Below are positions 1 to 64,000 of a stretch of 64,000 bases of DNA, one piece after another; the stretch's first letter is position 1; every line of letters starts with the position of its first letter. The notes under the pieces are model-generated. The model saw only the letters and a list, made by a program, of their open reading frames with translations. It had not been told where the DNA came from and searched no databases. Both the position numbers and the translations under genes were made by a program. Origin of the DNA: Eledone cirrhosa (taxonomy: Eukaryota); NCBI GenBank assembly GCA_964016885.1, contig OZ024742.1, positions 68,262,001-68,326,000 of the forward strand. The letters run 5' to 3'.

Positions 1-429
1 TAGTTGGTTTGTTTACTCCGAAGGAATGTAAAATAAGTAAATCTTACTTATATATATATAATGATGCGTGTGGATGGAATTTAACAGACGTTGTGGACAA
101 AGACCGAACTTTGCTGGCGTAAACTTTGACGAATAAGGCCAATAACTAATGGCGAAATTATAAATGGTGAATGAATTTTGTTTAAAATATTATTGAAGCA
201 CAAAACAACCAATAGTTATTCACTAATACAAACCATTATAAAATACGAGATATCATCATATATCGTACGCATCGTGTGTCATTGTGTTAAACGTATATCG
301 TATCTCATTGCATACAATCAATGATTTTATTGCGAGAGTTAATCTCTTGTGAGAATACATTTTATCTTAACACCATAAAACAGAACACATTACGTTCTGA
401 GTCAGTAAAGATTTTGACAACACTGGAAT

Positions 430-462
430 TGATCTCTCTCTCTCTCTATCTATCTATCTCTA

Positions 463-495
<33 letters not shown>

Positions 496-536
496 CTCAC
501 TCTCTCTCTCTCTCTTTCACTCTCTCTCTCGCTCCC

Positions 537-583
<47 letters not shown>

Positions 584-603
584 AGATGCATATATATATA
601 TAT

Positions 604-664
<61 letters not shown>

Positions 665-807
665 ACAGACGAATGTCTGTGTGGGTGGGTGTGTTTAAAC
701 TCACATATGTAAAAAGTCGGCTATGATCTTCAGAATTAAAATTATTCTTTTATGCTAAAACATAAAACATGTGTGTGCATGCGCACGTGCGGATCAGTCT
801 GTTTATG

Positions 808-838
<31 letters not shown>

Positions 839-919
839 GAGTCTTTGTATGTATTATATATATATGCATATATGTATGTGTATGTAGTTATATATATATG
901 TGTGTGTATGTGTGTGTAC

Positions 920-959
<40 letters not shown>

Positions 960-1102
960 TTACATGCATAGAGTATATAGAGATGTATGCATCTGTACAT
1001 ACGCATGCATATAGTTTCATGTACATGTGAATCGCTGTCTGCACACACGTACACATGCATAAATTATACATCTCTCTCTCACACTCTCTCTCCCTTTACA
1101 TA

Positions 1103-1146
<44 letters not shown>

Positions 1147-1300
1147 TGTGTGTGTGTATGTGTGTGTGTCTCTGTGTGTCTATGTGTATGTGTGTATTGA
1201 GAGGGAAAGAAAGGAGAGAGATACATTGATACATGGATATATGTGTAGTAATATATGTGTATGTGTGAGTGTGTGTTTGTGTATGTGTGTATTCACATCA
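430..1300. repeat. Compound (CT)n/(TA)n/(TG)n microsatellite field
   Basis: Dinucleotide runs read directly; they produce the [12 protein letters not shown] pseudo-ORFs. Confidence 0.95.
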
Positions 1301-1496
1301 TAAGGGAGTGATGAAAAAAGTATGATGATGTATAAGAAGTGTTATAAAATTAGAAGGAAGAAATCGGTCTCTATAGAATAATGAAAGTGTCAGTTGAAGA
1401 GTCATGAAATATGTCAAAGTGAAAGTTTACTATTGACATTAGTACTTAGAGGTAACACTATCATCATAGATATGAGATAAATGTGTATCTGTGCTG

Positions 1497-1665
1497 TAGC
1501 GGTGAATTTGTAGCGTCTTAAAATGGTCGAATAGAACGCTTCGCGGTATCCGTTATATCTATCTCTGCTCTCAGTTCAAATGCCGTCGAGGTCAACCTCC
1601 TCTTTCATCAATCCGGGATCGATAAAATAATGTACCAGTCAAGTACTAGGGTCGATTTATTGAAC
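1497..1665 (+). mobile_element. Degraded tRNA-derived SINE (dominant family in this window)
   Basis: Box-B-like 'agttcaaatgcc' followed by 'gatcgataaaataatgtaccagtcaagtactagggtcgattt', matching better copies at 14935 and 17561. Confidence 0.7.
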
Positions 1666-2604
1666 TTTATTCAAATCAACAACCCTATACATATATGTAT
1701 GGTTTCTCTAGTTTAAACTGATGTAATCTCTTTCTCTCTATCTCTCGCTCTCTCTCCCCTCTCTCTCCCCCCTCTCTCTCTCCCCCCTCTCTCTCTCACC
1801 CCTCTCTCTCACCCCCTCTCTCTCTCCCACTCTCTCTCTCTCGTACACATATGTAGTTAGTCGAAAGTTGAATGTCACTAAAAGTCCTGCAGAAATAGTG
1901 CTCAAATTTGATTCCATCTCACTCAATGATGTTAAAAAATATCTAATTCATAAAACAAAGGATGATCAATTCCGTGATGCCTTTGAGCATAAATCTGTAC
2001 TTTTATAGAATAAAACAAACGTAGAACATTTGTTTCCAGTGGGACTGACTCTTCAAAAATGAACAGGTGAGACCAGTGTAGGGAAATTACTTGCAGATAT
2101 TGTTGATAAATAACTATAAAAATATAGTAGCAATTTCATTGTCATTTTCTCCTTTAAGAAATAGGGCGTGACGTTGCATGTCTCCATAACTTGGGATAGA
2201 TAATTCTAGAGTGAGTGAAAAGTAGGCAAAGAGAGAATTAAAGGAACTACAGCATTCAGGGAAAATATATAGCATCTACACGCGCCACTATTTTACGGTA
2301 ACAGCCAGAATATCGTAAAGAGTGACCAATTTGTTTCTTTAGAAACACCGTAAAGTCTTTTTAACCAAGGTATTGATAAAATAGGTAGGATCCCGAAAGG
2401 GGAATTTACGATGTTCATGTTGTGAGAGGGGTGCGCAATTGAATTTATTACCGACAGTGGTTGAGGCGACTTTGTCTGCAATGATACTCTTTATATAGCC
2501 ATATTTAGTGAGAAGGGTTAGATAAAAGGTATCTGCAATGCACCATCAAAACCGGCAGCTCGTTAGATCAGATTGATCAAAAGGTATAGAGATGAATAGA
2601 TGAC

Positions 2605-2724
<120 letters not shown>

Positions 2725-2799
2725 ATTTCCTGATTGGGAGATTACCAGAGTTACAAAAAGGGACTCAATATGATAGTAGAGTGTAGGCATCTTTATTTC

Positions 2800-2873
2800 A
2801 TTATAGAAATGACTTTAACACAACTAGTACTGTTTCATTCGTAAGAAATCATCAGAAAAGTTGTTTCTATAAT
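2800..2873 (-). ncRNA. Type I hammerhead ribozyme motif
   Basis: Minus strand reads attatagaaacaactttt-CTGATGA-tttcttacgaat-GAAACA-gtactagttg-TGTT-aaagtcatttctataat. Core, stem III (ACA/TGT) and a long interrupted stem I are present. Confidence 0.75.
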
Positions 2874-2891
2874 AACATAAATAAACAAATA

Positions 2892-2990
<99 letters not shown>

Positions 2991-3141
2991 GTGATTGTGT
3001 GTGTGTCTATTTCAACCGAGGAGCTAACTACATTGATAGATATATGAATGCGTACATACATCCTAAACTGTGGTTGCGTGGGTATACGAATAGATGCATT
3101 GGTAAAGCTATACAAATTATATACATATGATTATATATATA

Positions 3142-3188
<47 letters not shown>

Positions 3189-3817
3189 TTACAAGGTAGA
3201 CTGAAACATAATACATATAATATTCTCTAGTCGCGTGAAAATCTGACGACAAGTCTGTTAATCTAATATCCGAAATATATGAGAAGAGGCAGTGTCAGTG
3301 GCTTTAATAAAATGACACTAATTGTTTTAAACACAACGCAATCGTAATAAATGTCTTCTTTGTCAGGCTTAGATGGAATGGTAGCAAATATATGATGGAC
3401 ACAACAACGTCAAAATAATACAACTACATTTGTGGCTTAAAGTTCTTATTAGTATTGAAGGTTTCAAATGTGCTCTAGGGTATTCTTAGTAAATGCAATT
3501 TCGTCAACCGTGTTGATATTATCTCAGAAATGTATCGATCTGTTCTCGACTATTTCTGATATACGTAATCCTCTAACATTCAGATATGTTGGTGAATTAT
3601 CAGAATATATTTTAAAAGCGTTACCAATAAAAACTTTTATGAATTATGTCGTTAATTTGGGGTTATATGAATATAATATATATATATATATTTGCGTGTG
3701 TGTCTCTGTGTGTGTGTGTGCATGTGTGTGCGTGTGCATGTGTGTGTATGTATGTATGTATATGATCAGGGAACTGATAATCTCAACATCAAAACTGCAT
3801 ATGTTTTTACACACGCA

Positions 3818-3852
<35 letters not shown>

Positions 3853-3856
<4 letters not shown>

Positions 3857-3960
3857 GCTGACTGGTCAGGTAGTCAGCTAGCCTGGTGGCATGTGGGCCC
3901 CTCGGTGGCCTACGGTAGTACTTTAGGGGCCAATGCAAAACCTTTGCTTTCAAAGAAAAT
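3853..3960 (+). mobile_element. DNA-transposon (hAT-like) terminal fragment
   Basis: 'tagtggctgactggtcagg...ggggccaatgc' resembles the reverse complement of 55830-55960, which ends in a CAGTGGCGGACTGGCC-type terminus. Confidence 0.45.
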
Positions 3961-4101
3961 ATGACAAGTCCCAGAGAAAGAATAAAAAATTAAGAACAAA
4001 ACAAATAAAACAATTAAGTCTGGTAAGGTTGACTCTTACATGAGATCGAATGTAAATACATACATACATACATATATATATATAGAGAGAGAGAGGGGGA
4101 G

Positions 4102-4245
<144 letters not shown>

Positions 4246-4305
4246 AGAAAGAGAGAAGGTAATATCCGAATTTGGTAGAAGTAGTAACACAAGAGTTAGT
4301 TCACC

Positions 4306-4349
4306 ATACCGAAAACAATTGTTTCACCTTAGCGGATCTTCAGCTCGTA

Positions 4350-4350
<1 letters not shown>
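4306..4350 (-). ncRNA. Minimal hammerhead ribozyme motif
   Basis: Minus strand reads gtacgag-CTGAAGA-tccgctaaggt-GAAAC-aatt-GTT-ttcggtat. Stem III is the palindrome ACAATTGT; stem I is imperfect. Confidence 0.65.
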
Positions 4351-4426
<76 letters not shown>

Positions 4427-4550
4427 TAAAATAACAAATTAAAGTTTAGGCAAAGAATCGCTGCTTTCACCCTTAACGGGATCTTCTGAAACTCTATATA
4501 TTTTCCTTATCGAGCCCTCTTTGGATTTTAGTCTTCAATTTTATTATTAT

Positions 4551-4618
<68 letters not shown>

Positions 4619-4636
4619 AAAGTACGAAGCCGAATT

Positions 4637-4998
4637 TTATAAAGATAGCTTATGAAGATAGCTTATGAAGATAGCTTATGAAGATAGCTTATGAAGATAG
4701 CTTATGAAGATAGCTTATGAAGATAGCTTATGAAGATAGCTTATAAAGATAGCTTATGAAGATAGCTTATGAAGATAGCTTATAAAGATAGCTTATGAAG
4801 ATAGCTTATGAAGATAGCTTATGAAGATAGCTTATGAAGATAGCTTATGAAGATAGCTTATGAAGATAGCTTATAAAGATAGCTTATGAAGATAGCTTAT
4901 GAAGATAGCTTATGAAGATAGCTTATGAAGATAGCTTATGAAGATAGCTTATGAAGATAGCTTATAAAGATAGCTTATAAAGATAGCTTATGAAGATA
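4637..4998 (+). repeat. 13-bp minisatellite (GAAGATAGCTTAT)n, about 27-28 copies
   Basis: Near-perfect tandem copies with an occasional G>A variant and no spacers. Confidence 0.95.
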
Positions 4999-5246
4999 CC
5001 ACATAAAATAGGTTGGAAGCCATTAAAAGATAAAAGACGGCTAAAGCATTTGCCAATGACTGCTATGAGGAATTGAAATCCACATCTTCCAGATAGCGGC
5101 TAGAAAATATCCAGAAGATATGGGGTTCAGTTCCTCATAGCAGTCGTTGGCAAATTCTTTTTCCTTCCTTTCAGGATCTTCAGCCTATTTTATAAGCTGA
5201 CTTTATAGCATAGTTCTGCGCTTGGATACTTTTTTATACTTATATA

Positions 5247-6653
5247 TCTATATATATAAAACACAGGATGTCTGCCTGTCTGTCTGTCTGTGTGCCTGTC
5301 TGTGTAAATCCCTATAACTCGAGAAGTACCCGACTAATTGTTTTCAAACTTTACACATGCGTTACTTATATTTCTTGAAGTACAATGAGCTACAAAAGTT
5401 TTAACCTTTTCTGCCCTAGGGGCCGCATTAGGCGAAAAACCACATTTTTTAGGCATTTGGGGGCTTTTTTGAGGCGTAACTTAAAGATAATCTAGCCGAT
5501 TTCCTCGAAATTTGTAGCACACATTAGTTAGTCCTCTCGCATTGCTGTGGACGAAGAAAGTTTCCGATTCCATTAATGGTTTCTAGGAAATTTACGAATT
5601 AGCATTGGGCATTACATGCCATTTTCATTTTCAATATAAACGCTACTTAAACATCGTAAGTAGCGTATAATATTTAAAAGTTTGGTTTATTTAACAAAAG
5701 ACACAACACTTTTAAGCAGGACCATTTTCGGGGGATTGAGGAAATGAGGAGGACCTTAAAATTTTTGTCGGCGCCCTGTTGACGCTTGGTGCTTTCATCA
5801 CGCGCAAATCCGGGCCCTGTGTACGTTGCCGTGTTATTGACACCGTAAAACTCACGTCTGTGCTACTTCTACTAAGACCCCCTTTTGTTGCACCTACACC
5901 GCAGTATGAACGCCATGCACAAGTACGCCGAACAGCGGTTGTGCTAATTCCGCAGTGACCCCTTTTGTCACACCTTTGTTGCTGTGTAAACACAGTGCAA
6001 CCAGTGCCGCCCAGCGTTTGTGCTAATTTTACTATGACCCCTTCTGCTGTAGCTGCGTTGCCATGCTGATTTCGTCATCTCAATATCCCTACTTAAACGT
6101 ACATCCCTACTTGGTTTTCACACAATTGACTACGTCCCTCTTTCAGACTGACGGGTGTTCCCCATCCGTGACGTAATTCATGACACTGCTACTATTGGTA
6201 TCCCTGATCCAGATCAATCCTCCACTCATTCCTCAGAAAGTTGGTACGTACACTATACTTTCTTCACCAGTTTTAAGCAATTGCATTGACTACGACGCCT
6301 TTCAATAGCCTAGCACTTGCGGCGTTGTATACGTTGTGGAGCATTAATTCTACCTACTTTGCCAGTTACAGTGAGAATCTATAAAACTCGAAAAGTACCT
6401 AACCGATTTTCTCCAGATGGAAGAAAAATCATACTCTAAGATTTAGTACGCTTAAAGAGTATCCAGCTGATTTTCTTCAGATTTTGCACATGCATGAAGA
6501 TGTTTCCCGATTCGGGCCTGTTGGTGTTCTACGATTCCAGTAGATGAACAATCATTCCGTGAGAATAAGGGAATTCAAAAAGTACACAGCTACATTCCTC
6601 AATCTTTACATATGCGTGTTGCTACCCCGTGCAACGCCGGGTCCTGCTGCTAG
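5247..6653 (+). mobile_element. Non-autonomous Helitron
   Basis: 5' A|TCTATATATATAAAA followed by (TGTC)n; 3' GC hairpin 'cccgtgcaacgccggg' then CTAG|T at 6650-6653; no TSD. Confidence 0.8.
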
Positions 6654-6859
6654 TATATATATATATATATAATTAGTTGTTTGTAGGGGAAATTAGTAGT
6701 GTTTGATAAATGATATTTAATGAAAGCAGGAAAGACGATAATGGTTTCAAAGAAGAATGTTTAGAATATGAGTTTAAAAACTGATTGTTTTTTTTTGTTT
6801 TTTGTTTTTTGTCAACCCAGGAAGGACGACCAAAATACGCATATATGTGCATTTATATG

Positions 6860-7830
6860 GGTGTTTTGTGTGTGCTTGCGGAATGTGTTATGGGATAGAT
6901 CCTATTGGGAGGAATGATTTTCTTCTTGAAGCATAGGCTAAATGTTATATATGGATGGCACAGGTGTATGCACCAAACAGAAATTCCGAATACAGATCCT
7001 TCCTCGATGAAGTCACTGCAGTGTTTGATGTAGTAAATACTGAATCATATATCATAACGGGCGACATTAACGCACATATTGGCACCGACCACCTGAATAG
7101 GAAAGAAAGGATTGGAAGGAACGGGGACCCCGATCTGAATGCAAACGGAGAGGCCCTATCAGACTTCTGTTCTAGTGATGGGCTTTCTATTATGAACATA
7201 TATATTTTCCAGCAGAAAGATTTATATAAGTATATATGGTATGAGGGAAATTGGTGACAGAATTCAGTAATTGATTTGCTTATTGTCTCTGACCACTTAT
7301 ATTCTATCCTTGATAGTCGTGTGAAAAAAAAGTGCTGAGTTGACTACCGAAAATTGAGAAAACAAGCAAAATTGGCAGGTACAGTTCGATCTACAGGATA
7401 GTGGGTAACATTGAATGATGAGTAGATAATATTACAGCCAAATGTCCTTGAACAAACCAATGAAATGGAGTGGCGTCAATTCAGCTAGGCAGTTTCTGTT
7501 TTACCTGTTAAATACAGCGGGGGTGAGTCTGAGTATGGCATTGCATGGCAGGGAGGGTGAGTCTGAGTATGGCACTGCATGGCAGGGAGGGTGAGTCTGA
7601 GTATAGCACTGCATGGCAGGGAGACACACTGGCCCAACGAGATTAAAGCTGCATCTGTGCAAAGAAGGAACAATACAAAACAGAGTTTGAAAAGACATTT
7701 TCTATCTTAGAGTCGCGGTTGAAGTAGGTGGGAAAGGTCGCAGCAGAAACAGTATATGGATCTAAGGTTAAAATATTGGAGGACTTTGGAGTTAATCTGG
7801 AATCCGACTTTCGATCAGCAAATAGACCAT
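6860..7830 (+). pseudogene. Decayed LINE (RTE-like) APE endonuclease region
   Basis: ORF 6955-7257 contains VYAP, ITGDINAHIG and NANGEAL, which are APE motifs of RTE-type ORFs; stops and frameshifts follow. Confidence 0.7.
7521..7623 (+). repeat. 34-bp tandem repeat, 3 copies
   Basis: ggtgagtctgagtatggcaytgcatggcagggag repeated three times. Confidence 0.9.
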
Positions 7831-8114
7831 CCACCGATTTCGTAACGAGACGTCCTTCTCCATGCGTGATACCAAGAACATACCGGTGGTTTGTCTCTCT
7901 TCAGAAAAGTGTATATAGAGATTTTGAAGTAATGTTACTCGATAGTGCGCTTAGTTCGGAGAGCAGGATCTTTCTCAAGGTATAGCCGCTACTTCTTCGA
8001 ATTAAAGGAAAGAAAACCAGAGATTGACAATGGGCAAGATGGTTGGATAGTATCCATAAGCTCGTTAGTTCGGGCTTTGGAATCCAACAGGATCCTTCAG
8101 AGATGGCTGCTTCT

Positions 8115-8450
8115 GAAAGACCCTCACGAATGCGTTTCCGAGAGCCCCGCCCTCACCAGAAGATGAAATTGAAAGAAGATGAAATTGAAAATGCAACTGG
8201 AGTCTAATTTTTTATATATATATTTATTTGGTTCCTTTACTGGTTTCGCAGTTCTTCTGCTTTTCAAAAGTAGAATTGAGATGGAGGGTCTGTGGTTTTT
8301 CTCACGATGTGAGAGAAAACACAGACCAATTCTACTTTTGAAAAGCAGAAGAACTGCGAAACCGGTAAAGGAACCAAATAAATATATATATATTTTTTTT
8401 AAATAAGACTCCAGTTGCATTTTCGATTTCATCTTCTTTCCTTATGTATA

Positions 8451-8491
<41 letters not shown>

Positions 8492-8572
8492 CGCTCTCAC
8501 TCATATATATAATCTTTTCGGGAGTGTGGTGGGGGCGGGGGGCTCTCGAAAACGCATTCGTGAGGGTCTTTC
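8115..8572. repeat. Fold-back palindrome carrying two HHR-like motifs (probable inverted PLE pseudo-LTRs)
   Basis: 8172-8300 is the reverse complement of 8310-8440, and 8115-8151 pairs with 8533-8572. One arm reads TTGAAAA-gcag-aagaa-ctgc-GAAAC-cg-GTA. Confidence 0.85.
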
Positions 8573-8632
8573 TAATATATATCTATATCTATATATATAT
8601 ATATATATATATAATCAGACACACGCCTTCAC

Positions 8633-8661
<29 letters not shown>

Positions 8662-8666
<5 letters not shown>

Positions 8667-8856
8667 TTAGAGAACTGGATTCGCAATCGTTGGTTCGCTT
8701 CCTGGACCGGGCGATGCGTTATGTCCTTGAGCAAGACACGTAATTTCACGTTGCTCCTTCTACTTGGAGTTGCGACCGATAGATAGTATTAGCAATTGGA
8801 AAGATCAACGAAAACATTGTTTCCTCGGTCCGATTTGACGAAAGTCGATCGACCTT
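8662..8856 (+). mobile_element. tRNA-derived SINE, second family
   Basis: tRNA-like head 'tggttagagaactggattcgcaatcg..ggttcg' and body 'tgtccttgagcaagacac'; an inverted sister copy lies at 46235-46428. Confidence 0.8.
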
Positions 8857-9591
8857 TAAAAAAAATAGAGAGAGAGAGAGAGGGAGAGAGAGAGAGAGAT
8901 AGGGGTGGAGGGGAGAGAGAGAGAGAGAGAGAGACATTATCTGTGCCTTTCAATCTGAACAACACTTCTGCCATACAACAAACCACAGCTGAATCACTTG
9001 CAATACTCTTTGTTATACACATTCTACATATATTCTCTATGAAGCACTCTATGATATATTTTCTGCTGTCAACTTATACAGATATTCACTATATTGATCC
9101 AAACGATAGAAATAAACTGTTTATTCCTGAAAGTTTTATTCCTTCATTGATTTATTTCCAATGCTGTTCTGTGCTGTGCAAATTGGAATAACTTGGAATA
9201 TTCCAGTTTTCTAACCAATAAAATCTAACGTTGATATAAAAGACAAATTGCGATGTACAAATGGAATACATTACAGATTTAGATAAAAACCCCGAAGGGA
9301 TCAACCTAGGCATTATATGTTTATTATCGTCTCTTGATGTAGGCCATTTTTCTACTTTTTTCACCATTTTTGTTCTATTTTGTTCAGTATGAGAATTGTG
9401 TTTAAAACGTGAAGGTTATTGGAGTTGATTGCGTTTTGTGGTTATTTACGATATTTTTCTAGCTCTGAGAGCTTTAAGCCATGGGGAAATGTTTTGAAAT
9501 GAAATAAAAATTCTCACATCATCCCTCTAACTAATTGACACAAACATGTATACATGCATACACTTAGAGACATGTACGTACAAACATTACT

Positions 9592-9623
<32 letters not shown>

Positions 9624-9969
9624 AATAGACATTACACACATGTTACAGACATTACATATACAAACATATATAAACACACGTACACAAATATACATACATA
9701 TATAAACAGACATTCCACACATATTATAGACATTACATACACAAACATATATAAACACACATACAAAACACAAATATACACACACATATAGACACATACA
9801 TGTTCATATGCGTGAGAGATAATTAATCAATAAAAACTTTTAAAACACACAAATAGAAATATATATGAATACAGATTTATACCTTACAGACACAAATACA
9901 TATACATGCACATAGTTACAAACGCATATATATGTCTATATATATATATATATATATGTGTGTGTATAT

Positions 9970-10066
<97 letters not shown>

Positions 10067-10069
10067 TGT

Positions 10070-10186
10070 ATAGGAAAAAGTATGATCCCGGCGGCAGAGC
10101 TCAAGGCTATTTCTGGACTGAATTTAGTCCAGAAATAGCCGTCGAAACGGCTTGTGCTCTGCCGTCGGGGTCATACTTTTTCCTAT
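10070..10186. repeat. Branched GC-rich hairpin/palindrome
   Basis: ataggaaaaagtatgatcccggcggcagagc pairs with gctctgccgtcggggtcatactttttcctat; inner stem gctatttctggact/agtccagaaatagc. Confidence 0.9.
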
Positions 10187-10262
10187 TTCCCACTCTACTA
10201 TCCTAAGTATTAAGTACTCTGGTGCGTTATGGTCCATCTGGTTCCTTACTATAATTCCTTTG

Positions 10263-10323
<61 letters not shown>

Positions 10324-10519
10324 TTATATAAATTCAGTGAGAATCGTATTTCGGCTGGTAGAAAAAGCGAAACGAAACGCAAAATCGTAGAAATGCTGGC
10401 ATATATATATATGTGTATGTATGTATATATATATATGTATATGTATGTATGTATATATGTATGTATATATATATGTGTATGTATGTATATATATATATGT
10501 ATATATATGTATATGTATG

Positions 10520-10555
<36 letters not shown>

Positions 10556-10622
10556 AACATATACATATACATATACATATATATGTGTGTGTGTGTGCAT
10601 GCAATTGTTATTAATGGTACCT

Positions 10623-10696
<74 letters not shown>

Positions 10697-10859
10697 CATA
10701 TTATGTATATTACTGAATATAAAAAAATTCTTCTAAGCGACTTCCATTATCAAATTAGTATACATCTGAGTGGATAAGCTAAGATTGTTTACTTTCTCTC
10801 GCCTCTCGAAAGGGTTATAAATGTATTAATAACAATTTAATTAATCTTTGTGCAGATGA

Positions 10860-11650
10860 CAATCCCCTCTCACATATCTGATATCAACCACGCCCTTCGC
10901 CTCTTCCATTTCATCTTTCCTCCAACACTTCCTCGACATTTGCCCCTCCACTCAAACCTCCACCTCTACCCTCGCCCATATTGCCGAGCTTGTCCTCACC
11001 CTCAACTGCTTTTCCTTCTCCGGCGAATTCTACCAACAGGTAACCGGGGAGGGGTGTCCATGGACACAACAATGGGCTCCAGCTACGTCAACCTAATCGT
11101 CGGCTACGTTCAGGCCTAAATCTTTGCCTAATACACTGGCCCCATCCCTGAACTATACGGTCGTTATATTGACGACTGCATCGGGCTTATCATTCACCCG
11201 TGAACAGCTCGACTCCTTTATCATTTTCCACCCCACACTCGACTTAACCACTTCTATCTCCATCATCTCCATTAACCTGGACATCTCCGTTTCCATTGGC
11301 CTCTCGCATCGTTCCCTCACCCCCTTTGTCTTCTTCAAACCCACCGACTCCCATTCCTACCTCGACACATACCAAACCCACCATCCCCTCATCTCAATTC
11401 CTCGCCTCCACCGCCTATGCAGTTGAACTCATGATTTGGAGGCTCAGGCCTATTACATGGCGGTTAGACTCTTCACTCTTTGAGGTTTCTCACACTCCCT
11501 GGTCCACACCTCTCTTACCCTCGCCTGTGAAGTCAATCACATGACTGCCCTCACTCCACGCCCTCGTCCCTCCACCAAGCGATTCCTATTCATCCTTACC
11601 TACCACCCCTCCAGAGGACGGTCCTCAGGCTCTTCACCGCCTCCAATTTT
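10860..11650 (+). pseudogene. Decayed Penelope-like RT fragment (different subgroup from the Naiad-like copies)
   Basis: GVSMDTTMGSSYVNLIVGY (the GxAMGxxMGPxYANL motif), RYIDD, KPTDSHSYL and LTYHP spread across frames. Confidence 0.75.
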
Positions 11651-11669
11651 AGGCAATGTTCTTTTTTCG

Positions 11670-12030
11670 AAGGACCCCTGTCAGTTTCCAAGATGAGTGA
11701 TCCGGTTATTCGATCAACGGAACAGCCTACTCATAAAAGCTCATGAAATTAACAGGTATGTCGCTGAATATTCCACAAACACGTGTAAATTTAACGTAAT
11801 TTTCAGAGAGATTTAACGTGACAGTGTGTGGCAAGGATGGCCGTTTGAATTACAAGTACTGTCACTCCGATAGGCTTCGAAATAGATTCAGTCTACCCAC
11901 TTCTAACCACAAGGCATGGGTCAACTCAAGGCTTTCGTAAATGACACTTACTAAAGCCTCTTAGGAGTGGGATCGAACCATTCACCTAATTATTGGGGGC
12001 GAACCATTAGCCATTCGACCATGCGGCATC
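11670..12030. mobile_element. SINE/interspersed repeat remnants
   Basis: Reverse box-B 'gggatcgaacc' near 11970, plus a body ('gatcaacggaacagcct...cgtgacagtgtgtggcaagg') that I recall as an abundant octopus repeat; not verified. Confidence 0.5.
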
Positions 12031-13149
12031 CACTTCTTATTTAGGAGGTGGCTGTCAGTACAATTTACAACCCCATAAATTTATTTAGTCTTGTTTGAGA
12101 TGTGAATACTTTGTTAATTTTTATAAATTTTCTAATTGTTCTTAATAGTAGTATTTTGCAATGATAATGTATTAGCGTAAATATATACATATATCTATAG
12201 TTGCTTCTCTTTGCTATTGAGTTGACAAAAGCATTTATGAAAAAATTCATATATATAATATATGTGTGCGCGCGTACATGTGTCTGGAAGCGTATATGGA
12301 TGGATGTATTTGTATATCTATATGGTCTTCGTGTAGCAATGAACTGCTATATCATGTGTTACGCCAGCAGTTGCTACATAATCTTATTGATTATTATTAT
12401 TATTATTAACCCCCTCGGCAGAGGCAACAACATGTATGACATCAACAAAAATTAAAAGAACATCAAACGCAAGTAACAGCAGCAACACTAACGAAGAGAA
12501 TAATAACAGTAACGAAGAACATTATTTTAGTGACAACTGTGATAAATCATGATGCATTAGAGAACTCTTTTGTCATTAGAATGGGAATCAGCGCGATAAC
12601 TTGGTTCTATTTCATTAGCTCACCTCTTCCTACCATCACACTCTTTTCTACATTTGATATCCTCCGCTGTTATCATGTGTTCATTTCCTGGTGTCATGAT
12701 AGGTTCAGGATAGGTATGTGCAAATGTAAGTATATGTGTATGTGTGGGTCGTTGTATGCATTATGTGTTTTCGATATACTTTTTTTAATATTTATAGTTG
12801 TTTGTAGCTTTGTGATGTTCACCATTCATGAACGCGTGTATCGATGCATGCATTACTGTCTATATATATATATGCAGGACCGAATTTAGACCCTGGAGGG
12901 CCGAGGCACTTTAGATTTGGAGGGTGGGAACTCATACGCAAATCTAACCATCCTCATTTTACGTCCACTTTCCACACTAGCATGTGTTGGATAGTTTGTC
13001 GTAGTCCAAGATCAGATATATCGGAGCGACCTTATCTTGCTCATACATTACATATTTGGAACAGTTTCTCTTGCTGGTTGCCCTTTCTAACATAACTACT
13101 TTATTGTGTTTACTGGGTACGTTGTTTTTTATGATGCCAGCACAACGAC

Positions 13150-15860
13150 ATTACACAGCGTCATCAAATACCTTTAATTAGAATATTGTTCTAACAACCT
13201 AATGTCTCTAAAGTTAAGAAAGATTGATGAATCTTCCCAAGGAAATTAAATAGTCTGGAGCACCGTAAAATAAAATGAGTTATTTATTCAAAAACACAAC
13301 CAGATCCTGGCTAGTAACCCACGATTTTATGACCATTAGACCAACATTCCTGATATCCTGGTTGTTCTTCCCTATCAATTTTCATAGAAAGGTGTGACTG
13401 GATTACCTTTCCTCGCTCAGAATTCACCAGGTGATCAACATCAATGTCAGTAATAATATGTTCTACAACTGGAAAAATCATGGCTTGCACTAAGTATTCA
13501 GAATTGCAATTATTGAATACGTCTTTTATGTTGAGTGTGAAAATATCATGGTTTTGCATTTATTATCTGATAATCATAACAGTGTTTATATGACAGACAC
13601 TGATATTTCTTTGAAATAATTTTAATGGCATACCATTTTCAAATCTTTTTTTTTTTTTTTTTTCTATAAATACTTGAGATGGGATTCCCATTTTAGATCA
13701 GATTGCACCCAAATAACAAGGATCTTTATGGATGCATGTGGCTTTAATAGATGATTATTTAAATATATTTCATCGCGTTGTTAATTTAAAGGTTCTAGAT
13801 TGTAGAAATGAGCCAAGTCTGTTTAGAAGGAGCAAGTTGTTAATCGCTTCTCTTTACATATTTACCTATTTAGTTGATATTGATAGGGTTGTGCATAATT
13901 TAGTTTTATTGTTGAGGATGTTAGATGAAGTATATAAGTTGATATCATTTGCGAAACCTGACACTTACACAATTTCATCTAGAGAAATAATCCAATGTGT
14001 TGTAGAATGTGAATAGAAAGCCTTGTGGGAGACCTTGTAGAAGGTTTTAATTTGGACTTTTGTCATTACCAAGAATCTGTCTTGTACTAATTTGCGAGAA
14101 AGTTTCAACCCATTTTCAACCATTGTTGGACATTTCATATTTTGAAATTCGAATATCATGAACAACGTTATCGTAAGCTCCATTTATATCAAGATTGTGT
14201 CATTAATTTTGACTTTCTTGCGAATGTGTTTATTTCATGTACACCATTTTCAGTAATTTTATTCATACGAAATCCAAACTAAGATTTTCTGAAGATGTTC
14301 TTTGTCTCCGCTAAATAGGGTAATCTATTACCCATTAATTTTTCTAACATTTTAGACAGATTACTTAGTAGAGATATAGGACCATATGATCTAGTAACCT
14401 GGCAGATGTCTTTATTTGGTTCTGGTATTATTTAAGTGAATAACTTTACATATATCTTGGATGTTGTTAAAATTTAATTATATTATTAGAAATAATTGTA
14501 GCACTATATCGTTGATGATTAAATTAGATATTTCATCTGGATCTATAGCCATTTCCACCTTTAAATCATCCTTAACTGATAGTAGCTTCTGTTTCATAAC
14601 AGGGGGTAAATTCTTTGTTTTTGGCATTTGTTTTTGTAAACGAAAAGTTGCCAAAGCACGCTGCCGCAAGTAGCAACGAGGATTTGAATGTGTCTGAGAC
14701 TACCTCACTATAGTCATCGTGTATTAATAGCTGTTGATTTACTTTGGGTGATTTTGGTTTCATCACTGAGTGGACTCCAAGGTAGCTTTAATAGAGCCGA
14801 AATGATATTTGGCTTGTTTAATTTATCTTTATTTTTTCATACAGTTCATAATTTGGATAGTACTTACCCCGATTTTTTAATGATTGTGTCATCCTCATTC
14901 TTAGTTGTTTTAATGTTTCACTCTACCATGTCTTATCGTTAGCAGAATCGGTAGAGTCGGACACCATGCTTTGCATGGTTAAGGACGGTAACTCCGTTAC
15001 AGAGTTACATTCCTTAACGGTCTGAGTTCAAATCCTGCCGAGATTAACTTTGCTTTTCATCCTTACGGGGGTCGATAAAATAAAGCACCAGTAACGTACT
15101 GGGGTAGATTTAATCCACTTTCCCCTCCCTCAAAATTACTGGCCTTGTGCCTATACCAGGTGGATTGGCAGTATTGGTAGAGCGTCAGACACTATGCTTT
15201 GCAGCATAGAGTTGTGGCCCTTTGCGTTCTGAGTTCAAATCCCGCCGAGGTTAACTTTGCCTTTCATCCTTACGGGGTCGTTAAAATAAAGCACCAGTAA
15301 TACACTGGATAATTGCTGGCCTTGTGCCAAAAGTTGTGCCATTCAGATTGACGTTAGTAATAAGTATTTCCTCGGTACTTTTGTCTTCTATTTTCTCGAT
15401 AGATATTTGTATAATTATCCTTCGCTCTTCAGTTAATTGGATATTGTTAAATCTGTTGTAGACTGATAGTTGTGATTCTAAATAATTAATTAGTAAATAT
15501 TCTCCATTTATTCAGACTTTTGAAATTGACATTTTCTTATTTTAGATTTTGATTTGTTTGGCTATTATTAGAATTCTTATTGTTTAAAGGAATTGTAATA
15601 TTAACATACCGGCGGCATGATCCGAACCTAGATCTATTTTATGGTCTAATTTCCCGCTTCTAATAAAAACAGAGGCTGAGAGGAAATGCCATAAATATCA
15701 ATTATCTATGGGGCGGGAGGAGACTTGTATAGTATGTAAAATAAAGTATTTGATTCCAAGAGATATTCTCCTTCTTTTATAGTTTTTATTCTGATGTTGG
15801 TATTCCAAAATGAATGATTTGCATTAGAATTAGAAATTAGAATGGTACTTTTCGAATCGT
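13150..15860 (-). pseudogene. Highly decayed LINE ORF2, interrupted by a SINE dimer
   Basis: Minus strand gives YGPISLLSNLSK (the RPISLL RT motif) near 14340-14390 and YLGAI near 13710; many stops. The extent beyond 15340 is inferred. Confidence 0.6.
14935..15335 (+). mobile_element. tRNA-derived SINE, head-to-tail dimer
   Basis: Two units of 'ggtagag..cggacac..gagttcaaatccYgccgag..aactttgc..ttcatccttacgggg..taaaataaagcaccagt'. Confidence 0.85.
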
Positions 15861-15885
15861 GATTGTATATATATATATGTGTGTT

Positions 15886-15918
<33 letters not shown>

Positions 15919-15944
15919 ATTATCGTGAGTACACCATTCTTTAC

Positions 15945-16019
<75 letters not shown>

Positions 16020-16474
16020 GTAGACAGAGAGAGAGAGATTGAGTGATTTATAAAGATATGTATGTCCTAGAATATGGACGCCAAGTAGTAGTTACTGATC
16101 TCACCTTCCATAACGTGATAGCGCCTTCGTCATATGACGTAAGCTGTATTGATTACACCATATGATTAACCGAATTAGTTTATGTTTCAACAATGATGTA
16201 GTGGTGTATAAATGCTATAGTCTATTATTAACTTCATGAAGTCTCTCTCATTGTTACCAAAATGAATGCCGTCTTAGCACATTCATTAGATTTTCGCTGG
16301 TTTTCTTATCGCCAACAACTTTCTTTTATCGTCAACTTACACAGTTATCAAATAAATAGGCAGGTTTTTAAAATCGACATAATTCAATTAGGTTTAGCTC
16401 GTTATCAAACAACGGTTTATTGTTATCGATATTCTTATTACTTTTGTTGTTATTATTGCTGCTGTTATTATTCA

Positions 16475-16650
16475 TGGCGGTGGCTGGTAAAATCTGGAGT
16501 CGATCAAAATGCCTTACACTATTTAAATCACGCCCTTTTGCGTTCTGAGTTTAAATCCAGCTATGTTCGATATAGCCTTTCATCTTTCAGGGGTCGATAA
16601 AATTAATGCCAGTCAAGTGTACTTCGATCGATCTAATCGACATTATCTTT
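16475..16650 (+). mobile_element. tRNA-derived SINE, monomer
   Basis: Same family: 'ttctgagtttaaatcc...ctttcatctttcaggggtcgataaaatt'. Confidence 0.75.
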
Positions 16651-16690
16651 CTCCCATATCCGTACCCTACTGATTCTTATAGATATTATT

Positions 16691-16725
<35 letters not shown>

Positions 16726-17560
16726 CGTCGTTGTTGTTCTTGCTGCGGCTGCTGCTATTGTTGTTGTTGCTGTTGTTGTCGTTATAACCACTTCGTATTA
16801 ATTAATTAAAGTACTGAGGGAGCATGAATGTGTGTGGGGGCAAATGGTTAATATATAACGTGGTTAAACAACAGATCCCTTTCTCTCTTTCCCTCTCTCT
16901 CTTACTCTCCCCCCCCCCCTCTCTCCATATATATATATCCAGAACGAACCGGAGAACAAATCAGCAATATTGATATACAGATTAATAAATGAAGTTCCTA
17001 TTTTTCCTTCACATTTTTCACAAATCATTGTAAGATAATCTCTGTGAAGAACGAAGTAAGTGAACATCGCAAGTAAGCGGGTAATCACCGAGTAAAAGTA
17101 ATCGAATCATTCTTTGCTTCGTAACCCATATTATGTCCCAGAACATAGTCCCCGCCCTAATCACAGTGACTGTGACGTGGGTAACTTGAACTTCCCTCCT
17201 TCATATGTAAGGATTTTGTTTTCGTGCAACAATTCATGCAGCACCTTAATATTATAAATCTCAATGGTCAGTGAGAATTTGCTGACGCCCTGTGCAGAAA
17301 TATTTCCTCTAGACTAAACTAATAAATGTAAATGTGCAAGTTGATATTTGTAACACAGCAGCTATGGACGCTGCCAGTATTACTACCACCACCAATAGTA
17401 ATACTATCACGTCTGCCAACTCCGTCATAATAATACGACGGTGACCGCCTGTAATACGATCATGTCTATCACTACTACCACCAATATTTCCCTTACCATC
17501 AACTTCATCATTATTACTATGACCATCAGCATATCATATATATTATTATCATCACTATTA

Positions 17561-17965
17561 AGGGCGGTGGGTTGGCAGTATCGATAGAGCGTCGGACACT
17601 CTGTTTCATAGTATAGAGTTACAGTCCTTTACGTCTGAGTTACGCTGAGATTAGCTTTGCCTTTCATCTTTGCGGGGTTGATAAAAGTAAAGCACTAGCA
17701 ATGCACTGGAGTCGATTTGATTGACTTTCTCCTCCCCGAAAAATTGTTTGCCTTGTGCCTAAATCTGTTAACATTATTATCAGCGGTGGATTGGCAGTAT
17801 CGGTAGAGGGTCGGACGCCATGTTTTCCAGCATAGTTACGTCCCTTTACGATCTGAGTTAAAATCCCGCCGAGATTGACTTTGCCTTTCATCCTTACGGA
17901 GTCGATAAAATAAAGTACCAGTAATGTACTGGTTAATTGCTGGCCTTGTGCCTAAAGTAGAAACA
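17561..17965 (+). mobile_element. tRNA-derived SINE, head-to-tail dimer
   Basis: Two units each starting 'gcggtggRttggcagtatcg..agagNgtcggac'. Confidence 0.85.
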
Positions 17966-18024
17966 ATTATTATCACCACCAGTATTACTATAAATAACAG
18001 CAACAGCCACCACTCAGACCACTG

Positions 18025-18135
18025 TGATATATATAACAATACGTAAAATTGTTCGTTTGTTTATCTGTGTGTCTATTTGTCTCCTATGCACCAGTGGACC
18101 AATCATGTTCAATCTTGGCATGTGACTTCCTTAGA
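18025..18135 (+). mobile_element. Possible Helitron 5' fragment
   Basis: TATATAA...(tgtt/tgtc)n...'caatcttggcatgtg', similar in layout to the 5' end of the 5247 element. Confidence 0.35.
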
Positions 18136-18349
18136 CTCAACAATAGATTTTCCTCAAACTTGGACCTATTTTCATTTGATTATGTTTGTTTAGTGTTTTG
18201 GGATTTTTTTTTAGATAAAGGAAGCAAAGAAAGTGTGCTCACGTGTTAGGTGTTCAAGAGATCTTTTTATACTCCACAGGGAAAAATGCATAATGTTGTA
18301 TATAAAACAGTTTTATCATAATTTGATTTTATGCGTTTTCTATTTCAAG

Positions 18350-18949
18350 TTTATTATTTTTGTTCATCTCTATCTAGAAAACTTAATTAGCATCGAAGGA
18401 GGTTGCTCGGAGAACATGGTAGCTAGAACAAGGATATGATGGAAGAAGTTTTAGAGAGCTACTCCTACTGTTGACAACAAATGGTTTCTCCCTACGTGTA
18501 TGACCCCTATGTGCGAAATGCGATGATGCATAGTAGTGAAACATTGGTTGTGACTGCAGAAGGCATGCAAAGACTCGAGAGAAATGAAGCAATCATGCTT
18601 CTTTGAATGTGGAATATAAATATGAGAGAAAGGCAGAATTTGGATGAGATGAGGGAGAAGCTGGGTTTAAGAGGAATCCGAAGCTGTATGCAGGAGAGAA
18701 GACTACCTGGATACGAAAACATGATGCGCACGGATAATGATCGCTGGGTAAAGAAGTGCTAAGAAATACAAGTGGAAGATAGCCGCAGTAAAGGTAGACC
18801 AAGAAAGTCCTGGGCAGATGTGATGAGAGCTAATCTCAAATCGTTGAGACTCACAGAGGAGATAACGAAGGGACGCAAAGAGTTGAAAGATGCTGTGCAG
18901 GAAAGGACCCGTTAAACCCATGCAAATGTGGAGAAGCGGAAGTAAAAAC

Positions 18950-18988
<39 letters not shown>

Positions 18989-19005
18989 AATGATGACAAT
19001 GATGG
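18350..19005 (+). pseudogene. 3' end of an RTE-like LINE with (GAT)n tail
   Basis: RTDNDRWVKKC and RSKGRPRKSWADV are typical RTE C-terminal motifs; (GAT)n follows at about 18950-19003. Confidence 0.75.
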
Positions 19006-19968
19006 TCTCACATAATTTGTTATGCCAGAAATGTTAGAATCACTAATCTCAATAATTATTCAGAAAATATATTAGGTTTTGAATGAAATTTTATAATTTT
19101 CTTTAACCCGGACAATGTTTGGTACTTCTGCTAGAATACATGTGTGTGTGTGTCTGTGTGTCTGTGTGTGTGCGTGTGTGCGTGTGCGTGTGTGTGCGTA
19201 TATATGTGTATATATATATGGGGTGGGGGGGACATGTATATATATATATATATATATATATCAACTAAAATCGCTTGAAACAAAGAGTTGTCTTTAGAAA
19301 TTGTCTCCTTTGAAGTGTGCCGAACTATCAATTGTACTGATCACGTGATCTAGTTAATCTACAAAGATGAAAAGCTATGGCTGACATCACTCCCTCCATC
19401 ATCCTTTTACCGGGCCTTCTCACATATCATTACCCCCATCGCCATAATAACCGTTTCTATCGCCATCACCATCACCACCACAACAACTACTATCAATGCC
19501 ATTTCCACATCTACTATACCGACACCAAAACTCTTTACTTACTACTCTCAACCAACACTAGCAACAACATCGCTACCACCTGTTTCATTACTCCAACCAC
19601 CATCATCGACATCATCAAACCACATCAAAAACACTACCAACGATATTAACATCACTACCACCAACTATATCAATATCACCTTCACACCTACATCAGCTCA
19701 CCATCCAAATCACTATTACCATCATGACTATCACTACCATCATCACCACGGCTACTATCAAACTTACAATAGCAATGCTGACAAATCAGAACCACGACCA
19801 TCACCCTTATCCGCACAGCCTTCGCTATCATCAGAAGCACAACCACACTAATCATCCTGATGTACAAAAGACTACCTGAATTATATTCATAGCGTGCAAC
19901 ATCTATACATTCAATACACACTCCCATATATGTGTGTGTATGTGTGCATGTGGGTGTGTGTGTATGTC

Positions 19969-20048
<80 letters not shown>

Positions 20049-20449
20049 GGTGGGAGCATATGTATACCATAGATCTGTGTACTGTTTGAAAAAATACGAA
20101 ACGTTGCATGCTGCCTTTCTTGTATACAAACCTGTTGGTGTGTATGTTGTATATACAAATATAAAGATATGTGTGCCTATCTACTTATAATTTCATACAC
20201 AAAGATGCAGCCACCACAAATCGCTGCTGTTCACTTAGATTCAAAAATCATGGTTTAATGATAAATAATATACTTACCGACGCCCCGGATACGATATTGT
20301 GTGTGTGTATGTGTGTGTGTGAGCGTGTGCGTGTATGTGTGTATGTGTGTGCGTGGGTGTGTGTTTGTTTGTGTGTTTGCGTGTGTGTGTGCCGTACGAA
20401 ACATTTTTCCTTTTTGATGACTCCACCATGCAGAGATGCTATAAAATAT

Positions 20450-20770
20450 TTTCTACTTTTGGCACAAGGCCAGTAATTATCACAATGTATTACTGGTACT
20501 TTATTTTATCGACCCCGTAAGGATGAAAGGCAAAGTTAACCTCGGCGGAATGATAATGATATCTGATTTAGGCACAAGGCCAGCAATTTTGGGGAGGGAA
20601 AAGTCGATTAAATCGCCCCAGTACGTTACTGGTGCTTTATTTTATCGACCCCGTAAAGATTAAAGGCAAAGCTATCCTCGGCATGATTTGAACTCAGCAT
20701 GTAAAGGGCCGTAACTCTATCGTGCAAAGCATGGTGTCCGACGCTCTACCGATTCTGCCAATCCACCGAT
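20450..20770 (-). mobile_element. tRNA-derived SINE, dimer (one unit truncated)
   Basis: Reverse complement of the 14935 family: 'ttttatcgaccccgtaa..aaaggcaaag' occurs twice. Confidence 0.85.
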
Positions 20771-21631
20771 AGTAATAATGACGAATTCTTGGATCATCTT
20801 CCAGGTAAACCTTGTGTAAAAGTAATTCAATAGTACTGCCCATATTTGGCAAAGAGCATTGTCTATGTAATTTGGGGAAAGCAAACCTCATTATATCTTG
20901 TATGTGACACATTCATGGATCAAAGGTTGCACCTCATCCATTATATTTTCATTTCAATTTGACTTTGAATATGCATATTTTTATAAAAGGAATATATAAA
21001 TTGAAAATACTCTAATTGGTTTTACTGATTTAGCTGTACATATTGTACTTTTTGAATCTATTAATGTGTGCACTTGTGTCTGTACGCGTATGTGTGTATA
21101 TAGCGTGCATTGTTACATGCTGTCTTAAACTTTCTATGATACTGAGAAACAATGCGTTATAACAAACCACCACCAACGCCAGGACCCTGGTTAAATGTTC
21201 AGAAAACAACAATAATATTAATATCAACACTGCTATTACCACAACAACTACTACTATTACTACTACCACTGCTAGCACCAATATTACTACTACTACTACT
21301 ACTACAACTACTACTACTACTATCACTACTACTACTACTGAGACTTCAGCTACGACTTCGTACCACATATTTACTAACATTTACTAATAGCTAACTGACA
21401 TGGAAATATGTCTGCCTACAATTATATAAGGAAACGACGGATCAAGATGGTGTAATTTCACACAACAACAACAACAAGAGTAATAAGTGGTATATGATTA
21501 TACATTCTATATAACGGTATTGCTATAATTGTCAGATTCACATACACTCTCCGAGCCAAGTAGTCTCATGCACGTGGTGTTAACTGAACCACACATTAAT
21601 ACTTCACGAACGAATATTTCATTGCAATACT

Positions 21632-21748
<117 letters not shown>

Positions 21749-21930
21749 CTACGTGTGTATGTATGCATTTGCCGTGAGGATCAAAGGACTGTCACTCCTA
21801 TCGACAAGTCCACTCATTGAACTCTCTTTTATACACACACTCACACACACACACATATATATATATATATAATGTTTATAGTAAAATATATATGCACACT
21901 CATATATATACTTATATAATATATATACAT

Positions 21931-22279
<349 letters not shown>

Positions 22280-22737
22280 AGAAAGAAAGAAAGAAAGAAA
22301 GAATGAAAGAAAGCATTAGTTGAAGCTGTCTCAAGGTAAGGAGACAATTACCTAATTAGTCCTCATTAAATCTAATTATAAGGAAACGCACTAAGCTAAT
22401 TAATATATAATGTCATGTGACGGTGGTAGATCTTAAGGAAGGGTGAGGAGAGTAGGTTACATAAAATGAAACCGGAAGTAAAGTAATGATAACAACCATA
22501 TTGTGTCACCAATTAATTATTCTTGAACTAATTAAGATAATAAGACAAAGGCTAATTAAAGCATATCTTTCGGGTAGAACGAACAGATTTTTCCTCTTTG
22601 AAATTATCTCTCCTAGATGTCCTCATTGTTGTTGTTGTGGTTGCTGTGATGATGTTGGTGGTGATGATGAGGAAGACTATAATAATGATGATAATGATGA
22701 TAATGATCGAGATGATATACTAACTGTTATTGTCATA

Positions 22738-22912
22738 AGTGCAGTATCGGTAGAGGGGCGGACGCCATGCTTTTCAGCATAGAGTTACGGCTCTTTATGA
22801 TCTGAGTTCAAATCCCACCGAGATTAACTTTTCCTTTCTTCGGGGTCGATAAAATAAAGTACCAGCAATACACTGAGGTAATTGCTGGCCTTGTGCCTAA
22901 AGTAGAAACAAT
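22738..22912 (+). mobile_element. tRNA-derived SINE, monomer
   Basis: 'gcagtatcggtagagg..cggacgcc..gagttcaaatcccaccgag..tggccttgtgcctaaagtagaaac'. Confidence 0.85.
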
Positions 22913-22969
22913 TATGTTTAATTCATACTATTCTATTTTTCTGTCTTCCTTTAATTGTTCATCTTACTT

Positions 22970-23810
22970 TACTGCTGCTGCTGTTACTGCTGCTGTTGCT
23001 GCTGCTTTTGCTGCTGCTGTTGCTGCTGCTGTTGTTGATCTTGTTGCTGCTACTTTTGCTGTTCTTGTTGCTGCTGCTGTGGTTGCTGCTGTTGCTGCTG
23101 CTTTTGCTGCTGCTGTTGCTGCTGCTGTTACTGCTGCTGTTGCTGTTGTTAGTGCTGCTTTTGCTGCTGCTTTTGCTGCTGCTGCTTTTGCTGCTGCTGC
23201 TTTTGCTGCTGCTGCTTTTGCTGCTGCTGTTGCTGCTGCTGTTATTGATCTTGTTGCTGCTACTTTTGCTGTTCTTGTTGCTGCTGCTGCTGTTGTTGCT
23301 GCTGTTGCTGCTGCTTTTGCTGCTGCTGCTTTTGCTGCTGCTGTTGCTGCTGCTGTCGTTGATCTTGTTGCTGCTACTTTTGCTGTTCTTGTTGCTGCTG
23401 CTGTTGTTGTTGCTGTTGCTGCTGCTTTTGCTGCTGCTTTCGCTGCTCCTTTCGCTGCTGCTTTCGCTGCTGCTTTTGCTGCTGCTGTGGCTGCTGCTTT
23501 TGCTGCTGCTTTTGCTGCTGCTTTTGCTGCTGCTTTTGCTGCTGCTTTTGCTGCTGCTTTTGCTGCTCTTGTTGCTGCTACTTTTGCTGTTCTTGTTGCT
23601 GCTGCTGCTGGTGTTGCTGCTGTTTCTGCTGCTTTCGCTGCTGCTTTCACTGCTGCTTTTCCTGCTGCTGTTGCTGCTCTTGTTGCTGCTGTTGTTGCTG
23701 TTGTTTTTGCTGCCACTTTTGTTGCTGCTTTTGCTGCTGCTGTTGCTGTTGTTTTTGCTGCCGCTTTTACTGCTGCTGTTGCTGCTATTGCTGCTGTTGT
23801 TGCCGCTTTA
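22970..23810. repeat. Degenerate (GCT/GTT/TTT)n trinucleotide array
   Basis: About 840 bp of in-phase triplets with recurring higher-order blocks such as 'gatcttgttgctgctacttttgctgttcttgtt'. Confidence 0.9.
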
Positions 23811-24209
23811 CTTTATCATCTTCATACTCAGTACTACAGATAGTACTGTTTCTGTATCTACTTAATTACTCCAAATTATATACTCTATCTTTTCAGATAA
23901 ATCCAATTTACTTTAAAATCTTTCAAATTCTCATTTGCATGTAATCCATTCCAACAGTGCTGCAATGAATTACATATAAATTCTATGCTAGTTAGTATAA
24001 TAGACATGATTTAAATAGTGACTCTATTCCTATTAAGCTATAATCTACTTTGCTATGAGGTCATCACATATTTACAACTGCAATCTGAGAAGACATTAGT
24101 CAAATGTACGTTTCTTTTCCTCAACACGCTGATGGAATCTATTTTATCTTATTACGAACCAATACTGAAACCTCTTCACACGATATCAGAGGTGCATTCA
24201 AAAGGTATC

Positions 24210-24760
24210 CAACCTTTGGTCATAAAAAATTAATTGTGTACATTTCACAAATTTTATTTAATCACCTTAAAGATACTCCCCTTGATAATACACATACTTC
24301 TTCAAACGGTTATACCTTCACTGGAATTTTATAGAGCTCCTTTGTTGCTTATAATTTTCTCTCGCAACTCAAATCGCTTCTCTTTCAGCGAGGTTTTCAG
24401 ATTGGGGAAGAGCCAGAAGGTCCACGGTGCCAATTCGGGTGAATAGAGATCCTGTCAAACAAGTGGTTTGTTGTTCTTGGCCAGAAATGCTTGGATTATG
24501 TAGACGGAATGAGCGCTGTTGTGGTGAAGTTGGCAATTCTTCGCCGCCCACGGGCCAGGTGACTTTTGACTTACAGCATCACAGAGGCAACGTGTAACCA
24601 ACCTCCAGGCAGTATTCTTTACTGATTATTTGGCCTTGTGGTGTATACTTATGAGGCACAATACAACGGGGGTCAAAGAAACAGTAAGCATGATAGTGGG
24701 ACTGCTACCACCACGTTCCTAACTACAGTAGTATATCAAAAACAAAAACATTACTACTTA
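24210..24760 (-). pseudogene. Decayed mariner transposase remnant
   Basis: Minus strand at about 24395-24450 translates YSPELAPWTFWLFPNLK (mariner YSPDLAPSDF motif); a GEY-like C-terminus lies near 24280. Confidence 0.75.
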
Positions 24761-25004
24761 ACACCTGTCTGATGAAAACACATCTCAGGGTTATTATGCA
24801 ATCACTTTCATACGTATAACAGGATTATATTTTTAAAAAAGAGGATGCACACTTGAAACCGTTTTTCTTCTTTATAATATTGACTCACTGTTTGATACCT
24901 TATTGATAATAAATTAAGGAACACAGGTTGTGAAGTGCTTTGCGTCTAATTACAACTACAGTCGGTAGATTAGTTGATCAAACAACGTTTATTTACTTGA
25001 ATAA

Positions 25005-25085
<81 letters not shown>

Positions 25086-25127
25086 TTATTATATATATAT
25101 TATGTATATATATATAATGAAGTTATA

Positions 25128-27808
25128 GATTGGTTTAATAACATAAAATTAAAACATAAGAAAAAATTCATTCAAATGAATATTGCAAATTACTACTCCT
25201 CTATTACCCCTAGCTTACTTAATAAGGCACTTATCTACGCTTCTAAACATACAGACCTATCTAGTGAAGAAATGAATATAATTCTAACAGCACGTAAAAC
25301 CCTAATAGAATTTAATAATCATCTCTGGACAAGAGCCGACAGAAAAAACAATTTTGATATCACTATGGGATCATCTTACTCGGCGCAAGTAACGGACCTT
25401 GTTGGATTATTTATTATAGGAAAATCTTTGGATTATTTATGCATAGGAAAATGCCAGAGATGACCGGAGATTTATATCGCGACGATATGTTACTTTTAGT
25501 TGAAAACCATAGCAATAGTGAAATTAATAGGAAAAGGAAATACATAATACAATTTTTCAACATCTACAACCTTAATTTAGAAATCGAGAATAATTACAAA
25601 ATCGTTAACTTCTTAGATGCAACCTTAAACCTTAGCACAGGTCTTTATTATCCATTCCATAAAATTAACGAAAATCTAAATTACGTAAGTTTCAATTCTA
25701 ATCATCCTAGAAATATAAAAAACACTATTGTCAATAGCGTCCAACAACTGATTTCATGCATCTCTGCTAATAAAAATATTGTTGACGATAAGGCAGAATA
25801 TTACAATGAAGCTTTACATAGAGCAAGATACTCGAATAATTAAATACATAGATAACAATAACATGACAAATCATCCTAGAATTAATTATAATAACAATAA
25901 ACAATTTAACTTAAATACTAAACCAACCAAAAAAACTAGAACTAGAAATATAATTTGATTTGGTACTCTCCCCCATTCCCATTACGCGTTAAAACACCTT
26001 TAGCAAAGCTATTTTTTAAAGCATTAGATAAATGTTTTCATAAAGCCCACAGATACCTCTCTATTTTTAACAGACACACTATGAAACTATCCTACTCTAC
26101 TACTATGAACATAGCACAAAATATAAATAGAATTAATAATAGAAACTTAAATTTAAACCCTAACCAAACAAACCAAGATAGAAATAATAATATTTCTAAC
26201 AACAATATTCATAATAATAGTAAGGTTCCGAATAACAACAACTCCAGAAAATGTAACTGTAGAATTAAATTAAACTGCCCCTTACAAAATAATTGCTTAG
26301 ACAAAAACGTAATTCAAAGAACGCTGGTATAACCATAAACACACATTTAATAGATCCGATAAAAGAATCTTCCACTTCACTTTCACATTTAATTTGGAAT
26401 TTAAAAGATAACAATATAGACTATTCAATATCTTGTGGGAAACGATTTCGAAAGCACCTGCATACCAAAATATGGCTTTCTCAAGATTCTGTAACTTGTG
26501 TATCGAGGAAATTTTTTATATAATTAACTGTCAAAACTCTATTAATCTTCAAACAGAATTATTTTCTAGTTGCAACACCGCCAAAATTCCACTTTCAGAA
26601 GTATTTTTAATTTATGATATTCATTACACTTGACTATATCTTATACACCTTTAAAAGGATCCTATTATTTACTGAGTATTTTCTTTAAAAATTTAAATTT
26701 AAATATTTTTAAATGATCTTCCTTCTTAATTTTTAATATTTTTTAATATTTTTAATATTTTTACTATTTTTACTATTTGACATTATTTTCTTAATGACAC
26801 TCCTCTAAATATATTTTTTTAGATGTCGATTGATAACCTTTAATTGACATTCTGAAAGTTATCCTCTTTACAATAGTTTCTCGAAATGCACATTACTTTT
26901 TTTCCTCTGCTTTGATCTTCAAACTTTCACAGATCTTTCGACTAAAATAATATATAATTGAAATTAATCTCACACAAAATAATATATAATTTTCTCTATA
27001 TATCTTCTGAGTAAATCATTCATCAAATTTAACGGTTAGCAAACAATATTGGAGTTATCTTTTCCTTTTAAATCGAAACATAAACATTATATTATAATAT
27101 AATATGTATGATAAACTATATAACTTCGCTAAATTAACAATATTCTGAAAACATTTCCAATGTTGGAACAAAATATTTGAAACTAGAAATTGTTCTCCTC
27201 TTACAATTTGAACTACATGTTTTTTTATGTAAAATGCAGAATCAACATCCTTCGTAAATCATATGAGAAATGTAAACAACTAATAATTGTAACTTATTTC
27301 CATTTCTATAATACTTATACAAGCACAAATATTAATCTATATAGATATTTATATACTTACAACCTGTTGTAATGTAATAAGATAAAATCTACTTACAACC
27401 ATAATTTTTCACATAATCTAATTGATTATATATACAATATTATAACTCATAATATAGCTAAATAAATTTTAAATTCTGGAATCATATTCCACCATTCCCG
27501 CAAATTGTTAATTCCTTTTACATTATCGTAGATACAAGTGCTTCTTTCTTTTTTTCTTCTTCCTACTTATACATACATATATCCTAATTATTTAAATTCT
27601 GCATAGCGTCTAAAAATAACGTTTTTTCAGCCCTATACTTCAACCTCATTTGCATACTGATCTTAATAATTTGAAATATCTGACTTTTCTTCTCTTTTCC
27701 TTCACTATCCAGGAAGAACTTGAACAGTTAAGATATTTTTTATTTAAGTTATGTCAAAATTTATGAATCAAAATTTGTATTTTATCTGATGAGAGCGTGC
27801 CAAACTTT

Positions 27809-27812
<4 letters not shown>
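25128..27812 (+). mobile_element. 5'-truncated Penelope-like element (RT plus GIY-YIG), frameshifted
   Basis: FDITMGSSYSAQVTDLVGLFI, LYRDD, VNFLDATLNL, SNHP, WYSPPF, LSYST, CNCRIKLNCPLQNNC and CNLC; AT-rich 3' region ends in a degenerate CTGATGA motif at 27786. Confidence 0.9.
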
Positions 27813-27858
<46 letters not shown>

Positions 27859-27948
27859 ACACCAAACAATCAATGAAGAAAAGCTATTTATTAACAGATT
27901 TAAACCAGAATTAAATATGTAATCACCTCCATTAGATTCTGTTTCTCT

Positions 27949-27980
<32 letters not shown>

Positions 27981-27986
27981 CACACA

Positions 27987-28111
<125 letters not shown>

Positions 28112-28129
28112 ACCGCACTTCAAAGATAT

Positions 28130-29600
28130 TACGCACATTCCAGTAGCTTTAACAATACTAAACTAGCTAACACCACATCTTTAGCTGAAGCAGTAAATAA
28201 CTATAAAAAGAAAAAAATAGATTTCAAGCTATTGTGGAATACCATTCTGCAAAGAACTCCATATCTAGGGAACAGGAGAGAATGCAGATTATGTTCCGGG
28301 GAGATCGTGGAAATTACTAAATCTAAGGACGATTTATTGAATAAAAGACAGGAACTGATTATAGCTTGTAATCACCGTATACGAAAAACATTTAAGTACT
28401 ATAAACCTAATTAAACATTTTAAATAGCAACTCACTATAGTTCTATGTGACGTAACATTTGTTAGTATCCCCTTCCCCTAATTATACGCCTGCCTGTTTA
28501 TTTTTTTTATTTTTTAACCTTTTAATTTTTTAGCTTCCATAAATTCATGCGTTACTGACTAAGGGCATCAAGGTACATACCCACCTGTAATTGCATGGGT
28601 ATACATGTATCTATGTATGTATGATAAGAGAATATATATATATGCGTATATATATATATGTGTGTATATGTGTATGTATATGTGTATGTACATGTATGTG
28701 TGTTTAGATGTATATATGTATATATAAGTGTGTATATATATATATGTTTGTGTGCGTGTATGTATGGATTCTTATATGTTTATATCTATGTATGCGTATG
28801 TATGTTTTTAATGGAGTATCAATGTTATTATACCTCTATCTATATATGTTAATATATGTACTTTTGTGATCTAATAAAATTATGCGTTTTGACTATATGT
28901 CAACATGCATTTATCTGAGTTTGATTACTTATACATAGACCCACTTGAAAATATTTACTATTTTATAATTTATGATGCATCATACGCTATATTATACTAT
29001 ATACAATGTACCATACTGTACTATATTATATTACATTATATTATATTATTATATTATTACATTTTATTATCTTATTATAATTTTCATCTTTTAATATACT
29101 ATCCTTCCTGGTTATGACCATTACTTTACCTATCTATATTTATCCTAGTTATTTCTGTATATTTTATATTTACTTATTTATATTCACCTAATAATTCCAT
29201 ACAACACAACTCAACATTTAATTTTTACATTCCTTTCTATAAACTTCACTCCACCATCTACATTCCACTATCAATATAACAATTCCTTTTTCTTCATAGG
29301 TTCTTTATAGTAATTCTATTTTTAACACCATTCAACCATTCCTTTCAAAGTGTCATGACCTTAACTAAAGTGAGTTATATTTCATCTTAACATCATATGG
29401 CAAAAAAACCATTTGATTGGTTTGTTCTTCAGCTACCTCCAAATAAGGTCATAGAACTCAATTTACTATTGATTTTGAATAAAATGTTGTGCTTTTGACA
29501 ACGACTGATGATATACATGTAGGTAAATATATTCCTTATTTGATATTTTGTAACTAACCCTACATAGATCGATAACGAAATATGCGTACGATGTATTATT
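28130..29600 (+). mobile_element. PLE 3' fragment (GIY-YIG C-terminus, 3' UTR, HHR)
   Basis: ORF 28232-28414 (W...PY...CRLC..E..EI...LLNKRQE...CNH) is homologous to the C-terminus at 40007; an HHR lies at 29498-29594. Confidence 0.75.
29498..29594 (+). ncRNA. Hammerhead-like motif with extended stem II
   Basis: acaacga-CTGATGA-tatacatgtagg...cctacatagatcgataac-GAAA-tatgc-GTA-cgatgt. Confidence 0.5.
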
Positions 29601-29609
29601 ATCACCTAG

Positions 29610-29745
29610 AAAAGAAATAAGGTTTAGCTTCAAGCATAGCTTTATACAATATGTATAGAAATTTCGTATTTCTAAAGAAATACTTTTTTAGGAAGCCGTA
29701 GCAAACACCGAGGGGGTTAATGCCCTCTGGTGGTGGCCAGCAGAA
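29610..29745 (+). repeat. Interspersed repeat shared with 54350-54475
   Basis: Near-identical 'aagaaataaggttt.gcttcaagcatagctttatacaatatgtatagaaatttcgtatttctaaagaaat...ggaagccgtagc...gccctctggtg'. Confidence 0.85.
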
Positions 29746-30379
29746 GCAAGGGGGACAACCGTCTATTCATTTCAGGCTTCACTGGCCTCCCACCACCCGC
29801 TACCTTATCGATTGTGTTGTTATATCTGTTTACCTTTTACATATATATATATATATACAAATAAAATATAGAGTTATTAACTCATATTGATACCCTGCAA
29901 TTAACAAGCTCAAAGTATAAATACTGAGCATTATAATATTAATAATTGTAGAAATAAACACAGTAAATTTTGCATCTAAATTTACGAGGGTAGAATATAC
30001 CACAAATGTTTTATATATTTAAACTGAAGCATACAGTAAGATACAAGATTTCCTCCTATACATACCGTATCAATAACGATTTCATCTCTCGGACAGACTA
30101 AAGATTTAATCTGTTTCGCCCTGAAAATTGTGTTTGTAACAAATAATCTTAAGGCATTTCATCAGCGAGAGATAGGATTAAATGAAACAAAACACATCTA
30201 ACAAGAACTCACGGAAGTAAATAATGTACCTCGTGGGTTGAAAGCTATACGTGGTGTGAGTGGTTATTCTAGAAATAATAGCCTTATTACACTCATCTTA
30301 TAAGCTCACCTCGATAGGGGGCCGAAATACAAATAAAATATAGAGTTATTAACTCATATTGAAACCCTGCAATTAACCA

Positions 30380-30736
30380 GTGCATTACTGGTACTTTATT
30401 TTATCGACCCCGTAAAGATGAAAGGCAAAGTTAACCTCGAACTCAGAATGGCAAAGGCCGTAACTCTATGCGTCAAAGCATAGCGTCCGATCCTCTACCG
30501 ATACTGCCAATCCACAATAATGATTTCTAGTATAGGCACAAGACCAGTAATTTGAGAGGAGGGGTAAGTCGATTAAACTGACCCAGTATGTTAGTGATAC
30601 TTTATTTTATCGACCCCGTAAGGTTGAAATGCAAAGTTAACTTCGGCAGGATTTGAACTCAGACCGTAAAGGGCCGCAACTCTATGCTGCAAAGCATGGT
30701 GTCCGACTCTCTACTGATACTGCCAGTCCATCGCCT
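30380..30736 (-). mobile_element. tRNA-derived SINE, dimer
   Basis: Two reverse-strand units of the 14935 family. Confidence 0.85.
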
Positions 30737-31408
30737 ATAATACTAAATGTGACTCAATAAAATGCTGCCCGCCAATAAATCTTATGAAACGTAGTTGAGA
30801 ATGGTGAAAATAAAACCATAATAAATATTCGACTGTGGTTTGGCGGCAAGAACTAGTAGAGGCCGTTGCCTTTGGTGGGTCAAGGTAATTCTGTAATTAC
30901 CCCATATGATTCCTTTCCCATATTCTTGTTTTCTAGTTTACTCTAATTCTATTTACTATTGCATATTTATTGTATCCTTGTTATGGCTAATCTGACATTG
31001 TTATCCAACCCCACATAATGTTGTGTTTGTTGGTTTTTTTTAGTATTTCGGTTTTGCACTGTCCCCCAAAACGTTAGTCCTTCTGATCAAGGATAGAAAT
31101 AATAATAATATTTATTATTATTGTTGTTGTTGTTGTTGTTATTGGTGATAAAATATTTCGGTAATTCTATGCCTGAACGTAGGAAAGTTAACATAGAAAG
31201 ATTTCTAACACCATCGCTCAATACACAGACCCATATACATATATGCGTGTGCGTGCGTGTGTGTGTTTGTGTGTGTGTGTCTGTGTGTGTGTGTATATGC
31301 AAAATTTAAACAGAAATAAAGCAAACGACACAGTACAATGAAGAGCATAGTTTAACGCTTGATAGAGTAGGAGAGGAGCCTTAATGTTTTGACACTAGTC
31401 CTTCATCA

Positions 31409-31490
<82 letters not shown>

Positions 31491-31517
31491 GTAGAACACT
31501 GGAAGGTAATATCCGTA

Positions 31518-31597
31518 GCGCTCGCCAACACAATTCGGAAGTTGCGTTTCGCTAATTTCTACTCGCCGAAATGCGATTCTCGCTAAATTTATGTTTG
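31518..31597 (+). repeat. ~75-bp interspersed repeat (also at 33525-33606 and inverted at ~10325-10400)
   Basis: 'gcgctcgccaacacaatt..gaagttgcgtttcgctaatttctactcgccgaaatgcgattctcgctaaatttat'. Confidence 0.85.
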
Positions 31598-31599
31598 TA

Positions 31600-32068
31600 C
31601 TAGCAGAGGTACCCGGCGTTGCTCGGGTATTAAATAGCAGTTGTGTATATAATTTATGTCAATACTTCAGTGCTGCTTCGAAAACTATACTTTTACAAAA
31701 TCATCGGCTTTTTCCAAAAGGGGGTTCCTGCCCCCAGGGGTCCCCTACTCAATATGTGCCAATTCTGAAAGTTCACATTCATCTGTAGGACAAACGTAAG
31801 CCATGTGTCAAGTTTTGTGAAAATCGGTTGCGAACTCCAGAAGTTATGACATTTTGTTGCATTGCACTGCAGTGCTTCAGTCGACTCCAAGGAAGTGGTT
31901 AAAGGGGGTTATCTGCCGGGAGGCCCTATAATCAATATCTGGAAAAATGAAAGTGCCCATGACCATCCGGAGTACATAAGTAACCTATGTCTTAAGTTTA
32001 GTGAAAATACCATAGAAATGCATAAGGTTTATACATACGCGCGCGCGTGCGTGCGTGCGTGCGTGCGT

Positions 32069-32121
<53 letters not shown>

Positions 32122-32240
32122 TGGGTGTGTATGTATTTGTGTGTACGTATGTATTTGTGTGTGCGTATGTATGTGTATGTCCGTCAGGGCATACGTATGT
32201 ACTGGCCTAAATCTTCACTATTTATTTTTACTATTTTAAT
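31600..32240 (-). mobile_element. Non-autonomous Helitron
   Basis: Minus-strand 3' end 'acccgagcaacgccgggtacctctgCTAG|T', a hairpin like the one at 6625-6653. The 5' boundary is uncertain. Confidence 0.7.
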
Positions 32241-33071
32241 AACCTTTGTCATTTTCGATTTCAATTTTATTTACATCATTCTTAAACTCCGGGGTTGGAA
32301 ATCATTATGTTATTTTAAATAGAATATTAGTCTAACGACTCCATTTATACCATAAACTTGGTCTTGTCTTTTCATGAAATTGTTCTTTCTCGTTCCACAT
32401 AACAACGTATTATCATCGCTTTTTTTCCGTTCATTGGCTGGGAACGTCTTCACGAACCAAAATATCCTCTTCCTGTTTTCCTTCGGTTGCAACGTTTCTC
32501 GAAATATTTACTTCTGCGTTCACATATTACTCTCAGATCAATTTGAATGGGAAATTCCTGTTTCATCGATTTTCTCCGTAACCATGGAAGCTTGTAGCTT
32601 GAAAGTCGACCCAATGCCTCCTCAGGTCATTCTGCATAACTGTGTAAATTTTCGCTGCATTCCACCAAGCCGTTTCGACGTTTATCCCACTACACCTATA
32701 TATACAACGTCCGACCACTTCCAATTTATATAGTAGATTAATCTCCCAAGTCTAGCAATTAACCAGTTAGTTTTTTTTAGTTTTTTATTTTTTTAGTTAA
32801 TTCTATTGACTGATTAATCGCTTAAGTTTATTTTAGAAACTACTCGGTCGAGAGCTAATTCGTTTTGTGCTATTTTTGCAAATTTTTGCAATGACTACAC
32901 ATATTGAATTCATTTGCCAAAACTAGGGGTTTTCTCCCCTTTAGAGTTCACATGTGCTTTCGAACACTGTGAGATCCTGGCGCACGCAGAACAAAATGCC
33001 CGTTGAGAAAGTGATTTCCTTGTTCGATCATTATACCAAAAGCTTATTATTTTTTATAAGCAGGCAGTATT

Positions 33072-33195
33072 ATCTAGCATTAATAAAAGCAAAAATCACT
33101 GCTTCGCTGAAGGCATGCTTTTCCTACATTATACTGAGAGAAGTACGCTTTCAACAGACAATGTGTCATTAAACATAACCAAATAATGAGACTTG
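33072..33195 (+). repeat. 124-bp direct repeat, copy 1 (copy 2 at 35472-35595)
   Basis: The two copies are identical by eye. Confidence 0.9.
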
Positions 33196-33197
33196 CT

Positions 33198-33318
33198 ATT
33201 CTGAGTTCAAATCCCGCCGAGGTTAACTTTGCCTTTCATCCTTACGGGGTCGATAAAATAAAGTACCAGTAATGTACTGGGTAATTTCTGGCCTTGTGCC
33301 AATAGTAGAAACAATTAT
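33198..33318 (+). mobile_element. 5'-truncated SINE
   Basis: 'ttctgagttcaaatcccgccgaggttaactttgcctttcatccttacggggtcgataaaataaagtacc'. Confidence 0.85.
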
Positions 33319-33615
33319 TGATTTAGGTGTCGCAGAAACCCTACATCGGATTTTACCATCATTCCCGAGGTCCGGGTAAATATTTCAATCATATCTTATT
33401 TTGTTTGACCCACTTAGCTTGCTCGCTTTTTTGGTTTAGGTGGTTAATGGCTTCGTAACCATCGTCTAATTTTCTATGGCCTTTTTAACTTACGTTTATA
33501 GCTCTGGTATCTTCATATCCATTGAGCGCTCGCCAACACAATTCCGAAGTTGCGTTTCGCTAATTTCTACTCGCCGAAATGCGATTCTCGCTAAATTTAT
33601 ATTTGTATATATGTG

Positions 33616-33694
<79 letters not shown>

Positions 33695-33890
33695 CAATAT
33701 CAAATGGTGATGTTACATACGAGGAAGTTTCGTTTACATATGAAAAATATGTATTGCGTATCGCCCTGTTACGCGCTTTTCGCAGAGGATTGGCTCAAGG
33801 TGACCCATAGAAGTTATGGACCTGACTCCAGTATCGATCTGCTCGTCAGACTGATGGTGTAATAAAAGATATATTTTTGTGATATATATA

Positions 33891-34786
33891 CGAGGGGGGT
33901 CAGAAAGGTTCCAGGACTGATGTCACAAAAGATTTATTTCAAACCCAAACTTCACACTAAGAGTTTTCTCCTTCAAAGTAATCCCGCTGGAGTCAAATGC
34001 ACTTTTCCATCCTTTTCTGCCACGCTTGCATGCACTCCTGGAAGGATTCTTCCGGGATCCTCTGCAGTTCCGTCGTCACGGCCTTTTAGGTGTCGTCCAC
34101 GTCTTCAAAACGGGTCCCCTCCGGGTCGTACTCGAAGATCCATGGCGCATCACCAGTGATGACTGTCCCTAGCAAGTCTGGTTCGGTTTCAAGACGCTCG
34201 AGGATGTCCTGGCACACTTGCATGCGTCGATCCTTCTGGTCATCGTTCACCAGTTTTGGCACCATCTTCGCGCAGACTTTCCGCATGTCCAAATCTTCAG
34301 TGAGAATCTTCCAGACGCTGTCCCTATTCATGCCCAGCTCATTTGCCATCAGTCGAACTGTCAGCCGACGATCGCTATGCACCATCTGCCTGACGCGCTC
34401 AACGTTGACCTCAGTCCTGGTTGTTGAGGGCCTTCCGCTCCTGGGGTCATCTTCCACGTCCTCGCGTCCTTCTTTAAACCTCCTGCACCACTCAAAAACA
34501 CGTGAGCGTGACATCGTCTCATCTCCATACACTTGCTGCAGCAATCCCAGTGCTTCTAGCGGAGTTTTCAAGTTTGTTCGTTACTCTGTGCTCATTGCTT
34601 GACGACCTGAAACAGAGGACATGTAAATAAAATTATGAAGGAAAAGATTTGATCGCTGCAGAGAGTTAAGATTACAGTTACATACTCCAGAGGGATTACT
34701 TTGAAGGAGAAAACTCTTAGTGTGAAGTTTGGGTTTGAAATAAATCTTTTGTGACATCAGTCCTGGAACTTTTCTGACACATCTCG
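33891..34786 (-). mobile_element. Internally deleted mariner element with ~100-bp TIRs and TA TSD
   Basis: TA|CGAGG...CTCG|TA ends. ORF 34086-34571 carries the mariner HTH domains (VYGDETMSRSRVFEWCRRFKEGREDVEDDPRSGRP), VPK and ITGD; the catalytic core is deleted. Confidence 0.92.
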
Positions 34787-35299
34787 TATATATGTGTTTG
34801 TGTGTGGCACACTAAAGGTGGTAAGATCAGGAAAAATTATACATCGTTTAATTATTCAGTGAACTTACAAATTATTGAGCTAATTAGTGGTTACGTTAAA
34901 GCGTCGCTATGATAACATTGATTAATACTTAATAGTGTTGTACAGAAATGCATTACGAAATTGTTAAACAGAAGCAGCTTCTATGATGATAGCAATATAT
35001 AAAGTTGAATTACGTGGATCTTTAATTATAATTAAAGACAAACTGCTTGGAAGTAATCTGAGAATAATTTAAGTTGGTCAAATACATTAGTATTGGTTAA
35101 GTTACAGGTGTATGTTGATAAACGCATGTGTATATCTTACTTAAATATTAAATATTTACTTGCATGGCTGTGTTATGTAAGTAGTTCACTGGAAAAACGC
35201 GTTGTACGGAGATCGTTTTCACTGCGCAGTACTTTAGAGATCTTCTAACATAGTATCTGGTTGGTGATGCCTTTTTAATTTGCTTATTTGTTTCTAATG

Positions 35300-35470
35300 T
35301 CGGCTCAAGGCCAGCAGTTTAAGGTGATGGGAAAGTCGATTACTTCAGCCCCAGTATTTGACTGGTAGTTTATTTCATTGGTCCCGGAAGGTTGAAAAGC
35401 AAGGTTGACGATGGCAGGATTTGACATCATGACACTAAGAATAAAAATGTCACAAAGCATTTTATCCCAA
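35300..35470 (-). mobile_element. Degraded SINE
   Basis: 'aaggccagcag...aagtcgatt...cccagtatttgactggta' is the reverse of the SINE body. Confidence 0.7.
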
Positions 35471-37133
35471 GATCTAGCATTAATAAAAGCAAAAATCACT
35501 GCTTCGCTGAAGGCATGCTTTTCCTACATTATACTGAGAGAAGTACGCTTTCAACAGACAATGTGTCATTAAACATAACCAAATAATGAGACTTGGTGAC
35601 CAAAATAGCTATTCATGAAATGCGTGACAACAACTAGTCAAACATAACTCATAACTCACTTTACCATTAGAGTTGAAAACAATTTTTATTTCTCCGCAGC
35701 ACCCTGCTTACAAGAATATGTCATAATCAATACTGATTTTAGTAAGCGTTGTTTCATAGTATTCTATTCCTCTCAAACGAACCATATTAGAAAAAGTATC
35801 TGAAAATAATTACCTCTAATATATACTATGTACATGTTATATGACTGAAAATTGTTACCAAAATGGCTTTGAAATGTCTAACCACTTAACCAGGCAAAAA
35901 GTACCATCAACTTTATGCTAACGATGTATCTGATTAACCCTAAATGGAGTTTTGGTCTTGAAATTGCGAGGATAATATCACTTGATTAAAATCTTTGTTT
36001 CTCACACTCGTTATATTCAGACTGCGACATTCTATTTGTGAGAATACATTTCATGTAGTGAGCACGCCTAGAGTGAATTCGCTTCTACTCTTCACTGGAA
36101 CATATTAATTACAATTAATTCTCCTTATGTTCACACAAACTTCAATATTTGCAAACTACTCAACGCATCAAGTAACGGGAAAGCAAATTCAAAAATACTC
36201 TTTTGCTGCAGTTTCATGTTTCAAATTCTTCAGAAATATGCTGGCAATAAACTTCCATAAAGTTTCACATTATATAGAGAGAAAGAAATAGGGTTTAGAG
36301 GATATGAGGAAACATAGTGTTAAAGATTAGACATACAATTGAGTAATATCCGATTCAGTTAAAAGAAAGAGAAATATGTATGTGTGTGCGTATGCGGGTG
36401 AGTATGTGTGTGGTTGTGTGTGTGTATAAGTAATAAATTGGAATTACTACCCGAGACACAATTTGATTCGTTCGAATTTAGGTTGGTACATCAGCGGGAA
36501 AGAATAAGATGATTAAACGTGGTATAGATATGTGCTCAGGGACGTATACAAAGACAGGGTGAGGGTGAGGAGCCTAAAGGAATGACTGCTCTAACACAGG
36601 GATGCAAAGACACAGTATTATTAGTATCACGCTTAGGAGGATTAGAGGAGGGTTCAGCACTTCAGACTTAAGTCCTTCTTCGGGAAATGGAAAGTTCGGA
36701 GATAGAGACAATAGGCTGGAACATAAGAGTTTAGAAAAACGTTTTTTCAAAAGGGTGGGGGTAGTAGGCGAGTGGTCCAGAATTCTGGACTAGGGGCCGA
36801 GGTGGATAGTCCAGGTATATCATAGGTGTGGTTATGTGTGTGCTGATGGGGTGAAGTTCGTAGGTGTGCATCTCTTGCTTTTGTCTGCGTGTGTGTGGAT
36901 ACGTGCGTATCTGTGAGTGTTTTTATTATTTGTGTGAGCACGTTTGTGTGTGTGTGTGTGTGTGTGTGTCTGTGTGTCTGCGAATTCTTTGTTTCTTGTG
37001 CATGTGTATGGACGTAAGTGCACGTGTGTACGTGTGTTTTTATTTATGGGTATCTTGGTGTAGGCCTGTGTATGAGCGTCTGTGTATGTTTATGTGCACG
37101 TGCCTATATGTGTATGTTTATATATATATATAC

Positions 37134-37164
<31 letters not shown>

Positions 37165-37199
37165 CATACATATATACTTATATATACATATATGTGTCG

Positions 37200-37231
<32 letters not shown>

Positions 37232-38015
37232 TACATATATATATATATGTTTATATGTATATATATATGTATATATATATACATGTAAATATATATATAT
37301 TTACATATTGTCAGCAATTAAATGTTCTAACATAGCTTTGATTCTTGTGTATTCTATATATATACATATATAGATATATAGATAGACATATATATGATAT
37401 ATATAGTATAGATATAGTATATGTATATATAACATATAATATATATATATATACGCAAATAGTCTGTGTGTGAGAGAGAGGGGGCACACAGAGAGTATGT
37501 GTACCTATTGATCTGGAAAGTCTGCTCAATATGAATTTCTATAAAATATTAGTTTATATTTTAATTATATTTACGCTTCCGGTCCGCCAATTTTTATCTC
37601 CTTTATTGCAATTTCGAAGTATTGGTCTACATCAGTCCTAAGTACATACAGTTGTACTGGCAATCAGAATTAAGTAGAAAGCTATCTATCTCATAGATTT
37701 GTTCCTTCGTGTATATTTACATTAATCTCCTGTCAAGATTAATTCCTTGCAAACATCACATCTGCTTTACCGAAAACAGTTTTATCCTAGCGGATTTGAA
37801 AATCAGACTGGATGGATGTTTTCAATTTGTTCTCTAGACTATTCGATAGCGTATTTGTTTATATAACATTCACAGGCTTCAATTGTTGGTTTTATGTTTA
37901 TAGTTGTCGTAGTCTATTTTGTTTTTGTTGTTATTATATACCTCCCGATCAACTGCGCACTAGTAAACCTATGATTAAAGGTATTCCAGCTGTTACTATC
38001 CAGTTTTCTGTTTTC

Positions 38016-38078
<63 letters not shown>

Positions 38079-38351
38079 ATGTCGCCGCATGTTGTTTGAC
38101 TGCTAAACAAAGACATAATCTTTACTCTATAATAAAATTTAAGTTTCTTCATAAAAGACTCTTTCTTTGCTTAAACCTCGCAACCTTAAAAATGTTAAAC
38201 TGTTTAACTTTCAATTTTCTAATTTCTTTAATTTTATAATGTTAATATTAAATATTAATTTTTTAACTTCATCCTATAAGTCTAAACAAAAATGTAACGT
38301 TCCAATCTTCTGCTCACACATTATAACATACAGACCCCCACTATATTTACC

Positions 38352-38936
38352 TCTGTTAAGATACGGGTCCCTTAGAAAAAATGTTTTTCGTGCCATTCCT
38401 GGCCTGACTGTAGTCTGACATTAGTACCGACCTTTCTTCCTCTTTCTTTCTGTCTTCTTGTAGCTCGACATTAACCCTGACTTTTCTTCTTCCTTTTCTT
38501 CCTTTTCTTCCTTTTCTTCCTTTTCTTCCTTCTCTTCCCCCTTCTTTCTGTCTTTCTTCTTGTGGCATGATATGAACGCTGACTTATCTTCCACCCCCTT
38601 TTTGTTTGCCTATATTTGACCGGTAGTAGTTGTTAAGATACGGATACCTTAGAATAAATTTTTTTTTCGCGACATTCCTGGCCTGACTGTAGTTTGACAT
38701 TAGAACCGACCTTTCTTCCTCTTTCTTTCTTTCTTCTTGTAGCTCGACATTAACCCTGACTTTTCTTCTTCCTTTTCTTCCTTTTCTTCCTTTTCTTCCT
38801 TTTCTTCCTTTTCTTCCTTTTCTTCCTTTTCTTTCTTCTCTTCCCCCTTCTTTCTGTCTTTTTTTCTTGTGGCATGATATTAACGCTGACTTATCTTCCT
38901 CTCCCTTTCTGTTTTCCTCTATTTGACCGGTAGTAG
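38352..38936 (+). repeat. ~280-bp tandem duplication containing (TTCCTTTTC)n
   Basis: 'tgttaagatacgg...ttgaccggtagtag' occurs twice, with different 9-mer copy numbers. Confidence 0.9.
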
Positions 38937-39183
38937 CACAATATAAACTTTAGCCACCTCACTTGAAGGCGACCGGCAAAGGTGGAAGATGCTGGATCGC
39001 GGTAGTCCTCCGGTCTTTGATTTTCAGCCCCATGGACTTTATCTATTACATTCATTTATTATATTTCGAATACCTCATGATATCACCGGATTCATACGGA
39101 ACCCGGTCATTGAAATGATCATAGTATAATAAACCTTTCAAGGATTTACACAAGTCCAGCCTCCTGTCATTTCATTATATATA

Positions 39184-39224
<41 letters not shown>

Positions 39225-39694
39225 TAAAAGAGTAAACACAGGTAAGCATTAAGAGAAGGATTTTATCCAGGTATTTACGACCGTTTCATTGGTAAGTGCA
39301 ACCTTATATTGCTATACTGCAAATAGCAGCCACTCAATTATAATTGTTGTTCACGTCCAAATTTTCAAAATAGTGAGTAAGTTACTCTTGAAATAGTTCT
39401 TAATATAGAGAGAAAAACATTTTTGGGGAATTGTATTTACTAGTATAGAGAGAGAGGAAGAGGAATTAGAAGGTGAGGGGACAAACGGAATAGTATAGAG
39501 AGAGAGGAAGGGGGAGAAGAGTTAGGAAGTAGAGTGACAAACTGAGATGGAGGGAGGGGTAGAGGTGGAAGGATCCCTTGATCAGTTTTGATATGTAGAC
39601 TTCATGTCGTGGAATGTAGTGAGTTAAAGAGAATTAAATTGATCATAGTGGGAGGGAGGGATAGAGAGGGAGAGAGAGGGGGAGATATAAATAG

Positions 39695-39780
<86 letters not shown>

Positions 39781-40006
39781 AAGATAAAGATAATAATGAC
39801 AAAATTAAAAGCAAAGAAGGGGTGAGAAAGAAGAAAAGAAAAGATAGCCAAAAAGGGGAGGGAGGGAAGGAAGAAAACGAATAGAAGAGGAATGAAGGAT
39901 TGGGAGGGATATAGGTATTGGTTTTTGTGGGTAATTAAAAGGGTTTAGATACAATAAGAGGGCATAAAGTCTAAGTATATGCAGTTTGTCAGTTGGTAGT
40001 AAGAGG

Positions 40007-42366
40007 TTAAGGGTTCGATTTGCACTTGTAGTGCGAAAACTTTTCTTTGAGTCTATGGTTACAATAAATTGATCTTTCGATTTTATTGTTGAGTAACTTA
40101 TTCTTCGAACTCAAAATGTGGAACAGCTCAAGGTCACATAATCGACAGCTTCTCATACCACTCTGATATGGGGGCGCGTTCGATAATTTTTTCCACTTAA
40201 GGGTGTATTGATGGTTACTTTCCCTCAGTTGCCAGGTCTTGTTTGCAAGGGTAGTTACATAACGATACTGGGAATGTTTCATTGCGTAACGGTGTGTATA
40301 CCAACGGGCTTTAAATGTATTCCCAGTCGCTCCGATGTAATACCATTTCTGGTTGTCTGATTCCACTGTGCATTGGTAAACCAGGTTAGACTGCATACAT
40401 TCATTATGTAATGGACAGGTTTCAGGTAGGTGGCAGTTACAATTCTTGTCATGGGCAACTTTGGCATTATTGGTGGGCTGCGATGCCTGTACAAGTGTGT
40501 TACGTTTTGTTTGCGTATTAATGGGTGGTTGTGTATTAGATATTCTGTTGTGTTCAATGGTGATTGTATTATTATTGTTGTAGATTTGTGTTCTGATGTT
40601 GTTATGTATCTTTTTAGCGTTAAGCATCTTAATGTGTGCCTCTATATTTGGTGCCGTGGAGTAAGATAGTCTAATAGATTCAGTGTTAAGGATGTTGTTG
40701 TATCTATGTGAATCTGGAAAGTGCTTATTTATTATTCTAAAGAAGGTAGAGGGTAGGTTAGTACTAATAGAGGTGTTAAATATGGGGTTATACTAAATAT
40801 ATTTTCTACTGCGTGACCTGTTTGATTTCGATGTTGTATTTCTATTTACCGTATACTTTGTAGTTCTATGTGTAAGTGCGTGTGTGCGTGTGTTTCTGGA
40901 GTTTGTGTTATGCCTGTTCGTGTGCGCTTTGCGGAGGCTTTCATCTATATATTCTACTCTATCTAAGTGGCCTGCCTTGTCTAATGCGGTATTGTAGTAT
41001 TCTGCATGTTCCTCGAAGATTTGTCGGTTAGACGAGAGGCGGGAGATCCTAAGGGATATGCTGCGTGGAATGGATTTAATTATGGATAGTGGGTGGTTTG
41101 AGTTATAGTTGATGTATGCTAAGTTTTCATTAATCTTGTGAAAAGGTCTTATAAGTCCCGTATTTAGGTTAAGCGTCGCGTCTAGAAAGTTAACTGTTTT
41201 AGTGCTATACTCATACGTTATGCTAAGGCCTCGTTTCCCGAGTCTTTCTAATATTCTTACGGAGTCTTTCTATGCTCTGGTTATTTAGGTTCTTAACTAG
41301 GAGAAGGGCGTCGTCTCTGTAGATTCCACCGTGAAGGTCGCTAAACTCACTCTGTAAACTATGGGCTATGTAAATACCTACTAAATCTGTGACTTGAGCC
41401 GAGTCATTAGCCACCATCGTGATGTCAAACTTATTTAATCTATCCTTACGTTCCCAAAAGGCGTTTTCAAATTTAATTATTGTTTTCTTAGCAGCAAATA
41501 TGATTTTTATCTCGTCGTCTGTTAGGTCAGAATTGGCTTTGGCGAATGCTAAGGCTTTATCCAATGTGTTGGGGGATATAAAGGAGTAATAGTCGTTAAT
41601 GTCAAATTGTATAAATTTAGATACTTTGTTGTTAGCTATATTGTTAAACCACTTAAATGTTTCGGTAGCGTTACGCCATAGTTTAACCACTAGTTTATTC
41701 TTCATTTGTGATATCACTCTGTCTAATATATGTTTACTAATTTTCCCGATGTCCGATTTGGACGGGCATAAGTCTAATTGTGGGGTTATAATCAAAATTT
41801 ACCTTGTGGTCCTTGAGATTAAATGTGGGGGTACATGGCCTAAGTGGCTCCGTTCTGTTGTCTATTCCTAGGTCTTTGACTATATTGTGTGCCTTGTTGT
41901 TGATGTTTATCAGTGCCGCCTCATTAGTTTTTTTGTATTTCTTATGTAATTCTTTCCGTATGAAGCTATTGTATGTATTAACATCCATCGTATACACATT
42001 TGAGGTTTTGTCTACTTTGACAATAATTCCATAGGTAGTTCGCAGCGTTTTTAGGAATGTATTTATGTCATTCTGAAGTTTATTATTCCTCCGCTTTTTG
42101 AATTTGATATTCATAATCATCTTCAGTAAGTCCTGTTCCAAAGCATCCAGTTGAGGGTTGGTAGGTGGGTTCTTACATGATTTGAAGCCGTATGTTTCGT
42201 TGTTGTATTCCACGGTGCAACCATTACGTCATTTGTCGAAATGGAAAGTTTTCCATCTAACTCGGCGTATAAAGTCGTTTGTTCGCTGTATCATCCTGAG
42301 GGTATAATCCTTTCTCAAAGGTATAAGAATGTTCTTTAGGGACATACCTATGTAATGTTTTTCCAT
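40007..42366 (-). pseudogene. PLE RT/GIY-YIG polyprotein with ~2 stops and ~2 frameshifts
   Basis: ATG at 42366; SLKNI, RRVRWK, YGFKS, DKTSNVY, LKDHK, FIQFDINDYY, FDITM, GIYRDD, SNHP, CNCHLPETCPLHNEC, YYIGAT, CRLC. Confidence 0.9.
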
Positions 42367-42723
42367 AGTAGTACCGTATGTTTAGGTGGTTGCTCGACCG
42401 ATAAGTAGCCTGTAGTTAGGGAAGCAGAAACTTGCTTATTGTAATCCAGTTCGTTGTTAAGAAAGCCAGTTTCATGGATGGTTTCAACGTACGGTTAGGG
42501 GCAACTCCACAAGTTTGTAAGAATTCCGTTCAATCTTGGAGTATAAAGTATAAAAGAGAAAACACAGGTAAGCATTAAGAGAAGGATTTTATCTCTCTCT
42601 ATACTATTCCGTTTGTCCCCTCACCTTCTAATTCCTCTTCCTCTCTCTCTATACTAGTAAATACAATTCCCAAAAAATGTTTTTCTCTATATATTAAGAA
42701 CTATTTCAAGAGTAACTTACTCA

Positions 42724-42825
42724 CTATTTTGAAAATTTGGACGTGAGCAACAATTATAATTGAGTGGGTGTTATTTGCAGTATAGCAATATAAAGTTGCA
42801 CTTACCAATGAAACGGTCGTAAATA
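42724..42825 (+). ncRNA. Hammerhead variant (U3-A8 core, long stem II) in the PLE pLTR; mirror copy at 39271-39373 (-)
   Basis: ctatt-TTGAAAA-tttggacgtgagcaac...gttgcacttaccaat-GAAAC-ggtc-GTA-aata. Confidence 0.6.
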
Positions 42826-43003
42826 CCTGGATAAAATCCTTCTCTTAATGCTTACCTGTGTTTTCTCTTTTATACTTTATACTCCAAGATTGAACGGAAT
42901 CTTACAAACTTGTGGAATTACCCCTAACCGTGCGTTTGAAACCATCCATGAAACTGGCTTTCTTAACCATGAACTGGATCACAATAAGCAATGTTCTGCT
43001 TCC

Positions 43004-43096
<93 letters not shown>

Positions 43097-43423
43097 TATG
43101 CATATGCAGATTCTACTTCTGCGGGTTCTTTCAGACACGGGTGTTATGTCCGGAGCAAATTTTATCACTGGGGTGTTATCATCAAAACAACACCCTCAAA
43201 AAACCCTCTTTCTACTTTTGTCATGCCATTGGCTGTTTTTACTCCACGTCATCACAAGTTCTGGTCATTATCTGCTGCCACACGGTTCATCAACCATTTT
43301 CCGTCCGACACATTTTTCGTTTCCTTTATAATATCTACACTCTACTCTGATGAATATCGAGTGCTAATTTTGGCATACCGCCTACAGAAGCACCATAGCT
43401 ACCACTATACACAAATATATATA

Positions 43424-43490
<67 letters not shown>

Positions 43491-43584
43491 ATATATAGGT
43501 ACGTTATTCCGGGTTGAATCGGAGGTAACCACAGTAAGTAAGGTACTCAATACATAGCAGAATATAAAAGTTTTAATATAGATG

Positions 43585-43635
43585 AGATTCTACAGGACTA
43601 GAACTGTTTCATTCTTTAGAAATCATCAGGAATCT
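43585..43635 (-). ncRNA. Type I hammerhead ribozyme
   Basis: Minus strand reads AGATTC-CTGATGA-tttctaaagaat-GAAACAG-ttctagtc-CTGT-A-GAATCT: perfect 6-bp stem I, 4-bp stem III and a GUA site. Confidence 0.85.
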
Positions 43636-44145
43636 GGGTATCAACAAATAAATATGGTATTTATAGGTCTCTTCGGCTGGTAGGAGAGGGTAGGGAGTGG
43701 GATGAGTAGAGGTCATTGGTTGATAGAAAAGGAAATTCATTAAAAGCTAATTCTTTAAAGCTATAATTTATATTTAGAGTGACAAAGGCAGAAAGAATTC
43801 TATAAACAAGTTCAGAATGGGGTGCCACTCCTTATTTTTAAGTTTCTCTTAAGCTAACAATGCCTATATTTCAGGTGTCTATAAGATCGTTGGGGGTCAG
43901 TTATGGTTGATGGATTTAAAGAAAAGGGAAATTCTTTAAAAGCTAATTTTTTAGGTTCTACTTAGAGTGACAAAGGCCTAGAGAATTCTATAGACCAGTT
44001 CAAAATATTGAGTGCCTATCACACCATTATCTTCAAGTTTCTCTTAAGCTATATTCCAAATGTCAACAGACACATTCACAAACACACACACTCACACACA
44101 CATATATACATATATATATGTATATATATACATATATACATATAT

Positions 44146-44244
<99 letters not shown>

Positions 44245-44254
44245 CAAAATTAAG

Positions 44255-44797
44255 ATAAATCAAATGAATTTAGTCTAAATCAAAATTATGGGTGTCATGC
44301 CAGAAAGACATGCGCCATATCACGCGCAAAATAAGCTCTAAGATTCTAACGAGTAGGTCCGAGCATTTTATAATAACTAGAAATTGATTAACATATAAAT
44401 AAACATGACTCGACTGCTGTTTCTAGTGTTCGATAACCCTATTCACGCCACTGGGACGAAGCTAGTATGATGTGTGTATTTCTAGTAAATATAGCACGTG
44501 TTGCTGGTCAGTCGCTTATTTGAACTTGAAGTGTAAACACGGATCGCTGGAACTTCTTCCTTGTTGAAAACCCAAGTCTCCACTTCCGTGGTTTACCATC
44601 CGATTAATTGGGGAAATATATTTCTTTAATGGAATATATACAGGGAAGATTAATCATATTATAAGGTATCTATTTTTGAAGTTCTGGTCAACTTTATTTA
44701 GTTACCTACCTAGCTATGTGTGGTTACACACTTGTAAAAATTATCTCCTGTGATTATTCATGTTTATTTATATGTTAATCAATTTCTAGTTATTATA
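44255..44797. mobile_element. Non-coding PLE-pLTR-like element with internal inverted repeat; related to 47088-48355
   Basis: 44370-44409 pairs with 44758-44797; the body aligns by eye with 47880-48220. Confidence 0.7.
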
Positions 44798-44822
44798 TAT
44801 ATATATATATACATATATATGC

Positions 44823-44863
<41 letters not shown>

Positions 44864-44898
44864 CATACACACACATACACACATATATACATACACAG

Positions 44899-44963
<65 letters not shown>

Positions 44964-45112
44964 CACATACATATACATATACACACATATACACACACAC
45001 ATACACATTTATATATACATATATATATATATATACACATACCCACATACATACACATATGTATATACACCAATATACACATATACACGTATGCATACAT
45101 ATATATATATAT

Positions 45113-45182
<70 letters not shown>

Positions 45183-45274
45183 ACAGACATACACACATAC
45201 ATACATATACACATACACATATATATACATATACATATATATATATATATACATACACACATGTATATATATAG

Positions 45275-45960
45275 CTTTTTTAGTTATTGCTCGCACCAAT
45301 TTGAGGTATATGATTTTTAATGCGATGAAATACCAATGCTGGTTGGCAAATCACTGACGAGGGACTAATTTTATCATATGTAACCTATGTGCAACCACGC
45401 AGTATTCTTCTTTCTTCTCGTGTTTTTTATACATATTTACCTCGGCTGCGTTTGTCTGTTTCTTTCTTACTGCTTCCCCGTTCTCTCTGTTTTTCTCACC
45501 TTCTTTCGCCCCCTCTGTCAGTTACACTTTCTCTCGACTGACCTCTTCCTCGCACTTCCACTCACTGACTCTCTGTTTCTCCCCTTCTCACTTCCTCCCG
45601 TTTGGCTAGTAGTGGGGTCTTTTCTTGCTCACATCTCACTCACGTCGGACGGTCTGTACCTTGATCGCTCATGAAATCCACCCAGATTATGCTGACCGGA
45701 TAACCATGTTGCTTGTTTATTTTCCTATCTTCGGTTTGCTTTTATCCTTCTATGTTGTTTACTCGTCTCACTCGCTTTACGCGATTTACCTGTCCCAATA
45801 ACTTTTTTTAGTTATTGCTCGCACCAACCTGAGGTATATGATTTTTAATGCGATGAAATATCAATGATGGTTGGCAAATCACTGAAGAGGGACTAATTTT
45901 ATCACATGTAACCCATGTGCAACCACGCAGTATTCTTCTTTCTTCTCATGTTTTTTATAT
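45275..45960 (+). mobile_element. Non-coding element with ~155-bp terminal direct repeats
   Basis: 45275-45432 is repeated at 45805-45960, and each repeat carries CTGA(C/A)GA. A third copy is inverted at 54945-55122. Confidence 0.75.
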
Positions 45961-46002
45961 ATATATATATATATACATATACATACATATATATACATAT
46001 AC

Positions 46003-46045
<43 letters not shown>

Positions 46046-46108
46046 TATACACATATATACACACATATATACACAAACATTCACATACCTACATATATAC
46101 ATAAATAC

Positions 46109-46173
<65 letters not shown>

Positions 46174-46234
46174 TATATGTATATGTATCTATATGTGTGT
46201 ATATGTATATATATATATTTATATATATATATAA

Positions 46235-46425
46235 CGATACGATCGACTTTAGTCAAATCGGACCGAGGGAACAATGTTTCCGTTGGTCTTTCCAATTGCT
46301 TGGTAGAAGGAGCAACGTGAAATAAAGTGTCTTGCTCAAGGACATAACGCATCGCCTGGTCCAGGAATCGAACTCACAACCTTACGATTGCGAATCCAAT
46401 TCTCTAACCACTCAGCCACACGCCT

Positions 46426-46428
<3 letters not shown>
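46235..46428 (-). mobile_element. tRNA-derived SINE, second family
   Basis: Reverse complement of 8662-8856, with an intact head (ggcgtgtggctgagtggttagagaattgg...gagttcgattcctgg). Confidence 0.85.
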
Positions 46429-46488
<60 letters not shown>

Positions 46489-46495
46489 GTATATG

Positions 46496-46564
<69 letters not shown>

Positions 46565-46621
46565 ATGTGTGTATATATGTATATATATGTGTATATGTGT
46601 GGATATGTGTATATGTGTATG

Positions 46622-46652
<31 letters not shown>

Positions 46653-46757
46653 GTGTATGTATGTGTATATGTATGTATATATGTGTATATATATATATGT
46701 GTGTGTATATGTATATGTATGTATATATGTATATATATATATGTGTATATATATATG

Positions 46758-46837
<80 letters not shown>

Positions 46838-47064
46838 TGTTATACTTGGGAGGGTCATGTTGCCAATAAGAAACACACGCACCAGTTGCTTTCACTTCAA
46901 TTTATTATATATTTATAAATTTATAAATTTACAAATCTACAAACTTATAAATTTCTGGTTGGTTGTGGAACCAACCAACCAACCAGAAATTTATAAGTAT
47001 AACAATATCGTTTTCAACACACGATTTCAGATAAAGAATCTTGCTAAACAAATTCAGAAACGAA

Positions 47065-47087
<23 letters not shown>

Positions 47088-47096
<9 letters not shown>

Positions 47097-48353
47097 AAAT
47101 ACATGAATAATCACAGGAGATAATTTAAGCTTGCGTGTAACCGCGCATAGCTAGTTTAGGCAATATTTACCTTTAAGAGTGATTAATATTCCTTGTATAT
47201 ATCCCATTAAAGAAATATATTTCACCAATTAATCAGATGGTAAATCACGGAAAGTGGATATTATTGGATTGTCAACAAGGAAATAGATAATTATCCAGCT
47301 ATTCGAGCTTACAGAGCGAGATCAAATCTTCAACTATCCGCTACCACAAGATAGCGCTTTCCTTTCATTGGCGTGAAAAGGTATTCGACAACTAGAAATA
47401 GCAGTCAAAATTCTTCTCAACAGAAATAGCTCTACAATTAAGGAGCCGTATATATATATCTAAGTCCAAAATATTAATTGATTAATTGATTAATTGATTA
47501 ATTGATTAATTGATTAATTGGTGAAATATATTTCTTTAATGGGATATTTCTTTAATGAAATATATTTCTTTAATGGGATATATACAAGGAAAGTTAATCA
47601 CTCTTAAAGGTAAATATTGCCTAAACTAGCTATGCGTGGTTACACGCAAGCTTAAATTATCTCCTGTGATTACTCATGTATTTTTATGTTAATCAATCTC
47701 TAGTTATTATAATATGCTCAGATGTATTTATCTTTGAGCTTAAATTCTCAGGATTTATGGCGCATGCATTATGTCATGACACTGATGATTTCGATTTAGA
47801 TTAAATTCATTTATCTTAATTTTGGACTTAGATATATATACGGCTCCTTAATTGTAGAGCTATTTCTGTTGAGAAGAATTTTGACTGCTATTTCTAGTTG
47901 TCGAATACCTTTTCGAAAACGCTATCTTGTGTGGACGCAACACGTGGTAGCGGATAGTTGAAGATTTGATCTCGCTCTGTAAGCTCGAATAGCTGGATAA
48001 TTATCTATTTCCTTGTTGACAATCCAATAATATCCACTTTCCGTGACTTACCATCTAATTAATTGGTGAAATATATTTCTTTAATGGGATATATACAAGG
48101 AAAGTTAATCACTCTTAAAGGTAAATATTGCCTAAACTAGCTATGCGCGGTTACACGCAAGCTTAAATTATCTCCTGTGATTATTCATGTATTTTTATAT
48201 GTTAATCAATCCCTAGTTATTATAATATGCTCAGATGTATTTATCTTTGAGCTTAAATTCTCAGGATTTATGGCGCATGCATTATGTCATGACACCCATG
48301 ATTTCGATTTAGATTAAATTCATTTAATTCATTTATCTTAATTTTGGACTTAG

Positions 48354-48355
<2 letters not shown>
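47088..48355. repeat. Inverted plus tandem array of a ~530-bp non-coding unit
   Basis: 47088-47472 is the reverse complement of ~47820-48200; 47515-47835 repeats 48060-48355; (ATTGATTA)n sits at the junction. Confidence 0.85.
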
Positions 48356-48389
<34 letters not shown>

Positions 48390-48465
48390 ATGTGTGTATG
48401 TGTATATGTATGTATGTGTATGTATGTATATATGTATATATTTGTGTATGTATTTATTTATTTTT

Positions 48466-48498
<33 letters not shown>

Positions 48499-48659
48499 AA
48501 TAAATAAATACATACACAGATATATACATATATACATACATACACATACATACATATACACATACACACATACACACACACATATATATATATACATATA
48601 TATACACATATATATATACACATATATATATATATATACATATATACATACATATACAT

Positions 48660-48710
<51 letters not shown>

Positions 48711-48841
48711 TATATACACATATATACATATATATACACATACATATATATATATGTGCATATATATATATATATATATATATACATACACATATACACA
48801 TATCCATACATATACACATATATATACATATATACCCACAT

Positions 48842-48898
<57 letters not shown>

Positions 48899-48917
48899 CA
48901 TATGTATACATATATAT

Positions 48918-48975
<58 letters not shown>

Positions 48976-49069
48976 TTACACACATATATATATATATATA
49001 TATATACAAATAAGTACTCATAAATATACGCATTTACACAGGCACATATAAACAGCTCTACAGGCAGAA

Positions 49070-49835
49070 AATGCAGATAGGTAAGAGGTACTCACATAAC
49101 CATAGTGGCCGTATTTCAGGTTGAGGATGTATGGATTTGGGGTGGGAAGGAGGTAGAGGGCTAAAAGGAGGAAGTCGTTTTTAGCCATCGGGCATTAACA
49201 CTGGCTATTTGAAAGTTGCAAAGCTCTTTTGCATGCAGTTCGGGCAGTGTTCAGAGAGTTTGTTTAGTAGCGGGCCCTTGGCGAATAAAATTTCATAGCT
49301 CTCTGAGATACAAAGGTCGCACCCTTGTGTCCTCCGTTGTAAGAGCGCGCTTTCTGGAGTATTTTCCATTTAAACGTGAAGGGGGTGGAGTTCCTTTTGA
49401 GGTCCCAAACATAGGAGGCGAGTGTTGTCTTGTTTGATTTGTCTGGTCTTCTGAAGGAGTGGGTATGGGCATACCAACGGGTCTTATTGGAAGTCATGCC
49501 GATGTAAGTCTTTTTGTTATTGCAATCATCGGTGCCTGAGATGACATCGCATTTGTATACGATATCATTTGTCAGGCATTTGTTTTCAAGTGGGCAGGCT
49601 TCCTTATTTAGGCAATTACACAAGGCCCCAGTCCGGGGATTGGGTTCGGAGGTGGTTGGTTTATTTAATTTTTTAGAATTGTGGTTGGCTATATTCCTAG
49701 CTAGGTTAGGTGTGGTGGAGTAGGAGAGTCTTATTGTGTTCTTATTAAAGATGGTGTAGTACCTATGTTGTATGGGGAAGTGTGTTTTCAGCAAAGTGAA
49801 GAAAATCCTAGCTATCGGTGTAGAGCTATAAGTAG
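49070..49835 (-). mobile_element. PLE 3' fragment (GIY-YIG domain)
   Basis: ORF 49264-49878 contains HRYYTIFNKNTIRLSYSTTPN, CNCLNKEACPLENKCL, YIGMT and TTLASYVWDLK. Confidence 0.88.
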
Positions 49836-50181
49836 TCTCTCTTTCAAAAAAACATTTTAAACGGAGACTACTCTTCATCCACCTAACCTTACCTCTTTGA
49901 CATTAGAGATAGAACAGATACTCTATACCATTTCCTGTCAGCATGACTTGGCAAGCTATTTAGAACACTGGTTTAACCGCTTTACTTCCCTCCGAAGAAG
50001 AGATATTATCTCGAAAATTAAGGTCATGTAAATAAATCTAAGGTAAAAGACTAATTGTCAACAATATCTTTTGCATTTGCATTTTTATTCTATGTCCATA
50101 CCTGCATTGTTTGGCTTTACAAATTCAAACGTTTATACTTCATTACACAATGCTTCAAGTGAACTATAACTTCCTCCTATA

Positions 50182-50302
<121 letters not shown>

Positions 50303-50653
50303 CGTGCGTGTGTGTGTGTTTGTGTGTATATATGTATATATATATATATAAACGGAAAAAATGAAACGAAATTTTATTTCTCACTCTTAGTACGGCTGTT
50401 ACTTAAATATAAGTATGTATACGTACATACATATATGTATACAGACGTACAGTAGTATGTATATTTATATATATATATACATACATGCACACATATATAT
50501 ATATATGTACGTATGCATTCACCGAACATTTATTATAATGCACGGTGTGTTTGTAAACAAACATCCCGAATTAAGCCGTACAGTGTCTAGCAACCATCGT
50601 TGCTCATTTGTTCAACACTGACAAAGACGTTCAACAATCTGGCAGGAAGGTAT

Positions 50654-50696
50654 ACGTTGCTGACGATAGCTAATAAGCTTGAAACTAGTACAGCGT
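50654..50696 (+). ncRNA. Minimal type I hammerhead ribozyme
   Basis: ACGTTG-CTGACGA-tagctaataagctt-GAAAC-TA-GTA-CAGCGT. Stem I is 6 bp with one G-U, stem II is agct/agct, and stem III is the palindrome ACTAGT. Confidence 0.8.
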
Positions 50697-50961
50697 TCCT
50701 TTGAAGGAAAGAATAAGCTTAAGAGAAACTTAAAAATAAGGAGTGGCACCCCCATTCTGAACTTGTTTATAGAATTCTTTCTGCCTTTGTCACTCTAAAT
50801 ATAAATTATAGCTTTAAAGAATTAGCTTTTAATGAATTATATATGTATATATATATGTATATATATGCATATATTTATATATATATATATATATACATGT
50901 ATACATGTATATGCATATATTTATATACATATATGCATATATTTATATATATGTATATATT

Positions 50962-51013
<52 letters not shown>

Positions 51014-51015
51014 TA

Positions 51016-51048
<33 letters not shown>

Positions 51049-51150
51049 GCATATATATATGCATATATATATATATATATGAATGTATATATATATATAT
51101 GTATGCATATATATATATATATATATGCATATATATATATATATATATGC

Positions 51151-51261
<111 letters not shown>

Positions 51262-53508
51262 TATACATATATATAAATATATGCATATATATATGTGTAT
51301 ATATATATATAAATGTATGCATATATATATATATACAAATATATATATATATATATAAATATATACATGTATATATATATGTGTGTGTGTTTGTATCTGT
51401 GTATGTGTGTGTGTGAGAATGTTGCAGTTTGCTTTGAAATATGAGGGAGATTTTAAGAAATATTGTTTTAGAGAGCTACAGTAATATAAATAAGAAATTA
51501 GTTGTTACAAATAACGATAACAACGTTGTTGGGGTGTTAACTTGAAGATATTTCATTAATTCTTAATATTTCGGGAGAGTCCTTGCCTTCGTCAAAGGAA
51601 CAGTTAAGGAAACTAAGTCAGAAAAGGAGATCCTGTAATTTTCATATGATAGCATTTTTTTAATTTGTATCAGTTATTTACAGTGGGAATGATGAAGGAA
51701 TTACATGGAATAGCGGAATGTGGGTTATTTTCTTTGCTTATTTATTTCTTTTCCATTGTAGTAGTAGTAAAGAATTAGGCGAATGTACTATTGTGCAGGA
51801 TTTGGGGAAGTCTTTATTTTTTTTTTTAATCGTATTACTAGGGAATTAATGTAATGCAGCAGTATTATTGCGGTCTAGGAGTGGAAAATCAAAGAATGTA
51901 AAGCATTGTATTATGAAAAAAAGAGAGAGAGGGAGACAGACAGACAGTCAGACAGGCAGGCTGATTGCGAAAGAGATGGGTGCGAGTTTGTTATTTTTCT
52001 ATAGTGATTGCTTTGCATTTATTATAGAGTGATAGAGAGAGAGGGGTGGATATTAAGCCATTTTCTACATTTTTCCCCGAAGAAAGTCGTTGGACTCGTG
52101 TTGAAACTGACGAGTTCTCTGGCACGATCTCACTTTCCAAATATATTTGTATGAGTAGGGAACAGCTTTTCTTTCAGAAATCATATTAAAATGCAACTCT
52201 GCTCTAGTTTAATAGTTAAATCGTTTTTATTAAGGAATTTTCATATTTCTTAATTAGTTCTTTATACTTAGTTGGGAACAATAGCATTTCTAAATTCATT
52301 TGTATATTAACATTTCGACAATTTCACAGCTCCATATTCAGAATCATACTAGTGGCGTGTTGGCCAAGTGATTAGCATTGATTGTAAATGATCCTGGGAG
52401 TAGAAGGAAGTCACCATTACCTCATTACAAATTTGTTAATGGTTGAAGTATTGCAGTTAGTATTATTGGTTCCATGTATGTTGTTCCTGTGTTAATTTGT
52501 TTATATTCTATTAGTAGATATTAGTAGAACCCCTATAGTTGTTCACATTGTTTCATGTGTTAAGATATGTCGTAGTGATATCGACTAAAATAGGCCTATA
52601 TAATTTTTTGCCATAAGAAAATAGGGAAGGTCCTTAATAAAAATGATCAAACTGGAGCATAGTCTTGTTTTCAATGATACACATATGTGTGTATGTGTGT
52701 ATGTGTGTTTGTGTGTGTTTGTGTATGTATGTGTGTGTGTATGTATGTGTGTGTGTTTGTGTATGTATGTGTGTGTGTGTGTGTGTGTGTGTGCATATGT
52801 TCCAATTGACCATGTCTTAAGATGTAAAGGATTCCATCTGTGACCAACCCATGTTTTTTGTTTTGTTTTATCAATCAAAGTGTTACAATTTCTTTATAAC
52901 CTAATGTATCAGTCCGCATTTTATGGACGCCAGGTATGATGAGAAAGAATTGGCTACTATTTCTAGCAAGTGTATGATTTCATACATTCTTTCTCGATCT
53001 CCCCTGCAATTTGATGTTTATATCTCTGTAACTTATATGTTCCTCCATAAAGATGCTTCTGTATACATCAATGAGTATGCGGATTGTTTGTAAGTGGTAA
53101 TAGTAACCAGATGAGTACCCGAATAGTGAAATTCCCGAATATAATCAGAGTTCTTTCCCGAACATACTGAAAAGATATTAAAATATTATTAATCATTAAT
53201 TAAAACTTGTCTTAATTTATGTCAGGTTACCATTTATATGTTCCACGCTTTAAGTATGTTACCAGAAATTAACATATATTTATTTTTAAAAAGCTCTTCC
53301 TCGTTAACTTCAAATAAACTAATATATTTTTGGTGAATGAGGTGTGCAATTTCTTCTACTTTCATTTAAAACTAATGTTACATTTACTGTCAAACTCTTT
53401 TATAACATAGGTAAGTTAAAAAGACGTTAATATATATTACCGTACTAATCTGACAAGCTATGTCTCTGCAGTAAATAGATTAACAGTTGCAGACTATTAA
53501 AAGCATAC

Positions 53509-53571
<63 letters not shown>

Positions 53572-53798
53572 CAAGTGGTATAAGTCAATATTTCATAATT
53601 ACCGTATGGTAATAAAAGAAGTAAATTATGAAATGTTGACATACCTATTGTTTATAAATTTACTCCGGAGTTAATAGACCCTCTTGTGGACTTCGTTGAG
53701 CGCTCTACTCTGCATACTGAAGTGTTGGTATTAAACTAACACATGATCTAATTAATAATTATATATATGTGGTGTGTTTGTGTGTATGTGTGTGTGTA

Positions 53799-53829
<31 letters not shown>

Positions 53830-54435
53830 GTGTATTTATATATGGGGCTAAATTTATGAACTTTCCAATTAATCTATATAATAAAAATGTGAGTGGATGC
53901 GTCCATTCTTACTGGCCCTGATTTTTATATATAAATTTATCACCACATCCATTAAAGATTAATAACCAGGTAATGGTGCAAGGGCTAATCGGTTTGCCAG
54001 TTTAGTTTCCTGGATACTACAGCACATATACATAGCGCTTCCAATTATTGAGTATTTTACTTATTTCTCAACTACATCAAGAACAAGCGCCAACACGTAT
54101 TTGAATATCATATATAATATGTGTGGATATATATAGAGAGAAATGTGTGTGAATATGCGTATGTGTGTGTGCATATGCGTGCGCGTGAGTGTGGACGCAG
54201 CTGTTTACATGATGATTCCATGTGTAGGAATTCAGTTGGTTGACGGAGAATCCAACATACTACATTATATATTCTATGGTATTATATATGAATGTTATAT
54301 GAATGTTATTGTATATATAGCTGCATAAGGTGGCTCAACTTATAATAGAAAAGAAATAAGGTTTCGCTTCAAGCATAGCTTTATACAATATGTATAGAAA
54401 TTTCGTATTTCTAAAGAAATGCGGTTTTAGGAAGC

Positions 54436-54526
54436 CGTAGCTATGCAAACAGCGGGGCTAACGCCCTCTGGTGCTTCTGCTGGACACCACCAGAGGGCGT
54501 TAGCCCCGGTCTTTGCATAGCTACGG
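54436..54526. repeat. GC-rich hairpin
   Basis: ccgtagctatgcaaa..cggggctaacgccctctggtg pairs with caccagagggcgttagccccg..tttgcatagctacgg. Confidence 0.9.
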
Positions 54527-54717
54527 TTGGGTTCTGGGCCCCAATTTATTCAGCCTGTCATGAGAGAAATGGAAAACAAAGATCTTATTATTCCTATGTG
54601 TGTCTAACTGTTGAATTAATGTAATTTGATTATTTCAACAAACAAATAATATGTATATATATGTTAGTGGTTGTACATGCATATATAGGCACACACATAT
54701 AACCATATATATATGTA

Positions 54718-54806
<89 letters not shown>

Positions 54807-54889
54807 TTATGTGTGTGTGTCTATATAGGCATGTTTTCATGCATGAATGAATACACTAAGCTTTAGATCTAGTAGAATGTACAACCACT

Positions 54890-54944
<55 letters not shown>

Positions 54945-55119
54945 ATAAGGGCGCTGCGGAGTTGCAAATGGGTTACATATGAAAAAAGTTTGTCCTTCAT
55001 CAGTGATCTTCCAACCATCATAGGCATTTCATCGCTTTAAAGACCATATACCTCCGGTTGGTGCGAGCAACGGCTAAAAAAAGTCGTTGGGACACGTAAA
55101 TAAAGGGGACGCGAGGGTA

Positions 55120-55182
<63 letters not shown>

Positions 55183-55976
55183 TGTTTATTAAAATAATTA
55201 AAATAAATTAATTCAACAGTTAAACGCACATAGGAATAATAAAGAACCAGAAGATTGACAAGTCGACCCTAAATATGACTAATAGCTCTAGCAAAGCCAT
55301 GAAAGACACCACGCATTTTTAACTTTGATTTTGAAAGTAGGTTTATAATTATTAATTTTCATCATCCTTTTGTAGCTCCCTCGGTGGCGTAGTTGGAGGA
55401 ATCATAGCCGTTCGTGATCCTGGTCGGAAGTAAGGTTCCCGGTAAACCTTTTCAGGGTTTTTTCTATGTAATGTAAAATAAAAAAACTGAAAAAGATCAC
55501 ATATACCTCTTGACCAGGATTGAACTCAAGGTCAGTATCTCCACCGTCTCTAGTATCTACCGCTATGCCACAGAGGAAACTGCGAAAATCTTATGAAAAT
55601 TCATACTTATAAACCTACTTTCAAAATTTTCAAAACAAAATGATGCGGTGTCGTTCATGTCTTTCTTAATGTTATTGCTCCTACTTAAAGTCGACTTCTA
55701 AATTATTTGGGTGTTCCATAAACTATATCCTCGCATTGTTTCTCATCTCTCTAGACTATATTTTAACCTGTAATCCATGTTTCATTTCTGTTGCACCTCA
55801 TTTCTCCCGCTGCCCAGATATCTTTTGAAAGCAAAGCATTGGCCCCTAAAATACTACAGTGGGCCCAGCAATGCTACTGTGGGCCCCTGCAATGCTACCG
55901 TGAGCCACCTGGAGTCCACTTGCCATTGGGCAGCCTGGAAACCTGGCCAGTCCGCCACTGAACATATATATATATT

Positions 55977-56143
55977 TATTAGAAATGTAAGCTATCGCCG
56001 TATTTTGACTAAAGAAATTAAAGAAATTATTTAGCCTGATAGTGGGGTTAATAACCCTCGGAGGGTTCTTAACCCCACTATCAGGCTAAATAATTTCTTT
56101 AATTTCTTTAGTCAAAATACGGCGATAACTTACATTTCTAATA
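55977..56143. repeat. ~167-bp near-perfect palindrome
   Basis: The arm 'tattagaaatgtaag...gggttaataaccctc' is mirrored with about 2 mismatches. Confidence 0.92.
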
Positions 56144-56290
56144 ATTTCAAACCAACTCGCTGTTTCGAAAATATTCTTACTATATATATATGTATATATT
56201 CATAAACACTCTGCGGTGCTGAGACTGTTTAAACGACACACTACGGGAACGTTCTGTGCATGGGGAAAGCAGAATGGGTATAGAGGAAGG

Positions 56291-56425
<135 letters not shown>

Positions 56426-56534
56426 CATGCCTCTATGTGTCTATGTGTGTATGTGTTTTATGACTGTGCGATCGGTCAGCCGGTCTTTTTTTTTTATTTA
56501 TCTATGATATAAGTTTCTATTTCAAGATGCATGT

Positions 56535-56540
56535 ATAGAT

Positions 56541-56584
<44 letters not shown>
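56535..56584. repeat. (GATA)n tract at the LINE 3' junction
   Basis: Read directly from the sequence. Confidence 0.95.
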
Positions 56585-56798
56585 TTCTTTATTTACCATA
56601 AAGGCATAAAAAGAAGGGACAAATACAAAGGGGGAGTTTACATATAATCGAGTAAAAAGGGTGTAACATGAAAATAATCGAAAATAACCTCAAAAGGGAG
56701 GGGACGTGATGGGGGTTGCACACACCCCCCAAAAAGTGTGCAATCCTTTGCCCGGGGAGCACATGGAGAAGGTGCTCCCCTCTCCTTTACTTCTTTAC

Positions 56799-59700
56799 CT
56801 ACAGGATGGTATACAGAGAAGGCCCATTTACACGAGCCATTCTCGCCACTATCACCCACCTTTCATAAAACTGCCTGTGGCCAAGCACCTCTCTCTCCAT
56901 TCTTATCCTTCTTCCGAAGTGATATCGGAAGAAGTAGACCAGACTATGGCCAGAGAGGAAGTTGCCTGACCTCAGACCTTTCAATCGTGTCCACCAAACA
57001 ACCTCTTTCAACATGGCTATTACGCACAGAAAAACCGCCTTTGCTTCCTTTGTGAAGAGGGGAGGCGGTTTGATTGTCATCACGGACTCGGCTGTCAATT
57101 TAATCGGCGCCACCCGCGACAGCAGTTGTTCGGCGTAGCCCCACAGATCAGCCACGCCCGGACATTGCACCAATGCGTGCGCCACGGTTTCTTCGTGACG
57201 CACGCATCTAGGGCAAATCTTTTTTGAGGGATCCCTGCCCGGGCGCCCGTGTCTGTAGAGCCTCTCTCGAACGGGTAGAGCCCCTCGGTAGCACTGCCAG
57301 GCCAGTGACTTCTGGAAGTTGTCCATTGGTCCTGGGCCGAAAGTCCTACCGAACAGGCTGGCCAGTTCGTCTTCTTCCATGTCCAGCGACTCTCCAAGGG
57401 TGTCATCGCCCCTGCTAGCCACCAGCCCTCTATAGAATGATGAGGTGGATTCTCCACCGATGGCCCGGCCCGCTTGCCAGAGAGCCCTGAGCGCCTGAGC
57501 ACATTCAGTGTGCCAGTCTCCCAGTTTTCCGGATCTTTGCTTGACCCAGGACTGTAGCTCGGTGAGTGAGACGAGTCTCGGAAAGGCTCGTTTCACGAAC
57601 GGAGCCCACACCGGTTGACCAGTGAGGAATACCTGTAGGTGCCGTAGCCTTAATGCGTGCCTACGCATCATCAACCACGGCATCCCCAGCCCTCCTTTCG
57701 AAGGTTGTTGGCAGCAGATGGATCTTCTCACCATAGGAGGACGCTTCTTCCAAAGAAATTGGAAGAGCATGCGTTCCATGGTGGTGAGTGTTTCCTTAGG
57801 GCAAGGCACGACAGTCAGGCGGTAGTAAGTGACGGACGCTATGTAAATGTTCGCCACCTCCGCCCGGCCTTTTAGGGACAGCTTACACTTGGCCCATTTC
57901 TGGGTTAGTGCAAACACCTTGTTCGTAACCTCGTTCCAGTTCTTTTCCACCTGGAGGTCCGGTCCAAACCAGACCCCAAGCAACTTTACCGGGCCCTCCG
58001 TCCAGTGTCCGACGACACCATCGGGAGGCATCGGTCTGCCTCTCCACGTTCCGAGTTGCAGCCCGATGGATTTTTCCCGGTTCAGTTTCGCTCCTGACAA
58101 CCTTTCGTACTCCTCCAGTAAGGTACCGATCGCCTCGATCTCCGAGTCGGTTGATACCATTACTGTTACGTCATCGGCGTAGGCCGACACCGCTTTGCTC
58201 AATCCTGGTTCCAGGGGGATACCCTGCAACAACTCCAACTTCCTCAGTAAAGGCTCGAGAGTCAATACGTACAGAAGGGAGGAGAGAGGGCACCCCTGTC
58301 GAATGGATCGTGTGATTTCGAACGGCTTCGAAAGGTAGCCGTTCACCTTGATCCTAGAACAGATGTGGTTGCTATGTAGGGCAGTGATCCAGCCTCTGAA
58401 AACAGGACCGAACCCAGCCGCCGCTAGCACCGCATCCAGGTAACCATGGTCGACCCTATCGAAGGCCTTAGACTGATCCAAGTTGATCAGGGCCCCACCG
58501 AAGCCGGGTTTGTTGCCAACCCTCTCTATGATGTATCGCATGAGGTGGAGGTTATCGTGAATGGACCTGGATGGGATAGCACATGTCTGCGCATCTCCCA
58601 CCAGGCCACCCACGACAAGCGCCAACCTCTTTGCTAACACCTTGGCCAAAATCTTTAACTCTGTGTTTAGCAGGGTTATGGGCCGAAAATTATTTATACT
58701 ATCCCCCTTGTTCTCGTCCTTCCTCACCAGCGTGACTACGCCCTTGGCTACAGAACAAGGAATTCTCCCGTTCTGCTGCCAATTGCAGTAGACCGCTTCG
58801 AGGAGTTCGGAGAAGAAGACCGGCATTGCTAAATAAAGTTCGTAAGGTATACCATCGAGACCTGGAGATTTGCGTCTGCTGCATTGGCTCAGCGCATCTC
58901 CGATCTCATCAGCCGAGATTGGTCCCTCGCAGGACTCCGCCTCTTTGTTCGAGAGACGCGGCAGGCCGTCGAGGTATGGACCGAAATCCACGCCCCGGCC
59001 CGGACCCTCGCCTCCCCCGAACAATCGGGCAAAGTGCTTTTGAAAGGCCTCGCACATCTGCTTAGGCTCCCGGATCACTCGTCCATCTTCGTCTTGCAAC
59101 GACCGGATGGTGGATCGATTTCCACTTTTAGCTTCTGTCACGCGGGCCCATCCAACGGCTTTGGCCCCCTCATTACCTAGAGCACGTATTTTACTTCGAA
59201 TGACGCAGCCTTCATGCTTTGCATCGAAAAACTGGTTCAAGGCCGTCCTCGATGCCAGCACTCTGGCCACATCTTCGCTCTTGATTGCCTCTTCTAATTT
59301 ACCTGTTAATTCTTTCTCGTTTCTATTCCTATTGGCAGCTAACATCTTGCTATAACTTATTGATTCTGTTCTAATCTCTCTTTTGAGAGATGCCCACCAT
59401 CGGTTGTTGACGATTGCACCCGTCAACCTCTCCTTAACTAATCTGCTAATCCGGTTTCTGTAAGTCTCTTTTGCCGGTAAAGACAAATTAAGTTTCCAGT
59501 AACCGGGACCCTGTCTATGTGTTTTCTCGAGATTGACCACGCAGGTCACTAATTTGTGATCCGTGTAGCCAACCGTGCGCATTTCTGGACAGCTTAATAT
59601 GTCCCTATCCTTACTTCTAACTAAGAATCTATCTAAGTACGATCTAGATTGACCACTGTGGTTTCTCCAAGTCCAGGTAGGCACAGTTGGAAAATCTAGT

Positions 59701-60236
59701 CGATATCTATCGACCAAGTTAAAACGGTCGAGTAACCCCTTGAGGCTGTTACACCCCCCTCTATTAGGACATGCTCCTGCATAGTCCCAACGTGCATCTA
59801 GGATGTCATTCCAATCCCCCGCTAGAAGCAGGGAACGCGACGTTCCCAGAAAAGTCTCCAAACGCTGGAAGAAGTCGGGCCGTTCAGCTCCGAAAGGGGA
59901 GTAGACGGCGACCAGTCTCAAGGCCGCACTTTCACTACTGCCAACGTCTAGCACCAACAAACGACCCTCCGGGTCCGAGTGCACAACCTGTACGGCAAGA
60001 CCCAGGTGTTTTTGCAGCAGCACGACAACCCCACCCCCACCTCCAGGTTGACAGAGAGATGCATGCACCTCAAAGTCATCGAAGGTGGGGGCCAGCTGCC
60101 GCATGACGCTGATTCGAGTCTCACAGATAACCATTACATTTATACTACATGACCTGAGGTCATTTAGAAGCTTTGCTTGCTTCCAAGTTGAGCCCAGGCC
60201 ACGTGCATTCAAACATCCTACTCTTAACACATCCAT
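56799..60236 (-). CDS. LINE ORF2: APE endonuclease, reverse transcriptase, C-terminal CCHC zinc finger (1145 aa)
   Basis: LNARGL, ET, GDWN, LDRF, TDH (APE); KSPGLDG, RPITLLN, DQSKAFD, RQGCPLS, YADD (RT); CPRC..ETVAHALVQC. Confidence 0.96.
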   Translation of the reverse strand: MDVLRVGCLNARGLGSTWKQAKLLNDLRSCSINVMVICETRISVMRQLAPTFDDFEVHASLCQPGGGGGVVVLLQKHLGLAVQVVHSDPEGRLLVLDVGSSESAALRLVAVYSPFGAERPDFFQRLETFLGTSRSLLLAGDWNDILDARWDYAGACPNRGGCNSLKGLLDRFNLVDRYRLDFPTVPTWTWRNHSGQSRSYLDRFLVRSKDRDILSCPEMRTVGYTDHKLVTCVVNLEKTHRQGPGYWKLNLSLPAKETYRNRISRLVKERLTGAIVNNRWWASLKREIRTESISYSKMLAANRNRNEKELTGKLEEAIKSEDVARVLASRTALNQFFDAKHEGCVIRSKIRALGNEGAKAVGWARVTEAKSGNRSTIRSLQDEDGRVIREPKQMCEAFQKHFARLFGGGEGPGRGVDFGPYLDGLPRLSNKEAESCEGPISADEIGDALSQCSRRKSPGLDGIPYELYLAMPVFFSELLEAVYCNWQQNGRIPCSVAKGVVTLVRKDENKGDSINNFRPITLLNTELKILAKVLAKRLALVVGGLVGDAQTCAIPSRSIHDNLHLMRYIIERVGNKPGFGGALINLDQSKAFDRVDHGYLDAVLAAAGFGPVFRGWITALHSNHICSRIKVNGYLSKPFEITRSIRQGCPLSSLLYVLTLEPLLRKLELLQGIPLEPGLSKAVSAYADDVTVMVSTDSEIEAIGTLLEEYERLSGAKLNREKSIGLQLGTWRGRPMPPDGVVGHWTEGPVKLLGVWFGPDLQVEKNWNEVTNKVFALTQKWAKCKLSLKGRAEVANIYIASVTYYRLTVVPCPKETLTTMERMLFQFLWKKRPPMVRRSICCQQPSKGGLGMPWLMMRRHALRLRHLQVFLTGQPVWAPFVKRAFPRLVSLTELQSWVKQRSGKLGDWHTECAQALRALWQAGRAIGGESTSSFYRGLVASRGDDTLGESLDMEEDELASLFGRTFGPGPMDNFQKSLAWQCYRGALPVRERLYRHGRPGRDPSKKICPRCVRHEETVAHALVQCPGVADLWGYAEQLLSRVAPIKLTAESVMTIKPPPLFTKEAKAVFLCVIAMLKEVVWWTRLKGLRSGNFLSGHSLVYFFRYHFGRRIRMEREVLGHRQFYERWVIVARMARVNGPSLYTIL

Positions 60237-60269
60237 GTGGGCGGCAGAGCCAAAGGAGAGTGTAGAGAC

Positions 60270-62147
60270 CTACCTTTCCGCTTCCCGGGGTTCGGGTTGC
60301 ACGACTTCCATGGGGTTGGGGGTGTTGGGTGAAGGGGTGTCTTGTGGTGGTGTGGGGTCGTCGGTGTGTGGTGGGGTTGGGGTGTTTGGAGTTGTGTTGG
60401 GGAGGGGAAGGGGAGGGGGAAAGCTTTTTAGTAGGACGCGGTTTATGGGTTTGACAGAGGGTGGTCCTACGTCCTCCTTAAAATCCTTTTTTAGTTTTTG
60501 GTAGAGGTTCATTGGGATTTTTATTAGTTTTAAATGTGGGTGGTTTTCTGATGAAACAAAGTTTACACCTTCGGTTTGTACCGAAGGATTATTGTATATG
60601 AGTTCATTTAATTTATTATTGTTTCTGTTGATGTAAGTATAGTGTAATGTCTTTTTTTCCGATGGTGTGAGTGTTTCGAAGAGGGGAGGGGCAGGTTTGG
60701 TTTTGTTTGTTGCTGGAGGGGTGTTTTCTGTTTTGTTAGATTGTGTTGCGATTTGGGTGGGGGTTGTTTGTCCTTGTGTGTTTTGCACATGTTTTCTTTT
60801 TTTCCTTTTAATCTGTCTGAAGGACTCCGTTTCTTCCTCCGAATTCGTTGGGTTATCTTCAGTGTTGGAGGGAAGAGGTATGTTTGCTGGTAATGTTTCC
60901 GTGTTGGTTTTCTTTGTGGGGGAGATGGATGTCACTATGTTAGACTGTGTTGTGTGTTGTGTCTGCGGTGGTTGTGTTGTTTTATTGAGTGAGAGGTTGG
61001 GTGGGCCTGTATTTTGTTTTGGGGTAATGTGTTGTGACTGTTTGTGTTGTGGTGGTGTTGTGGTGTTACTGAGGGACGGGTTGGGTGGGACTGAGTTTTG
61101 TTGTTTGTTTATCTGTTGTGGTGGTGGTGGTGGAGCTGGTGTTGGTAGCAGGGTTTTCTTTTTGTTGAGTTGGGGACAAGCGGCCTTCAGGTGCCCTCTG
61201 CCTGCACAGATATGGCAGGACGGCCTTCTCCCCTCCACGCTAATGTTTATATACCCGTGGTCCTCTAATAGGATTCTGTCGGGTATTTGGGCGATGCGTT
61301 CAGGCTTCATTTGTACTACCAGCTCTATACCTGTTCCACTGAACGCATTGCCTGTGGTTTTCCCAATGGAAATCACGTTGTCATTCACTGGATCGATGAA
61401 GCCAGCTATGAGCCAGCAGTAGTCCACATCTGGCATCATTGCATCCAGCCATATGCGTTGAGTTTTTTTTCCCATATAAGATGGATAAAAGGTGAAATTT
61501 TTCGAACGAATCGGTGACAAAGCACATTTTTTTGCCGCTGATTCGTTCTTCATGATAATTGCTAGGCTTCCATACAGTCTGTCTTTTCTTATGAAAGTTG
61601 TTTCATTCAGTACTTCTGCGAGTACTGTTTTGATATCTGCTTGAGAAGGCTGTTCAGGTTTTTTTGTACTGTTGTTGATGGTCCGAAACTTGACCGTTCG
61701 GCTTTCAATGTCTTTCGTGAATTCTTGAGGCATTTTTACCAATAAAATACCATTCTCACCTTCACTTATGTATTGTTTTGCGTCCGTGATCCTTCGTACC
61801 ACATCTGAAATGTTTTCCGCTATATAAGTCAAAGATTTCTTTGTTTTCTGTGCAAATGAAATCTTGTCGTCTGCTTTGTTTTCTGATATTATGTTATTTT
61901 CAACTGTTATTTTTTTGTTTGTTGTGTCTTTGTTTGTGTTATTAGTATTGTCATGCAATTTTTCAAATTTTTTTTCTTCGTTGTTTTCGACATTTAATTT
62001 TTTCTCCGCAGATTCGTCCGTTTTTATTTTCATTTTTCCTTCCTTCTCTATGACGTTAGTTGGGAAGGAAGGGAGGACTAAAGCGTGCGAGCTTACAACT
62101 CTTACCGCTGTCCCCCCACCACTATTTTCGTTCGCTGCGTTTAACAT
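60270..62147 (-). CDS. LINE ORF1: gag-like nucleic-acid-binding protein (625 aa)
   Basis: CHICAGRGHLKAAC zinc knuckle followed by a long P/T/Q/N-rich tail; lies directly upstream of ORF2. Confidence 0.9.
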   Translation of the reverse strand: MLNAANENSGGGTAVRVVSSHALVLPSFPTNVIEKEGKMKIKTDESAEKKLNVENNEEKKFEKLHDNTNNTNKDTTNKKITVENNIISENKADDKISFAQKTKKSLTYIAENISDVVRRITDAKQYISEGENGILLVKMPQEFTKDIESRTVKFRTINNSTKKPEQPSQADIKTVLAEVLNETTFIRKDRLYGSLAIIMKNESAAKKCALSPIRSKNFTFYPSYMGKKTQRIWLDAMMPDVDYCWLIAGFIDPVNDNVISIGKTTGNAFSGTGIELVVQMKPERIAQIPDRILLEDHGYINISVEGRRPSCHICAGRGHLKAACPQLNKKKTLLPTPAPPPPPQQINKQQNSVPPNPSLSNTTTPPQHKQSQHITPKQNTGPPNLSLNKTTQPPQTQHTTQSNIVTSISPTKKTNTETLPANIPLPSNTEDNPTNSEEETESFRQIKRKKRKHVQNTQGQTTPTQIATQSNKTENTPPATNKTKPAPPLFETLTPSEKKTLHYTYINRNNNKLNELIYNNPSVQTEGVNFVSSENHPHLKLIKIPMNLYQKLKKDFKEDVGPPSVKPINRVLLKSFPPPLPLPNTTPNTPTPPHTDDPTPPQDTPSPNTPNPMEVVQPEPREAER

Positions 62148-62384
62148 TTCTGTTAGACGATTGAAATTTTTTACACAAAATTTTTTTTTTTAAAACAGGT
62201 TTTTCACCTCTAGGAGGGGTAAAGATGAGCTGACCCACCGCCTGACAGTTCAGACGGAGGGTCAAGCTACACAATTGTATCAAAATTAAGTTTGAACTCA
62301 TAAAATTTCCTCAATAAATTTGAACAAAACTTCTGTGCGAAGTGAATGACATCCACACTGTAGAACAGACGACAGCTAGATTAT

Positions 62385-62491
<107 letters not shown>

Positions 62492-64000
62492 GGATGGAAT
62501 GATTGATTGGTTGAATGATTGTACACATATATAAGAGCACAAACACAATATACATTGACCTCCACCACAACATAAACACGTATAGATATACACTACAGAA
62601 ACACGCACAAACAGCACACAAAGTAAGACACGTCCACATACAATACACAAATACATACACAATAGTACGGTGGAATCAGGAAGATGACCTATAAAAATTA
62701 AATAGCAGGTTATAAACGATAAATCGATAGTTTGTTAGTTATTAAATCCCTACTCTATCACGCCTCCAAAAAGCAAAACTAAACGAACGAAAGTCTTCGA
62801 TGCCAGCCTTATCAGTGTTGCCAAGATAAGTAATGCCACTGGCCTATCATTATGGTAAAATGCCTCAGGAAAACATAAGTCAAATGTATAGAGTAACAAT
62901 ATTATTCTAACCTTGTACGCCAAAAAAGGAAAAATTAATAGTATGATCTAGAGAAAGCCTAAAATCTTCTATTTAAAGGTTTTTCTCGATACAAAAAGTA
63001 TGATATTATATTTCAATGCCAATTCTTCCATATAAATCTTGGTGAAAACGTGTCTTATCTATTAATGTTATGATCATGTTTTCTACAATTTCATGTGAAC
63101 TTCTATTGCCTCTTCTGTAGCTCCTCGGTGTTGATGAGGTGCTTCTAGCATTTTATTTTGGTGAAAGTTTGAGGATAATTGTATGTTACACCTAAATTAC
63201 TTTATTGTAGGTGTATGGATGTGTGCATGTTGTGTTGCTTTATTGTTTCGTTTATTTGTTATGTAGAATGTATTGTGAGAGTAGTGCAATTTTATTTATC
63301 ATGTAAAATACGTGTTAGCTATTTCATTGTATGGTGATTGTGTTAGATTACTAAGTGAGTTAGTTATATGTAAGAATTGATGGTAGATGTGTAGAAAGTG
63401 GGCTATCTATAATTTATGTCGCGTTATAGGATAAGATGCTGTTTTTAAGTCATTATACTTTTACAGTTTGTTTATTTCTTTTCGTGTCATATTTTGATCA
63501 CAAATGTTCAGACTTCTTCTAGAGTATATACTCATTTCTGTCTCTTATCATCACTAGTTCTTTATATTTTTCTTTCTTTTTCTCTTCGTTTCTATTTTTC
63601 ATTCTCTTTTTTCTACTTTACTTCGATTATTAAACCGAACTTTAAATTTTTATTGGATATTTGTGATATTTCTTAATTCTAATAATTTTCTAATTTATTT
63701 TCATTAATTTGTTTTCAACATACATCTACAATGCACACGTTGCTCGTATGAGTTCCATTTCCTTATAGTATTGTTTTTGTTTGTTTCTTTTTGTTTTTGT
63801 CAAGTTTGAAATTCGAGATGCATTGCGATAATGATATTTTAATTCTATCTCTGGATTTGAAGGAATTCATTTATTTTGAGTACCAGTTTTTAGTATTTGA
63901 CACACAGCCTATGCCATCTAATAGATAACTACATATTATATAATACGTATAGTAAAGCAGAAGCTTTACTCTATAAATAACACTATATATACTATGCAAA

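What the first reader, a model, noticed from the sequence alone, without database searches (positions are those of the whole stretch)
43500..43640. Best-formed HHR, related to a second HHR 40 kb away
43585-43635 has a perfect stem I and stem III and a GUA site. The motif at 2800-2873 shares 'CTGATGATTTCT.A.GAATGAAACAGT.CTAGT' and a downstream 'TATTGAGT.CC' box, but its stem I has a different sequence that still pairs. Structure conserved over sequence suggests selection for function. Neither copy is attached to an ORF.
Basis: partly seen in the sequence, partly recalled or inferred. Interest (0 to 1): 0.7.

Follow-up and report, generated by a model that had tools for sequence, protein, structure and literature searches.

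The report
Hammerhead opens a Penelope transposon's RNA
This hammerhead-shaped motif is the end piece of a very common Penelope-type jumping gene, and the ends of its copies suggest that the gene's RNA likely starts exactly at the motif and is likely copied into DNA mostly uncut, which bears on the open question of what these predicted self-cutting RNAs do.

Summary
The type I hammerhead at 43585-43635 (minus strand) is real and the predicted cut site (43591/43590) is correctly placed. It is not an orphan. It lies in the terminal repeat (pLTR) of a young Hydra-clade Penelope-like retrotransposon: 21,028 exact core matches in the genome, and 5 of 5 full elements fetched read HHR-713-aa ORF-HHR. 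The window copy is the 3' end of a truncated element whose endonuclease-coding end lies 5.6 kb upstream. Stem I covaries between subfamilies, but copy 2 is poor evidence: its long outer helix is an inverted duplication and its stem III is damaged.

Less expected: copies begin at the first base of stem I (23 of 59 within 12 nt; 4 of 59 at the cut), 30 nt after a TATA box, usually with an extra G. This suggests a capped RNA that starts with the ribozyme and is copied uncut. A 376-kb satellite of 78-bp units of this hammerhead also exists. Cutting and the RNA start are untested. Earlier scan notes reported Hydra-clade stubs elsewhere in this genome. New member of a known kind.

The parts
43585..43635 (-). 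HHR1, type I hammerhead: stem I 43635-43630 with 43590-43585; core 43629-43623; stem II 3 bp over U.U; stem III 4 bp with an 8-nt loop holding a CTAG palindrome; GUA 43593-43591
43658..43665 (-). TATA box (label recalled), first base 30 nt upstream of the first base of stem I; 43635 is the inferred RNA start
   Evidence: the same spacing (35-36 nt to the core) in 39 of 43 TATA-bearing sites
43542..43553 (-). Conserved TATTGAG box in a predicted hairpin downstream of the cut site
   Evidence: a similar GTATTGAG box stands downstream of the HHR in published Hydra-2_Amil
43497..44240 (-). 3' end of the element: distal 3' UTR and pLTR, ending about 90 nt past the cut site in a (TA)n run
44241..48360 (.). 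Other repeats that interrupt the element's microsatellite-rich 3' UTR (not matched by family copy L033; likely later insertions)
48361..49824 (-). 5'-truncated body of the same element: ORF end (CxCX5C linker, GIY-YIG part; frameshifted near 49325) and proximal 3' UTR
   Evidence: 86-90% amino-acid identity to the intact 713-aa family ORF; 82% DNA identity to L033 1-1315
50716..50838 (+). Inverted piece of the pLTR, 99.2% identical to 43734-43855; likely the 5' inversion of the same insertion
2811..2861 (-). HHR2, decayed copy of an older subfamily: core 2855-2849, GUU site 2819-2817, stem III with a G.G mismatch, stem I with a bulged U
   Evidence: nearest other genome copies are 81-86% identical
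2862..2884 (-). Inverted duplicate of the sequence downstream of HHR2 (fold-back), which makes the long outer helix
   Evidence: read; compare L038
2722..2810 (-). pLTR tail of HHR2 with the TATTGAG box (2770-2760), ending in a (CA)n run

Best explanation
Both motifs are hammerheads in the terminal repeat of Hydra-clade Penelope-like retrotransposons, and the element's RNA likely starts, capped, at the first base of the hammerhead and is likely reverse-transcribed mostly before the hammerhead cuts. Shown: the HHR stands 175 nt before the start codon of a 713-aa RT/GIY-YIG ORF and again at the element's 3' end; copies end at two fixed points (about +20 and +90 from the cut) in TA repeats; short copies begin at the first base of stem I, usually with an extra G; a TATA box lies 30 nt upstream. 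Inferred: RNA polymerase II starts there. The element's protein nicks (TA)n, primes internally about 65 or 135 nt from the cap, runs off the RNA's 5' end and adds a C opposite the cap. The cDNA then folds back or joins a second arm, giving the abundant stubs. Long copies such as the window's would come from priming in the 3' repeat of an uncut RNA, or from a jump to the RNA's other end. The ribozyme is predicted to be slow or conditional (weak stems II and III; palindromic loop III suited to a dimer). Cutting would remove the capped 45-nt leader and trim the 3' end, a processing or off switch rather than a step needed for insertion.
For: Family and position: 22 of 30 best ORF-start copies have the core 174-175 nt upstream; 5 of 5 full elements HHR-ORF-HHR; RWR, DKT, YRDD, CxCX5C, CxxC and CxH motifs. 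The U after CUGANGA and the U before GAA are also written unpaired in many published Hydra-clade HHRs. 5' ends: 23 of 59 main-subfamily copies start at -47 to -36 from the cut, about 2.4 expected from the rate downstream; only 3 of the 18 that pass -48 stop in the next 83 nt. 28 of 29 sites with foreign upstream sequence keep at most the 6 nt of stem I. Extra G: 78 of 93 junctions at that base against 10 of 21 at a control base inside the HHR (hand counts from the first 100 rows; Fisher p = 0.001); 13 of 15 TA-flanked junctions. A second, unrelated family in the window shows the same boundary at its stem I, G in 21 of 31. TATA spacing is kept in four subfamilies whose spacer sequence differs. 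In vitro, an anole Poseidon element primes internally and uses uncut RNA (PMC11167929).
Against: No RNA data: neither the start site nor cutting was observed. The control base also shows G in 10 of 21 junctions and 2 of 5 TA-flanked ones; the TA-only comparison is not significant (p = 0.07) and neither is the second family against this control (p = 0.16). So part of the G excess is general non-templated addition, and some Gs at fold-back junctions are templated by the inverted arm. The two arms of one fold-back were both counted. The second family has no TATA box at -30. The boundary follows a pyrimidine-rich stretch and CAG, as a splice acceptor would. 4 of the 30 ORF-start copies begin 1-11 nt past the cut, so cut RNA may sometimes be the template. 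The 90 sampled copies all come from the first 43 Mb of one contig.
Confidence: 0.68

Rival explanations
1. The boundary is a 3' splice site: an intron ends at the start of stem I, as in Drosophila virilis Penelope, and copies stop where the spliced RNA leaves the genomic sequence.
For: CAG at or near the boundary in the subfamilies read and in the second family, with pyrimidine-rich sequence upstream. In D. virilis the intron end maps to the 5' end of helix I (PMC4209133).
Against: Junctions keep the AG, which splicing would remove, and what precedes them is TA repeat, the inverted arm or varied letters, not a shared exon.
Confidence: 0.1
2. The boundary is made by structure, not by the RNA end: the cDNA folds back where stem I or the small CAG..CTG palindrome allows self-priming.
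For: 20 of the 23 copies that start at -47 to -36 are fold-backs. Some junctions are exactly such hairpins, and HHR2 is a stem-I-primed fold-back.
Against: 14 of 15 TA-flanked junctions checked have no fold-back yet start at the same base, 13 of them with an extra G. Many fold-backs have foreign letters between two arms that both stop at that base.
Confidence: 0.1
3. The motif no longer cuts; its shape is kept as a protein-binding or promoter-linked element.
For: The active fold is not the minimum-energy fold and stems II and III have pair probabilities of 0.04 or less. Copies are made from uncut RNA. Published metazoan PLE hammerheads cut poorly, and 8 of 9 Xenopus dimers did not cut.
Against: Catalytic letters, both short stems and the GUA site are kept across subfamilies whose ORFs are about 75% identical, while loop II varies. 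An axolotl HHR with a U.U at the base of stem II cuts, weakly as monomer and better as dimer.
Confidence: 0.1
4. The two motifs are ORF-independent ribozymes, either host-recruited or members of a non-autonomous retrozyme family.
For: Most copies are short and carry no ORF (3 of 90 sampled run into the ORF); HHR2 has no ORF beside it; a tandem array of the motif exists.
Against: HHR1 is collinear with its own ORF end. Short copies match the pLTR of intact elements. Neither window copy is tandem. No host conservation was tested or seen. HHR2's coding partner was not found, so its link rests on similarity to the HHR1 repeat.
Confidence: 0.02

Closest known systems
Hydra clade of Penelope-like elements, including Hydra-1_Obim (Craig et al. 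2021, PMC8557442; passages, section 11 and supplement parts 1, 2 and 52 of 59 read)
   Same: C-terminal GIY-YIG, RW(K/R), DKT, CxCX5C, CxxC and CxH motifs, (TA)n insertion, type I HHR in the pLTR with unpaired U on both sides of stem II, ACAG/CTGT stem III with a GUA site as in Penelope-1_NV and -1_SK.
   Different: A different family from Hydra-1_Obim (N-terminus and HHR differ, compared by eye). Loop III is 8 nt with a CTAG palindrome, against 1-3 nt in all listed Hydra HHRs. Elements are 4.8-5.7 kb from HHR to HHR with a 2.5-3.4 kb microsatellite-rich 3' UTR, against 'generally <3 kb'. No RNA start is given for Hydra elements in what I read.
Minimal PLE hammerheads (Cervera and de la Pena 2014, PMC4209133; parts 1-2 of 4 read)
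   Same: HHR in both pLTRs; mostly solo or opposite-strand pairs from truncated elements; palindromic loop III; dimer model; low activity expected.
   Different: Here stem II is short (3 bp) and stem III long (4 bp), the reverse of min-HHRs, and there is no G10.1-C11.1 pair.
PAc/Poseidon of Anolis (Frangieh et al. 2024, PMC11167929; parts 1-2 of 4 read)
   Same: Two internal priming sites downstream of the HHR, AT-rich targets, uncut RNA as the main template.
   Different: Different clade; there the ORF starts inside the HHR, here 130 nt past the cut. That paper does not map the RNA 5' end in the parts read.
Animal non-LTR retrozymes (PMC7229834, passages; bioRxiv 10.64898/2026.07.22.740005, parts 1-3 of 5)
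   Same: The C28 array is a tandem repeat of a pLTR-derived type I HHR, as their origin model proposes; 78 bp lies within their 51-972 bp range.
   Different: The window copies are not tandem. The array has about 4,800 units against a reported maximum of 300, and a 32-unit higher-order period that points to DNA-level growth.

Membership tests
Type I hammerhead ribozyme | CUGANGA and GAAA core, NUH site, three helices with helix I open | tested here: met
   HHR1; stem II is 3 bp over a U.U. HHR2 meets the core and site but has a stem III mismatch.
Type I hammerhead ribozyme | Compensatory changes in the helices | tested here: met
   Stem I only: 2 pairs and 4 cells with both sides changed, 1 of 500 shuffles as high, on 9 hand-picked related rows, two of them misaligned by a bulge and three from fold-back contexts. 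Stems II and III never vary in that alignment, so they say nothing.
Type I hammerhead ribozyme | Rfam hammerhead model at gathering score | tested here: not met
   Best match Hammerhead_3, 19.2 bits against 48.5; none among the 150 of 206 window matches listed.
Type I hammerhead ribozyme | Self-cleavage at the NUH site | not testable with these tools
   Needs in vitro transcription.
Hydra-clade Penelope-like element | Single ORF with RT and C-terminal GIY-YIG between two pLTRs with HHRs | tested here: met
   5 of 5 fetched elements, 713 aa, two HHRs each; Pfam GIY-YIG only weak, E 0.13, at residues 598-623.
Hydra-clade Penelope-like element | RWK-type motif, DKT, CxCX5C linker, CxxC and CxH around conserved E and N | tested here: met
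   RWR at 38 (R for K), DKT at 116, CxCX5C at 566, CxxC at 666, CxH at 694.
Hydra-clade Penelope-like element | Insertion into (TA)n | tested here: met
   76 of 90 sampled 3' ends run into TA repeats.
Hydra-clade Penelope-like element | Grouping with published Hydra RTs in a tree | not tested
   The published sequences were only readable as text; the assignment rests on motifs.
Non-LTR retrozyme (window copies) | Tandem non-coding units each with an HHR | tested here: not met
   Both window copies are single.
Non-LTR retrozyme (C28 array) | Tandem units with intact HHRs | tested here: met
   175 of 333 sampled units structurally intact.
Non-LTR retrozyme (C28 array) | Expressed as monomer or circular RNA and spread by retrotransposition | not testable with these tools
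   No RNA run; only one other small array with the same junction was seen.

The most novel reading that the evidence does not exclude
In these Penelope-like elements the hammerhead is the first 51 nt of a capped RNA, and a large share of genomic copies are strong-stop-like cDNAs that ran from an internal priming site to the cap on uncut RNA. The genome thus records the transcription start and shows that cutting is not needed for insertion; the ribozyme would act as a decapping and trimming switch. The same motif has also seeded a 376-kb satellite made almost only of hammerheads.
Probability: 0.55. Interest if true: 0.6.

Novelty: new member of a known kind. Interest (0 to 1): 0.42.

Why it matters
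Hammerheads in Penelope-like elements are known, but their role and the origin of the terminal repeats and 5' inversions are open; the papers read call the function unclear. This family has intact copies and thousands of junctions. If the RNA starts at the ribozyme and is copied uncut, that gives in vivo support for internal priming on unprocessed RNA, explains the back-to-back hammerhead stubs, and names exact positions for CAGE and cleavage tests. The satellite is a direct case of a pLTR ribozyme turning into a large tandem repeat.

Tried and rejected
Rfam over the whole window returned microsatellite-driven miRNA matches only among the rows listed. The repeat finder was swamped by microsatellites. 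I first took the Penelope-like ORF pieces at 42351-40010 as HHR1's partner; rejected, they are 35-44% identical to the family protein and have their own repeat. An exact 33-nt search for HHR2 found only itself. No coding partner was found within 1.5 kb of the 13 HHR2-like loci (of 30) in which the script found a core. Pfam did not recognise the RT. Expression: no RNA holder listed. Contig depth steps up near stem I, but the runs are of unknown kind and subfamily divergence confounds it, so it was not used; only the 78-nt joint was taken as a lead. One alignment row had wrong coordinates and one search was set aside. Selection within the satellite: difference rates per site were 0.027 in the core, 0.033 in stem I, 0.039 in stem III and 0.035 in loop III, so no clear sparing of the core; units are not independent. 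Literature searches: searches found no paper with the terms for a Penelope start site, TATA or untemplated G; searches showed no description of this family or array in their listings. Most subscription papers are not searched, and the preprint's supplements were not seen.

Full report
Observation. On the minus strand, 43635-43585 reads as a type I hammerhead: stem I of six pairs, CUGAUGA, a three-pair stem II above a U.U, GAAA, a four-pair stem III with an 8-nt loop, and GUA at 43593-43591. The second motif (core 2855-2849) shares the core and the downstream TATTGAG box. The active fold is not the predicted ground state (-4.2 against -7.6 kcal/mol), the z-score against shuffles is -0.27, and Rfam gives only a sub-threshold hammerhead match.

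A high-copy repeat. A 26-nt core pattern has 21,028 exact matches in the 3.0-Gb genome, control 0. A 14-nt piece across the cut site has 44,535, control 4. Some of these lie in one satellite (below). The organism was not given; earlier scan notes call the genome octopus-like, which I did not test.

The repeat is the pLTR of a Hydra-clade Penelope-like element. Of the 30 best matches to the ORF start, 22 have the core 174-175 nt upstream of the start codon, one has it with a core change, and seven are truncated. Five of five elements fetched in full have an intact 713-aa ORF between two hammerheads 4.8-5.7 kb apart, with RWR, DKT, YRDD, CxCX5C, CxxC and CxH motifs. These are the features that define the Hydra clade. 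Of 90 sampled 3' ends, 76 run into TA repeats. Many published Hydra hammerheads have the same unpaired U on each side of stem II and some the same ACAG/CTGT stem III, but loops III of only 1-3 nt. I built no tree.

The window copy has its ORF. A family copy (L033) matches the window at 49666-48403 and again at 44229-43406, on the same strand and in order. The ORF piece at 49848-49184 is 86-90% identical to the intact protein. Other repeats fill 48360-44240. An inverted piece at 50716-50838 is 99.2% identical to 43734-43855. HHR1 is therefore the 3' end of a 5'-truncated, interrupted element. The nearer ORF pieces at 42351-40010 belong to another family (35-44%).

Copy 2. Its nearest relatives are 81-86% identical, an older subfamily. 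Against them it has a GUU site and a G.G mismatch in stem III. Its upstream 23 nt are an inverted duplicate of its downstream sequence (read), so the long outer helix is an insertion product. No coding partner was found beside the 13 of 30 relatives searched.

Selection. In native context the stem I arms differ between subfamilies and still pair: A-U against C-G at pair 4, A-U against G-C at pair 6. Older subfamilies appear to carry a bulged U and a further change at pair 5, but these were read mostly from fold-back contexts. On nine hand-picked rows, two pairs show changes on both sides, 1 of 500 shuffles as high; this is about three events among relatives, not a formal test. Among 142 distinct sites, stem II is unchanged in 129, loop III in 109 and the stem III-site letters in 128, while the commonest loop II has only 47 (the pattern fixed part of the core). 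The stem III-loop III piece pairs with a second copy at -12.8 kcal/mol against -1.4 for the hairpin, which fits the published dimer model.

Where copies begin. I took the first 90 of 12,082 matches to the downstream box, kept the 65 with the main-family tail and then the 59 of the main subfamily. Twenty-three start at -47 to -36 from the cut (stem I begins at -45), about 2.4 expected; four start within 3 nt of the cut; only 3 of 18 that pass -48 stop before -130. Of 29 core-complete sites with foreign upstream sequence, 28 keep at most the six bases of stem I. A TATA box starts 29-30 nt upstream of that base in 39 of 43 sites that have one, across four subfamilies. Genome-wide, 2,139 sites have a non-native letter before that base, against 389 at a control base, most of the latter point mutants. 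In the first 100 rows, counted by hand after removing native-context mutants, that letter is G in 78 of 93 junctions against 10 of 21 (p = 0.001). In TA-flanked junctions it is G in 13 of 15 against 2 of 5 (p = 0.07). An unrelated family found at 4343 shows the same boundary, G in 21 of 31, with no TATA at -30 but with NRF1-like and ETS-like motifs just upstream (labels recalled). An added C opposite the cap is a recalled property of reverse transcriptases; my searches for a citation found none. The control shows that this enzyme also adds G elsewhere.

Where copies end. Of 70 main-subfamily sites, 33 end at +13 to +22, 33 at +86 to +94, one between, and three continue into the ORF. This agrees with earlier scan notes and with two internal priming sites shown in vitro for an anole element, which also used uncut RNA. 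A hairpin is predicted just beyond each end.

Mechanism. Shown are the positions, counts and motifs above. Inferred: a capped RNA starts at stem I; the protein primes internally at TA nicks; run-off at the cap gives the short stubs and fold-backs; long copies come from the 3' repeat or a template jump. Because the copies span an intact cut site, the template was mostly uncut, so the ribozyme is likely slow or conditional. Rivals are a splice acceptor at the boundary, structure-driven fold-back, and loss of catalysis. No RNA evidence was available.

The satellite. Contigs of public runs showed a joint that makes a 78-nt unit. The junction has 1,703 matches, all on one strand; 98 of the first 100 lie in one region of contig C28. 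Twelve samples from 30,497 to 30,873 kb are array and the sample at 30,877 kb is not: at least 376 kb and about 4,800 units if continuous. Of 333 units sampled, 85 are identical to HHR1 and 175 are structurally intact, with no clear sparing of the core. One sample has a 2,497-bp period at 99.8% identity, which points to growth at the DNA level. The array starts beside an inverted pLTR end, and an eight-unit array with the same junction lies on C1. The largest array in the retrozyme preprint has 300 units.

Verdict. The feature is a new member of a known kind, the pLTR hammerhead of a Hydra-clade element. The reading of two ORF-less ribozymes is wrong. The value lies in the record of the RNA start and of uncut templates, and in the satellite; I found neither in the papers searched.

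Noticed in passing
G000:C28:30,496,900-30,873,000 (L159-L168, L239, L240): Satellite of 78-bp units, each a copy of HHR1; at least 376 kb, 2,497-bp higher-order period in one sample, about half the sampled units structurally intact.
   Followed up: partly
L173:1255-1850 (G000:C1, 350.2 Mb): Eight-unit array with the same 78-bp junction on another contig, without TA flanks.
   Followed up: partly
window 4352-4245 (-): A third hammerhead stub from an unrelated family (CUGAAGA core, palindromic stem III, GUU site); its relatives often lie near Hydra-like ORF pieces and also begin at stem I.
   Followed up: partly
window 43010-39216 (-): Another Hydra-like element with inverted 5' pieces. Its repeat has a GAAAC-stem III-GUA half core but no CUGANGA in the 95 nt upstream, in 20 of 20 near-identical copies.
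   Followed up: partly
window 25005-28414 (+): Decayed pieces of a further Hydra-like ORF, 33-41% identical to the HHR1 family protein.
   Followed up: no
window 43330-43400 (+): A CTGATGA followed by a palindrome but no GAAA; did not fit the canonical scan and may be a decayed or rearranged hammerhead.
   Followed up: no
window 50243-50580: A short repeat that also stands at the 5' side of other copies of this family (L032, L034, L095); possible shared target or template switch.
   Followed up: no
window 56799-62189 (-): Non-LTR retrotransposon with two long ORFs; the 1,156-aa one has endonuclease, RT and zinc domains.
   Followed up: no
window 33884-34793: Mariner-like transposase piece between 110-bp inverted repeats.
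   Followed up: no
listing: Many dispersed copies have G in place of the C at position 15.2, which breaks a stem III pair; possibly a sub-lineage that spread with a damaged ribozyme.
   Followed up: no
window 14939-35424: At least eight pieces of another dispersed repeat, some with internal duplications.
   Followed up: no
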